A stretch of 64,000 nucleotides of DNA from assembly GCA_965262915.1 (NCBI GenBank), contig OZ253564.1, positions 1,728,001 to 1,792,000 on the forward strand. Reading direction: 5' to 3'. Source of the stretch: Candidatus Spongiisociaceae bacterium. Its GTDB lineage: Bacteria > Actinomycetota > Acidimicrobiia > Spongiisociales > Spongiisociaceae. The notes below the pieces were generated by a model. The model did not search any database, was not told the origin of the DNA, and saw nothing but the letters and a program-made list of their open reading frames with translations. A program made the position numbers and the translations under genes. This document shows, one piece after another, positions 1 to 64,000 of the stretch. Numbering within the stretch: position 1 is the stretch's first letter; the number at the start of each line of letters is the position of its first letter.

Positions 1-9689: not shown

Positions 9690-10570
9690 TAGAGGTGGGA
9701 ACGGTCCCCCAACCGACCGGACTGGACACCCATCGACGGCGCTAACACGGCCTCTTACATACCTGCCAGCGCCGATGCCGGCCAATACCTCCAAGCCGTA
9801 GCCACCTATGACGACAACGAAGGACCCACCAAGGTTGCCGCTGCCCACACCACGAGCAGCGTCGTGGATCCGACGCGACCACCCCCACCCCCACCGCCGC
9901 CTCCACCTCGACGCGGTGGCGGGCCGACCGGTGGCGGGCCCGCGCCGCTACCGGAGGGGTCGAACCAGTCGCCCACCTTCACCGAAGGTTCCCGAACTAT
10001 GCGCACAGCGGCGGAGAACACCCCCGAGGGGAGCCGACACCGGTGCACCGATCGCCGCAACCGATCCCGAAGGCGACTCCCTCACCTACAAGTCGGCCGG
10101 TACCGCCGCCGACGCATTCGGCCTCGACCCCTCATCGGGTCAACTCAGGACCAAAGCAGCCTTGGACTACGAGACCAACAACAGCTACCGGGTGACCGTA
10201 GAGGTGCGGGACAGCAGGAGCCCCGAGGGCGAAGCGGACCGGCGCCGGGACGACTCCATCGCAGTAACCGTCAACATCGCTAACCGCGACGACACCGGTC
10301 ATCTCACCCTGTCCGCACCCACACCAAGATCCGGCCAGCCCCTCGAAGCGGTGCTAGTTGACCCCGGCGGTGTCGCCAATGTCAGCTGGGTTTGGGAACG
10401 CTCCGCCGACCGGACCACGTGGGCACCCATCCCAGACGCCACCTCGGCTGCGTATACCCCGGATGCCGACGACGAGGGCCATCATCTGCGGGTGGTGGTC
10501 TCCTATGGCGACCCGTTCGGGTCGGGCAAGACCGTGACGGCGACACCCGACGCCGGGCCGCCCGTCCGTC
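9690..10570 (+). pseudogene. Fragment of a cadherin-domain adhesin-like protein
   Basis: NQSPTF..AENT..IAATDPEGDSLTY..GQLRTKAALDYET..YRVTVEVRD cadherin motif, flanked by two WERS..W..I..A....Y.P...D.G..L Ig-like repeats and a poly-Pro linker. Frameshift near 10030; no start codon. Confidence 0.75.
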
Positions 10571-10723
10571 AGAGGCGAGTCCTGACCTGGCTCCGCTATC
10601 AGGCCCCTTGCCAACTCTGGCAACCGTCTCGAACCCGGTGGTCCGTCAATGGAGGTCGCTGTGAAGAGCGGCCGGCAAAGGGGTCCTTTCGGTAACCGAT
10701 CCGGAGTGTTCCCGGGTAAGTAT

Positions 10724-11404
10724 CTACCAATTCAGGCCGACTGCCTTGGTCAGGAACCCGGCGAACGGCGCCGCTACCCGACATGCGTCGGCGTAGCGGT
10801 CGATGAAGTCGGAAGAGCAGGTCTCCTCCTCGGTGAACGATGTGATCGCCATGAACGACTTCAGCTTCAGGTACTCGATGTGGGGATGGTCCGGATCGAA
10901 GCCTCTGGGGGCGCGCTTGAGCGACTCGCCCTCCAGGTCGAACATCGAGGCAAAATCCTCATCGTCCACGATGGCTTCCCAGTCCTCGGGTTCGTCGACT
11001 ATCGCCTGCCGTATCTCCCAGGCCGTTGCCGCCTTCGGTTTCCACAGCCCGGCGCCTGCGAAGACGTTGCCGGGCTCCAGATGGAGGTACAGGCCAGGGC
11101 CGTGGACCTCCCGGCCCACCTCGTGGCGGAAGTGGATGCCGGCGTTGGTCTTGTACGGGCTCTTGTCCCTCGAGAAGCGCACATCCCTGTAGATCCGGAA
11201 TACGGATCCGCCGGACCGCCGGGGGTCCGCGACCATGTGCGGGCTGATACTCCTGAGCCTGGGTTCGAAATCGCCGACGAAGCGGACCAGAGGGTCCTGG
11301 ACCTCGGTCCGGTAGCGCTCTTTGTTGGCCCCGAACCATGCCCGGTCGTTGTTCATCGCCAACTCGTCCAGGAACTCGAACAGGGCGGGTGTGAAGTGGG
11401 TCAT
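10724..11404 (-). CDS. DUF2461 (TIGR02453) family protein
   Basis: FLDELAMNNDRAWF, FRIYRDVRFSRDKSPYKT, LKRAPRGFDPDHP. Confidence 0.9.
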   Translation of the reverse strand: MTHFTPALFEFLDELAMNNDRAWFGANKERYRTEVQDPLVRFVGDFEPRLRSISPHMVADPRRSGGSVFRIYRDVRFSRDKSPYKTNAGIHFRHEVGREVHGPGLYLHLEPGNVFAGAGLWKPKAATAWEIRQAIVDEPEDWEAIVDDEDFASMFDLEGESLKRAPRGFDPDHPHIEYLKLKSFMAITSFTEEETCSSDFIDRYADACRVAAPFAGFLTKAVGLNW

Positions 11405-11493
11405 GGTCCAACCGTAGCCCCGTGGGCCTGACTGTTCGTCGCCCGGTTTCTCGCTTGGTGGTGTCTGATGCTGTCTGCTGTCCGAAGACCGGA

Positions 11494-11895
11494 TCATGCC
11501 ATCCGAACGTCGTGGATCACGATACCTAGGCCCGATGCCCTGGCCAGTCGGCTGTCCGCGGTCAGCAGGGGAATGCCGTAGAGACGTGCCCCGGCGACGT
11601 ACAGAGCGTCGTACGCGGTTACGTTTCGATAGTAGGACCAGGCCCATCGCGCCAACTCCCGATGGGGAATGCGGATCACCGGCCATTGGATCAGGTCGTC
11701 TACGGCCATGCGCGCTCGTTCTTCTTCGAGATGTCCTTGCAGGACCGTTTTGCGTAACACCGATAGCACCTCGGCATCCATCAACTCTGGCGCGACCAGG
11801 GACGCACTCTCGATCGTGTTCGCCACTGTCCTACCCAGCGGTGTTCTCAGCAGGTACTCGAAGGCGAGCGAGGCGTCGATGACATAAGTCGTCAT
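11494..11895 (-). CDS. vapC: PIN-domain VapC toxin
   Basis: YVIDAS, APELMDAEV, TAYDALYVA, LLTAD.RL. Confidence 0.9.
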   Translation of the reverse strand: MTTYVIDASLAFEYLLRTPLGRTVANTIESASLVAPELMDAEVLSVLRKTVLQGHLEEERARMAVDDLIQWPVIRIPHRELARWAWSYYRNVTAYDALYVAGARLYGIPLLTADSRLARASGLGIVIHDVRMA

Positions 11896-12197
11896 CCGAT
11901 GTCGAGACCGTCCACACCCGGGTGTGATCGTTCGCCTATGGCCTCATGATCGTACGGGTGCCAGGACCCGATCTGCGTTGCGCGGCGCGTTCGCTCCTCC
12001 GCGATCAGAGTGGCTGCATCCACGCCGAGGTCGGTCTCGGGACGCTGGGCGATGTGCTCGCGCCACTCCCACATCGCCAGCTCGCGTTCCACGGCTGTGA
12101 GCACCGCCGCGCTGATGGTGCAACGGTTCTCTCGCGCGTAGCAGCGCAGGCGTTCGTGAAGGGTGTCGGGAACGTTCTTGACCTGTAGATTCGCCAT
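11892..12197 (-). CDS. FitA-like RHH antitoxin
   Basis: MANLQVKNVPDTLHERLR..A; overlaps the vapC start. Confidence 0.8.
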   Translation of the reverse strand: MANLQVKNVPDTLHERLRCYARENRCTISAAVLTAVERELAMWEWREHIAQRPETDLGVDAATLIAEERTRRATQIGSWHPYDHEAIGERSHPGVDGLDIG

Positions 12198-12275
12198 GTC
12201 ATGATCCTAGCATGCTGCTAGCATGAACAGGGCACCCCTCGGACCCTCGAAGGGATTGTGCGTATTCCCAACCGG

Positions 12276-12701
12276 TCATGTGGCCGACCAGGCGCGGACG
12301 TTCTCGATTCGCACCTCGATGACCGGTCCTGGAGGCGGCTGGGTGGTGTAGGTCTCGTATTTTCGGGTGAGCAGGGCAAGGCCCTTGCGAAGGACGGGGC
12401 CCGAACCGATCACGCTGGCCGTCCCGTCGATCCTCACCCACCAGAGAGCAGTCCAGTCGTCGTCGTAATGGTCCACCAGCACCGAGACGTCCGGGTTGGC
12501 TTCGATGTTGCGGAGGCGTTTCAGCCGGAACGTGGACTTGGGCTTGCGGTCCACCGCGGTGTACAGACGCCCCTCGTCGTAGGCGAACACGATGGGCACC
12601 AGATGGGGGCGCCCTCCCGCATCGACGGTACCGAGAGTGGCCGAGCGTGCATTGCCCAGCCGTCGGACGATCTCCTTACGATCCATCGGGTACCTCCTCA
12701 T
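12276..12701 (-). CDS. PPOX-class F420-dependent oxidoreductase (TIGR03668-like)
   Basis: ATLGTV..GRPHLVPIVF, AVDRKPKS..LKRLRNI..NP.VSVLVDHYDDDW..LWWVR.DG. Confidence 0.88.
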   Translation of the reverse strand: MRRYPMDRKEIVRRLGNARSATLGTVDAGGRPHLVPIVFAYDEGRLYTAVDRKPKSTFRLKRLRNIEANPDVSVLVDHYDDDWTALWWVRIDGTASVIGSGPVLRKGLALLTRKYETYTTQPPPGPVIEVRIENVRAWSAT

Positions 12702-13056
12702 CGTGACCGTTTATCTGTTCGGCAACGTTCCGAAGTTGTGGCCGGTTGGTGATCGCGCAACAAGAACCCGCCGCCCCGGTTCTCGCTCGCCAATCCCAGT
12801 TCTGTAGGACCACTAATCCGAATTCTGTCATCAACAATGGCGTCACGGGCCGAGTCCGTCGCCCTCATTCCATGTTCGGATCCCGGCGGTTTTGTCGGAT
12901 CGGGATTCCATCACGTCTTCCGATCGTTCCAGCCTGGCGTGAACCACCGCCGCACCCGCGGTCGACGTCGGGTCGGGAATCATCCTGTCGTGCGTACGCT
13001 TACGAGCGTTGCGGTGGGAGGCTCCATGACCACGAAGCCGCATCTAGCCTGGTCGG

Positions 13057-14208
13057 ATGCGCACCTCTCCCTACCGGCTGCCACGGCTGGTGCTGTTCAT
13101 GTTCATAGGGACGCAGGCTATGGGGATAGGGGTCATCATCTCGCTCTTGGCCGACATCCAGGACCGGTTCGGATTCCCTACGTGGTCGTTGGGGTTGATC
13201 GCCGGCATGTCGTTCGCGTCCACGCTCGTGGCGCATCTGTGGCTGGCGTCGTTCGCCGACCGGGGATGGGAACGTCGGATGATCGCGATCGGCGGGGTCC
13301 TGGTGGTGGTCTCCTTGCTCGGGATGGTGGTCGCGTCGGACCTGTGGCATTGGGTGGCGTCCCGAGCCCTCCTCGGCTTTGCCGAGGGGGTTTGCGTGGT
13401 GGCGGGTCGGCGAGTGATGCTGAGTTGGGATCCGGACCGGCAAGGAAGGGCCCTGAGTTCGCTGACGATGGCGCTGATGATCGGGTTCCTGCTCGGTCCT
13501 CCCATGGCCGGCTTCCTCAACGAGGTGAACAGAGGCCTTCCCTTCATTCTGCCCGCGGTGCTGGAAGCGTTGCTGCTCCCGTTCCTGGTGGTCGTCAAGC
13601 CTGGCGAGTACGGGCGCGCCCCCGTCCGGCTGAAGCGTCGAAGCCTTGCGGCGATTCCGGGTCTCGCACCCGGGATGTTGCTGGCCGCTGCGCCATGGCT
13701 GATGATCGGGATGCTGGATGCTCTGTGGGCCCGCTACATGACTGATCTGGGCGCCGGCCCGAGAGTGATAGGGGTTGGGTTCCTGGCGCTGGTCCTTCCG
13801 AGCGTCTTCGTCACCCCCCTCAGCGGGCGGATGGCGGACCGCATGAACCCTATCCGGCTGGCGATGACGGGCGTCGTGGTGGAGATCCCCCTTGTGGTCT
13901 TTTTCGGGTTTGCGAGGAGCGTGCCCGCCCTCCTCGTGGTGGGGGCGTTGCACTCGGCCATCTGGTCGTTCGTCACGCCTCCCGGCCAGGCTGCGGTGGC
14001 AAAGGTGGCGCCGCCCGGCCAGGCGGCCGAGGCGCAGGGGCTCATCGAGTCGTACGGGCTGATGCTGGCGAGTGTGGGGGCACTGGTCGGACCGCTTATC
14101 TACGCTGCCGGTGGTCCTACCGTCCTGTTTTTCGTGGCGGCGGTGGCGCTGGCGGTGACGCCTCTGGTAGTGTGGGGCCGGCGGGACACTTGGCGCGCCG
14201 TTTTCTGA
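13057..14208 (+). CDS. MFS transporter
   Basis: About 12 hydrophobic segments; ADRG and GRMADR motif A copies. Confidence 0.85.
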   Translation: MRTSPYRLPRLVLFMFIGTQAMGIGVIISLLADIQDRFGFPTWSLGLIAGMSFASTLVAHLWLASFADRGWERRMIAIGGVLVVVSLLGMVVASDLWHWVASRALLGFAEGVCVVAGRRVMLSWDPDRQGRALSSLTMALMIGFLLGPPMAGFLNEVNRGLPFILPAVLEALLLPFLVVVKPGEYGRAPVRLKRRSLAAIPGLAPGMLLAAAPWLMIGMLDALWARYMTDLGAGPRVIGVGFLALVLPSVFVTPLSGRMADRMNPIRLAMTGVVVEIPLVVFFGFARSVPALLVVGALHSAIWSFVTPPGQAAVAKVAPPGQAAEAQGLIESYGLMLASVGALVGPLIYAAGGPTVLFFVAAVALAVTPLVVWGRRDTWRAVF

Positions 14209-14279
14209 GGCGGTATGGGTTGCCACCCCGGTTCTGGAACCGCTATCGTTTCCCCCAAAATACGACCTTGAGGGTGAAG

Positions 14280-14990
14280 ATGGTCGATAATTTCTTGTGG
14301 AAGGGCCGTCTCGGGCCGATGAACCTCCGGCTCTCGGATACGACGTTCACGCCGTCCACCATCTCGGCGTTGCTGGCCCGGGAGATCCGGATCGAAGAAG
14401 GTGATGTGGCGATCGACGTGGGGTGCGGATCCGGCATCCTGGCGATCATCGCCGCCAAGCTGGGGGCCCGTCATGTTCACGCGATCGACCAGAGCCCGGA
14501 TGTGATCGAGGTGGGCAGGCTCAACGCGGAGGCCAATAGCGTGAGCGACCGCGTCAGCTTCTACCAGGGCGACCTCTTCGAACCGCTCGACCGGACCATC
14601 AAGGCGGATGTGATCATCGGCGACGTGTCGGGGATCCCCGATGCTCTGGCGGACGAGAGCGGATGGTTCCCCACCCGAGGCGGTGGCGGGGCACGGGGCA
14701 GCGAACTCCCGATCAGGATGCTCGAGGAGGCCCGGCGCAGGCTGGCATCGGGGGGTCGGCTCTTCCTGCCCACCGGCTCGCTTCAGGACGAGACTTCGAT
14801 CATCGAAACGGCCAAACGCCTGTACACGAGGGTCCGCAAGCTCGCGGAGCGCCCCATCCCCCTGCCGGCCCGGATGGCCTCCAGCCAGGTGATGTCGGAT
14901 CTGATCGACCGGGGTGTGGTGCGGATCATTAGGCGCGGCTCCCGATCAGTGTGGGAGGCGAGAGTGTGGGAGGTCTCGGGCGTCACCTGA
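14280..14990 (+). CDS. Class I SAM-dependent methyltransferase (PrmA/HemK-like)
   Basis: IDVGCGSGILAI..AKLGA, GDLFEP, GGRL. Confidence 0.85.
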   Translation: MVDNFLWKGRLGPMNLRLSDTTFTPSTISALLAREIRIEEGDVAIDVGCGSGILAIIAAKLGARHVHAIDQSPDVIEVGRLNAEANSVSDRVSFYQGDLFEPLDRTIKADVIIGDVSGIPDALADESGWFPTRGGGGARGSELPIRMLEEARRRLASGGRLFLPTGSLQDETSIIETAKRLYTRVRKLAERPIPLPARMASSQVMSDLIDRGVVRIIRRGSRSVWEARVWEVSGVT

Positions 14991-15046
14991 GCCGATGCCC
15001 TCATTTCATCGGGTGGACAGCCCCCGGGCACTACCATTTCTCCCCT

Positions 15047-15841
15047 ATGACCACCCGTGTTGGTGACGTAATGGAGGCGATCGACCGGCGGGTACCTTTC
15101 CGGACCGCAGCCGGATGGGATGCGGTCGGGTTGCAGATCGGCGACCGGCGACGCCCCGTATCGCGCGTGGCCGTGGTGCACGAGTTGACCGACGTGGTCG
15201 CGGAACGGGTCCTGGCCCGGCGGACGGATCTGGTGGTCACCTACCATCCGCTGGTGTTCCGCCCGCTCCGTTCGATCACCGCGGCGCCCGGACCGGAGGG
15301 GCGTTCGTTCGCATTGCTGGCAGGGGGAGTATCGGTCATGGCCGTGCACACCAATTGGGATATCGCAGCCGGCGGCACGGCCGATTCGCTGGCGGAGGCG
15401 CTCGGCATGGGCGATGTCGAGGGCTTCGCCGCCGTGGAAACGGTCGACGGTGGAGCGGCCTGGGTCGGGCGCCACGGTTCGTTCGACGGTGGCGCCGTCG
15501 AACTGGTGCACACGGTGCACGAAGCGCTGGGTTGCCGGCCCCGCATGGCGGGGTTGGTCGACCGAAGGATCCGGAGGCTGGCCGTGCTGCCCGGTTCGGG
15601 GGGATCACATCTGGACGACGCGATCTCCACCGCCGCCGACGCGTACGTGACCGGGGACATCTCCCACCACGAGGCGAGAAGGGCGCTGGACTCCGGGATG
15701 GCGGTGGTGGATGCCGGGCACGCTCCCACCGAGCGACCCGGAGTCAGGGCGCTCTACGCTTTGGTTGCCGAGATCGTGGAAAGGCCTGTCGATCTCATCG
15801 GGATCGACGACAACCCTTGGGAGGTCGGATGGAACCGTTGA
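15047..15841 (+). CDS. Nif3-like dinuclear metal-centre protein
   Basis: WDAVGLQIG, YHPL.F, HTNWD, YVTGDI.HH, DAGH..TE. Confidence 0.92.
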   Translation: MTTRVGDVMEAIDRRVPFRTAAGWDAVGLQIGDRRRPVSRVAVVHELTDVVAERVLARRTDLVVTYHPLVFRPLRSITAAPGPEGRSFALLAGGVSVMAVHTNWDIAAGGTADSLAEALGMGDVEGFAAVETVDGGAAWVGRHGSFDGGAVELVHTVHEALGCRPRMAGLVDRRIRRLAVLPGSGGSHLDDAISTAADAYVTGDISHHEARRALDSGMAVVDAGHAPTERPGVRALYALVAEIVERPVDLIGIDDNPWEVGWNR

Positions 15842-16539
15842 GCAGCTTTACGGATCTGTTGGAATTGCAGGAGGTGGATGCGGGTGTCGACAAGCTGCTG
15901 GCCGATCGTCGCAACCTGCCCGAGTTGGCCGAGCAGGCGCGAGCCGCCACGGTCGCCGATGCCGCGGCAGAGGACTTCGATGGCGCGGTCCACCGGCTCC
16001 GGAGCTTGGACCGGGATGTGGCTCGCATCGAGGACGACCTGGCGATGGCCGAACAGAGGCTCAGGGAACAGGAACGGCGCCTGTTCGCGGGCGGGATGAC
16101 CGCCCGGGAGAGCCAGAACATGCGTATGGAGGTGGACAGCCTGCGGCGCCAGGTCTTGGTCATGGAGGACGAACTGCTGGAACTGCTTGACCAGCGGGAT
16201 GGTATGGAGGAGGAGGAACGGATGTTGGGGGAGAGGGCCGGCTCGACCCGGGAGGTCGAGCGCCACCTGGCGGCCCGGATCGCCGAGTCCCGGACCGCTA
16301 TCGATGCTTCCGTCGAGCGGTACCGGGATCGCCGGGCCGGGATCGTTCCGTCGGTGGCGCCCGAGCTGTTGAGGCTGTACGCGCGCCTGCGCGAGCGTCG
16401 GGGAGGGATCGTGGTAGGGGCGACCTCCGGCCGGGTCTGCGGGGCCTGCCACCTCCAGATGTCGATCGCCGAGTACGAAGAGGTGGTCGGGGAGACGCTC
16501 CCCCAATGCATCCACTGCGCCGCGATACTCGTCCTGTGA
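15829..16539 (+). CDS. Coiled-coil plus C4 zinc-ribbon protein (DUF164-like)
   Basis: LLELQEVD, long coiled coil, CGAC...CIHC; usual partner of Nif3. Confidence 0.88.
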   Translation: MEPLSSFTDLLELQEVDAGVDKLLADRRNLPELAEQARAATVADAAAEDFDGAVHRLRSLDRDVARIEDDLAMAEQRLREQERRLFAGGMTARESQNMRMEVDSLRRQVLVMEDELLELLDQRDGMEEEERMLGERAGSTREVERHLAARIAESRTAIDASVERYRDRRAGIVPSVAPELLRLYARLRERRGGIVVGATSGRVCGACHLQMSIAEYEEVVGETLPQCIHCAAILVL

Positions 16540-16601
16540 TCCGGATCGAGGCCCTACCCGGGGCGTACGTACCCTTCGACTGAGGAACGGGGCCACGGCA
16601 G

Positions 16602-17135
16602 ATGCTGTTCTGGCACCTGGGCGGTGCCGTGTTCCTGTTCCGAGCCCTGTTCAAGGACTCGGGCGTCGACCTCAGGTTCGTGGCAGCCGGGGCCGTCCTT
16701 CCGGATGCCGTCGACGCGATCATCGGTCTCCTGCCGCACTCGGAGCGGTTGGTGACCGGCCGCCCCTACGGTCATGCGCTGGTGTTCGCCCTGGCGGTGT
16801 TGGTGGTCGGCATGTGGGTCACCGACCGTCGCACCGGCAACAGGCGTCGCGCCGTGGCGGCGGCGGTAGGAATCATGTTCCACCTGCTACTCGACTCGAT
16901 GTGGTTGATGCCTGAGGTGCTGCTGTGGCCCCTGGCGGGCGGAGGACTCCTCGAGGGCGGTCCCGGTGACTGGTCCGGGTTGCCCGCTTCCCTGTTCGGC
17001 AACCCGGTGCGGATGGCGCAGGAGGCGGGGGGCCTCGCCTACCTGATCCGGCTGGGCCACCGCGCCGGCCTCGCCGATCCGGGGCGGTGGTCCCGCCTGT
17101 GGCGGACCGGCACTATCTCGATACCGAGAGGGTGA
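16602..17135 (+). CDS. Membrane metal-dependent hydrolase (YdjM-like)
   Basis: WH, GAVLPD, GHAL, FHLLLD, LLWP. Confidence 0.8.
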   Translation: MLFWHLGGAVFLFRALFKDSGVDLRFVAAGAVLPDAVDAIIGLLPHSERLVTGRPYGHALVFALAVLVVGMWVTDRRTGNRRRAVAAAVGIMFHLLLDSMWLMPEVLLWPLAGGGLLEGGPGDWSGLPASLFGNPVRMAQEAGGLAYLIRLGHRAGLADPGRWSRLWRTGTISIPRG

Positions 17136-17201
17136 TGGAGGGCGGCGGGCTCATGGGAGTGCCGGGGAGCGTTCCGATCGCGGCCGGACGCCTGCCCGAT
17201 C

Positions 17202-17948
17202 CTAGGAGGGGGCCCCTTCGAGGGAAGGTTGGCCCACCGCCTCGCTGATCTGCGCGTGTACCCGGTTCTTCAGCCCTTCCAGCTCGTAGATCATCAGGCC
17301 CTCGGTGGGGATGGGGGGCATGATCTTCACGGTGATGTGCCCGGAGCGGATCAGCTTCGTCGCCGGCTTCCATACCGCCCGGCTGCCGATGATGGCTGTT
17401 GGCACGACCGGCGCCCCCACGTTGCGGGCGATCGAGAAGGCGCCCTTCTTGAAGGGCATCATCACTCCGTCCCGGGGCCGGGTTCCCTCCGGGTAGATCA
17501 TCAACGACCCTCCTCGCTCCATGGTCCGCTTGGCGCCCTGGTTGATGGCCTGGTGGGCGGCCCGGCCCGCCCCGCGGTTCACCTCCACCATTCCGATTCT
17601 TCGCATGGCCAGGCCGAACAGGGGGATCTTGAACAGTTCTGTCTTGGCGAGGAAACGGATGGGAACCGGCAACGCGGCGAAGTGGGCGAAGATGTCGAAC
17701 GCGGAGCGGTGGTTGGAGACGATAACGTAGGAACGGCTGGGATCTATGTGCTCGAGTCCTTCGACCTTGAGCTTGACGCCGGCTGCCCAGCACCATGTCC
17801 GGCCCCATGCCCGGGCCACACGGTCCAGGATGGGCGACGAGGGGTTGGTCACCGTGATGGCGACCAACGCCACGGCAGCCAATACCGTGTAGGGGATGGT
17901 CACCGTGAAGGTGACCGCAGCCCGGAGTACATCGAGGAAGTTCCGCAT
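17202..17948 (-). CDS. plsC: 1-acyl-sn-glycerol-3-phosphate acyltransferase
   Basis: SNHRSAFD, FLAKTEL, YPEGTR, FKKGAF. Confidence 0.9.
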   Translation of the reverse strand: MRNFLDVLRAAVTFTVTIPYTVLAAVALVAITVTNPSSPILDRVARAWGRTWCWAAGVKLKVEGLEHIDPSRSYVIVSNHRSAFDIFAHFAALPVPIRFLAKTELFKIPLFGLAMRRIGMVEVNRGAGRAAHQAINQGAKRTMERGGSLMIYPEGTRPRDGVMMPFKKGAFSIARNVGAPVVPTAIIGSRAVWKPATKLIRSGHITVKIMPPIPTEGLMIYELEGLKNRVHAQISEAVGQPSLEGAPS

Positions 17949-18030
17949 CGGAGGTAAGGATACCGCACGGGAGGGTCGGATCCGCGCCCGTTAACCTCTT
18001 TTTGATCAAGCGGAGCATCCAGAGGAACTG

Positions 18031-19230
18031 ATGGCAGAGAGGCGAACCAGGTTCACCAACGACCAAGCGGTGCGGATCTTTCTCAGAGCGCAGGGCTTCG
18101 GTGACCCCCGACCCCCCGGCCGTGTGGATGCCCGCCACTTCGCCCGGGTCGTCAGCCGCCTGCGCCTCGTGCAGATCGACTCCGTGAACGTATTGACCAG
18201 GGCCCACTACCTGCCCGTGTTCGCCCGGCTCGGTCCCTACCGGAGGGAGGCGCTCGACCGCTGGATCTACCACGGCCGGCACATGTTCGAGTACTGGTGC
18301 CACGAGCAGTCCTACGCCCCGGTCTCGTTCCATCCGATGATGCGCCCCCGGATGCATTCCATGCGTGATCACGGGTGGAAACGGGTGAGGGACCTGCTCG
18401 AACACGATCCCGGGTACGTACGGTCGGTCCTCGACCAGGTAGGGGAGCGGGGTCCGATCCCGGCCCGCCACCTGTCGGACCCCGGGGAGAAGACCGGACC
18501 CTGGTGGGGATACGGGAAGGGCAAGGTTGCGCTGGCCTGGTTGTTCGCCACGGGACAGGTGGCGGTGGCCCGGCGGATCAACTTCGAGCGCTGGTACGAC
18601 CGGCCCGAGCGGGTGCTGCCCACCGAGGTGCTGGCCGAGCCGGATCCGTCGCCGGAGGAGGCCGACCGGGCCCGGGTCCGCGAGGCGGCCGGGGCACTGG
18701 GGATCGCCACCGTGGGTGACCTGGCCGACTACTTCCGGATGAACATCACTCCGACGGCTCGCGCCGTGCAGCATCTCGCGTCCGCGGGCGAGTTCCGCGA
18801 GGTGTCGGTCGCGGGCTGGTCGCGCCCCGCCTACCTGCGCGACGACGTTGTTCTGCCCAGAGCGCGCAAGGGCACCGCGTTGCTGTGTCCCTTCGATCCG
18901 CTGGTGTGGGACCGGAAGAGGACCGAGCGGATGTTGGGGTTCCGCTACCGCATCGAGATCTACACCCCCAGGGCCAGACGGGTCTACGGTTACTATGTGC
19001 TCCCCTTCCTGCTGGACGGCCGGCTGGTGGGCCGGGTCGATGCCAAGGCCGACCGGCGGGCCGGTGTCCTCCGCATCCCGGCCTCCTACGCCGAGCCGGG
19101 TGTGGACCTTCCCGCCGCGGGCCGCGCCCTTGCCGCCGAGTTGCACCGTATGGCCGCCTGGCTCGACTTGGGCGACATCGAGGTAGCGCCTTCGGGCAAC
19201 CTCGCCGCGGCTACCAGGGCAGCGCTGTGA
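18031..19230 (+). CDS. YcaQ/AlkZ-family winged-helix crosslink-repair DNA glycosylase
   Basis: QIDSVNVLTRAHYL..FARLGPY, FEYWCHE, LLCPFDPLVW.R, YRIEIY.P..R.YGYYVLP. Confidence 0.88.
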   Translation: MAERRTRFTNDQAVRIFLRAQGFGDPRPPGRVDARHFARVVSRLRLVQIDSVNVLTRAHYLPVFARLGPYRREALDRWIYHGRHMFEYWCHEQSYAPVSFHPMMRPRMHSMRDHGWKRVRDLLEHDPGYVRSVLDQVGERGPIPARHLSDPGEKTGPWWGYGKGKVALAWLFATGQVAVARRINFERWYDRPERVLPTEVLAEPDPSPEEADRARVREAAGALGIATVGDLADYFRMNITPTARAVQHLASAGEFREVSVAGWSRPAYLRDDVVLPRARKGTALLCPFDPLVWDRKRTERMLGFRYRIEIYTPRARRVYGYYVLPFLLDGRLVGRVDAKADRRAGVLRIPASYAEPGVDLPAAGRALAAELHRMAAWLDLGDIEVAPSGNLAAATRAAL

Positions 19231-19838
19231 CCCAGCCTCTTGCCAATAGCCGCCCTGGTCACGGACCTCCGCCGCGGGGAGTGTCCAAACAGGAGTGGCG
19301 CCGGTGGGCCAGGGCGATGCGACGGCCGGGCGTGTCCGCTGCCGACTCCCAAGCTGTGACGGCCGGGATCATCGCCTGGCTCGCCGGTGCCGATACGCCC
19401 GGCGGCGTTGTGGTTCTCTACCTGCCGCTTCCGGACGAGGCCGACGTGACTCCTGTAATGGACTGCGCGGATCGGGCGTTCGCGGTCACACGGACACCAT
19501 CAAAAGGAAGCCTGACCCTGCATCCGGCCGACGTGCCCCGGGAGAGACACCGTTACGGGTTCGAACAGCCGGTGGCCGAATCCCCGAGCGTCGATCCCCG
19601 CGACGTGGTGGTGGTCCTCGTGCCCGGGCTGGTCTTCGACCTACGGGGAGGTCGTCTCGGCAGGGGAGGGGGCTACTACGATCGCTTCCTTCCAACCTTG
19701 CCCCCTGATGCAGCCCGGGTCGGCGTGGTCCCGGAACGACTGGTGGTGAAGGCCGTCCCGACCGATCCGCACGATATTCCGATGACGCACCTGGCAACCG
19801 AGCACGGTGTGCGAGCGATGGCAACGGAGCCGTTGTGA
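19227..19838 (+). CDS. 5-formyltetrahydrofolate cyclo-ligase
   Basis: VLVPGLVFD..GGRLGRGGGYYDRFL, PHDIPM. Confidence 0.92.
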   Translation: MTQPLANSRPGHGPPPRGVSKQEWRRWARAMRRPGVSAADSQAVTAGIIAWLAGADTPGGVVVLYLPLPDEADVTPVMDCADRAFAVTRTPSKGSLTLHPADVPRERHRYGFEQPVAESPSVDPRDVVVVLVPGLVFDLRGGRLGRGGGYYDRFLPTLPPDAARVGVVPERLVVKAVPTDPHDIPMTHLATEHGVRAMATEPL

Positions 19839-19938
19839 CATCTGAGATCGCCACGATGATCGGAGTCGGCTAGGTATATTTGCCTAGATTATGCCAAACA
19901 ACTAGACAGCCAATTGCTAGATGTGATAGGCAAACCAG

Positions 19939-20151
19939 GTGAAAAGGGCTGTCCTGCTGTCCGTTCTGAAGTCGATCGCACGTGACCACGACGTGGCACT
20001 GACGCTCGTGCGGCAAGGAAAGCACGAGGTGTGGGAGTGCGGTGGGTACCGGTTCCCGATCCCACGCCATCGGGAGATCAACGAACACACCGCACGCGGC
20101 ATCATCAACGACCTCCGCAGACGCCTGCACGACCTACAGGAGAGATCATGA
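19939..20151 (+). CDS. hicA: HicA-family toxin
   Basis: RQGKHEVW...IPRHREI.E.TAR.I. Confidence 0.8.
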   Translation: MKRAVLLSVLKSIARDHDVALTLVRQGKHEVWECGGYRFPIPRHREINEHTARGIINDLRRRLHDLQERS

Positions 20152-20543
20152 GCTACCGGGCCGTTACCGCCCAATGCCCTCCGTGGTGGGCTATCGAGAT
20201 CACTGAAGGACTCCCCGACCACATGTTCGCTCACACGCAGGCCCGTCGTCTGGACGCGGTTGAGCGGACTGCCAGGGAGGCCATCGCTGACCTCCTCGAT
20301 GTTGATCCGGATGAGGTCGAGGTGGAGGTGACGATTGAGGTACCTGAATCGCTTGCGGGTACGCTTGCGGAGTTGGAAGCAGCAGAGGCTACGGCCCGCG
20401 AGGCCGCCCGCGCTGCCCGCGAACTCCGAGCCCGCGCGGTCCGCACGGTTCGAGACCAGGGCTTCACCGTCCGGGAGTCCGCCCTGCTGCTCGGGGTTTC
20501 CCACCAGCGGATCAGCCAACTCGCCTCGCAGCACCGGGCCTGA
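20148..20543 (+). CDS. hicB: HicB-like antitoxin with C-terminal HTH
   Basis: WWAIEI..TQARRL..V...AREAI, then TVRESALLLGVSHQRISQL; ATGA overlap with hicA. Confidence 0.8.
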   Translation: MSYRAVTAQCPPWWAIEITEGLPDHMFAHTQARRLDAVERTAREAIADLLDVDPDEVEVEVTIEVPESLAGTLAELEAAEATAREAARAARELRARAVRTVRDQGFTVRESALLLGVSHQRISQLASQHRA

Positions 20544-20770
20544 GGGCCGAACAGCAGCGCCGGGTTCGGCGGACCGGCCGCCCGAGCGCAATGGGTCTTC
20601 AGCCAACGGGCATGGTCCGGGGTCGGCGTCGGCCCGCAGGTGTTTGTCGTTGCCGGCAGCGGCCGGTCACAGCGTCCGTGGTCACGCTCGGTAAGAGCCA
20701 TCCGGTCGCTAGGGCGATGTAAGGTGCCCGGCGCCGCCGGGAGGTGGCGGTCACCGTCTACGATTGACCC

Positions 20771-21430
20771 ATGTCCGAATCCGGTTACTCCGTCCGCTTC
20801 CGTGAATACGCCGAGGCGATCTGGGAACTCGAGGAGGCGGGGATCCGGGTTCTCCAGGCCCGCATCGCCCGCTGGCTGGGGGTGAGCCCGGCCAGTGTGT
20901 CGGAGATGATCCGGCGAATGCAGGCCGAGGGCCTCGTCATTATCGGAGAGCAAGTGAGCCTCACCGACGAGGGACGCCACTTGGCAGCGGTCGTGGTCCG
21001 CCGACATCGCCTCGCCGAGCGGTTCATGTCGGAGGTGCTCAAGCTGCCGTGGGCCAAGGTTCACGAGGAAGCCGAAGTCTGGGAGACCATGATCTCCGAC
21101 GATGTCGAGAAGGCCATGTGGGCGGTGATGGACGATCCCAAGACCTGCCCGCACGGCAACCCCATCCCCGGAGCCGGCTACCGGCCCCCCATTATGAAGC
21201 CCCTCGCCGACATGGAATCGGGCGAGACGATGCGTCTCGAACGGATATCGGAGGAGTTGGAGCTCGATTCCGAGATGATGCGGTTCCTCGACGAGAACCA
21301 GATCCGGCCCGACTCCCGGATCCGGATGGTGCAGAAAGATCCGTATGGCGCCATCACTGTGGAGGTGTCCGACCGACAGGTTGGCATAGGAGTCTTCGCC
21401 TCCGAGCGCCTTTTCGTCTCGGTCGAGTAG
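20771..21430 (+). CDS. DtxR/MntR-family metal-dependent repressor with FeoA domain
   Basis: IARWLGVSPASVSEM, RRHRLAERF, HEEA, CPHGNPIP. Confidence 0.93.
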   Translation: MSESGYSVRFREYAEAIWELEEAGIRVLQARIARWLGVSPASVSEMIRRMQAEGLVIIGEQVSLTDEGRHLAAVVVRRHRLAERFMSEVLKLPWAKVHEEAEVWETMISDDVEKAMWAVMDDPKTCPHGNPIPGAGYRPPIMKPLADMESGETMRLERISEELELDSEMMRFLDENQIRPDSRIRMVQKDPYGAITVEVSDRQVGIGVFASERLFVSVE

Positions 21431-21570
21431 CGACGCGTGGACGGATACGCCTTTCCAGGTTTCCGGCCGGCTACCGACCCGGTTTGCTGCTTCACTGCTG
21501 CAGTCCCGGTCGGGTATCCGATGCCGTTGCGTCCCGCCCGGTCGCCCGGCACGACCTTGCCGGAGCCGGC

Positions 21571-22116
21571 GTGACACTAGAACCAGACCCACCGTTCGGA
21601 CCGATCGATCCCAACCTGCAGCGCCGTATGGAAGCCAGGATGCGCCGGGAGTTCGAGGCCGCCGAATCGGAGGCGGCCCTTCTGGCTGCCCGACGCAGGC
21701 GGTTGGCGGACATAGCCTGGGAAGCCACCCAGGCGGGTAAGCGGATGCAGATCAGGGTGGGGAGCCGCAAGGTGGCGGGCATGCCTACCTACGCCCGCAA
21801 CGATCTGATGAGCCTCCGGACGCCCAACGGCATCCTGGAGGTGTACCTACCGAACATCGATGCCCTGCTGGTGATGCCCGGCTTTTCGCAGGGGCGGTCC
21901 GTGGCCAAGGACGTCGAGACGTTCGCAGCCCGGATGGCCATGCTCCAGCTAACCCGCGAGCATGTGGAGATCGTGTGCCGCGGTGGGGACCCCCGCTTCG
22001 ACGGGACCGTCGACTACGTTGCTCGTGACCATGTCGCCGTGACGAGCGCCGCTGCAACCGTTTTCATCACTCTCGGAGCGATCGCCTACGTGGTCCGGCG
22101 GCCCGAACTCCGCTGA
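21571..22116 (+). CDS. Hypothetical protein upstream of the Tad locus
   Basis: Open GC-biased frame with two beta-rich repeats (ARNDLMSL / VARDHVAV). Start codon uncertain (alternative ATG 21628). Confidence 0.6.
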   Translation: MTLEPDPPFGPIDPNLQRRMEARMRREFEAAESEAALLAARRRRLADIAWEATQAGKRMQIRVGSRKVAGMPTYARNDLMSLRTPNGILEVYLPNIDALLVMPGFSQGRSVAKDVETFAARMAMLQLTREHVEIVCRGGDPRFDGTVDYVARDHVAVTSAAATVFITLGAIAYVVRRPELR

Positions 22117-22254
22117 CCTCTCCGATTCGGGGTCGGTAGATCCCGTCAGCGTAATACCTTTCGCTATCCAGAGCTGTTTTTGATGGTTATGCTGGGTTTA
22201 TACCCGAACCAACTGCTTAGGTCGAGTTGCCTCGCTCCTCCAACGCGAATCCCC

Positions 22255-22345
22255 GCAGCGACTTAAGGAATTTTTTCTCAATGTTAATATTAATCAACAC
22301 TGACTAAACTACTTAAGATATAGTGAAGTAACAACCACTTCCGAA
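22255..22345 (+). promoter_or_regulatory. AT-rich promoter/operator region of the tad operon
   Basis: Marked AT island with palindrome TTAATATTAA (22284-22293) and ACTTAAG at 22261 and 22311. Confidence 0.5.
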
Positions 22346-22399
22346 CAGGTTTCGCCGTGTGTAGATTGCGGAGGCGAAATCGTTTTCATAGGAGAGGAG

Positions 22400-23113
22400 A
22401 TGGACACGACCGAGGCGCCGGGTCACCCTACGCCGATGCCGGAGGGGCGGGGAGTGCCGAAGCGGAAGCTGGCAAGCCGTCTCTCCTTCGGCCACATCGT
22501 GATGATCTCCGCCGGACTGGTGGCCTTCCTGCTGAATGTGATGATCATTCGCGGCAACGGCGAGACGGTGGAGGTCCTGGTGGCGGCCCACCCGATCAGT
22601 GCCGGCAGCAGGCTGGCGGCCCAGGATGTGGTTCCGGCCGACGTCGATGCGAACGGACCTTTCGTGGATCGGGTCCTATCACCCCAGACCGTCACCCCTC
22701 TCCTCGGCCATGTTGTTGTTCGCGACATAGGTCAGGGAGATCCTCTCTTCGCCGATGACATGCGATCCGCCGCCGCTCCCGGAGGTGGTCGGGCGATGAG
22801 CATCCCGATCGCTGCGGATCATGCGGTCGGAGCCACCCTCCAGGTGGGTGATCGTGTCGATGTGATCTCGGTGGACGACGGCGAGAGCCGATTCGTCGCG
22901 ACCGGGATCGAGGTGCTGGATGTGGCCGCCGGTGGCACCCGGCCGGGGGGCGACCGGTTCGGCGTCACCGTGGCGGTGAGTGAAGCGGAGGCACTGGCCA
23001 TCGCCGCGGCCCTCGATCGGGGAAGCACTCACTTGCTCAGATCCACCGGCGCCGACACACCGGAACCCGATGCTCCCCGTCCCCAAGCCGCTACGACGGG
23101 GCCGTCACCGTGA
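22400..23113 (+). CDS. cpaB: Flp pilus assembly CpaB/RcpC (SAF domain)
   Basis: TM, VLVAAHPI.AG, RDIGQGDP, LQVGDRVDVI, VTVAVS..EA. Confidence 0.8.
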   Translation: MDTTEAPGHPTPMPEGRGVPKRKLASRLSFGHIVMISAGLVAFLLNVMIIRGNGETVEVLVAAHPISAGSRLAAQDVVPADVDANGPFVDRVLSPQTVTPLLGHVVVRDIGQGDPLFADDMRSAAAPGGGRAMSIPIAADHAVGATLQVGDRVDVISVDDGESRFVATGIEVLDVAAGGTRPGGDRFGVTVAVSEAEALAIAAALDRGSTHLLRSTGADTPEPDAPRPQAATTGPSP

Positions 23114-24276
23114 TCGGGCCCGAACCCGTCATCGTCATCGCCGGTTCGCAACGGGCCTGGGCGTCCGAACTGCTGCGTTTCCTCAGCGACTTCGGGGGAG
23201 CGCGCCTCAAGGGGACGGTGCTCACAGCCCGCGAGGCCCTCGAGCCCGGTTACGAGGTGTTGATCATCGATGACATCACCAGCTATCTCAGCCCCAGGCT
23301 GGTGGAGCGGGTCAGGGGCAGCGGCCAGAAGGTGGTCGGCGTGTACGACCCCGATTCCGGTGAGCGTGGTCGGGAACGTCTGAGGGTTCTGGGGGTGGAC
23401 GCGGTGGTACCGGCCGACGCCGGGCCGGAGGCCATCCTCGAGACGGTCTCGTCGATCGGTCCGGGGCGTCCGGCTGCCCGGGTCCGGGAACAGGCCGCAG
23501 AGCCTCCCGCGCCGGCCTCGGTCGCCCGGATCACGACGGTGGCCGGAGGAGATCTCGCCGGTGACTTCGCGATCGCTCTGGGCGGGGCGTTCAGGGCGAA
23601 GCGTCGAACCGCGCTGGTCGTGGACGCCGACACCGTCACACCGATGCTGGCCCAGCGGCTCTCGATGCCCGTCGTACCGAACCTGTTGACCGCGCTCGAC
23701 GCCCATGTGCAGCTCAGGGGCAACGTGGAGGATTCCATGCTGGCCGGACCGTACGGGGTCACCCTTCTCACGGGCATACCCGAGGCCTCGGAATGGGAGA
23801 CGGTCCGGGCGGATGAGGTCGTGGACCTTCTCGAGACGACCGCAGCGTGGTTCGACGAGCTGATCGTGAAGGTCTCCTCCCACATCGAGGACCTGTCGCG
23901 TCTCGGTTCCCGGGACGGTCGTTTCGAGGTGAGCCGGTCGATGGTCTCGCTGGCCGGCGATGTGGTCTACGTGGCGGAACCCACTCCTGTCGGGTTGTCC
24001 AGGGCGCTGCGCTGGGTATCCCAGGCCCGCCGTCTCACCGCTGCCCGGCTCCATGTCGTGTTCGGCGGCGCACCGGTCAGCTCCTTCCAGAGGGGGGAGC
24101 TGAGCGACGAGCTGACCAGGAGCTACATGCCGGCCTCCATAACGTGGCTTCCCACCGATCAGGGTCAGGAGCGGTCGGTGTGGAACGGGACCGCGATTCC
24201 CAAGGGACCCTTCCGCAAGACGGTCGAGAGACTCGGGATCACCATGCTCAACGGATACGCCGAGACGGTCTCATGA
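23110..24276 (+). CDS. CpaE/TadZ-like receiver plus degenerate MinD/ParA protein
   Basis: N-terminal REC-like region, ALVVDAD, LLTG, VAEPTPVGLSR; Walker A degenerate. Confidence 0.7.
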   Translation: MIGPEPVIVIAGSQRAWASELLRFLSDFGGARLKGTVLTAREALEPGYEVLIIDDITSYLSPRLVERVRGSGQKVVGVYDPDSGERGRERLRVLGVDAVVPADAGPEAILETVSSIGPGRPAARVREQAAEPPAPASVARITTVAGGDLAGDFAIALGGAFRAKRRTALVVDADTVTPMLAQRLSMPVVPNLLTALDAHVQLRGNVEDSMLAGPYGVTLLTGIPEASEWETVRADEVVDLLETTAAWFDELIVKVSSHIEDLSRLGSRDGRFEVSRSMVSLAGDVVYVAEPTPVGLSRALRWVSQARRLTAARLHVVFGGAPVSSFQRGELSDELTRSYMPASITWLPTDQGQERSVWNGTAIPKGPFRKTVERLGITMLNGYAETVS

Positions 24277-25559
24277 GCATGGGTGCCTATGACACCCTGC
24301 GCCGACGGGCCGCGGAACGGATCGGCGAACTGGAACTGGATCCTCGCAGGGATGGTGGGAGCATCCGGGCCGAGGTGGACCGGTTGGTCTCCGCCTACCA
24401 GCGGCGCGCCCATGCGGGCGACGGCGTCCGACCCTTCCGCGACCCCGCCCAGCTCTCGGACCGCCTGATCGATTCCCTGGTCCGCTACGGACCGCTGACG
24501 CCGATCATCGAACGCCGCGACATCGAGGAGGTCTTCATAGAGGGCGAACGTATCACGTATATCGATTCGTCCGGGCGCCTCCAGGCTCTCGACGCCCCCA
24601 CCTCCGAGGAGGAGAACCGCCAGATCGTGGGACGTATCCTGGCCGGGACGAACCGGCGTCTGGATACGTCCAACCCCATCGAACAGGCTCGCGTGCTGGA
24701 TGGCCGGGCACGGCTCACGGCAGTGATTCCCCCGGTCGCCGATCGTCTCTCGGTCACCCTCAGGAAGTACACGGTGAAGAACCATGACCTCGCCTTCCTG
24801 GTCGAAGGGGACGTCCTCCCCCCGCCGGCTGCAGCCTTCCTGTGGGCTGCCGCGCAGGCCACCACCACGCTTCTCTTCAGCGGTCCTCCCGGGGCGGGCA
24901 AGACCACTCTCCTGAGCGCCTTTCTCCGAGCCGTCCCCGCCGACCGCTGCGTCCGGGTGTGCGAAGAGGTGCGGGAACTCGACATCCCGCTGTTGCACGG
25001 CAGCTTCTACGAGGCCAGCCCCCCGACTCTCGACGGAAGGCGCCGCCACACCCTGCGCGATCTGGTGAAGGTGGTCCTGGCGCAGCGGCCCGACCTGATC
25101 TGCGTGGGCGAGGTAAGGGGAGGGGAGGCCTTCGAACTCACCAGAGCCGTCAATGCCGGGTGTGGTTTTGCATGCACCATTCATGCCGACTCGGCCGCCG
25201 CTGCTCTGGTCGCCCTGGTCAACGCGGCGCTGATGGCGGGAGAGAACGTCACCGAGGTGATAGTCAGCCGGGTGTTCCGGTCCGCCATCGACTTCGTGGT
25301 CCATCTCCGGCGTGACATGCGCAGCGGCCTCGGGGAGGGGATCAGGCGCCAGGTGGTGGAGATACTGGCGCTCAGACCCGCCGCTACCGGTCGGGAGTTC
25401 GCCACCGAGACCCTCTTCCACCGTGAGCGTCTCGGCGAACCCCTCCGGTGGACGGGCGTCGTGCCCCCGCACGAGGTCGCCCGCAGGATCGAGTGGTCGC
25501 TTCCGGATGGGTTGGCTCTGGAGGCGATCCTGTCCGGAGAACGGCAGCCTTTCCCATGA
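24273..25559 (+). CDS. tadA: TadA/CpaF pilus ATPase
   Basis: YGPL, SGPPGAGKTT, CEEVREL, RPDLICVGEVRGGEA, TIHA. Confidence 0.93.
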   Translation: MSMGAYDTLRRRAAERIGELELDPRRDGGSIRAEVDRLVSAYQRRAHAGDGVRPFRDPAQLSDRLIDSLVRYGPLTPIIERRDIEEVFIEGERITYIDSSGRLQALDAPTSEEENRQIVGRILAGTNRRLDTSNPIEQARVLDGRARLTAVIPPVADRLSVTLRKYTVKNHDLAFLVEGDVLPPPAAAFLWAAAQATTTLLFSGPPGAGKTTLLSAFLRAVPADRCVRVCEEVRELDIPLLHGSFYEASPPTLDGRRRHTLRDLVKVVLAQRPDLICVGEVRGGEAFELTRAVNAGCGFACTIHADSAAAALVALVNAALMAGENVTEVIVSRVFRSAIDFVVHLRRDMRSGLGEGIRRQVVEILALRPAATGREFATETLFHRERLGEPLRWTGVVPPHEVARRIEWSLPDGLALEAILSGERQPFP

Positions 25560-26455
25560 TCCTGCTCGCTTCCCTGATGACCGCGGTCGCCGCCTATCTC
25601 GCTGCGGGCCTCCTGGTGGGGTACGCGCCACGGGCAGGGTTCCGCAGGGCTTCCAAACCCGACCTCTCCCAGCGCCAACTGTGGCTCATCCAAGCAGGGA
25701 GCGATCTGACCACCTGGCAGTTCATGGCCGGATCGGGGGCGATCGGATTGGTGGTCCTAGCGCTTGCGACGCTGATGACCGGGGCTTGGTGGCTGGCCCT
25801 CATGCCGGCCGCAGGAGCTGCTCTGCTCCCGCAGGTGTACTACACGCGCCGGCGTGCCGATCGCATCCGCCAGCTCCGGCGAGCCTGGCCGGACGCCCTG
25901 CGAGACGCGCTGGCGGCCATCACCGCCGGATCGACGCTCGTCTTGGCGCTGTACGACCTGGCCGAGCGCGGGCCGGCCCCGCTCCGGCCGGCTTTCGGTC
26001 GCTTCCGGCTGGTCTCCCGCATGATGGGTGTGGTTCCTGCCCTTGAGCTGGTGAAGGAAGAACTGGCAGATCCCACCTCGGACCGGGTGATCGAGGTGCT
26101 GGTGCTCGCCTACCAGCACGGGGGCGGCCTGGTCACCGAGGTGCTGCGCGATCTCGTCGGTGAGATCACCGAGGACCTGCGGTTGGAGGCCGACATCCGT
26201 TCCGACGGAACGGAACAGCGTATCGAGAGCCGGATAGTCCTGATCATTCCCTGGTTGCTCCTGCTGTTCCTGACCGCCACCTCCGATCAATACCGTGCCT
26301 ACTACCACTCGGCCAACGGGTTGCTGGTGGTGACGGCCGCGGTGGTCTGGTCGTTGTTCGGGGTGCTGTTGATGAAACGCATCAGCCGCCGGGTGGGGGA
26401 GCGCCGGGTTCTGGTGCGATCCTCGCCCGAGCCGGAGCAAGGGGATGGCTGGTGA
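25556..26455 (+). CDS. tadB: TadB (T2SS F-family)
   Basis: TM helices, WPDAL, GGGLV..L..L; operonic with tadA. Confidence 0.85.
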   Translation: MILLASLMTAVAAYLAAGLLVGYAPRAGFRRASKPDLSQRQLWLIQAGSDLTTWQFMAGSGAIGLVVLALATLMTGAWWLALMPAAGAALLPQVYYTRRRADRIRQLRRAWPDALRDALAAITAGSTLVLALYDLAERGPAPLRPAFGRFRLVSRMMGVVPALELVKEELADPTSDRVIEVLVLAYQHGGGLVTEVLRDLVGEITEDLRLEADIRSDGTEQRIESRIVLIIPWLLLLFLTATSDQYRAYYHSANGLLVVTAAVVWSLFGVLLMKRISRRVGERRVLVRSSPEPEQGDGW

Positions 26456-27408
26456 GTACCGGTCTGGTGAAAGGGGCCGTGACGGCTTCGGTCACGTTTG
26501 CGGTTGCAGCCGCGGCGATGGTGGTCCGCCCGCCGCGCCGTCTCGGACCCAGAATACGTCCCTACACGGCTACTACCCGGGTGGGCCTCGGCACGAGTCC
26601 GGATGTTCTCGGCCGCGCCAATCCGGGTCCCGTTTTCGGGGAAGGCACCATCCGCCGCCTGCTATCTCCGATGTTCTCCGGCCCCCTCGACCGTTTGGCG
26701 CGCCTACTCGTCCTCGTCGACGAGAGCGAGCTGGCACTGCTGCTGCGCCAGTCGGGCCTCTACCCGAACATCGAACCAGCATGGCGTCCCCAGGCGTACC
26801 GGACGGGCGCTCTCGGCAGGGTCGTTGCGTTCGCAGCCGGCCTGATCGGGTTCGCCCTGTTCGTAGGGAGTTCCGCAGGGCGGGTCCTGCTCTTCGGGGG
26901 GGTGGGAGCGGCGGTCGGCGCGTTCCTGGCCCGTTCCAGGCTCTCGGAGGCGGTCCGGCGGCGCCGGGACTCGATCCGGGCGGAGCTCTACACGATCAAC
27001 CAGCTGGTGGCGATGTACACCAGGGTGGGAGGGGGCGTCCTCGAAGCGATCCGCTACGTGGTGACACGAGCCCGGGGAGCGGCGGTGGACGAGCTGGCCG
27101 AGGTGCTGTTGCTGCACGAACGAGGGTGGTCCTTCGGTGAGGCCATAGAGCGGGCCGAGAGGCTGACGCCGGAGCCCGAGGCCGCCCGCACGTATCGCCT
27201 CATGGCCACTTGCCAAGAGCAGGGTACGGATCTGGCGGAGGCACTGCTCGGGTTGTCCAAAGACCTCAGAGCGGTGCGCCGGGACGATCTGCGCCGCCGG
27301 GCGGCCAAGCGGCGGATCCTCATGGTGATACCGGTGGTGGTGATCCTCGCACCCATCACGATGCTGTTTATGGCCGCGCCTATCCCGTCGATCGTCTTCG
27401 GCGGTTGA
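26452..27408 (+). CDS. tadC: TadC (T2SS F-family)
   Basis: TMs, QEQGTDLAEAL..LS..LR..RR...RRAAK...IPVV. Confidence 0.85.
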   Translation: MSTGLVKGAVTASVTFAVAAAAMVVRPPRRLGPRIRPYTATTRVGLGTSPDVLGRANPGPVFGEGTIRRLLSPMFSGPLDRLARLLVLVDESELALLLRQSGLYPNIEPAWRPQAYRTGALGRVVAFAAGLIGFALFVGSSAGRVLLFGGVGAAVGAFLARSRLSEAVRRRRDSIRAELYTINQLVAMYTRVGGGVLEAIRYVVTRARGAAVDELAEVLLLHERGWSFGEAIERAERLTPEPEAARTYRLMATCQEQGTDLAEALLGLSKDLRAVRRDDLRRRAAKRRILMVIPVVVILAPITMLFMAAPIPSIVFGG

Positions 27409-27485
27409 GCGGGCAGTGGAGAGGTGGATGCCCGCCGAGCGGCGCCCGCAGGGAGGGATCGAACACTTACCAGAAAGGAGCAAGC

Positions 27486-27692
27486 GTGATACAGACGCTG
27501 GGCGTGAGAACGATGATGCTCGTACGGAGGCTGGCGGTACGGCTGCATGACGAGAGAGGAGCGGCAGAGACCTCCACGATCCTGGCCTGGATCGTGGTGG
27601 GAGTGCTGGTCGTGTTCGCCCTGCGGACCGGACTACAGGAGGCAGGCGAGCAGGTGATCGTTTGGATCAAGGAGCAGTTGGACGCAACGTGA
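27486..27692 (+). CDS. Flp-type pilin candidate
   Basis: 68 aa; HDERG|A cleavage-like site followed by a hydrophobic helix; AAGGAG RBS. Confidence 0.7.
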   Translation: MIQTLGVRTMMLVRRLAVRLHDERGAAETSTILAWIVVGVLVVFALRTGLQEAGEQVIVWIKEQLDAT

Positions 27693-27762
27693 GTCCTCAG
27701 CGGGACTACGCCACGGCAGCCGCGTACGCGATGAGACGGGCGAGCGATCCGGCAGGACCGGA

Positions 27763-27987
27763 TTGAGGGATTTCTCCCGGTATCCGCCGGTCCTCGACCT
27801 ACCCGGGGTGGCCGATCTGCTCGGTCTCTCGATCGAAGAGACCCGCCGGCTGAGCGGCGAGGGCTGGATCGATTCTGTGTGCGTGGAAGGTCGGGTGCTG
27901 TTCCACCGGGATCGGGTCATCGACTGGCTCCGGTCCCGGCGGGTCGTGCCCCCCGACCTCGAAGGCGGTCCCACGCTTGACGCCTGA
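27763..27987 (+). CDS. Small excisionase-like (HTH_17) DNA-binding protein
   Basis: VLDLPGVADLLGLS.EETRRL..EG.I....EG.VLFHRD.VIDWL. Confidence 0.7.
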   Translation: MRDFSRYPPVLDLPGVADLLGLSIEETRRLSGEGWIDSVCVEGRVLFHRDRVIDWLRSRRVVPPDLEGGPTLDA

Positions 27988-28030
27988 GGGCAAATGCGCC
28001 GGTGCTGGCTGTGTCAGGGCTACTATGATA

Positions 28031-28042
28031 GAACATATGTTC
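28031..28042. promoter_or_regulatory. LexA (SOS/Cheo) box upstream of ruvC
   Basis: Perfect GAAC-ATAT-GTTC palindrome 25 bp before the ruvC ATG, directly after a TATGAT -10-like hexamer. Confidence 0.85.
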
Positions 28043-28067
28043 GTAGCCGGTGGATGTTGAGTTTGCC

Positions 28068-28580
28068 ATGCTGGTCATCGGTATAGACCCGGGTTTGACG
28101 ACCACCGGGTTCGGGGCGGTCCGGAAGACCGGCAGCACCGTCGAGGTCGTGGTGGCCGGGGTGATCCGTACCGACAAGGACCTGCCCGCCGCGAGACGGC
28201 TCGCCGGCCTCTACACGGACATAACCGAGCTCATCGGGGACGTGCGGCCCGAGGTGATGGCCGTGGAGCGGGTCTTCGTCAACCGGAACCGGATGACCGC
28301 AACGAGGGTGAGCCAGGCTTCGGGCGTGGTGATGCTGGCGGGGGCGCTGGCCGGCATAGAGGTGTTCGAGTACTCGCCGTCGGCGATCAAGGCCATCGTC
28401 ACCGGCGACGGGTCGGCGTCCAAGGTCCAGGTCCAGCAGATGGTGGCCCGCCGCCTGGGTCTGGCCGCGGTTCCGTCCCCGGCCGACACCGCCGACGCGC
28501 TGGCGATAGCTCTGTGTCACATGCAGAGCATGGGTAATCTGGTGGGACGCCTGACCGCGGCGCATGGAGGTGGGAGATGA
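28068..28580 (+). CDS. ruvC: Holliday junction resolvase
   Basis: IGIDPG, AVERVF, KAIVTGDGSASK.QV, DTADALAIA. Confidence 0.96.
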   Translation: MLVIGIDPGLTTTGFGAVRKTGSTVEVVVAGVIRTDKDLPAARRLAGLYTDITELIGDVRPEVMAVERVFVNRNRMTATRVSQASGVVMLAGALAGIEVFEYSPSAIKAIVTGDGSASKVQVQQMVARRLGLAAVPSPADTADALAIALCHMQSMGNLVGRLTAAHGGGR

Positions 28581-29146
28581 TCGGTCGCCTGCGGGGTGTG
28601 CTGGTGGCCCGTACCGCCACGGGGGTGGTGATCGAGGTCGGGGGTGTCGGATACGAGCTGGTTGTGACGCCTAGGGATCAGGCTTCGCTTCCCATGCTGG
28701 GCGAGGAGGTGGTGTTGCACACCCATCTGGTGGTGCGGGAGGACCTGCTGGCCCTGTACGGGTTCGAGGGGGAGCAGAGCCGGGACATGTTCCGGGTGCT
28801 GCTCGGGTCGAGCGGGGTGGGCCCGGCCCTGGCTCACTCGATCCTGGCGACGTTGCGGCCCGACGAGGTTCGCATGGCGGTGGCCACCGAGGACGTGCAG
28901 GCTCTGGTGGCCGTGCACGGGATCGGCAAGCGGACCGCCCAGAAGCTCATCCTTGAGCTGCGCCCCAAGCTGGGAGCTCTCACTACCCATTCGGCGGCGT
29001 CGGGCAACCTGTCCCGCGCCCGGGAGGCCCTGGAATCTCTGGGGTACGCACCGGCCGAGATACGGGAGGCACTGCAGGACATTCCGGTTGACGGGCCGGT
29101 GGAGGAGCTGGTGCGGAGCGCCCTGAGGGTACTGGCCCGCAGGTAG
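28577..29146 (+). CDS. ruvA: Holliday junction branch migration protein
   Basis: MIGRLRG, GGVGY, VREDLLALYGF, GIGKRTA, ALESLGY. Confidence 0.96.
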   Translation: MIGRLRGVLVARTATGVVIEVGGVGYELVVTPRDQASLPMLGEEVVLHTHLVVREDLLALYGFEGEQSRDMFRVLLGSSGVGPALAHSILATLRPDEVRMAVATEDVQALVAVHGIGKRTAQKLILELRPKLGALTTHSAASGNLSRAREALESLGYAPAEIREALQDIPVDGPVEELVRSALRVLARR

Positions 29147-29156
29147 GGGTCGGGCG

Positions 29157-30191
29157 ATGCGTGAGGACGGCCTAATGGTGGCCCACTCGACCGGTGAGGA
29201 CCAGATGAGCGAGGCCATGCTGCGTCCCGGCTCTCTGGGGGAGTTCGTGGGCCAGCCCAAGATGAAGGAGCGGCTGGCCATCTCCATGGAGGCCTCGGAG
29301 ATGCTGGGCCGTCCCCTCGACCACCTGCTGCTCTCGGGACCGCCCGGGCTCGGCAAGACCACCCTGGCCCGGATCATCGCCGCCGAGATGGGGGCACAGT
29401 TACGTTCGACTTCGGGTCCGGCCGTGGAGCGGCCCGGTGATCTGGCGGCCATCCTGTCGGGTCTGGAGTACGGTGACGTGCTCTTCATCGACGAGATCCA
29501 CCGGCTGCCGAGGGTGGTGGAGGAGGTGCTGTACTCGGCGATGGAGGACTTCGCCCTCGACATCGTGGTGGGCAAGGGTCCCACCGCCCAGTCGCTGCGC
29601 CTGGGTCTGCCCCGCTTCACGCTGGTGGGAGCCACCACCCGGATCGGTACCGTAACCGCCCCCTTGCGGGACCGTTTCGGCATGGTCGATAGGCTCGACT
29701 ACTACGACGCCGACGACCTGGAGCGGATCGTGGTGCGGTCGGCTTCGATCATCGGGGTTCCGCTGACTGCGGGCGGTGCCCGGCGGATCGCCACCCGCAG
29801 CCGGGGTACGCCGCGGATCGCCAACCGGCTGCTGACCAGGGTGACCGAGTACGCGATCGCTCGGGCGGACGGTCGGGTGGATTCCGCCACGGCTATGGCC
29901 GGGTTGGCTATCTGGGAGGTGGACGACCTGGGTCTCGACAAGGTGGACCGTTTCATCCTGGATGCGATCGTCTCTAAGTTCGGTGGTGGTCCGGTCGGTC
30001 TCACCACTCTGGCTATCGCGGTGGGGGAGGAACCCGAGACGATCGAGGCCGCCTACGAGCCTTTCCTCGTGCAGCAGGGTCTGGTGATGCGCACTCCCCG
30101 GGGGCGTATGGCCACCTCCCGCACCTACCAGCATCTGGGACTCCCCGAACCGCAGTCCGCCCAGGGGTCTCTGCTGCACCGAAGCCACTAA
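29157..30191 (+). CDS. ruvB: Holliday junction helicase
   Basis: LRPGSL.EFVGQ, GPPGLGKTT, FIDEIHRL, SRGTPR, RTPRGR. Confidence 0.97.
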   Translation: MREDGLMVAHSTGEDQMSEAMLRPGSLGEFVGQPKMKERLAISMEASEMLGRPLDHLLLSGPPGLGKTTLARIIAAEMGAQLRSTSGPAVERPGDLAAILSGLEYGDVLFIDEIHRLPRVVEEVLYSAMEDFALDIVVGKGPTAQSLRLGLPRFTLVGATTRIGTVTAPLRDRFGMVDRLDYYDADDLERIVVRSASIIGVPLTAGGARRIATRSRGTPRIANRLLTRVTEYAIARADGRVDSATAMAGLAIWEVDDLGLDKVDRFILDAIVSKFGGGPVGLTTLAIAVGEEPETIEAAYEPFLVQQGLVMRTPRGRMATSRTYQHLGLPEPQSAQGSLLHRSH

Positions 30192-31300
30192 CTTCCCATA
30201 CTAGGTGGGGACGGTTCTGTCCCCGCAAACGCGACCGCACGGGTGGTAGCCGCCGTTGTGTGTGACTCGCCGGTGGCCCTGGTGCCGGCGGTTTCCTTTG
30301 GAGACACTTCGGGGACCAGCACCAGACTGTTCCTATATAGTGAAACTCCGACGGACCCTGCAAGCTTTTCAAGCTAATCATGCACGAGGCTGGCCATGTA
30401 TTCTGGCTTGGTCATCCGAAGTCGGCGTACTCCGGTCAAGCAGTAATGTTACCAGGGCATGCAGATGCTCCTTGTGCCCTGACGGAGTATGATGTGGTAG
30501 CTATCAAGGCTATCTACCAGTCCCGATGATCGTAAGGGCTCAGACGGTAGGAGTGGATGTGACCTCTGTGAGTAGACGAATAACCTGTCTGATAATGATG
30601 GCTATAGCCGGTTCTGTGATCTTGTACTACGACTGGGGTAGAAGAACAGGTGGAAGAATCCGTTTCGGACGGATCACCCGTTGCATACCTAGACACGACG
30701 ATTCCGCCATGTACTCCCGTAGATGGATCGGCGGAGGATCCAGCCCAACCTCGGAGGATAGCTCTCCTAGAGGCTGGTGATGCCACACCAGTTCACTTGG
30801 GCGATGAACTCCCGAACATTACGGAGATGCTACTCGGCACTAATCTACCAGGAATCGCAGTTCCACACGTTGTGGTGAGGGGAACGGCCCTTCCAAATAC
30901 CATACGATACGAACCTCTACAAACTGATAGCGGCGAGCTACAGTCCGATAGGGTCGCGTCACAACGACGCTGCTCACTATAGTTGTTTCGTTGACTTCGC
31001 GATCAACGAATACCTCATCGGAACAGGACCCCCGGAACTGACAGTCGCTATGGATTGGGAGGTCATAGCTCCTATTGATCTGGAGTATTGGCCGGAGAAA
31101 CGAGACTTGTGGATCGGATCCTTAAACGATCCCCGCGCCCGCACCACAGCAGCATATGAAGGAAGAGAAATGATCCTGTTCCTCAAGCCCGCACCTTACT
31201 ATCGCTGTCGAAGTGTGGACTTCATGGGGGTTGTTCACGAAGTGGTTCGTGCAGCGGGACGACGGCGACGATATCAGGCTCATCGATGCTCCTATGGTTG

Positions 31301-32530
31301 TCAAATCGATGATGGGGCGGTTTGGTGGGTGTGCAGCCAGTTCTGGTATCGGGTGGCGAGGTGGTGGTTGTGGTCTCGGCCGTGTTCGAGTGCTGAGATG
31401 CGATTGGGGTGGGTTCCGACGGCTTGGGCGGTCTGGGTGAGGGTGATGCCGCGTTGTTGGCGTCGGGTGCGTAGGCGGGCGCAGTTCGGGGTTGGGTGCG
31501 GGTTGGTGAGGAGCCGGTAGATTTCTCGGGCGATGTGCCGCTTGAGGCAGCGGATGATCTCCTTTTTCTTCTTGCCCTCGGCCTTGCGTCGTGCCACGTA
31601 GGCTTTGGTGGCGGCGTCGGTGCGCATCCGGGTGGTAGCGATCCGCCATAGCGCGTTGTTGGCTTGGCGGTTGCCGCCCCGGTTGAGACGATGCCGAAGG
31701 GTTCGTCCTGATGACGCCTGGACGGGGCTGGCGCCGCACAGCGCCGCGAAAGACCGTTCCGATTTCATTCGCTTGGGGTTGTCGCCGGCGGCGACCAACA
31801 ACGCGGCGGCTGTGTCAGGACCGACACCTTCTGTGGCCAGCAGGGCCGGGTTGGCCTGGGCGCAGAGACGCCGGATCTCGGCTTCGAGTTGGGCGATCTC
31901 TACGTCGAGAGCCTGATACCGGCGGGCCAAATGCTGTAGGGCACGCTTCGCATACGCGGTGGTGGTGTGGTCTGTGCCGGGTCGGAACCGGGCACAGGTT
32001 TTGACCCGTGCTTTGAGATTCATGCCCTTTAGCTGGTGTTTTAGCGGCTCGGGAGCTGTTACGACCAGCGCATGTATCTGGTTAGCGGCCTGGGTGCGGG
32101 CCTTGACCGCGGAGCGGCGCACCACCCACAGCATCCGTATGCACTCGACCGGGCCCACACCGGACTTGGGAACCGCGGTTGCTTCGCCCGAGGCAGCTGC
32201 CCGAGCTGCCGCCTCGGCGTCGACGCTGTCGGTCTTGCCGCCCTTCTGGCGGCGTAGTTGGCGGTTGGGGCGGTTGACCTCCACCACCTCGATGTTCATC
32301 TCGGTCAGGTAACGGGCCAGGCCGGCGCCGTAACTACCCGTTCCTTCCACCCCAACCCGAACCAACTGTCCCCGCGACTCGAACCAGGTGACCATTCGCC
32401 GATAACCGGATTCCTCCACCGCGAAAGACTCCGATCCCAGTACCCGCCCGACGCCATCCACCACCGCTGCTACGTGGACGTCCCGATGGGTGTCAACCCC
32501 ACCGTAGATAATCTGGTCTGCTTCTCCCAT
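31301..32530 (-). CDS. IS110 DEDD recombinase with C-terminal XRE-like HTH (paralog of 2638..3870)
   Basis: GGVDTH, VEGTGSYG, KTDSVDA, SPVQASSG; LRTRRQQRGITLTQTAQAVGTHPNRISALEHG. Confidence 0.94.
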   Translation of the reverse strand: MGEADQIIYGGVDTHRDVHVAAVVDGVGRVLGSESFAVEESGYRRMVTWFESRGQLVRVGVEGTGSYGAGLARYLTEMNIEVVEVNRPNRQLRRQKGGKTDSVDAEAAARAAASGEATAVPKSGVGPVECIRMLWVVRRSAVKARTQAANQIHALVVTAPEPLKHQLKGMNLKARVKTCARFRPGTDHTTTAYAKRALQHLARRYQALDVEIAQLEAEIRRLCAQANPALLATEGVGPDTAAALLVAAGDNPKRMKSERSFAALCGASPVQASSGRTLRHRLNRGGNRQANNALWRIATTRMRTDAATKAYVARRKAEGKKKKEIIRCLKRHIAREIYRLLTNPHPTPNCARLRTRRQQRGITLTQTAQAVGTHPNRISALEHGRDHNHHLATRYQNWLHTHQTAPSSI

Positions 32531-32544
32531 GATGCTCTTCTCCT

Positions 32545-32745
32545 CTAGGGGATAGACTCATTTCCGATCCCCGGACCCGTGTGCGGTTGGACAGGCCACT
32601 CACGGTGGAGAAGTTGAAGGCTCCTATTAGGTCACATCCGCCCCGGGTCACGGGCGTCACGCCCCAGGCCGGGAACGGGCCGACAGATCGATGAAAAGGC
32701 ACAAGGCCAGATTTCAGTTGGGTCAGACCCGCCCTAGCCCAGGAA
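32545..32745 (-). ncRNA. Putative bridge RNA of IS110 copy B (ends approximate)
   Basis: Minus strand carries ACTGAAATC (32710-32718) and TCATCG (32689-32694), matching the ISL3 IR target, plus donor guides ATAGGAGC (32620-32627) and TGAGTG (32597-32602). Scaffold is conserved with copy A. Confidence 0.8.
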
Positions 32746-32766
32746 CCCTCCAATTATGAGTGGATT

Positions 32767-34046
32767 TCAGTGGGGAGTGACCGATGGGAGTAGGTCCCAG
32801 TTGGGTTTCCCCGCGTAGAGAAGGGCGCGGATTCGGTAGTTCGCGAAGTTGGGTAACCCGAACGCTGCTCGTTTGATCCGTTTGATGAGGTTGTTGAGGG
32901 CTTCGGTGGGTCTGTTGGTTACCTTCGAGATGTGCCAGTTGGTGATCTGGGGGGTCCAGCGGGCGATGGTACGTCCCAGCTTGTTGATCTCGGGTGGGCA
33001 GGATTCGTCCTGGAGGTCGTCTGCGAGCCCGAGGGTGTATCGGAGAGCAAGGACCGGACTTTCGATCCCGTAGATGCCCCGTACCGTTTCGGTTGCGTGC
33101 CAGGCGGTGCGTACCTCCCCGTGGGGGTCACCGGCATCCAAAAGACCACGCAGCCGGGTTTGACCGCGGTCGCTGATCCTCTCATGCGCAGCGGTGAGGA
33201 GGCGGCGTATCCGATACAGCGGGTCATCCTTGCGGCCTCGATGCCCGAGGGTTTCGTTCTGGGTGCGGCGTCGTACTTCGTCGAGTCGCTGGTTGGCCAA
33301 GCGGATGACGTGGAAGGGGTCTGCTACCTGCACAGCGTTCGGGAGCACCCGGTTATACGCCTTCCGATACGAACCGGACATGACCCGACACCGCCCAGCG
33401 GATAGCCTCACACCATTCGGTGGGCTGCGCCCGGAACCAGGCTGCGGCGCTTTCTGCCGTTCTACCACCGACTATGTCGAACCGGCTGGTGGCCTCCCAC
33501 GTCGACGACAGAGGTGCACCAGACTTTGGTACGCCAACGGCCCCGACGCCAGAACAACGTCTCGTCCACTCCCACAGCTTCGACGGTCCCGACCCGATCG
33601 GTGTCTGCTTCCAGCAGCGCTTCGCCCCAGCGGACGACCTCATTGTTCACCGTATGCCAATCACAACCCAACTCTGCGGCGACCTCGTCGACCGAACGGC
33701 CCCGCCCACCCACCCCGATGGTCACCCACCGGGCCGCTCTCGATGTCAACAACGCCCGTTGGGGACCAATCGTGGGGTCTTGTTCGATGAACGATCTGAT
33801 CTCACAGTCGGGGTTCGGGCACGTCCAGCGGCGTTTCCGCCACCGCAGCCGAACCGGACGGCCGAACGCCGGTAGATCCACCAACACAACCGTTCTGTGA
33901 CCCTTGGACCACACCGGGCCGCCACAGGACTCACACAACGGGCGGGGCTTGCGGGACCCGATCACCACCCCAAGCGGTGCACCCTCGCCCGAGTCGTTGA
34001 TCCCTACCAGATCAACGTCGCCCAGGCCTACCAACAACTCGCACAT
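32767..34046 (-). pseudogene. ISL3 transposase, frameshifted
   Basis: CESCG..DLP.FG.PV.L.W.KRRW.C zinc finger, VGVDET, VADPFHVIRLAN, TN..TEALNN.IK.IKR.AFG..NF.NYR.R.LL, spread over three frames. Confidence 0.9.
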
Positions 34047-35339
34047 GCGCGCAGGGATCAGCTTCCACAGGGGTCCTCCTGCCTCGGATGTCTTTTCTCA
34101 GCACCCGATTATGGAGGACCCCCCATCACTTCTGGTGGATTACCACTCCCCCTGGCAGATCCCCGACTCCCCACTCATTTCCGAAGAGCCCGATATCAGA
34201 GCCGTCGCAGAGGAGATCTCCTTGGCGGAGACCGACGCGCAGCGGAACAGTCTGGACGTTCCGCTGGCCACGCTGCTGTCCCAGATCCGAACGGCTGCCG
34301 CAACCAGAACAGCACGTGTAGCCACATCCGACCCCGGACCCGACCCCGGCGCGGCTGCCAGGTCGGCGTCAGACGAATCGTCGACCTCTATGACCACCGT
34401 AGCGGGAATTCTGAGACCGGAGGGTGGTCTAGGTAGCGAGAAACCCGTAGCGGTGTTGATCACCGACGCCAACCGGCTGAGAGATGCCTATGTGGAGTTC
34501 GGAGGGACCTATGAGGGTGAGGACGCTACGACGGTGTTGCCGCCGCCTCCGCCGGAGCCGCCTGGTGTGCCTACCAATGTTGGGATGTCGGTTGAGGATG
34601 GTGTGGTTCTTGTTACCTGGGATGAGCTGGAGTCGGGTGGGGATGTGGAGGAGTATCGTGTCTGGTTCTTGTCCGAGCTCGCGGATGGGGGCCACGAAGT
34701 CGTTCTACAACGTCGCGTCGTATCTGGGTGAGCGGTTCTTCGAGATCACCTATATGGTGGGGTTGTTCGGTGACGAGTTCTCGGTGCAGGTGCGGGCGGG
34801 TAATCGTGTGGGGTTTTCGCCGTGGACCGAGAAACGTTTCTTTACCACACCGTCGTCATCGTCGGCGTGATGCCTGCTCTCGGTGATCTGTCTGTGGTTT
34901 GATTGCAACCGGCCGCGGTGTGGTGACCTGTGGTCGTGGTCGTAGGGGTGGGACCGGGGTGGGCCGGGGTTTCAGCGGTGCGGGCTTTCCGATCGAGTGG
35001 GTGTAGGTAGGTGGGATCTCCCTTGTTGAGGTGGGCCGGCGCGAACCCGTTCCCGTCGCCGGGTCAAGATCCCGAGACTGTCTGTGTCACAAACATAGAC
35101 AGGCCCGACTATTGCCCGGCCCGTCGGGCCAAGGTTGCTCACCTTGACGTGGTTCTGCAGAGGAGAATACCGCTTCGCGCTCCGGCCGACAACTAGCGTG
35201 ATCGGGTCGATGTCCAAAGGAACGAGTAGGCGCGTACATCGATGGATTCAACCTGTACTACGGTCTTGGAGATGGCGGGCTACGCTCGTCCCGGCGGCCG
35301 GATGGTGTCCTTCTCTCCGCAGACGCGCTACCGGGATAA

Positions 35340-37567
<2,228 letters not shown>

Positions 37568-38127
37568 TCCTGTCACAGTCGGGTGGCACTATGGGTGTAC
37601 CAAGCACCGGGGCGGTGCCGAACCGGACGTCGTTCGACCGCCAGGGATCACGAATTCGCGGGACCGCATAGCCCGGCTGCGAGCGGGCAGAACGCGTTCC
37701 GAGTCCTGGAAGGTGGTGGTGGGGGTGGGCCCGATGCAAGGGTGGGTGGCGGCGTTTTTCACGATCTGGTGGCGCCAACCGGAGGATGGGCCAGGCAGGC
37801 AGTGCCGGACTCACAGGCGTTAGCCACGGACCGCCGGTCGCCGGACAACCGACTCGGCACTGTTCACCGGCGCGTCGGGCTGGTGGTCTGTCTGCAGAAC
37901 AACTTGCCGTGCCCTGCTTGCCGACGACGCCCCTCGCTGCGTTCCGCCTCCTCGAAGTACGCTGGGGGTACGCCTTCGTCGGCGGGCCTTGCGAGGACTG
38001 CCGCTGTCGGCGTATGCCACGATGCCATGTCGCAGACAGACCACTAGCATCGGGCAACCCACCCTCGGGGTGGGCAATACCTACCCGGAGAGGCCACGAC
38101 AGGTCCCTATAAGAGAGGTGTGACAGC

Positions 38128-38436
38128 GTGCCGATGTCCTATCTAGCCCAGGCCCAAGGTGACAGCTTCAGTTTCCTGCTGCCCCTGCTGCTCCTGGGAG
38201 CCCTCATGTACTTCCTCATCATCCGTCCGCAGCGCAAGCGGTCGCGGCGCCAGCGGGAGTTGTCCGCAGCTCTGGAGATCGGGGATCAGGTAAGAACGAT
38301 CGGTGGACTGCTCGGTGTGGTGGTCGGACTGGGTGACGACTGGGTGTTGCTCGGTGTCGAAGATGGCCGCGTCAGGGTGCAACGCAGCGCCATCGCCGGT
38401 CGGGCCGGACCCGACAACCCTTCCGATACGAGGTAG
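38128..38436 (+). CDS. yajC: Preprotein translocase subunit YajC
   Basis: YFLIIRPQRKR, L..GD.V.TIGG..G. Confidence 0.92.
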   Translation: MPMSYLAQAQGDSFSFLLPLLLLGALMYFLIIRPQRKRSRRQRELSAALEIGDQVRTIGGLLGVVVGLGDDWVLLGVEDGRVRVQRSAIAGRAGPDNPSDTR

Positions 38437-38445
38437 TAACCCGGC

Positions 38446-40023
38446 GTGTCCCGCCGGTGGACCACCGTCATCGTGATCGCGGCCTTGGCCTGGGGCGGGC
38501 TGGCCGCGGTGTTGGCGGTCGGTTGGGCGCCCAGGCTCGGGCTCGACCTGCAGGGCGGCACCTCGGTGATCCTGGAAGCGCCGGAAGGGGCCGACGAACG
38601 GGTGGTCGAGACGGCCGTCGAGGTCATGCGCCGGCGGATCGAGGACTTCGGGAGCGTCCAGGAGCCCGAGATATCCATCACCGGCGGAACCTCGATCCTC
38701 GTTCAGTTGCCCGGCGTCACCGATCAGGACCGCGCCTTGGACGCGGTGGGGAGGACCGGCCTGCTCTCGTTCCGGCCGGTGCTGTCGTGCACATCGGTCG
38801 GGCTCTCCTTCTCGTGCATACCCAGCGACCTCTCCCCGGTCCAGTTGCGGGCCGAGCAGGCGGGGGAGGATTTCGTCTTCCCGGCCGATGTCGACCCGGT
38901 GACCGGGCTGACGAGCGACGACCAGGTGAACAGTGCCCGCTCCTACCTGCCCGAATACGATGACGCGGGCAACGTGGTCGCCATCTACGAGGTGGGTCCG
39001 GCGGATCTCTCCGCCCTTCACGACGGCCTGTGCATCCAAGGGTTCGTCGACTGTTCCCGCCTCCCGACCGATCCTGCGCCTCTGACCGGCGCCGAGGTCG
39101 AATCCGCACTGGCCCTCTTCGGGCAGCAGGCCGACAGTGCCTGGACCGTGCAGCTCAACCTGACCCCCGACGGCGCCGGTCGGTTCGCCGCGATGACCGG
39201 GCTGCTGGCCCAGTTCCCTCAGGGAACCCCCAACCGTCGCCTGGCGATCGTGCTGGACGGAGCGGTCATGTCGGCGCCGGAAGTGTCGGCGGGCGTCGGT
39301 AGGGAGGGAATAACCGGCGGGACCGCCATCATCACCCTCGGGGCCACCGAGAACGCCCAGCAGGAGGCCGAGGACCTGACGACCGTTCTGCGCTACGGGT
39401 CCCTGCCGGTGGCCTTCGAGCGGTCGTCCGTCCAGAAAGTGTCCGCCACCCTGGGAGAGGACTCCCTGCGAGCGGGGCTGGTGGCCGGAATCGGGGGGCT
39501 GATCCTGGTGGTGCTGTTCCTGCTCGTCTACTACCGGGCGATGGGACTGGTCACGCTGGTGGGATTGACCGTGTTCGGGGGCCTGCTTCTGGTGATCTTC
39601 GGGACGCTTGGTGCATGGCAGGGATTGACGCTGACCCTTTCCGGGGTGGCGGGTGTCATCGTGTCGGTGGGCATAACCGCCGACTCCTACATCGTGTTCT
39701 TCGAGCGGGTCAAGGAAGAGGTCCGCAACGGCCGGACGATCGTCGACGCCACCAACGAGGCGCACAGGCGGGCGTTCCGGACCATCCTCACGGCCGACTT
39801 CGTATCGTTCGTGGGCGCCCTCCTGCTGTGGGCCCTGGCCATCGGACCCGTCAAAGGGTTCGCCCAGGCACTGGGCATAGCCACCGTCCTCGACGTGATC
39901 GTGTTCCTGCTCTTCACTCGTAACGCGGCCGCCATCATGGCGAGGAGCCGGTTGGGGGACGGGGGTCCGTTCAGCATACGGGCCGCGGCGGGCCGGTCAC
40001 CTGCGAGCGGAGGTGTCGCGTGA
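38446..40023 (+). CDS. secD: Protein translocase subunit SecD
   Basis: LGLDLQGG, LAIVLDG, LRYGSLP, GITADSYIVFFERVKEE, VKGFA. Confidence 0.96.
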   Translation: MSRRWTTVIVIAALAWGGLAAVLAVGWAPRLGLDLQGGTSVILEAPEGADERVVETAVEVMRRRIEDFGSVQEPEISITGGTSILVQLPGVTDQDRALDAVGRTGLLSFRPVLSCTSVGLSFSCIPSDLSPVQLRAEQAGEDFVFPADVDPVTGLTSDDQVNSARSYLPEYDDAGNVVAIYEVGPADLSALHDGLCIQGFVDCSRLPTDPAPLTGAEVESALALFGQQADSAWTVQLNLTPDGAGRFAAMTGLLAQFPQGTPNRRLAIVLDGAVMSAPEVSAGVGREGITGGTAIITLGATENAQQEAEDLTTVLRYGSLPVAFERSSVQKVSATLGEDSLRAGLVAGIGGLILVVLFLLVYYRAMGLVTLVGLTVFGGLLLVIFGTLGAWQGLTLTLSGVAGVIVSVGITADSYIVFFERVKEEVRNGRTIVDATNEAHRRAFRTILTADFVSFVGALLLWALAIGPVKGFAQALGIATVLDVIVFLLFTRNAAAIMARSRLGDGGPFSIRAAAGRSPASGGVA

Positions 40024-41075
40024 GCACCTTGACCCGGCTGTACCGGGGCGAGACATCCTTCGGGTTCGTGGGCCGGTCACGCCAGTGGTTCATCGTCTCC
40101 GGAGTGGCCATGGTGCTGTGCCTGGGGAGCCTGGCGATCCGGAACTTCAACCTCAGCCTGGACTTCACGGGAGGCACGGCCATCACCATGCCCAATCCGG
40201 CGGGCACCGGTGTGGCGGAGGTTCGCTCGGTGCTGCGGTCAGCGGGCGGAACGGCCCGCATCCAGCTCGTCGACGACGGCGCGGTGGTGCGGGTCCAGAC
40301 CGAGGCGGTCGATCTGGACACCGAGCGCGAGATGGTCCGCTCCCTGGTCGAGGTCACCGGCACCGAGATCGACCTGACCGATGTGGAGTCGGTCGGCCCC
40401 ACCTTCGGGCGCCAGATCGCCCGGCGGGCCTGGCAGGCGTTGCTCGTGTTCCTCGGGGTGGTGGTCGTCTTCATCAGCATCCGATTCGAGTGGAAGATGG
40501 CGGTGGGCGCCATCGCGGCGCTGCTGCACGACCTGGTACTGACCTCGGGGGCCTACTCCCTGCTCGGATTCGAGGTCACCCCCGCCACCGTGGTGGCGGT
40601 CCTCACCATCCTCGGCTACTCCCTGTACGACACGGTGGTCGTCTACGACAAGATCAGGGAGAACGTCGCCGAGGACCAGGAGCGCCGTACCTACTCCGCG
40701 ATCGTGGATCGGTCCATGAACCAGGTTCTCATGCGGTCGATCAACACCTCGCTGACCAGCCTCCTGCCGGTCGGCTCGCTGCTGTTCGTCGGGTCGATCC
40801 TCCTCGGCGCCGGAACGCTGCGGGAGTTCGCCCTCGCGCTGTTCGTCGGTATCGGGGCGGGCACCTACTCCTCGATCTTCATCGCCGCGCCCCTGCTGGC
40901 GCTCTGGAAGGAGCGCGAGGCCGAATGGTCCCGGCGCCGCTACCGGGCCGAGCGGAAGGCAGCCGGGCGAACCGCCTCCGGTGCGCCGCAGGGGAGGCCC
41001 GGCGCGGCGCCGGGTCGGCTCAGTTCCCGAGGTCAGCGTACGTCGGGTGGGCGGACGCGGCCTCGGAAGCGGTGA
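40020..41075 (+). CDS. secF: Protein translocase subunit SecF
   Basis: LDFTGGT, VGPTFG, LHD, GYSLYDTVVVYDKIREN, RSINTS, GTYSSIF. Confidence 0.96.
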   Translation: MSTLTRLYRGETSFGFVGRSRQWFIVSGVAMVLCLGSLAIRNFNLSLDFTGGTAITMPNPAGTGVAEVRSVLRSAGGTARIQLVDDGAVVRVQTEAVDLDTEREMVRSLVEVTGTEIDLTDVESVGPTFGRQIARRAWQALLVFLGVVVVFISIRFEWKMAVGAIAALLHDLVLTSGAYSLLGFEVTPATVVAVLTILGYSLYDTVVVYDKIRENVAEDQERRTYSAIVDRSMNQVLMRSINTSLTSLLPVGSLLFVGSILLGAGTLREFALALFVGIGAGTYSSIFIAAPLLALWKEREAEWSRRRYRAERKAAGRTASGAPQGRPGAAPGRLSSRGQRTSGGRTRPRKR

Positions 41076-41147
41076 ACCGGGCGATCGGGCTACTCGGCCG
41101 GGCCCTGTGCGCCGGCGTCGGGTGGCGGTTTCCGGTACAATGAAGAG

Positions 41148-41672
41148 ATGAATGCGGCGCAACTAGGCGCCTTGGTCCGGGATATTCCCGGTTTTCCCAC
41201 CCCAGAGGTGGTGTTCAAGGACATCACACCGGTGCTGGCGGACAACGCCGCCCTGCGGGTCGCGGTCGAGTCGATCGCGGCGCCATTCCGCCACGCCGGC
41301 GTGACGATGGTGGCCGGCATCGAGGCTCGGGGGTTCGTCTTCGCCCCGCCGGTCGCGCTGGTCCTCGACGTGGGGTTCGTGCCGCTCCGGAAGCAGGGCA
41401 AGCTCCCCTACCACACCCGCCGGGAGGAGTACCAGCTCGAGTACGGTACCGACAGCTTGGAGATCCACCAGGACGCGGTGGGTCCGGAGGACCGGGTGCT
41501 GGTGGTCGACGACGTGATCGCCACGGGAGGGACCGCCGCCGCGGCGGTGCGGCTGATACGGGGCCTGGGCGCCGAACTGGTCGGTGTGGGAGTGCTGATC
41601 GAACTCGCCTTCCTGAACGGCCGGGCCGCGCTGGGTGATGTCGATCTGCATACCGTCGTGACCTATGAGTGA
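41148..41672 (+). CDS. apt: Adenine phosphoribosyltransferase
   Basis: FKDIT, IEARGF, RKQGKLP, LEYG, VVDDVIATGGT. Confidence 0.97.
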   Translation: MNAAQLGALVRDIPGFPTPEVVFKDITPVLADNAALRVAVESIAAPFRHAGVTMVAGIEARGFVFAPPVALVLDVGFVPLRKQGKLPYHTRREEYQLEYGTDSLEIHQDAVGPEDRVLVVDDVIATGGTAAAAVRLIRGLGAELVGVGVLIELAFLNGRAALGDVDLHTVVTYE

Positions 41673-43866
41673 GGTTGGGGTAGCCCACCGTCACCGCGAT
41701 GCTGCCCGGGCCGAACTCGAACCGATCCTGGCCGCCCTGCGACGTAACTTCCCCGAAGCCCAAGAGGACATCGTCATCCACGCTTACGACGTGGCCCAGA
41801 GGACCCATGCCGGCCAGTTCCGCCTCACGGGCGACCCCTTCATCACCCATCCGATCGCCGTTGCGATGATCCTGGCCGAGTACGGGCTCGATGTCGAGAC
41901 CATCGCGGCCGCTCTTCTCCACGACACGGTCGAGGACACCGACCTGACCCTGGAGGAGGTGGTGGCATCGTTCGGCCCCGACGTGGCCCGGATCACCGAC
42001 GGGGTCACCAAACTGGACCGGGTCAAGTTCGACCTCTCGCGGGAGGACGCCCAGGCAGCCACGATCCGCAAGATGGTGGTGTCGATGGCGCAGGACGTCC
42101 GGGTCCTGATCATCAAGCTGGTGGACCGCTTGCACAACCTCCGGACCATCCACCCTCTCCCCGAGGAGCGCCAGGCCGTCAAGGCTCGGGAGTCGCTCGA
42201 CGTGTACGCACCGCTGGCCCACCGTCTGGGGTTCCAGGAGATCAAGCACGAGATGGAGAACCGCTCCTTCGCCATCCTGTATCCGGCTCGTTACCACGAG
42301 ATAGAGGAGTTGATCCACCAGCGGGCGCCGGAACGGGAAGTGGTGATCGACAAGGTGATCGGGGAGGTGGCGGCCATGCTGGTCACCAGCGGTATTGGCG
42401 CCACGCTCGAGGGACGGCCCAAACACCACTATTCGATCTACCGCAAGATGGTCGACAGCCGCCTCTCGTTCGAGGATATTTACGACCTGATCGGCGTGCG
42501 GGTCCTGGTGGAGGAGGTCAAGGATTGCTACGCGGCGCTCGGTCTGGTGCACTCCCGATGGACACCGGTGCAGGGAAGGTTCAAGGACTATATCGCGGTT
42601 CCCAAGTTCAACCTCTACCAGAGCTTGCATACCACTGTGATCGGTCCCGATGGCCGACCGCTGGAGATCCAGATGCGCACCCACGAGATGCATGCCCGAG
42701 CCGAGTTCGGCATCGCGGCCCACTGGAGGTACAAGGAAGGGGGATCGAGCACTGACCTCGCGTGGATGGCCGACCTGCGGAGGCTACCCGAGGAATACGA
42801 CGAGCCCAGCGAGTTCCTCGCCAACCTCAAGCTCGACCTGTACGAGGATCTTGTTTTCGTGCTGACCCCCCGCGGTGACGTCCGCACACTGCCGAGGGGC
42901 GCCACCCCGGTGGACTTCGCGTATGCGATCCACACCGAGGTAGGCCATCGGTGCGTGGGCGCCAAGGTCAACGGGCGCCTCGTGACGCTTTCCACCGAAC
43001 TCGTATCGGGCGACATCGTGGAGATCATCACCACCAAGTCCGACGATTCGGGTCCCACCCGCGACTGGCTGGGGTTCGTCCGGACATCGAGGGCCCGGGG
43101 CAAGATCAAGCGCTGGTTCAGCCGGGCCCGCCGGGAGACCTCCCTGCAGTCGGGGAAGGAGAGGGTCGCCGATCTGATCAGGCGGGAGCGGGTACGCCTA
43201 CCGAGCGATGATCGGAACTCGATAATGGGCGAGGTGGCGGTGGCCCTCGGTTACCGGGATACGGAGGCGATGTACATAGCGGTCGGTGACGGCGCGGTAT
43301 CCCCCCAGACCGTGACCAGCCGCATCAAGCGACTGCTCGCCGTCCCCGTTGTGGGGGAGGATCTCGGATTCCTCGACACGCTCCGGCGCCGGGCCGATCG
43401 GCCCGCTGGAGAGGGCGTGATCGTCGAGGGCTTCGACGACGTATGGGTCCGCATAGCCCGCTGTTGCGGTCCGGTCCCCGGCGACGATCTGGTGGGTTTC
43501 GTCACCGTCGGTCGGGGGGTGTCGATCCATAGGGCCGATTGCAGCAACATGGAGAGGCTGGGCGACAGGACCGAGCGTATGATCGATGCGAGCTGGGCGC
43601 CCGGTCTGGTCTCCAGCTTCAGCGTATGGTTCCAGGTGGAGGCGCTCGACCGACCCAACCTCCTCCGTGACGTCACCTCGGTCATCTCCGACGCGGGCGG
43701 CAACATCGTGGGTGCGTCGTCCCGTACCGACCGGGATCGCGTAGCGGTGTTGCGCTACGAGGTGGAGCTGTCGGACCCGGGCCAGTTGAACCGTGTGCTC
43801 GCCGCCATGCGCCGGGTCGACAGCGTGTACGATGCCTTCCGCCTCAGGACCGGTGACCCCCATTAG
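41665..43866 (+). CDS. relA: Bifunctional (p)ppGpp synthetase/hydrolase
   Basis: HD domain (LHDTVED), RPKHHYSIY.KM, KDYIA.PK.N.YQSLHT, TGS and ACT domains. Confidence 0.97.
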   Translation: MSEVGVAHRHRDAARAELEPILAALRRNFPEAQEDIVIHAYDVAQRTHAGQFRLTGDPFITHPIAVAMILAEYGLDVETIAAALLHDTVEDTDLTLEEVVASFGPDVARITDGVTKLDRVKFDLSREDAQAATIRKMVVSMAQDVRVLIIKLVDRLHNLRTIHPLPEERQAVKARESLDVYAPLAHRLGFQEIKHEMENRSFAILYPARYHEIEELIHQRAPEREVVIDKVIGEVAAMLVTSGIGATLEGRPKHHYSIYRKMVDSRLSFEDIYDLIGVRVLVEEVKDCYAALGLVHSRWTPVQGRFKDYIAVPKFNLYQSLHTTVIGPDGRPLEIQMRTHEMHARAEFGIAAHWRYKEGGSSTDLAWMADLRRLPEEYDEPSEFLANLKLDLYEDLVFVLTPRGDVRTLPRGATPVDFAYAIHTEVGHRCVGAKVNGRLVTLSTELVSGDIVEIITTKSDDSGPTRDWLGFVRTSRARGKIKRWFSRARRETSLQSGKERVADLIRRERVRLPSDDRNSIMGEVAVALGYRDTEAMYIAVGDGAVSPQTVTSRIKRLLAVPVVGEDLGFLDTLRRRADRPAGEGVIVEGFDDVWVRIARCCGPVPGDDLVGFVTVGRGVSIHRADCSNMERLGDRTERMIDASWAPGLVSSFSVWFQVEALDRPNLLRDVTSVISDAGGNIVGASSRTDRDRVAVLRYEVELSDPGQLNRVLAAMRRVDSVYDAFRLRTGDPH

Positions 43867-44452
43867 GGGGGCCCAAAACGGGGGAATGGTTGGCCCGTCG
43901 TTCGCTGACCTGACATTCGGCTATCGACCGTCGGGTCGACGGGGAGTCTCAACCACCCTCCTAACCTGACCTCACGCGGGGCCGACGAATGTGCGGCCCG
44001 TTTCCGATCTCGCCTTGGAGGATGCTGAACGATGACGATGGAGGCCGGCCTGCGACTCGCTGACCCGGCACCTCGGTTCGGGCGGGGCCGCCGGTGGATG
44101 CTCGGCGCCCTCCCCTACCATTCCGAACAAAGGGCTTGAACCTGTCACACCGCCCCTGCATACTTGACACCAGCCAGGCACCTCGCGGCCGGGAGATTGA
44201 CGTCGGCCCGACCGCCGGAGGGAACGAGACGCCGGAGCGCCCGCCCTCGGCAGGCCGGGTGATGCGCGCTCCGACCCGAGGAGAGGTGGTGGGGGAGTGC
44301 TCACGGATGTGGATCCGCCCGCTCGGTTTTCGCGACCTGGCGGCGGTCCCCGTCCTCGTACCCGCAGAGGCGCCGCGGCTTTCGCAGATCGACCCGTCGT
44401 GCTTCACCCATCGGCACGAGTCCCCGGCTGAAACCCCTAGTCTGCCCCTAAC

Positions 44453-45100
44453 ATGGAAATCCATCGACTCGAACTCTGGCTCGCCGCCACCAACACCTAC
44501 GTGGTGGCGCCCGCCGCGGACGGACCTGCGGTGGTAGTGGATGCCCCTCCAGATGGCGATGAGCTCGTGTCGCTGCTCGCCGCTCATCGCTTGACTCCGG
44601 TGGCGCTGCTGGTGACCCACGGGCACATCGACCATGTCGGCGGAGCGGGCTCTCTCGTGGCCCGTACCGGGGTGACTGCCTACATACATCCCGAGGACGA
44701 CTACCTGACGCTCCATCCCGCCGAGCAACTGAGACAGCTGTTCGGATTCGTGATGCCCGGCGACTACGAGCCTCCCCGGCACTACCGGCCGCTCGAGGAC
44801 GGCCTCCGCCTCGACCTGGCCGGGCTGGGCTTCGAGGTGCTGGCCACACCCGGCCACACGCCCGGACACTGCTGTTTCCACCTGCCCGAGCAGGGGATAC
44901 TCTTCTCCGGAGACCAGTTGTTCGCCGGTTCCATCGGGCGTACCGACCTCCCGGGCGGCGACCACCAGGTCCTGATGAGGAGCATGGCGGAAAAAGTCCT
45001 TCCCCTCGACGACGATGTCCGGGTGTTGCCGGGTCACGGATCCTCCACCACGGTGGGGCGGGAACGCCGCACCAACCCCTTCCTGGCGGGTTTCCGATGA
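44453..45100 (+). CDS. MBL-fold metallo-hydrolase
   Basis: THGHIDH, TPGHTPG, SGD.LF.GSIGRTD, PGHG. Confidence 0.93.
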   Translation: MEIHRLELWLAATNTYVVAPAADGPAVVVDAPPDGDELVSLLAAHRLTPVALLVTHGHIDHVGGAGSLVARTGVTAYIHPEDDYLTLHPAEQLRQLFGFVMPGDYEPPRHYRPLEDGLRLDLAGLGFEVLATPGHTPGHCCFHLPEQGILFSGDQLFAGSIGRTDLPGGDHQVLMRSMAEKVLPLDDDVRVLPGHGSSTTVGRERRTNPFLAGFR

Positions 45101-46344
45101 GCTTCCGGGCGCCCAAGGGGACCGACGACATACTGCCCCCCGATTCGCGCCGATGGAGGACCCTGCTGCGCTCGTGGGATATCCTGGCCGAGCAGTACGG
45201 GTACGCATATGTCGCCACCCCGATATTCGAGGCCACCGAACTCTTCGCGAGGGGGATGGGTGAAGCCACCGAAGTGGTCGAGAAGCAGATGTACAACTTC
45301 CGCGACAAGGCGGGCCGGCGCTTGACCCTCCGCCCCGAGATCACCGCCGGGGTGGTACGGGCCTACATACAGGGGGGCCGGTCGGGCGAGTTCAAGGGGG
45401 CCTACTCGGGTCCGGCCTTCCGCTACGAACGGCCGCAGGAGGGTCGCCGCAGGCAGTTCTGGCAGGTGGGAGTCGAGTACCTGGGCGCTTCCGATGCGGA
45501 GGCCGACCTGGAGGTCATCGAGCTCGGCTACCGGTTCCTGCTCGACTGCGGCCTCGGCGATGTGGTGGTACAGGTCAACTCGATCGGGGATCCGGCCGAC
45601 CGCCTTGCCTATCACCGGATACTGGGGGATTGGCTGGAGGAGCGGCGAGAGATGCTCTCCGAGGACGCCCGGCGGCGGATCCGCTCCAACCCGCTCCGGG
45701 TGCTGGACTCCAAGGCCGATCGCGAGGTGGTGGCGGACGCTCCCGTTCCGGTCGATCACCTGGGCGCCGCGACGGCGGCCCACTACCACCAGGTCATCGA
45801 GGGATTGGGAGAGAGGGGCATAGAGCACCGGCAGGACCCCCGGCTGGTGCGCGGGCTCGACTACTACAACCGGACCGTGTTCGAGTACATCCCGCCCTCG
45901 TACCAGGCGGCCCAGAATGCCGTGGGAGGGGGCGGTCGGTACGACGGGCTCACCCGGATCCTCGGCGGGCCCGCCGTTCCGGGAGTCGGCGTCGCCCTCG
46001 GACTCGACCGGATCCTGGCCGCGGCGGGAAGCCGCCCCGCGGCCCGGGCGCTCGATGTGTTCCTCGTGGTGGCGGACCAGGACCGTCGCAGTCTGGCCCA
46101 CGCCTTCGCCCGCCGGCTGCGCTCAGCCGGTGTCCGCTGCGACCTGGTGGCCGGACGGCGGTCGGTGAAGGCGCAGTTCCGGGCCGCCAACCGCCGGGAC
46201 GCGGCCGCCGCCGTGGTCATCGGAAGCGAGTGGGATGCCGGTCTGGTCACGGTCAAGGATCTGAGTTCCGGAGACGAGCTCCGGATGCCGGCCGGCGAGG
46301 TGGTGGCTTGGGTGATGGATAGCCCCGGAGGAGGTGGCCGTTGA
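45097..46344 (+). CDS. hisS: Histidyl-tRNA synthetase
   Basis: LRPEITA, FRYERPQ.GR.RQF.Q, LVRGLDYY, GGGRYDGL. Confidence 0.97.
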   Translation: MSFRAPKGTDDILPPDSRRWRTLLRSWDILAEQYGYAYVATPIFEATELFARGMGEATEVVEKQMYNFRDKAGRRLTLRPEITAGVVRAYIQGGRSGEFKGAYSGPAFRYERPQEGRRRQFWQVGVEYLGASDAEADLEVIELGYRFLLDCGLGDVVVQVNSIGDPADRLAYHRILGDWLEERREMLSEDARRRIRSNPLRVLDSKADREVVADAPVPVDHLGAATAAHYHQVIEGLGERGIEHRQDPRLVRGLDYYNRTVFEYIPPSYQAAQNAVGGGGRYDGLTRILGGPAVPGVGVALGLDRILAAAGSRPAARALDVFLVVADQDRRSLAHAFARRLRSAGVRCDLVAGRRSVKAQFRAANRRDAAAAVVIGSEWDAGLVTVKDLSSGDELRMPAGEVVAWVMDSPGGGGR

Positions 46345-48131
46345 CCGTATATCGTTCGCATCTCGCGACAGAACTCCGGTTGGACCAGGCCGGGCAGCAG
46401 GCCAGGTTGGCGGGATGGGTGGCCCGGGTCAGGGACCTGGGCGGCATCTCGTTCTTCGACCTGCGGGACGGGAGCGGTCTGGTGCAGGTGGTGGTCGATC
46501 CGGCCGTGGTGCCTGCCGCCTCGGGGCTGCGCATGGAGTACTGCGTGGCGGTCGAAGGGACCGTTCGGCGCAGACCGGAGGGAACCGAGAACCCGGAGCT
46601 CGAAACCGGTTCGTTGGAGGTGGCCGCCGACCGCCTCGAGATCCTGAGCCGCTCGGCCCCGTTGCCCTTCATGATCGACGACCGGTCCGCCGCCGAGGAG
46701 AAGGTGCGGTTGCGGCACCGCTACCTCGATCTCCGCCGCCCCCGCATGGCCGCCAACCTGCGGGCTCGCTCGCTGTGCATCAGGGCCATCCGGGAGACCC
46801 TCGACGGGCTCGGGTTCCTGGACGTGGAGACGCCCACCCTGGTCAACTCGACGCCGGAAGGGGCGCGGGACTTTCTCGTGCCGAGCCGGTTGCGGCCCGG
46901 CCACTTCTACGCCCTGCCGCAGAGCCCGCAGCTGTTCAAGCAGTTGCTCATGGTGGCGGGGGTCGAGCGTTACTACCAGATCGCCCGCTGCTACCGGGAC
47001 GAGGACACCCGCGCCGACCGCCAGCTCGAGTTCACCCAACTCGACCTCGAGGGGGCATTCTGGGGGCGGGACGACGTGTTCGCCGCCATCGAGCGGGTGG
47101 TGGCAACGGTCGTGAGGCGCTTGCGGGGCATCGAAATCACCCTGCCCCTGCCGAGGCTCGCCCACCGGGAGGCGATGGCCCGCTACGGGACCGACAAGCC
47201 CGATCTGCGCTTCGGGATGGCGATCGCCGACCTGTCCGAGCAGTTCGCCGGTACCCGATTCCGCGGGTTCGGCCGGGTCCTCGGGTCCGGGGGAGTGGTC
47301 CGGGGTATCAACGCGGGTGCCCGGGCGCCCTCACGTGCCGAGCTGGACGGCCTGGTGGATCGGGCAAAGGACCTGGGCGCCGCCGGACTGGTCTGGGCGG
47401 TGGTCCGCGACGACGGGGAGTTGCGGTCGCCGGTGGCCAAGTTCCTGAGCGGAGCGGAGAGGGCGGGGGTCGCCGCGGCGCTGGGGGCGTCACCCGGTGA
47501 TGTCCTCCTGCTGGTGGCGGACCGGGAACAGGTGGCCTCCGCGGTCCTGGGGGCGATCCGGCTCGATCTCGGCCGGCCCGAGGGCCATGACGACCTCCAC
47601 TTCGCCTGGATCGTCGACTTTCCCGTGTTCGACCGGACGGACCAGGGTGATCTGGTCCCGTCCCACCACCCCTTCACTGCCCCGGTCTCGGTCGAGGAGA
47701 TGCGGGAGCGGCCGGGGGATGCGGTGGCCCGGGCGTACGACCTCGTGCTGAACGGATCGGAACTGGGCTCGGGCTCGGTGCGGATCCACGATCCCGACAT
47801 CCAGCGGGCGGTTTTCGAGATCCTCGGCATCTCCGGTGAGGAGGCCGAGTCTCGCTTCGGGTGGTTCCTCGAGGCCCTGAGGTACGGGACCCCGCCCCAT
47901 GCCGGTTTCGCCATAGGCATCGACCGTCTCGTGGCCATCCTCCAGGACGAATCGAGCATTCGCGAGGTGATCCCGTTCCCGAAGACGCAGAGCGGGGCCG
48001 ATCCGCTCACCACTGCCCCCACCCGGGTGGACGACACCCAGCTGGGCGAGCTCGGGATCGACTTGGCGGCCGAGACGAGAGCTGCCTGGGGTGAGACAGG
48101 CGACGGAGCCCGGTCCACCGGCTCGTCTTGA
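46341..48131 (+). CDS. aspS: Aspartyl-tRNA synthetase
   Basis: RYLDLRR, TPEGARDF.VP, LPQSPQLFKQ, HHPFT, GTPPHAG.A.GIDR, FPKT. Confidence 0.97.
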   Translation: MTVYRSHLATELRLDQAGQQARLAGWVARVRDLGGISFFDLRDGSGLVQVVVDPAVVPAASGLRMEYCVAVEGTVRRRPEGTENPELETGSLEVAADRLEILSRSAPLPFMIDDRSAAEEKVRLRHRYLDLRRPRMAANLRARSLCIRAIRETLDGLGFLDVETPTLVNSTPEGARDFLVPSRLRPGHFYALPQSPQLFKQLLMVAGVERYYQIARCYRDEDTRADRQLEFTQLDLEGAFWGRDDVFAAIERVVATVVRRLRGIEITLPLPRLAHREAMARYGTDKPDLRFGMAIADLSEQFAGTRFRGFGRVLGSGGVVRGINAGARAPSRAELDGLVDRAKDLGAAGLVWAVVRDDGELRSPVAKFLSGAERAGVAAALGASPGDVLLLVADREQVASAVLGAIRLDLGRPEGHDDLHFAWIVDFPVFDRTDQGDLVPSHHPFTAPVSVEEMRERPGDAVARAYDLVLNGSELGSGSVRIHDPDIQRAVFEILGISGEEAESRFGWFLEALRYGTPPHAGFAIGIDRLVAILQDESSIREVIPFPKTQSGADPLTTAPTRVDDTQLGELGIDLAAETRAAWGETGDGARSTGSS

Positions 48132-48243
48132 CCCCGCCCATGGACCCCTCGGCGCCCGGTATCCGCAACGCCGGTGCCGAGACGAGCCCGGAGGGTCGAG
48201 GTCCCGCTCTCCGGGAAACCCCTGCCCTGTCCCCCTGGTCGTG

Positions 48244-49614
<1,371 letters not shown>

Positions 49615-49744
49615 AGGGTTTCCGCCGACCTGGAATCCCTCGTGCAGCCCGCTCATACGTTTCACAAGGGGATAGTCGTCAGGGCGACGCCGGAGCGTGC
49701 CTCACCACCGTCCAAACCATGATCGTCGGGGAGGTGTGTCAGTG

Positions 49745-50070
49745 CCTTGCGCGTTTCGCCCGTGCTCGATGCGCGACGCTCAGGGCTAGCCGATGTCCAC
49801 CTGAGCAGACAGTTGCTTCCCGGTGGAACCCCGGGCCCCACGGATGGATTGGAGAGCACGAACTCGGCGGGTGATCTCCGCATGCTTGCGATCTTCGAGT
49901 TCGGCCGCTCTCGGGTCGGCTAGTACCCGATCGCGGGTGGCCTGCACCCGCGCCGTCGAGGTGCTCCACTCCTCGTCGCTGTGGTTCCCGGATCCTAAGC
50001 GAGGATCGGCTAGGGCCTCTGTGACGACCCGAATCGCTTCCCGCTCTCGATCCTCGCGTCGGTGATCCAT
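49745..50070 (-). pseudogene. Degenerate XRE/HigA-like HTH protein between the rarA repeats
   Basis: ..RALQSIRGARGSTGKQLSAQVDIG* followed by ASRIEHG, resembling an HTH_3 recognition helix broken by stop codons. Confidence 0.5.
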
Positions 50071-50262
50071 ATCCTTATCCTTTTGTCCATCTCGACGATT
50101 ATATGGTCTCGGGGAAGCCGAGATCGGCGACCGTCTGGAGGAGTGGGACCGCCGGCTGGGACGGCCCGCACGCGACTTTCGGCCTGAGTGGTGATACTCC
50201 ACACTCTCCCGAGAGAACCGGGGTCGATCTCGATACGGGAGCATATGGACTAGCATAGGGTC

Positions 50263-50508
50263 ATGGCCCGACGTGAGGTTCTGGTACAACTCGATGACGA
50301 TCTTGTAGAGCGACTGGATCACCTGGCCAGGGCTTTGGATACCAACCGTTCCGAGCTATTACGCCGGGGCGCGCGAGCCGTGATCGCAGCTGAGGATCTG
50401 GCTGTGGCCGACCGCGAGCTGGTCGCGGCCTACCGGCGCCTACCCCCGGATCCGGCACTCGTACGATCAGCGGCCCGTCTCGCAGCCCGAACCGCGCCTG
50501 AGTGGTAG
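50263..50508 (+). CDS. RHH (CopG) antitoxin
   Basis: VLVQLDDDLVERLD.LA....NRSELLRRG; directly upstream of the toxin. Confidence 0.82.
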   Translation: MARREVLVQLDDDLVERLDHLARALDTNRSELLRRGARAVIAAEDLAVADRELVAAYRRLPPDPALVRSAARLAARTAPEW

Positions 50509-50832
50509 GTGGTCTCGAGAAACGAGATCTACTGGGCCGATCTTGGTCCGCCTGCAGGAGTGCGACCCGTGTGTGTGCTTACGAGAGACGCAGCCGCCAC
50601 GGTTCTCACGTCCGTCACGTGCGCACCCATCACCCGAACCGTGCGGGGGATAAGGTCGGAGGTCGAGATCGGTCCGGAAGAAGGATTGCCGGAACCCTGC
50701 GCCGTCAATTGTGACAACCTCATCACCATCCCGATCTCGTGCCTCGATTCCCGTCCGGTGGGACGGCTGGGCGAGGTCAAGAGGGCCGAGATGGACCGGG
50801 CTCTGCGCTACGCACTCGACATCCTCTACTGA
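50509..50832 (+). CDS. mazF: MazF/PemK endoribonuclease toxin
   Basis: RNEIYWADL, RPVCVLTR, APIT, EEGL, VNCDNL.TI. Confidence 0.9.
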   Translation: MVSRNEIYWADLGPPAGVRPVCVLTRDAAATVLTSVTCAPITRTVRGIRSEVEIGPEEGLPEPCAVNCDNLITIPISCLDSRPVGRLGEVKRAEMDRALRYALDILY

Positions 50833-50919
50833 TCGTCCCAGAGCCCTGGCCGTGGCGGGATCGGGGAGCCACGGGACCGTGTCCGGTAAGGGTGCGGGGT
50901 ACGGCTAACCTGATCCGCT

Positions 50920-53540
<2,621 letters not shown>

Positions 53541-53541
<1 letters not shown>

Positions 53542-53996
53542 TGAGCGAGCGCCACGGCCGGACCGGAGGGCCGGGGGGCCGTGTGATGGGAATCGATTAC
53601 GGGCGCAAGCGGGTGGGTATCGCCCTCTCCGACGGTCTGAGGATCGCTGCCCATCCCTACGAGGTCCTCGAGTCGGGTCCCCGTCTCGAGGATCGCCTGG
53701 CAGAGATGGTGAACCACAACGAGGTGACCACGGTCGTGGTCGGCCTGCCCACCTCCCTCGACGGGACGGAGCGGTCATCGGCTAAGCTCGCCCGCCGTTT
53801 CGCCGACCGGATCGGTGCGTTGCTGGACATCGATGTGGTCCTCTACGACGAGCGGTTCACATCGAAGATCGCCGAGCGGGTCCTGATAGAGGCGGGTACC
53901 TCCAGGGCCGGCCGACGGAGCCGGGTGGACAAGGTGGCCGCGGCGGTGATGCTCCAGGGCTACCTCGACCGCCTGGCCGGGGAGCCGCTCCGGTGA
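53541..53996 (+). CDS. ruvX: RuvX/YqgF nuclease
   Basis: GIDYG.KRVGIALSD, VVGLP, DERFTS, VDKVAA..MLQ.YLD. Confidence 0.95.
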
Positions 53997-55117
53997 GCTA
54001 CGGACCCGAGTTCCTTCCCGAGGAGAGCGATCACGCCGGGGAACGGCCCATCGCGAGGGTGAAGGGAACCGTGATCGCCTTGCTGGTGAGCGGCGTGGTG
54101 GTGTACGGCCTGCTGGTGGGGGGCCAGAGGGCCGGCGACTGGGTGAACGGGCTGGGCCGGTTCGGAGCCGAGGATGAAGTGGTCGAGGTGGAGCCGGGAC
54201 GGACGGTGAAGGTGGAGGTGCCGGTGGGTTCCAGCGCCCGGGGGATCGCCGGGATCCTCGTGGACAACGGTGTCATCCGATCCGCAGTGGCCTTCGAGTC
54301 GGTGGTCCGGTCCCGGCAGGCGGGAAGCCTGCTCAAGGCGGGGCGATACGAGTTGGTGACCGGCGCCGACCTCGACGAGATCGTCGACATCCTGGTGGCC
54401 GGACCGACGGTGGAGACCTTCCGATTGACGGTGGTGGAGGGGCGCCGGATCGGGGAGGTACTGGCCGACATGGCCCGCCAGACCGGCCACTCCGAGGAGG
54501 AGTTGTCCGCCACCTTGATCGAAGGCGAGATCAGGTCGCTCTATCTCCCCGAGGGCGTGCGGGGGATAGCCGCTTGGGAGGGTCTCCTCTTCCCGGCCAC
54601 CTACGAGTTCTTCAGCGACGCCACCCCCGAGGAGATGCTCCAGCGTCTGGCCGACGAGACCGAGCGGCGGATGGACAGGATTGACTGGGAGCCGCTACTC
54701 CGGAAGGGAATCTCCGCGTACGAGGGCTTGGTGATCGCATCGCTCGTCGAGGCGGAGGCCGGAATCGACGAGGACCGACCGCTGATCGCCGGCGTGATCC
54801 ACAACCGGCTGGATCGAAGCATGAGGTTGGAGATCGACGCCACCGTCCTGTACGCGCTGGGCGAGCGGGGAAGAGGGTTGACCCTCGACGACCTCGAGTT
54901 CGTCTCACCCTATAACACCTACCGGGTGGCCGGCCTTCCCCCCACGCCGATCGGTACGCCGGGCTTCAAGTCGTTGGAGGCGGTGGTGGATCCGGCAGAG
55001 ACCAACTTCCTCTACTACGTCCTCACCTCGGAGGACGGTTCCCATTCATTCTTCGCCGATTACGGCGAGTTCCTGGACGCCAAACAGCGGGCCCGAGAGG
55101 AAGGTATCGCTCCGTGA
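53993..55117 (+). CDS. mltG: Endolytic transglycosylase
   Basis: TM, EG.LFP.TY, IASLVEAEA, NRL..M.LEIDATV.Y, SPYNTY...GLPPTPI. Confidence 0.95.
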   Translation: MSYGPEFLPEESDHAGERPIARVKGTVIALLVSGVVVYGLLVGGQRAGDWVNGLGRFGAEDEVVEVEPGRTVKVEVPVGSSARGIAGILVDNGVIRSAVAFESVVRSRQAGSLLKAGRYELVTGADLDEIVDILVAGPTVETFRLTVVEGRRIGEVLADMARQTGHSEEELSATLIEGEIRSLYLPEGVRGIAAWEGLLFPATYEFFSDATPEEMLQRLADETERRMDRIDWEPLLRKGISAYEGLVIASLVEAEAGIDEDRPLIAGVIHNRLDRSMRLEIDATVLYALGERGRGLTLDDLEFVSPYNTYRVAGLPPTPIGTPGFKSLEAVVDPAETNFLYYVLTSEDGSHSFFADYGEFLDAKQRAREEGIAP

Positions 55118-55926
55118 GGCCTCTCCGGCTGGTGGTCCTCGGGAACCCGGTGGCCCACTCGCTCTCGCCGGTGATCCAGCGGGCCGCTCTGGAGTTCGCC
55201 GGGATCGAAGGAACCTATGTTCGCCGCCGGGTCGACGATGAAGGTATGGCGGAGGTGGCGGCGGAGATCCGGGACGGGCGGATGGACGGGGCCAACGTCA
55301 CGATGCCCCACAAGGCCCGGGCCGCCCGGCTGGCGGACCGCCTCTCGCCGCCGGCCGCACGGTGCGGTGGCGCCAACACCCTGTGGCGGGAGGAGGATCG
55401 CCTGTGCGCGCACACCACCGACCCGGACGGGGTGCGGTTCGCATGGGAACACGCCGGGCTACCCGACGGCGCGCCCGTGCTGTTGCTGGGCGCCGGTGGA
55501 GCGGCGGCGGCGGCTCTGGTCGCCCTGGAAGATCGTGCCCCGCTGGTCTCGGCCCGGCGGGAGGAGGCGGCCAGGTCCTTGGTGGACCGGGTGGCCCCGG
55601 CCGCTTCGGTGATCGGATGGGGTAGGGCGGTTCCGGGTGCGGTAGTGGTCAACGCCACCCCGTTGGGCATGGCCGGAGACAACCTGCCCGACGGCGTTCT
55701 CGACGAGGCGGCGGGCCTGCTGGAGATGAATTACGGCGGAGGGGAAACTCCGGCCGCGGCCTTTCTACGCTCCCGGAACCGTCCGGTGGCGCCGGGAGAG
55801 TTGATGCTGGTGGGCCAGGGAGCAGCCTCGTTCGCCATATGGACCGGGGTGGACGTACCGCCGGCCGTGATGCTGGCCGCGCTCGATGCCCGACGGGGTG
55901 TGGCACCCGAGTCCGACCGACGGTAG
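55114..55926 (+). CDS. aroE: Shikimate dehydrogenase
   Basis: GNPVAHSLSP, GANVTMPHK, GAGGAA, VNATPLGM, MLV.QG. Confidence 0.93.
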   Translation: MRPLRLVVLGNPVAHSLSPVIQRAALEFAGIEGTYVRRRVDDEGMAEVAAEIRDGRMDGANVTMPHKARAARLADRLSPPAARCGGANTLWREEDRLCAHTTDPDGVRFAWEHAGLPDGAPVLLLGAGGAAAAALVALEDRAPLVSARREEAARSLVDRVAPAASVIGWGRAVPGAVVVNATPLGMAGDNLPDGVLDEAAGLLEMNYGGGETPAAAFLRSRNRPVAPGELMLVGQGAASFAIWTGVDVPPAVMLAALDARRGVAPESDRR

Positions 55927-55928
55927 GC

Positions 55929-56692
55929 GTGGGCGCCTGCCTGGTAGCCGGACTCATGGGGCTGGTGGTGGGCCGGTTCCTGTCGGTTCTGGTATCCGCG
56001 GTGCCGGACGGCGGGGCGGTGCGGCGAGCGATCGGCAACCGGCCCGGTTGTGGCTGCCGGGGGCCAGGCCCAGTGACCTCCTCCCGGTGGTTTGGTGGGT
56101 CCGGAACAGAGGCAGGTGCCGCCGGTGCCACGACGCCGCCGGCGTCACGAGCCCGTCCGTGGAGGTGGTTACCGCAGGTCTGTTCACCACAGCCCTTTGT
56201 CTCGTCGGATGGGGATGGACCCTTCCGGCCTACCTCTGGTTCGTTTCCGTGACGGTCGTGCTGGCGTTCATCGACCTCCACCACCGGCGCATACCGAACC
56301 GGATCCTGCTACCCGGAACCGCGGTGGCGGTCGCGCTGCTCGCCGGGGGAGCCGCGCTCGAAGGCCGCATAGGCGACCTACCGGAGGCGCTGGTCGCCGG
56401 TACCGGCTACTTCGCCGTCCTGCTGGTTGCTGCCCTACTGGCAAGGGGCGCCATCGGCATGGGCGATGTGAAGCTGGCTTTCATGCTCGGGATCTTCGCC
56501 GGTTACGGAAGGTGGGAGGCTGCGATGGTGGCCGGGATCGGCGCCTTCGTCCTGGCCGGCGCGGTAGCGGTGTTGCTGATGGTCCTCCGGGTCCTTGGCC
56601 GCAACGACCACCTTCCGTTCGGACCTTTCATGGTGGTGGCGGCCTGGATGGCCATCGCCAGGGACCTCACCGCCGGGGCAGGACCGGTCTAG
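55929..56692 (+). CDS. A24 prepilin peptidase with a frameshift in the N-terminal zinc-binding domain
   Basis: N-terminus GLVVGRFLSVLV..VP..GCGC is in one frame; DLLPVVWW..RGRCRRC..FID....IPN..IGMGDVKL..LPFGPF is in another. The shift is at the G5 run 56059-56063. Confidence 0.85.
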
Positions 56693-56783
56693 TTGCCGGT
56701 TGTCGGCGATTGTCGGTTGTCGGTTGAAGGCGGTTGCCGGTCTGTTTACTATTAGATACTATCTATGAACTTGTAGTATATTG

Positions 56784-56965
56784 TGATGATTGATGATTGA
56801 TGATTGATGATTGATGATTGATGATTGATGATTGATGATTGATGATTGATGATTGATGATTGATGATTGATGATTGATGATTGATGATTGATGATTGATG
56901 ATTGATGATTGGCAACTGGCAACTGGCAACTGGCAACTGGCAACTGGCAGCTGGCAACTGGTCAC
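56784..56965. repeat. Compound heptamer tandem repeat
   Basis: (TGATGAT)18 at 56784-56909, followed by about 8 TGGCAAC-like units at 56910-56965. Confidence 0.95.
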
Positions 56966-57077
56966 CGGCTGCTGGTTACTGGGCGCGCTTCTATCATCTG
57001 ATGGGCGTTCGCGGGGATGTCCTGGAGAGACGACCACCCGCCGACCCGAGACCCGGTACCCGAGAACAGGCTGGCAC

Positions 57078-58319
57078 ATGTCGGAAACTCCCAACCCGGC
57101 AAGCATGCACCGAGCCGCGACCCGGGCGTTCGGAAGCCGGGTGATCCCCGGGTTGGTTATCGGCCACTCCGTGTTTCACTGGATCACGCAGAGCTTCGTG
57201 GTGGTCCTGCCCGAGATCCAGCAGGCGTTCCAGTTGAGCGGCGTCGGTGTGGGCGGGATCCTCGCCGCACGGGAATTGGCGTCGGGTTTCGTGCAACTGC
57301 CCGGAGGGGTGGCGGTCGATGTCCTGCGGAGGCATTGGGGTTCGCTCCTGGTTGCGTGTCTCGTGGCTTCGGCTCTGGGTTCCTTCGTCATCGGGGCTTC
57401 CCCTGCCTACTCTCTGTTGCTGGTCGGAATGGTCATCGTCGCCGTGGCCCACTCCATCTGGCATCTGCCCGCCTCGGCGTCCCTTGCACACCATTTCCGG
57501 CACCGGCGAGGGATGGGGCTGGCCTTTCACGGTGTCGGCGGCGGCGTGGGCGACGTTGCAGGTCCTGTCGTCACCGGAGCCCTGCTGGCGTTCCTGACCT
57601 GGAGGGAGGTGCTGAGTATCTACGCTGCGGCGCCCCTGTTGCTCGGAGCGGCGGCCGTCTGGGCGTTTCGAGGTATCGGACCGGATACGCAGGATGGCGA
57701 GCGCGCGGTTGCGCTGTCAGAACGGATCGCGATCACCAGGAGGCTCCTGGGAAGCCCCGTCCTCGGCGGGCTCGCTCTGGTGTACGGGTTGCGGACGATG
57801 GCGTTGGTGGCGTTGATAACCGTCCTGCCCCTGTACCTGGGTAGCGATCTGGCATTGTCCCCGGCTTCTCGCGGGTTCCACATAGGGCTGCTCATCGCCA
57901 TGGGACTGGTCACCAAGCCGATGGTCGGATACCTGTCCGATCGGTTGGGACGCAAGCAGGTGCTGGTGCCCGGATTGGTGTGGTCCACCGTGTTGGTCCT
58001 GATGCTGATTCCCTTCGATCGGGGTGTTCCGCTCACGATCGCGGTGGCGCTCCTGGGGCTGTTCCTGTATCCCGATCAACCGGTCCTGACCGCGGCCGTC
58101 TTCGACCTCGTAGGACACCAGGTGGCGAACACCGGTCTGGGGATGGTCTCCTTTGCCGGTGCCATGATGGGCACGGTGTCCCCGCTGGTTGCCGGAGCCC
58201 TGTACGAGAGGATGGGTTTCGACTCGACGGCCTACTACATAGCGGCTCTCTTCGCTCTGTCCGCGCTGTTCTTCCTGCTATTGCCGCTCTCCAAGAAGGC
58301 CGGTCGGCAGCAGGCTTGA
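57078..58319 (+). CDS. MFS transporter (Fsr-like)
   Basis: About 12 TMs; WHLPA, RG...AFHG.GG.VG, GYLSDRLGRK. Confidence 0.88.
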   Translation: MSETPNPASMHRAATRAFGSRVIPGLVIGHSVFHWITQSFVVVLPEIQQAFQLSGVGVGGILAARELASGFVQLPGGVAVDVLRRHWGSLLVACLVASALGSFVIGASPAYSLLLVGMVIVAVAHSIWHLPASASLAHHFRHRRGMGLAFHGVGGGVGDVAGPVVTGALLAFLTWREVLSIYAAAPLLLGAAAVWAFRGIGPDTQDGERAVALSERIAITRRLLGSPVLGGLALVYGLRTMALVALITVLPLYLGSDLALSPASRGFHIGLLIAMGLVTKPMVGYLSDRLGRKQVLVPGLVWSTVLVLMLIPFDRGVPLTIAVALLGLFLYPDQPVLTAAVFDLVGHQVANTGLGMVSFAGAMMGTVSPLVAGALYERMGFDSTAYYIAALFALSALFFLLLPLSKKAGRQQA

Positions 58320-58408
58320 CCCCCTGCTCCTCCGGTTAACGATCCGGCTCCGGAGGCGGACACGTGCCGCTTGCGAACCATCGAGAGTGATAGGACGGTA
58401 GGTATGGA

Positions 58409-60178
58409 TCAGATCTCGATCCGGACGTGGACGATATCGATTCCGTGGTACTTCTGATGGCGGACGGACGAGGCATGATGCTTCAGTAGCCGGAACGAGA
58501 CCTCCTGTTCATCCGGTTCACCGATGTCGTTCATATACGCCAGATGATCCTCGAGATTCTCTCGATCAGAAGCAGCTATGAACTCCAGGTCCACCGTTCC
58601 GTTCCGGGCGCGAGCGAAGATGATCAACCTGCGTACACTGTCGGCCAGGCTGCGATCGTCCTGCTGAATAAGACTCAGCAGTATCTCCTCACCAGATGAC
58701 CGTAATCGGTTGATCGCCTCGCCTTCAAGATCCAACTTCGATGCGACCTTGCACAGGAACCGATCGATGTCCGGCAGAGCAGAGATCCTCAATTCAGTAT
58801 CCAGGCGCCTGCGTCGTGGGCCGGTCAACTCAACGAATTCGGACATCAGAATCGCTGCCAGACCACCGCTGATAATGCCGTTGCTCAGTAGCGAACTCCA
58901 GATGCGATCTAGCCGATCGCTAGAGATCCAATGGTGCTCGAATCCTGCGCCGATCCAGAAGGCTACTCCGACGATTGTAGCGGTGTGTCTATCGATGTTA
59001 TCCTGGATAATCATCCGGATTCCTCCGACAAATACCAGACCCAATAGAAAGATCATATAAGCCACTATGACAGGACTAGGAATAGACATGATTAGGGCGG
59101 TGACTTTCGGAGAAAAGGCCAACACTACGAATGTGGCTCCAACATATACCCCTGCACTGCGTGCGGCGATTCCGGTAGTAGCCACTATCGACATACCCGA
59201 AGGATCCGGGGTATTGGGCATCGTTCCGATCAATCCACTCAATACCCTCCCTACTGCCTCCGTATTGAGAGCACGTTGAACGATGCGGAAATCAGTCGCT
59301 CTCGGTATACGCCAGGAGACCTGTTGAACCGCGACGCCGGCTGCCACGGTCTTGACGGCGCTGATCAGCGTGACTAACAGAAATGTCGGCAGGAGCACCC
59401 AGAACTCCACGCCCGGGGTCAGATCCAGACCCGGCCAGGCGAGTGGGGGAATACCTACCCAGGATGCTGCGGTCACCACACGACCGTCGTACAGCCCGAA
59501 CAGGGTGGCTGTCACACAGCCTGCCAGTATTCCGATCAGGGGCGACCACGGTTGCCACGCGGATGATCCCCGCAATGCCAGTGCTACTACCACGATCAGG
59601 GTTACGGCGGCAGTGCCGAGAACGGCGGCCGGCGATGTGGCGTCCGGAGCATCCCCCAGCAAGCCGAATACGATCGGCATGATCGAGGCTGCTATCAGCA
59701 TGATCACGGTGCCGGAGATGACGGGCGTGATGATCCTGCGCAGCAGCGAGAGGTGCGGGACGAGCGCGAACTGGAGCAGCGACGAGACGACGATCAGGCT
59801 CGACAGCATGGCCGGCCCACCCTTGACCAGAGCCGTGATGCACACCGCGGCGAATACGGGGGAGGTACTCATGATAAGTATGTGTCCGGCTCCCAACCGG
59901 CCGATCCGTACAGTCTGCAGAACGGTGGTTATGCCACAAACGACCAGTGCCCCGAATATGGTCCAGGACAGGTAGCTATCGGCCTGGCCGGCCGCCCGAA
60001 CTATCACGGCCGTGTTCACGACTACCGGGGCCACGGCCGCCACGGCGATCTGCAGGGCGACGCCGAGGGCCACCGGCGTCGGAGGGCGTTCGTTCGGCTC
60101 GTACCGGATACTGTTGTCGGGTTGAGGCGTTTCCAAGTGCACCCCTTCGATTGGCATCACAGACGACGGGCCAACCAT
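58409..60178 (-). CDS. NCS2 (xanthine/uracil) permease with a soluble C-terminal extension
   Basis: YEPNERPP...LQ, GITTVLQ..RIGRLG, TPVISGTVI.LI, TGIAAR, FSPK...SIP.P, LSNGI..G; plus about 135 aa of soluble tail. Confidence 0.88.
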   Translation of the reverse strand: MVGPSSVMPIEGVHLETPQPDNSIRYEPNERPPTPVALGVALQIAVAAVAPVVVNTAVIVRAAGQADSYLSWTIFGALVVCGITTVLQTVRIGRLGAGHILIMSTSPVFAAVCITALVKGGPAMLSSLIVVSSLLQFALVPHLSLLRRIITPVISGTVIMLIAASIMPIVFGLLGDAPDATSPAAVLGTAAVTLIVVVALALRGSSAWQPWSPLIGILAGCVTATLFGLYDGRVVTAASWVGIPPLAWPGLDLTPGVEFWVLLPTFLLVTLISAVKTVAAGVAVQQVSWRIPRATDFRIVQRALNTEAVGRVLSGLIGTMPNTPDPSGMSIVATTGIAARSAGVYVGATFVVLAFSPKVTALIMSIPSPVIVAYMIFLLGLVFVGGIRMIIQDNIDRHTATIVGVAFWIGAGFEHHWISSDRLDRIWSSLLSNGIISGGLAAILMSEFVELTGPRRRRLDTELRISALPDIDRFLCKVASKLDLEGEAINRLRSSGEEILLSLIQQDDRSLADSVRRLIIFARARNGTVDLEFIAASDRENLEDHLAYMNDIGEPDEQEVSFRLLKHHASSVRHQKYHGIDIVHVRIEI

Positions 60179-60199
60179 TATCCGTTCTGCAGCATTCTT

Positions 60200-60634
60200 C
60201 TACAGGTATCTGAGAATGTGGGTGGCCACGGCGACGGTCTCGCCTCGCTGGTTGATGGCAACCACATCGGCCAATGCCCGTGACTTCTCAGGCACGAGGG
60301 ATGTGATGCGGTATGTGACGGTGATCGTGTCGCCGATGAACACCGGCGCCGTAAAGCGCACGCGGTCGTAGCCGAGACTGACGGCGTGGTCCCCCGAGCG
60401 GGTGATCATCATTCCGGCCGTGGTGGACATGAAACCCACGATGAGGGCGCCGTGGGCGATGCGAGCGCCGAAACGGCTCGACTCCATCACCTCCTCGTTG
60501 ACGTGCATCTCGAAGAAGTCACCGGTGATTCCGGCGAACAGGTAGATGTCGGTTTCCCCGACAGTCTTGGAGAAGGTGGTCTCATCACCGATCTCGAGAG
60601 TCGCCAAACCGGCGACGGGTTTAACGCTGGTCAC
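60200..60634 (-). CDS. MaoC-family dehydratase
   Basis: DIYLFAGITGD...H, RIAHG, RFTAPVFIGDT. Confidence 0.92.
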   Translation of the reverse strand: MTSVKPVAGLATLEIGDETTFSKTVGETDIYLFAGITGDFFEMHVNEEVMESSRFGARIAHGALIVGFMSTTAGMMITRSGDHAVSLGYDRVRFTAPVFIGDTITVTYRITSLVPEKSRALADVVAINQRGETVAVATHILRYL

Positions 60635-60694
60635 CGTTCACCTCCCATCCTCCGGTAGCTTACGACGAGCCCGAACGGCTGTGCCGGCGGATGA

Positions 60695-61640
60695 TCAGGG
60701 AGGTGGTCTCCACCCACCCAGAGCCTCTTCGATGAGACCGGCGACCATGAGGGCTACTTCTTCTTTCCAGGGACCGGCCCCCACCTGGACACCGATGGGC
60801 AGGCGGTCGGGTGACGTACCGGCGCGCACCACCGCGGCGGGCAGGCCGCTGAGGTTGTAGTGGTGGGTGAAGCTGGTGTGTGGCCACCCGCTCGCCACCG
60901 TACCGTGAGGTAGGGCCGGGGTCGCCCACGCAGGGGAGAGGATGGCGTCGTAGTCCTCCAGGAACGATACGAGCCGGCGCCGGAACCGGTCGCGTCTTCC
61001 GACGAGGGCGGCCGTCTCGCGGCCCGAGAGGGCAGAAGTGTCGTCGGTGTCCTCCAGCCACCGGATGAGAGGGTGGGTCTCGGTCGTGCCGGCTTCCTGC
61101 AGGAGCCGCCGGACGGTTACTCCCCCATCGGCATGGATGACGGCCTCCTCTATTGCGTGGCCATCCTCGAACCCGGGCGGTCGGGCTTCGGTAACCGATA
61201 CGCCCGCCTCCGCCACGGCCTCGGCGGCCACCTCGACGGTGCTGCACGTATAGGGGTCCGGAAGTACACCGCCGCTGTCTGTGAAGTAGGCGACCCGGAC
61301 GGAGTCGATGGCCTTCTCGCTTCCGAGGTCGAGCGGCATGCGGACCGCATATGGGTCACGACCATCGGTTCCGGACAGCAGCCGGAGCGCCAGGGCCAGA
61401 TCAGCTACGTTGCGGGCCATGGGACCGATCTGGAACATGGGGCCGAGGAGTCCCGCGAACGGGGGCCAGTGGCCGGTACTCGGCACCCGTCCCGTGGTTG
61501 GCTTGAGGCCGGCGATACCGCAGAAGTGAGCAGGCAACCGGATGCTGCCACCCACATCGCTGCCGAGGCCCAACGGAGACAGTCCGGCGGCTATGGCAGC
61601 AGCCTCACCCCCGCTGCTTCCCCCGGGAGTTCGGCACGGG
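60695..61640 (-). pseudogene. Amidase-signature enzyme, 5'-truncated
   Basis: Begins at GSSGGEAAAIAAG..GLGSDVGGSIRLPAHFCG; the N-terminal part with the catalytic Lys is absent and HEPN sequence lies there instead. Confidence 0.8.
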
Positions 61641-61645
61641 GAGAC

Positions 61646-62055
61646 CTAAGAAGAAAGGAATCCCTCTATCGCTTCCATGAACGCTCTGCCTTGGACAGGG
61701 CGTCGGATGCGTCGACGGCTGTCCAATCACGCCTTGCATAGTCGTAGACCGCGATATTGCGGCTACGCAATAGCTCCGCTAGTATACCCCGAAGGTCCAT
61801 GGGTAAGTCCCGTTGACTAATGGCAGTATCTACTCCTATTTGGACACTCTAGTGCCCTTTAGTTCTGATACCAAGCCAACCCAATCCCACCTTAGCAGCA
61901 TAGAATACAGCATAATAGCTATCGTTGATATACTTAGGATATGTTCCGATAGATGGGTCCGACTGATAGATGGGTCCGACTGATAGATGGGTCCGAGCTG
62001 AACGCAATTCGCGTCGGCTGTCGTCCATAAGCCATTCGATATGCTGCTCATCCAT
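61646..62055 (-). pseudogene. HEPN-domain protein with an internal TAG
   Basis: SYYAVFYAAK..L...GI.TKGH*SV...RNIAVY...KAERF; in-frame stop at 61849-61851. Confidence 0.8.
61948..61996. repeat. 17-bp tandem repeat (~2.9 copies) inside the HEPN gene
   Basis: GATAGATGGGTCCGACT units at 61948, 61965 and 61982. Confidence 0.92.
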
Positions 62056-62431
62056 CTACTCGCCGCCCTTCACACTTCACAAAGTAGTGAAAGTCGTCGT
62101 CGCTGGTCTCCAACCACTCCAACCTAGTGGGATGTCCTTGTATGAATACCCCATGTGATAACTGGATAGGTAATTCCACCGAACACAATGACCTGACTTC
62201 TTCACTAATCAGCCCGTGTTCGTGAAGAACTACTAGCAGGTCCACGTCCGAGTCGGGACGATGATCCCCTCTGGCCCTCGACCCGAATAGCCATACCTGT
62301 GCAAGCCGACGACCGAAGACACGCTTATAACCTGCGATAGCCTTCGATATCGCATCCTGTACAACTTCCTCAGAGGGTGTTTTGTAATCTACGGCTTGAA
62401 GGCCCCTAGTAGTCACCGACATCCTTCCCAT
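62048..62431 (-). CDS. Minimal nucleotidyltransferase (MNT) antitoxin
   Basis: LFGSRARGDHRPDSDVDLLVV, EG near the C-terminus; overlaps the HEPN start. Confidence 0.9.
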   Translation of the reverse strand: MGRMSVTTRGLQAVDYKTPSEEVVQDAISKAIAGYKRVFGRRLAQVWLFGSRARGDHRPDSDVDLLVVLHEHGLISEEVRSLCSVELPIQLSHGVFIQGHPTRLEWLETSDDDFHYFVKCEGRRVDG

Positions 62432-62664
62432 AACAGATCTACGCCAGCCGATGTCGAGTTTTGTTCAAGAGAGTAGCGCTTGAACTACAACCAGCATATG
62501 GAGCATCAATCTCACATAGCTCATGTATTATACTACGCGCTCACGTGATCTGTGATCGGCCTTCATACGAGCCTGGCAACGGTGGACCTACCCGGTATCG
62601 ACTTGCCTCTCGGCGGAGGGGCTTACCATGTCACGATCGCGAGCAGCGGAGACGGAACGAGAAC

Positions 62665-63609
62665 TTGGATTACGGGCTCGGACTTCTGACGACCGGCTCC
62701 TACGAACGCGTGCTGGAGACCGCCTCATGGGTGGATAGCACGGGGCTGGTCAACTTCGCGGTCCCCGATCATTACCTTGATGAGTCGCCCGCCGGTCTGC
62801 CGATGCTCGATGCTTTCGCCGTTCTTGGGGGTCTCGCCAGGGAGACCGTGGCCGTCGAGCTGGCGGTGATCGTGAGCCCCGTCACCTTCCGGCATCCCGC
62901 GGTTCTGGCCAAAGCGGCGATCACCATCGACCGTATGTCGGGAGGCCGGTTTCTGCTCGGGGTGGGCACCGGGTGGCTCGAGAGGGAGCACACCGTTCTG
63001 GGGTTGAACTTCCCACCTCTGGCGGAGCGCTTCGACCTCCTCGAGGACGCTCTCGGCTACCTAAGGGCTGCCTTGGCCCCGGAACCGACCCCCTACACCG
63101 GCCGGTTCCACCGCCTTGAGCGACATCCGCTGCAGATCCCGCCGGGTCGGAGGGTTCCTCTGGTGGTGGGAGGCACCGGCCGGTCGCGCACGCCGAGGCT
63201 GGCGGGAATCCACGCGGATGAGCTGAACCTCCATTCCACTTCGATCGCCGGGGTCGAGGCCCGGATAGGGAGAGCGCGGAAAGCGGCGACCCTTAGCGGA
63301 CGGGATCCCGATGAACTACGCATCAGCTATTCGAGCGCCGTGGTGGCGGGCGCCAGCGATAAGGAGTACCGGTCCCGGCTCGTCGAGGCGGCCGGAAACG
63401 AAGGGATGGAGGCCGGAGAGTTCGAAGCTCTGTTGAGCCGGCGCCATACCCTCCACGGGACCTACCAGCAGGTGATCTCCAGGCTCGGCCGGCTCGAGGA
63501 GGTGGGAGTGAGCCGCTTCTACATCCAGCGGCGTCTCGAAGCCGACCTCGACGAAGCCGGGGAGATACTCGAGGGGATCGGTTTCCGAACGGGGGTGCCC
63601 GCGTCGTGA
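62665..63609 (+). CDS. LLM-class flavin/F420-dependent oxidoreductase
   Basis: PDHY, VSPVTFRHPAVLAK..TIDRMSGGRFLLGVGTGW..EH, VVGG.G..RT.RLA. Start codon uncertain. Confidence 0.9.
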   Translation: MDYGLGLLTTGSYERVLETASWVDSTGLVNFAVPDHYLDESPAGLPMLDAFAVLGGLARETVAVELAVIVSPVTFRHPAVLAKAAITIDRMSGGRFLLGVGTGWLEREHTVLGLNFPPLAERFDLLEDALGYLRAALAPEPTPYTGRFHRLERHPLQIPPGRRVPLVVGGTGRSRTPRLAGIHADELNLHSTSIAGVEARIGRARKAATLSGRDPDELRISYSSAVVAGASDKEYRSRLVEAAGNEGMEAGEFEALLSRRHTLHGTYQQVISRLGRLEEVGVSRFYIQRRLEADLDEAGEILEGIGFRTGVPAS

Positions 63610-63694
63610 TTACCCTTCCGGCAACAGGCCGTTCAGCAACGATTGCGGTCGGGCTGGTTCTCCCATCCGGCCGGGCAAAGCGAGGTGACGTCCG

Positions 63695-64000
63695 GTGACT
63701 GTTCCCCACGAGCGACGGTTCGAGTTCGATGTGCAGGGCTTCGTCCATCTCCGTGGCGCCTTGGCGCCGTCCGAGGTCGGGGAATACCTCCGGTGGGTCG
63801 AAGCTGCGGAGGGGGCCGATGTCCGGGCGCTGGGCGGCGATCACCAGGACCGGCTGATCAACCGGCCGGTCTCGCGGATCATCGACGTGGACCCTCGCTT
63901 CGCGTGTTTCCTGGATCACCCGGCGGTCGCCGACTACCTGGCAGATTTCCTGGGGACCGGCTACAAGCACATCGACAACGAGCTGTACTACACGTACCCG
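63695..64000 (+). CDS. Phytanoyl-CoA dioxygenase (PhyH) family protein, partial
   Basis: RFEFDVQGFVHLRGAL.P.EV...FLDHP.V..YL..FLG; open to the window end. Confidence 0.75.
   Translation, partial: MTVPHERRFEFDVQGFVHLRGALAPSEVGEYLRWVEAAEGADVRALGGDHQDRLINRPVSRIIDVDPRFACFLDHPAVADYLADFLGTGYKHIDNELYYTYP

What the first reader, a model, noticed from the sequence alone, without database searches (positions are those of the whole stretch)
31269..34198. IS110 copy B is guided into the terminal inverted repeat of an ISL3
Seen: copy B sits 8-9 bp inside the 25-bp ISL3 IR. Removing it restores the IR and leaves the 8-bp TSD CGATATCA intact, and its guides spell the IR sequence. The order of events can be read: FN3 gene, then ISL3, then IS110. 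Known: some IS1111-group elements target transposon IRs or attC sites. Inference: targeting a multicopy IS end gives harmless landing sites and probably immobilises the ISL3.
Basis: partly seen in the sequence, partly recalled or inferred. Interest (0 to 1): 0.8.

Follow-up and report, generated by a model that had tools for sequence, protein, structure and literature searches.

The report
Guided IS110 inside an ISL3 end
A small RNA-guided jumping gene (IS110 family) has landed at one exact spot inside the end-repeat of a different jumping gene (ISL3), and its guide sequences match that spot; the behaviour is already known for related elements, so this is a clear new example and not a new principle.

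Summary
Window 31285-32761 (minus strand, 1477 bp) is an IS110-type element. It lies 8-9 bp inside the tnp-distal inverted repeat (IRR) of a 1437-bp ISL3 element, which is flanked by the 8-bp duplication CGATATCA.

- **Guides.** The 5' non-coding region has the bridge-RNA layout. A 9-nt left target guide (32710-32718) equals the left half-site, and a 7-nt right target guide (32688-32694) is complementary to the right half-site. Across 14 guide classes in this genome and its relatives, 182 of 196 guide positions match their own flanks (permuted mean 94.8; 0 of 20000 permutations reach 182).
- **Census.** 16 of 17 copies with this guide pair in the genome sit at the identical IRR position, as do 2 of 2 in a second genome. 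16 of 46 IRRs are occupied, against 0 of 43 ends at the other side (IRL).
- **Order of events.** Three public runs carry the locus without ISL3, so the host locus came first.
- **Not confirmed.** The "FN3" label got no Pfam support. Immobilisation of the ISL3 is plausible but untested. The eye-catching 12-nt match at 32556-32567 is to the other repeat and is not a guide.
- **Precedent.** IS1383 targets IS1384 repeats, and IS4321/IS5075 target Tn21 repeats.

Verdict: a new member of a known kind, of moderate interest.

The parts
31269..31276 (.). 8-bp target-site duplication of the ISL3 (CGATATCA), left copy
   Evidence: The same 8 bp recur at 34191-34198. Contigs of runs X1, X2 and X9 join 31268 to 34191, leaving one copy.
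31277..31284 (-). Outer 8 bp of the ISL3 IRR (GGCTCATC), cut off from the rest of the repeat by the IS110
   Evidence: empty copies read GGCTCATCGGATTTCAGTGGGGAGT.
31285..32761 (-). IS110-type insertion sequence 'copy B', 1477 bp. It has no terminal inverted repeats; LE starts ACTCAT and RE ends GGAGCATC.
   Evidence: nine copies at 99.2% identity or more and eight at about 81% share these ends.
31299..31304 (-). TTGACA (-35-like hexamer) in RE, 14 nt from the element end
   Evidence: Read directly. Spacing to the LE hexamer computed.
31301..32530 (-). IS110 transposase/recombinase gene, 409 aa: DEDD RuvC-like domain, Transposase_20 domain and a C-terminal HTH
   Evidence: Aligns with IS621 transposase 8wt6_A, E 9.5e-12.
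32548..32573 (-). Hairpin just upstream of the ribosome-binding site. Its loop (32556-32567) equals 12 nt of the ISL3 IRL. Judged not to be a guide.
   Evidence: most B copies differ by one base in this loop, leaving a 10-nt match, and B' and L001 differ more. My calculation gives about 0.1 such 10-nt matches by chance.
32597..32603 (-). Right donor guide (GTGAGTG), complementary to the LE start (CACTCA)
   Evidence: conserved in 15 diverse bridge-RNA regions. RNAalifold pairs it with the first five bases of LE (ACUCA).
32620..32627 (-). Left donor guide (ATAGGAGC), identical to the RE end (ATAGGAGCATC)
32688..32694 (-). Right target guide (TCATCGA), the reverse complement of the core plus right half-site (TC/GATGA)
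32710..32718 (-). Left target guide (ACTGAAATC), identical to the left half-site in the ISL3 IRR
32753..32758 (-). CATAAT (-10-like hexamer) in LE, 3 nt from the element start
   Evidence: Spacing of 17 nt to the RE hexamer once the ends are joined. No sigma-70-like site in the integrated copy.
32762..34190 (-). Remainder of the ISL3 element: inner IRR, transposase in two frames (32767-33468 and 33462-34046), and IRL at 34166-34190
34191..34198 (.). 8-bp target-site duplication, right copy

Best explanation
**What it is.** Copy B is an IS110-type, bridge-RNA-guided insertion sequence. Its target-binding loop is programmed for a 14-15-bp site in the tnp-distal inverted repeat of a multicopy ISL3 element. 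In the IS110's orientation that site reads ACTGAAAT-CC-GATGA.

**How it works.**
- The 5' non-coding region (about 32580-32740, minus strand) encodes an RNA with two internal loops.
- The second loop holds guides that match the element's own RE and LE.
- The DEDD/Ser recombinase then exchanges strands between the joined ends of an excised circle and the ISL3 repeat. This places the element in one orientation, directly downstream of and co-directional with the ISL3 transposase gene.

**Shown here:** the nested anatomy, guide-flank identity, covariation across guide classes, the census, and the existence of the empty host locus.

**Inferred:**
- RNA expression, circle formation and the junction promoter.
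- That the split repeat disables the ISL3.
- That multicopy IS ends serve as harmless landing sites.
For: **Anatomy and duplication:**

**Protein:** PF01548 and PF02371. Alignment to IS621 transposase keeps the GxDT, EATG/EGTG, KTDxxDA and SG motifs.

**Layout:** the non-coding region is 231 nt upstream and 16 nt downstream of tnp, which is the IS110-type arrangement described in PMC11187229 (passages).

**Guide rule:** the left target guide equals the left flank and the reverse complement of the right target guide equals TC plus 5 nt of the right flank. This is the strand rule stated in PMC11208160 (passages).

**Covariation:** 14 guide classes, 182 of 196 positions matching, permuted mean 94.8 (sd 10.7), 0 of 20000 permutations reaching the observed value.

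**Donor loop:** conserved while the target loop varies.

**Census.**
- 17 copies with this loop in G000, 16 of them at the identical IRR position.
- 2 of 2 at that position in G061.
- None with this loop in the other 200 genomes of the order searched.

**End specificity:** 16 of 46 IRRs occupied against 0 of 43 IRLs. By my comparison of the two repeats, the IRL differs from the left target guide at 4 of 9 positions.

**Variant repeats:** IRRs changed next to the core (8 GCG, 1 with a 1-nt deletion) are occupied in 0 of 9 cases, against 16 of 37 for the standard form (one-sided Fisher p 0.013; the copies are related, so this is overstated).

**The one exception:** its site fits another class's guides at 12 of 14 positions and its own at 6 of 14.

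**Empty host locus:** present in three runs.
Against: - No RNA or activity data. The two RNA runs offered held little of the stretch; the one I laid (X19) covered only part of the ISL3.
- Rfam gave no bridge-RNA hit for 31200-34300; the only match was radC at E 0.28.
- The single-sequence fold of the 5' region is no better than shuffles (z -1.26).
- On the ISL3 site the two guide footprints overlap by 1 nt, not the 2 nt seen in other classes here. The exact cleavage register is therefore unresolved.
- 5 of the 16 occupied sites carry one mismatch to the right target guide (GAAGAG in place of GATGAG), so pairing there is not strict.
- Immobilisation: occupied copies more often have a broken ISL3 transposase (10 of 13 against 8 of 23, p 0.018). 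The effect is lost when the 11 identical copies are collapsed (10 of 12 against 8 of 14, p 0.16), and copy age is a confounder.
Confidence: 0.9

Rival explanations
1. ISL3 and IS110 form one composite element that moves as a unit on the ISL3 ends. The occupied copies would then be descendants of a single nested insertion, not of repeated guided insertions.
For: - 10 of 16 occupied copies have a perfect 8-bp duplication around the whole composite. Unit transposition would also give this.
- Three pairs of occupied ISL3 bodies are sisters in the tree.
- The window's ISL3 copy is 5.6% from its nearest copy, yet it is absent from three runs with identical flanks. It therefore arrived already diverged.
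Against: - IS110 copies that are 99.2-99.9% identical sit in ISL3 bodies that are 85-94% identical to the window's.
- No two occupied ISL3 bodies are identical.
- The group of 11 identical ISL3 bodies is 10 empty and 1 occupied.
- The outer 8 bp of the repeat lie 1.5 kb from the rest, which should prevent end recognition (inference).
Confidence: 0.05
2. The transposase protein alone recognises the ISL3 repeat, and the matches in the 5' region are incidental.
For: The protein has an extra C-terminal HTH domain that could bind DNA. No RNA data are available.
Against: Guide and flank change together in 14 classes whose proteins are related. Classes B and B' are about 81% identical over the element yet keep identical guides and the same target.
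Confidence: 0.03
3. The IS110 spread among ISL3 copies by homologous recombination or gene conversion between ISL3 copies, not by its own transposition.
For: ISL3 copies offer 1.4 kb of homology on one side. Some loci are clearly recombined or nested: the duplications differ at 662031 and 1145774.
Against: On the other side only 8 bp of ISL3 remain before unique flanking DNA, so two-sided conversion has no substrate. The B copies are far more alike than the ISL3 bodies next to them.
Confidence: 0.02

Closest known systems
IS1383 (IS110 family), which integrates into the inverted repeats of IS1384 in Pseudomonas putida H (Müller, Lauf & Herrmann 2001). I saw only the title, in the reference list of PMC11208160. 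The family labels come from a table in PMC5141477.
   Same: An IS110-family element whose specific target is the inverted repeat of another insertion sequence.
   Different: - The target there is labelled IS5 family, not ISL3.
- The host is a proteobacterium, not a relative of the Acidimicrobiia MAGs that carry the closest copies.
- I could not read the paper, so position, orientation and occupancy cannot be compared.
[quoted passage not shown]
   Same: Site- and orientation-specific insertion inside a transposon's terminal repeat.
   Different: - Those are IS1111-type elements: non-coding region downstream of tnp, with subterminal inverted repeats.
- Copy B is IS110-type: non-coding region upstream, no inverted repeats.
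- The target there is a Tn3-family transposon, not an IS.
IS621 and its bridge RNA (PMC11208160, passages; PDB 8wt6).
   Same: - Two-loop guide RNA upstream of a DEDD/Ser recombinase.
- A 9-nt left target guide read in the same strand sense.
- Donor guides that match the element ends.
- A multicopy natural target.
   Different: - IS621 targets REP elements with a CT core and a 4-nt right target guide.
- Here the target is an IS end, the core looks like NC, and the right target guide is 5 nt plus core.
- The protein is 409 aa with an added HTH, and similarity to IS621 is low (E 9.5e-12).
ISPpu9 and ISPa11, which target REP sequences (abstract start of PMC12288879 in the listing; passages of PMC11187229).
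   Same: Family members that use a repeated, presumably harmless genomic sequence as a landing site.
   Different: Their target is a host repeat, not another mobile element.

Membership tests
IS110 family, IS110 type (bridge/seek-RNA-guided DEDD recombinase elements) | N-terminal DEDD (RuvC-like) domain | tested here: met
   PF01548, E 1.2e-23, residues 11-156. D in GVDT, E in VEGTG and D..D in KTDSVDA align with IS621. Which residues are catalytic is recalled, not taken from a call.
IS110 family, IS110 type (bridge/seek-RNA-guided DEDD recombinase elements) | C-terminal Transposase_20 domain with the conserved Ser-Gly | tested here: met
   PF02371, E 1.7e-19. QASSGR aligns with YESGSS of IS621.
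IS110 family, IS110 type (bridge/seek-RNA-guided DEDD recombinase elements) | Long non-coding region upstream of tnp (in the IS1111 type it is downstream), with no subterminal inverted repeats | tested here: met
   231 nt upstream and 16 nt downstream of the ORF. By eye, the ends ACTCAT... and ...GGAGCATC are not inverted repeats. The criterion comes from PMC11187229 passages.
IS110 family, IS110 type (bridge/seek-RNA-guided DEDD recombinase elements) | Target-binding loop whose two guides covary with the flanks | tested here: met
   14 classes, 182 of 196 matches, 0 of 20000 permutations.
IS110 family, IS110 type (bridge/seek-RNA-guided DEDD recombinase elements) | Donor-binding loop that matches the element's own ends | tested here: met
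   ATAGGAGC equals the RE end, and GTGAGTG is complementary to the LE start. Both are conserved in 15 diverse sequences.
IS110 family, IS110 type (bridge/seek-RNA-guided DEDD recombinase elements) | No target-site duplication beyond a shared 1-2-nt core | tested here: met
   Only one base is shared at the two junctions.
IS110 family, IS110 type (bridge/seek-RNA-guided DEDD recombinase elements) | Match to a curated RNA family or a stable conserved fold | tested here: inconclusive
   No bridge-RNA hit in Rfam 15. The single-sequence fold has z -1.26. RNAalifold recovers the stem that closes the target loop but little else.
IS110 family, IS110 type (bridge/seek-RNA-guided DEDD recombinase elements) | RNA made, circle formed, recombination catalysed | not testable with these tools
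   The RNA run laid, X19, covered only 33832-34124 in the ISL3.
ISL3 family (the target element) | DDE_Tnp_ISL3 transposase with N-terminal zinc ribbon and HTH | tested here: met
   PF01610, E 3.4e-39; PF14690, E 5.6e-07. PF13542 is below its cut-off. The frame is split in this copy.
ISL3 family (the target element) | Terminal inverted repeats of about 25 bp and an 8-bp duplication | tested here: met
   21 of 25 positions agree between the two repeats. 29 of the 36 copies with both ends found have identical 8-bp duplications. That 8 bp is typical of the family is recalled.
IS110/IS1111 elements that target the terminal repeat of another transposable element | All or nearly all copies at one position and in one orientation in that repeat | tested here: met
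   16 of 17 in G000 and 2 of 2 in G061, all in the same orientation.

The most novel reading that the evidence does not exclude
In this bacterial family the IS110 elements may form a guild of hyperparasites that live on other insertion sequences and interact with them as predator and prey.

**Retargeting to IS ends.**
- At least three guide classes are aimed at different positions in the ends of two ISL3 families: B/B' at position 8-9 of one IRR, and F and D at positions 16 and 38 of the tnp-proximal end of a second ISL3.
- Two further classes are aimed at IS110 elements themselves: class A at a tnp 3' region, and class E at the RE.

**Signs of interaction.**
- ISL3 repeat variants changed next to the core are unoccupied, which could be escape.
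- An ISL3 has in turn inserted into a B copy.
- One B' copy seems to have been placed by another class's bridge RNA acting in trans.
- A scar in a relative looks like recombination on the DNA that encodes the element's own guide.

**If true,** guided IS110 elements would act as natural, reversible silencers of ISL3 expansion. Guide exchange and trans-use would be the routes by which new targets are acquired.
Probability: 0.3. Interest if true: 0.6.

Novelty: new member of a known kind. Interest (0 to 1): 0.4.

Why it matters
- It is a clean natural example of bridge-RNA programming. One genome holds many sister elements with the same donor loop and different target loops, and each sits in the site its loop spells. 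That makes a ready-made covariation set for defining guide length, core rules and mismatch tolerance in a lineage far from IS621.
- IS ends are recurrent targets for this lineage. This bears on how insertion sequences limit or exploit each other in IS-rich symbiont genomes.
- It does not change what is known about the mechanism. IS110/IS1111 elements that target the terminal repeats of other transposable elements were described in 2001-2003, and the guide RNA in 2024.

Tried and rejected
- **Rfam scan of 31200-34300.** Only a weak radC match (E 0.28) inside the tnp ORF, which I discarded as chance. No bridge-RNA family matched.
- **Single-sequence fold of the 5' region.** Not distinguishable from shuffles, so I did not use it.
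- **The 12-nt match between 32556-32567 and the ISL3 IRL.** I considered it as a guide or a mimic and rejected it. It lies outside both loops. Most B copies match over only 10 nt, and B' and L001 differ further. By my estimate about 0.1 such 10-nt matches are expected by chance.
- **'FN3 gene'.** Pfam on five flanking frames gave no FN3 hit at E <= 0.01, only ruvB and queA further out. I saw FN3-like and HExxH-like pieces in different frames and did not pursue them.
- **Pfam on the flanks of the one exceptional B' copy.** No family found, so my first idea that it sits in another IS110 tnp gene is not shown. Only the fit to class A guides stands.
- **RNA evidence.** Runs X17-X20 held 7-15% of the sampled words. 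X19, once laid, covered only 33832-34124 in the ISL3. Nothing can be said about expression of the guide RNA.
- **Search for the ISL3-present, IS110-absent allele at this locus.** No such joint was listed. Contigs with only 8 nt on one side would not be reported, so this says nothing.
- **Broken ISL3 transposase in occupied copies as support for immobilisation.** The effect is lost when identical copies are collapsed.
- **Literature.**
  - (terms IS110, ISL3, inverted repeat, bridge RNA): 56 papers held at least 3 of the 4 terms and 20 were listed. None of the listed titles or abstract starts describes an IS110 element in an ISL3 repeat, and the bridge-RNA papers listed there hold 0 occurrences of 'ISL3'.
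  - Searches (IS110, seekRNA; IS1383, IS1384) were the other searches.
  - This is not an exhaustive search.
  - I did not read Müller 2001 or Partridge & Hall 2003; I saw only their titles in reference lists.
- **The search of earlier findings was closed.** I used no earlier findings.

Full report
**Where the window lies.** The window is G000:C1:1728001-1792000 of a 5.06-Mb single-contig genome. The closest records found with the element's protein are two metagenome-assembled genomes, one labelled Acidimicrobiia and one Candidatus Spongiisociaceae.

**Anatomy.**
- Read on the + strand, the finding consists of:
  - CGATATCA at 31269-31276;
  - GGCTCATC at 31277-31284;
  - a 1477-bp element on the minus strand at 31285-32761;
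  - 1429 bp of ISL3 at 32762-34190;
  - CGATATCA again at 34191-34198.
- The minus-strand ORF 31301-32530 (409 aa) has the DEDD_Tnp_IS110 and Transposase_20 domains plus a C-terminal HTH. It aligns with the IS621 transposase of PDB 8wt6, keeping the acidic and Ser-Gly motifs.
- The frames 32767-33468 and 33462-34046 carry the ISL3 DDE domain, zinc ribbon and HTH. The ISL3 transposase is therefore split in this copy.
- Empty ISL3 copies elsewhere in the genome read GGCTCATCGGATTTCAGTGGGGAGT at this end. At the other end they read GGCTCTTCGGAAATGAGTGGGGAGT in reverse complement.
- The IS110 thus lies 8-9 bp inside a roughly 25-bp imperfect repeat, with one base ambiguous, and removing it restores the repeat.

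**Census in this genome.**
- A pattern for the inner part of this repeat finds 53 places. Seven are chance matches and 46 are ISL3 IRR ends.
- Sixteen IRRs are occupied at the identical position and in the same orientation. Thirty are empty.
- Ten of the 16 occupied copies, the window's included, have the same 8 bp on both sides of the whole composite. One matches at 6 of 8 positions, two are nested or recombined loci, and three lack the other end.
- At the other repeat (IRL), 43 ends are uninterrupted and none carries an IS110.
- BLAST finds nine IS110 copies at 99.2% identity or more to copy B, and eight of a sister type (B') at about 81%.
- All 17 carry the same target loop. Sixteen are in the IRR and one B' copy is not.

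**The guides.**
- In the element's own orientation the left flank ends ACTGAAATC-C and the right flank starts GATGAGCC.
- Downstream of a conserved GGGTCTGAC, the 5' region holds ACTGAAATC (window 32710-32718). After a short hairpin it holds TCATCGA (32688-32694).
- This is the arrangement described for IS621 in passages of PMC11208160. [quoted passage not shown] - The genome and its relatives supply a natural test. Sister elements have the same ends and the same second loop, but different sequences at these two positions, and they lie in different flanks.
- Taking one representative for each of 14 guide classes, 182 of 196 guide positions equal the element's own flanks. Permuting flanks among classes gives a mean of 94.8 (sd 10.7, maximum 146), and 0 of 20000 permutations reach 182.
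- The second loop is conserved across the 15 diverse sequences aligned. It holds ATAGGAGC (32620-32627), which equals the RE end, and GTGAGTG (32597-32603), which is complementary to the LE start.
- I conclude that the 5' region encodes a bridge RNA and that its target loop spells the ISL3 IRR.

**What is not a guide.**
- The most eye-catching match in the element is at 32556-32567. On the minus strand it reads the same as 12 nt of the other ISL3 repeat (IRL). It sits in a hairpin loop next to the ribosome-binding site, outside both loops.
- Most B copies differ by one base there, leaving a 10-nt match. B' copies and the copy in the other genome differ more. About 0.1 such 10-nt matches are expected by chance.
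- I treat it as coincidence and record it as unexplained.

**Specificity.**
- By my comparison, the IRL differs from the left target guide at 4 of 9 positions, which fits 0 of 43 occupied IRLs.
- Nine IRRs are changed next to the core: eight read GCG in place of GGA, and one lacks a base. None is occupied, against 16 of 37 of the standard form (one-sided Fisher p 0.013). These copies are related by descent, so the test overstates the case.
- Five of the 16 occupied sites have A in place of T at repeat position 6, a mismatch to the right target guide. That position is therefore tolerated.
- The one B' copy outside an ISL3 lies in a site that fits the guides of class A at 12 of 14 positions and its own at 6 of 14. 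That is the best fit among 20 guide pairs. A bridge RNA of another element acting in trans on shared donor ends would explain it. This is an inference.

**Other genomes.**
- In the record that holds L001 (G061), two elements have the full B-type target loop and both stand at the ISL3 IRR junction. Two IRRs there are empty, and a third junction-like site has one mismatch.
- Among 201 genomes of the order, only G000 has this loop.
- Empty IRRs of this sequence occur in 15 of the 29 genomes of the family.
- Relatives hold elements with the same left target guide but a different right target guide. These sit at CACTGAAATT|CCCCA sites, not in ISL3. Both guides count.
- Two relatives carry remnants of the element in an ISL3 IRR.

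**Order of events.**
- Contigs of three public runs from three studies join 31268 to 34191, skipping 2922 bases with no differences in 579 flanking bases. The skipped length equals 1437 + 1477 + 8. The locus therefore exists without ISL3, and the host sequence came first.
- Several facts show that the IS110 copies entered ISL3 copies independently:
  - Their identity to each other is 99.2-99.9%, while the adjacent ISL3 bodies are only 85-94% identical to the window's.
  - The window's ISL3 and its sister differ by 5.6%, yet their IS110s differ by 0.07%.
  - Of the 11 identical ISL3 bodies, 10 are empty and 1 is occupied.
- Gene conversion is unlikely, because only 8 bp of ISL3 lie on the outer side.
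- It is not shown whether this ISL3 copy already carried the IS110 when it arrived. I consider that unlikely, because the repeat is split.

**The host gene.** Pfam finds no FN3 domain in the flanking frames at E <= 0.01. I see an FN3-like stretch divided between two frames at about 34560-34870 and an HExxH motif at 30344-30529 in yet another frame. The locus between ruvB and queA looks like a decayed gene.

**Consequences.**
- The insertion is always co-directional with, and directly downstream of, the ISL3 transposase gene.
- The integrated copy has no sigma-70-like promoter by a simple scan.
- RE has TTGACA 14 nt from its end and LE has CATAAT 3 nt from its start. Joined, they would stand 17 nt apart. 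This fits the junction promoter known for elements that move through circles; I recall that point and did not check it in a paper.
- That the split repeat disables the ISL3 is reasonable but untested. Occupied copies more often have a broken transposase (10 of 13 against 8 of 23), but the difference is not robust once identical copies are collapsed.

**Comparison with what is known.**
- RNA-guided target choice in IS110 and IS1111 elements is established (PMC11208160 and PMC11187229, passages).
- Targeting the terminal repeat of another mobile element is also established:
  - IS4321 and IS5075 target Tn21-family repeats.
  - IS1383 targets the repeats of IS1384. I saw only the titles of those two papers in reference lists. 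A table in PMC5141477 labels IS1383 as IS110 family and IS1384 as IS5 family.
- My searches found no report of an IS110 element in an ISL3 repeat.
- The finding is therefore a new member of a known kind.

**Side observations that raise its value somewhat.**
- Classes F and D insert 16 and 38 nt inside the tnp-proximal end of a second ISL3 family with 13 copies.
- Class A, which includes the window's copy A, sits just after the Transposase_20 domain of another IS110-family gene.
- Class E fits the RE of sister elements.
- An ISL3 has inserted into a B copy.

Noticed in passing
window 1871-3886: Copy A (LE at 2357, tnp frame 2479-3870, + strand) lies directly after a Transposase_20 domain (PF02371, E 4.9e-23, frame 1871-2356) of a different IS110-family gene. 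Its guides AAAGAACAC and GCGTTGA fit those flanks. Two of the three class A copies in G000 are in this kind of site.
   Followed up: partly
G000:C1 3674250-3677600 (L044 1-1400), and 12 further copies listed: IS110 classes F and D insert 16 nt and 38 nt inside the tnp-proximal end of a second ISL3-family element (PF01610, E 2.2e-45). Three guide classes in one genome therefore aim at ISL3 ends.
   Followed up: partly
G000:C1 3663632-3665111 (L045, L055): This is the only B-type copy outside an ISL3 repeat. Its flanks fit the class A guides at 12 of 14 positions and its own at 6 of 14, which suggests placement by another element's bridge RNA in trans.
   Followed up: partly
L005 about 1502-1590 (G007:C23), and L012 about 192-250 on the reverse strand (G027:C104): Both are remnants in ISL3 IRRs. 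In L005 the LE and the bridge-RNA gene run up to the left target guide and are then fused straight to the outer 8 bp of the repeat, as if recombination had used the DNA that encodes the guide. In L012 only about 20 nt of LE remain.
   Followed up: no
G000:C1 about 4427099, and L020 about 1508 on the reverse strand: A guide class with left target guide TTGACAAAC has a left flank (in L020) that is the conserved RE sequence of sister IS110 elements. It is an IS110 aimed at the end of other IS110s.
   Followed up: no
G000:C1 4176837-4178261: An ISL3 from the group of 11 identical copies is inserted into the 3' end of a B copy (duplication ACCAAACC). That B copy itself sits in an ISL3 IRR, so the nesting is reciprocal.
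   Followed up: no
window 31301-31480 (protein residues 351-386): The transposase has a C-terminal HTH_31/HTH_3 domain, seen in copies A and B alike. It lies beyond the part that aligns with IS621 (328 aa).
   Followed up: no
window 32688-32762, and G000:C1 306080: A register puzzle. On the ISL3 site the left and right target-guide footprints overlap by 1 nt, against 2 nt in classes A, D and F. The single ISL3 copy whose IRR is 1 nt shorter would give the 2-nt overlap, and it is empty.
   Followed up: partly
window 30200-31268 and 34199-35340: The host locus between ruvB (29157-30191) and queA (35340-36386) has an HExxH motif and an FN3-like piece in different frames, and looks like a pseudogene. 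Three public runs carry it without the ISL3.
   Followed up: partly
G021:C1 1562055-1562355: A tandem array of roughly 51-bp units matches the LE-to-target-loop piece of the IS110 5' region.
   Followed up: no
window 56756-56944: Two adjoining 7-nt microsatellites: TGATGAT units followed by TGGCAAC units.
   Followed up: no
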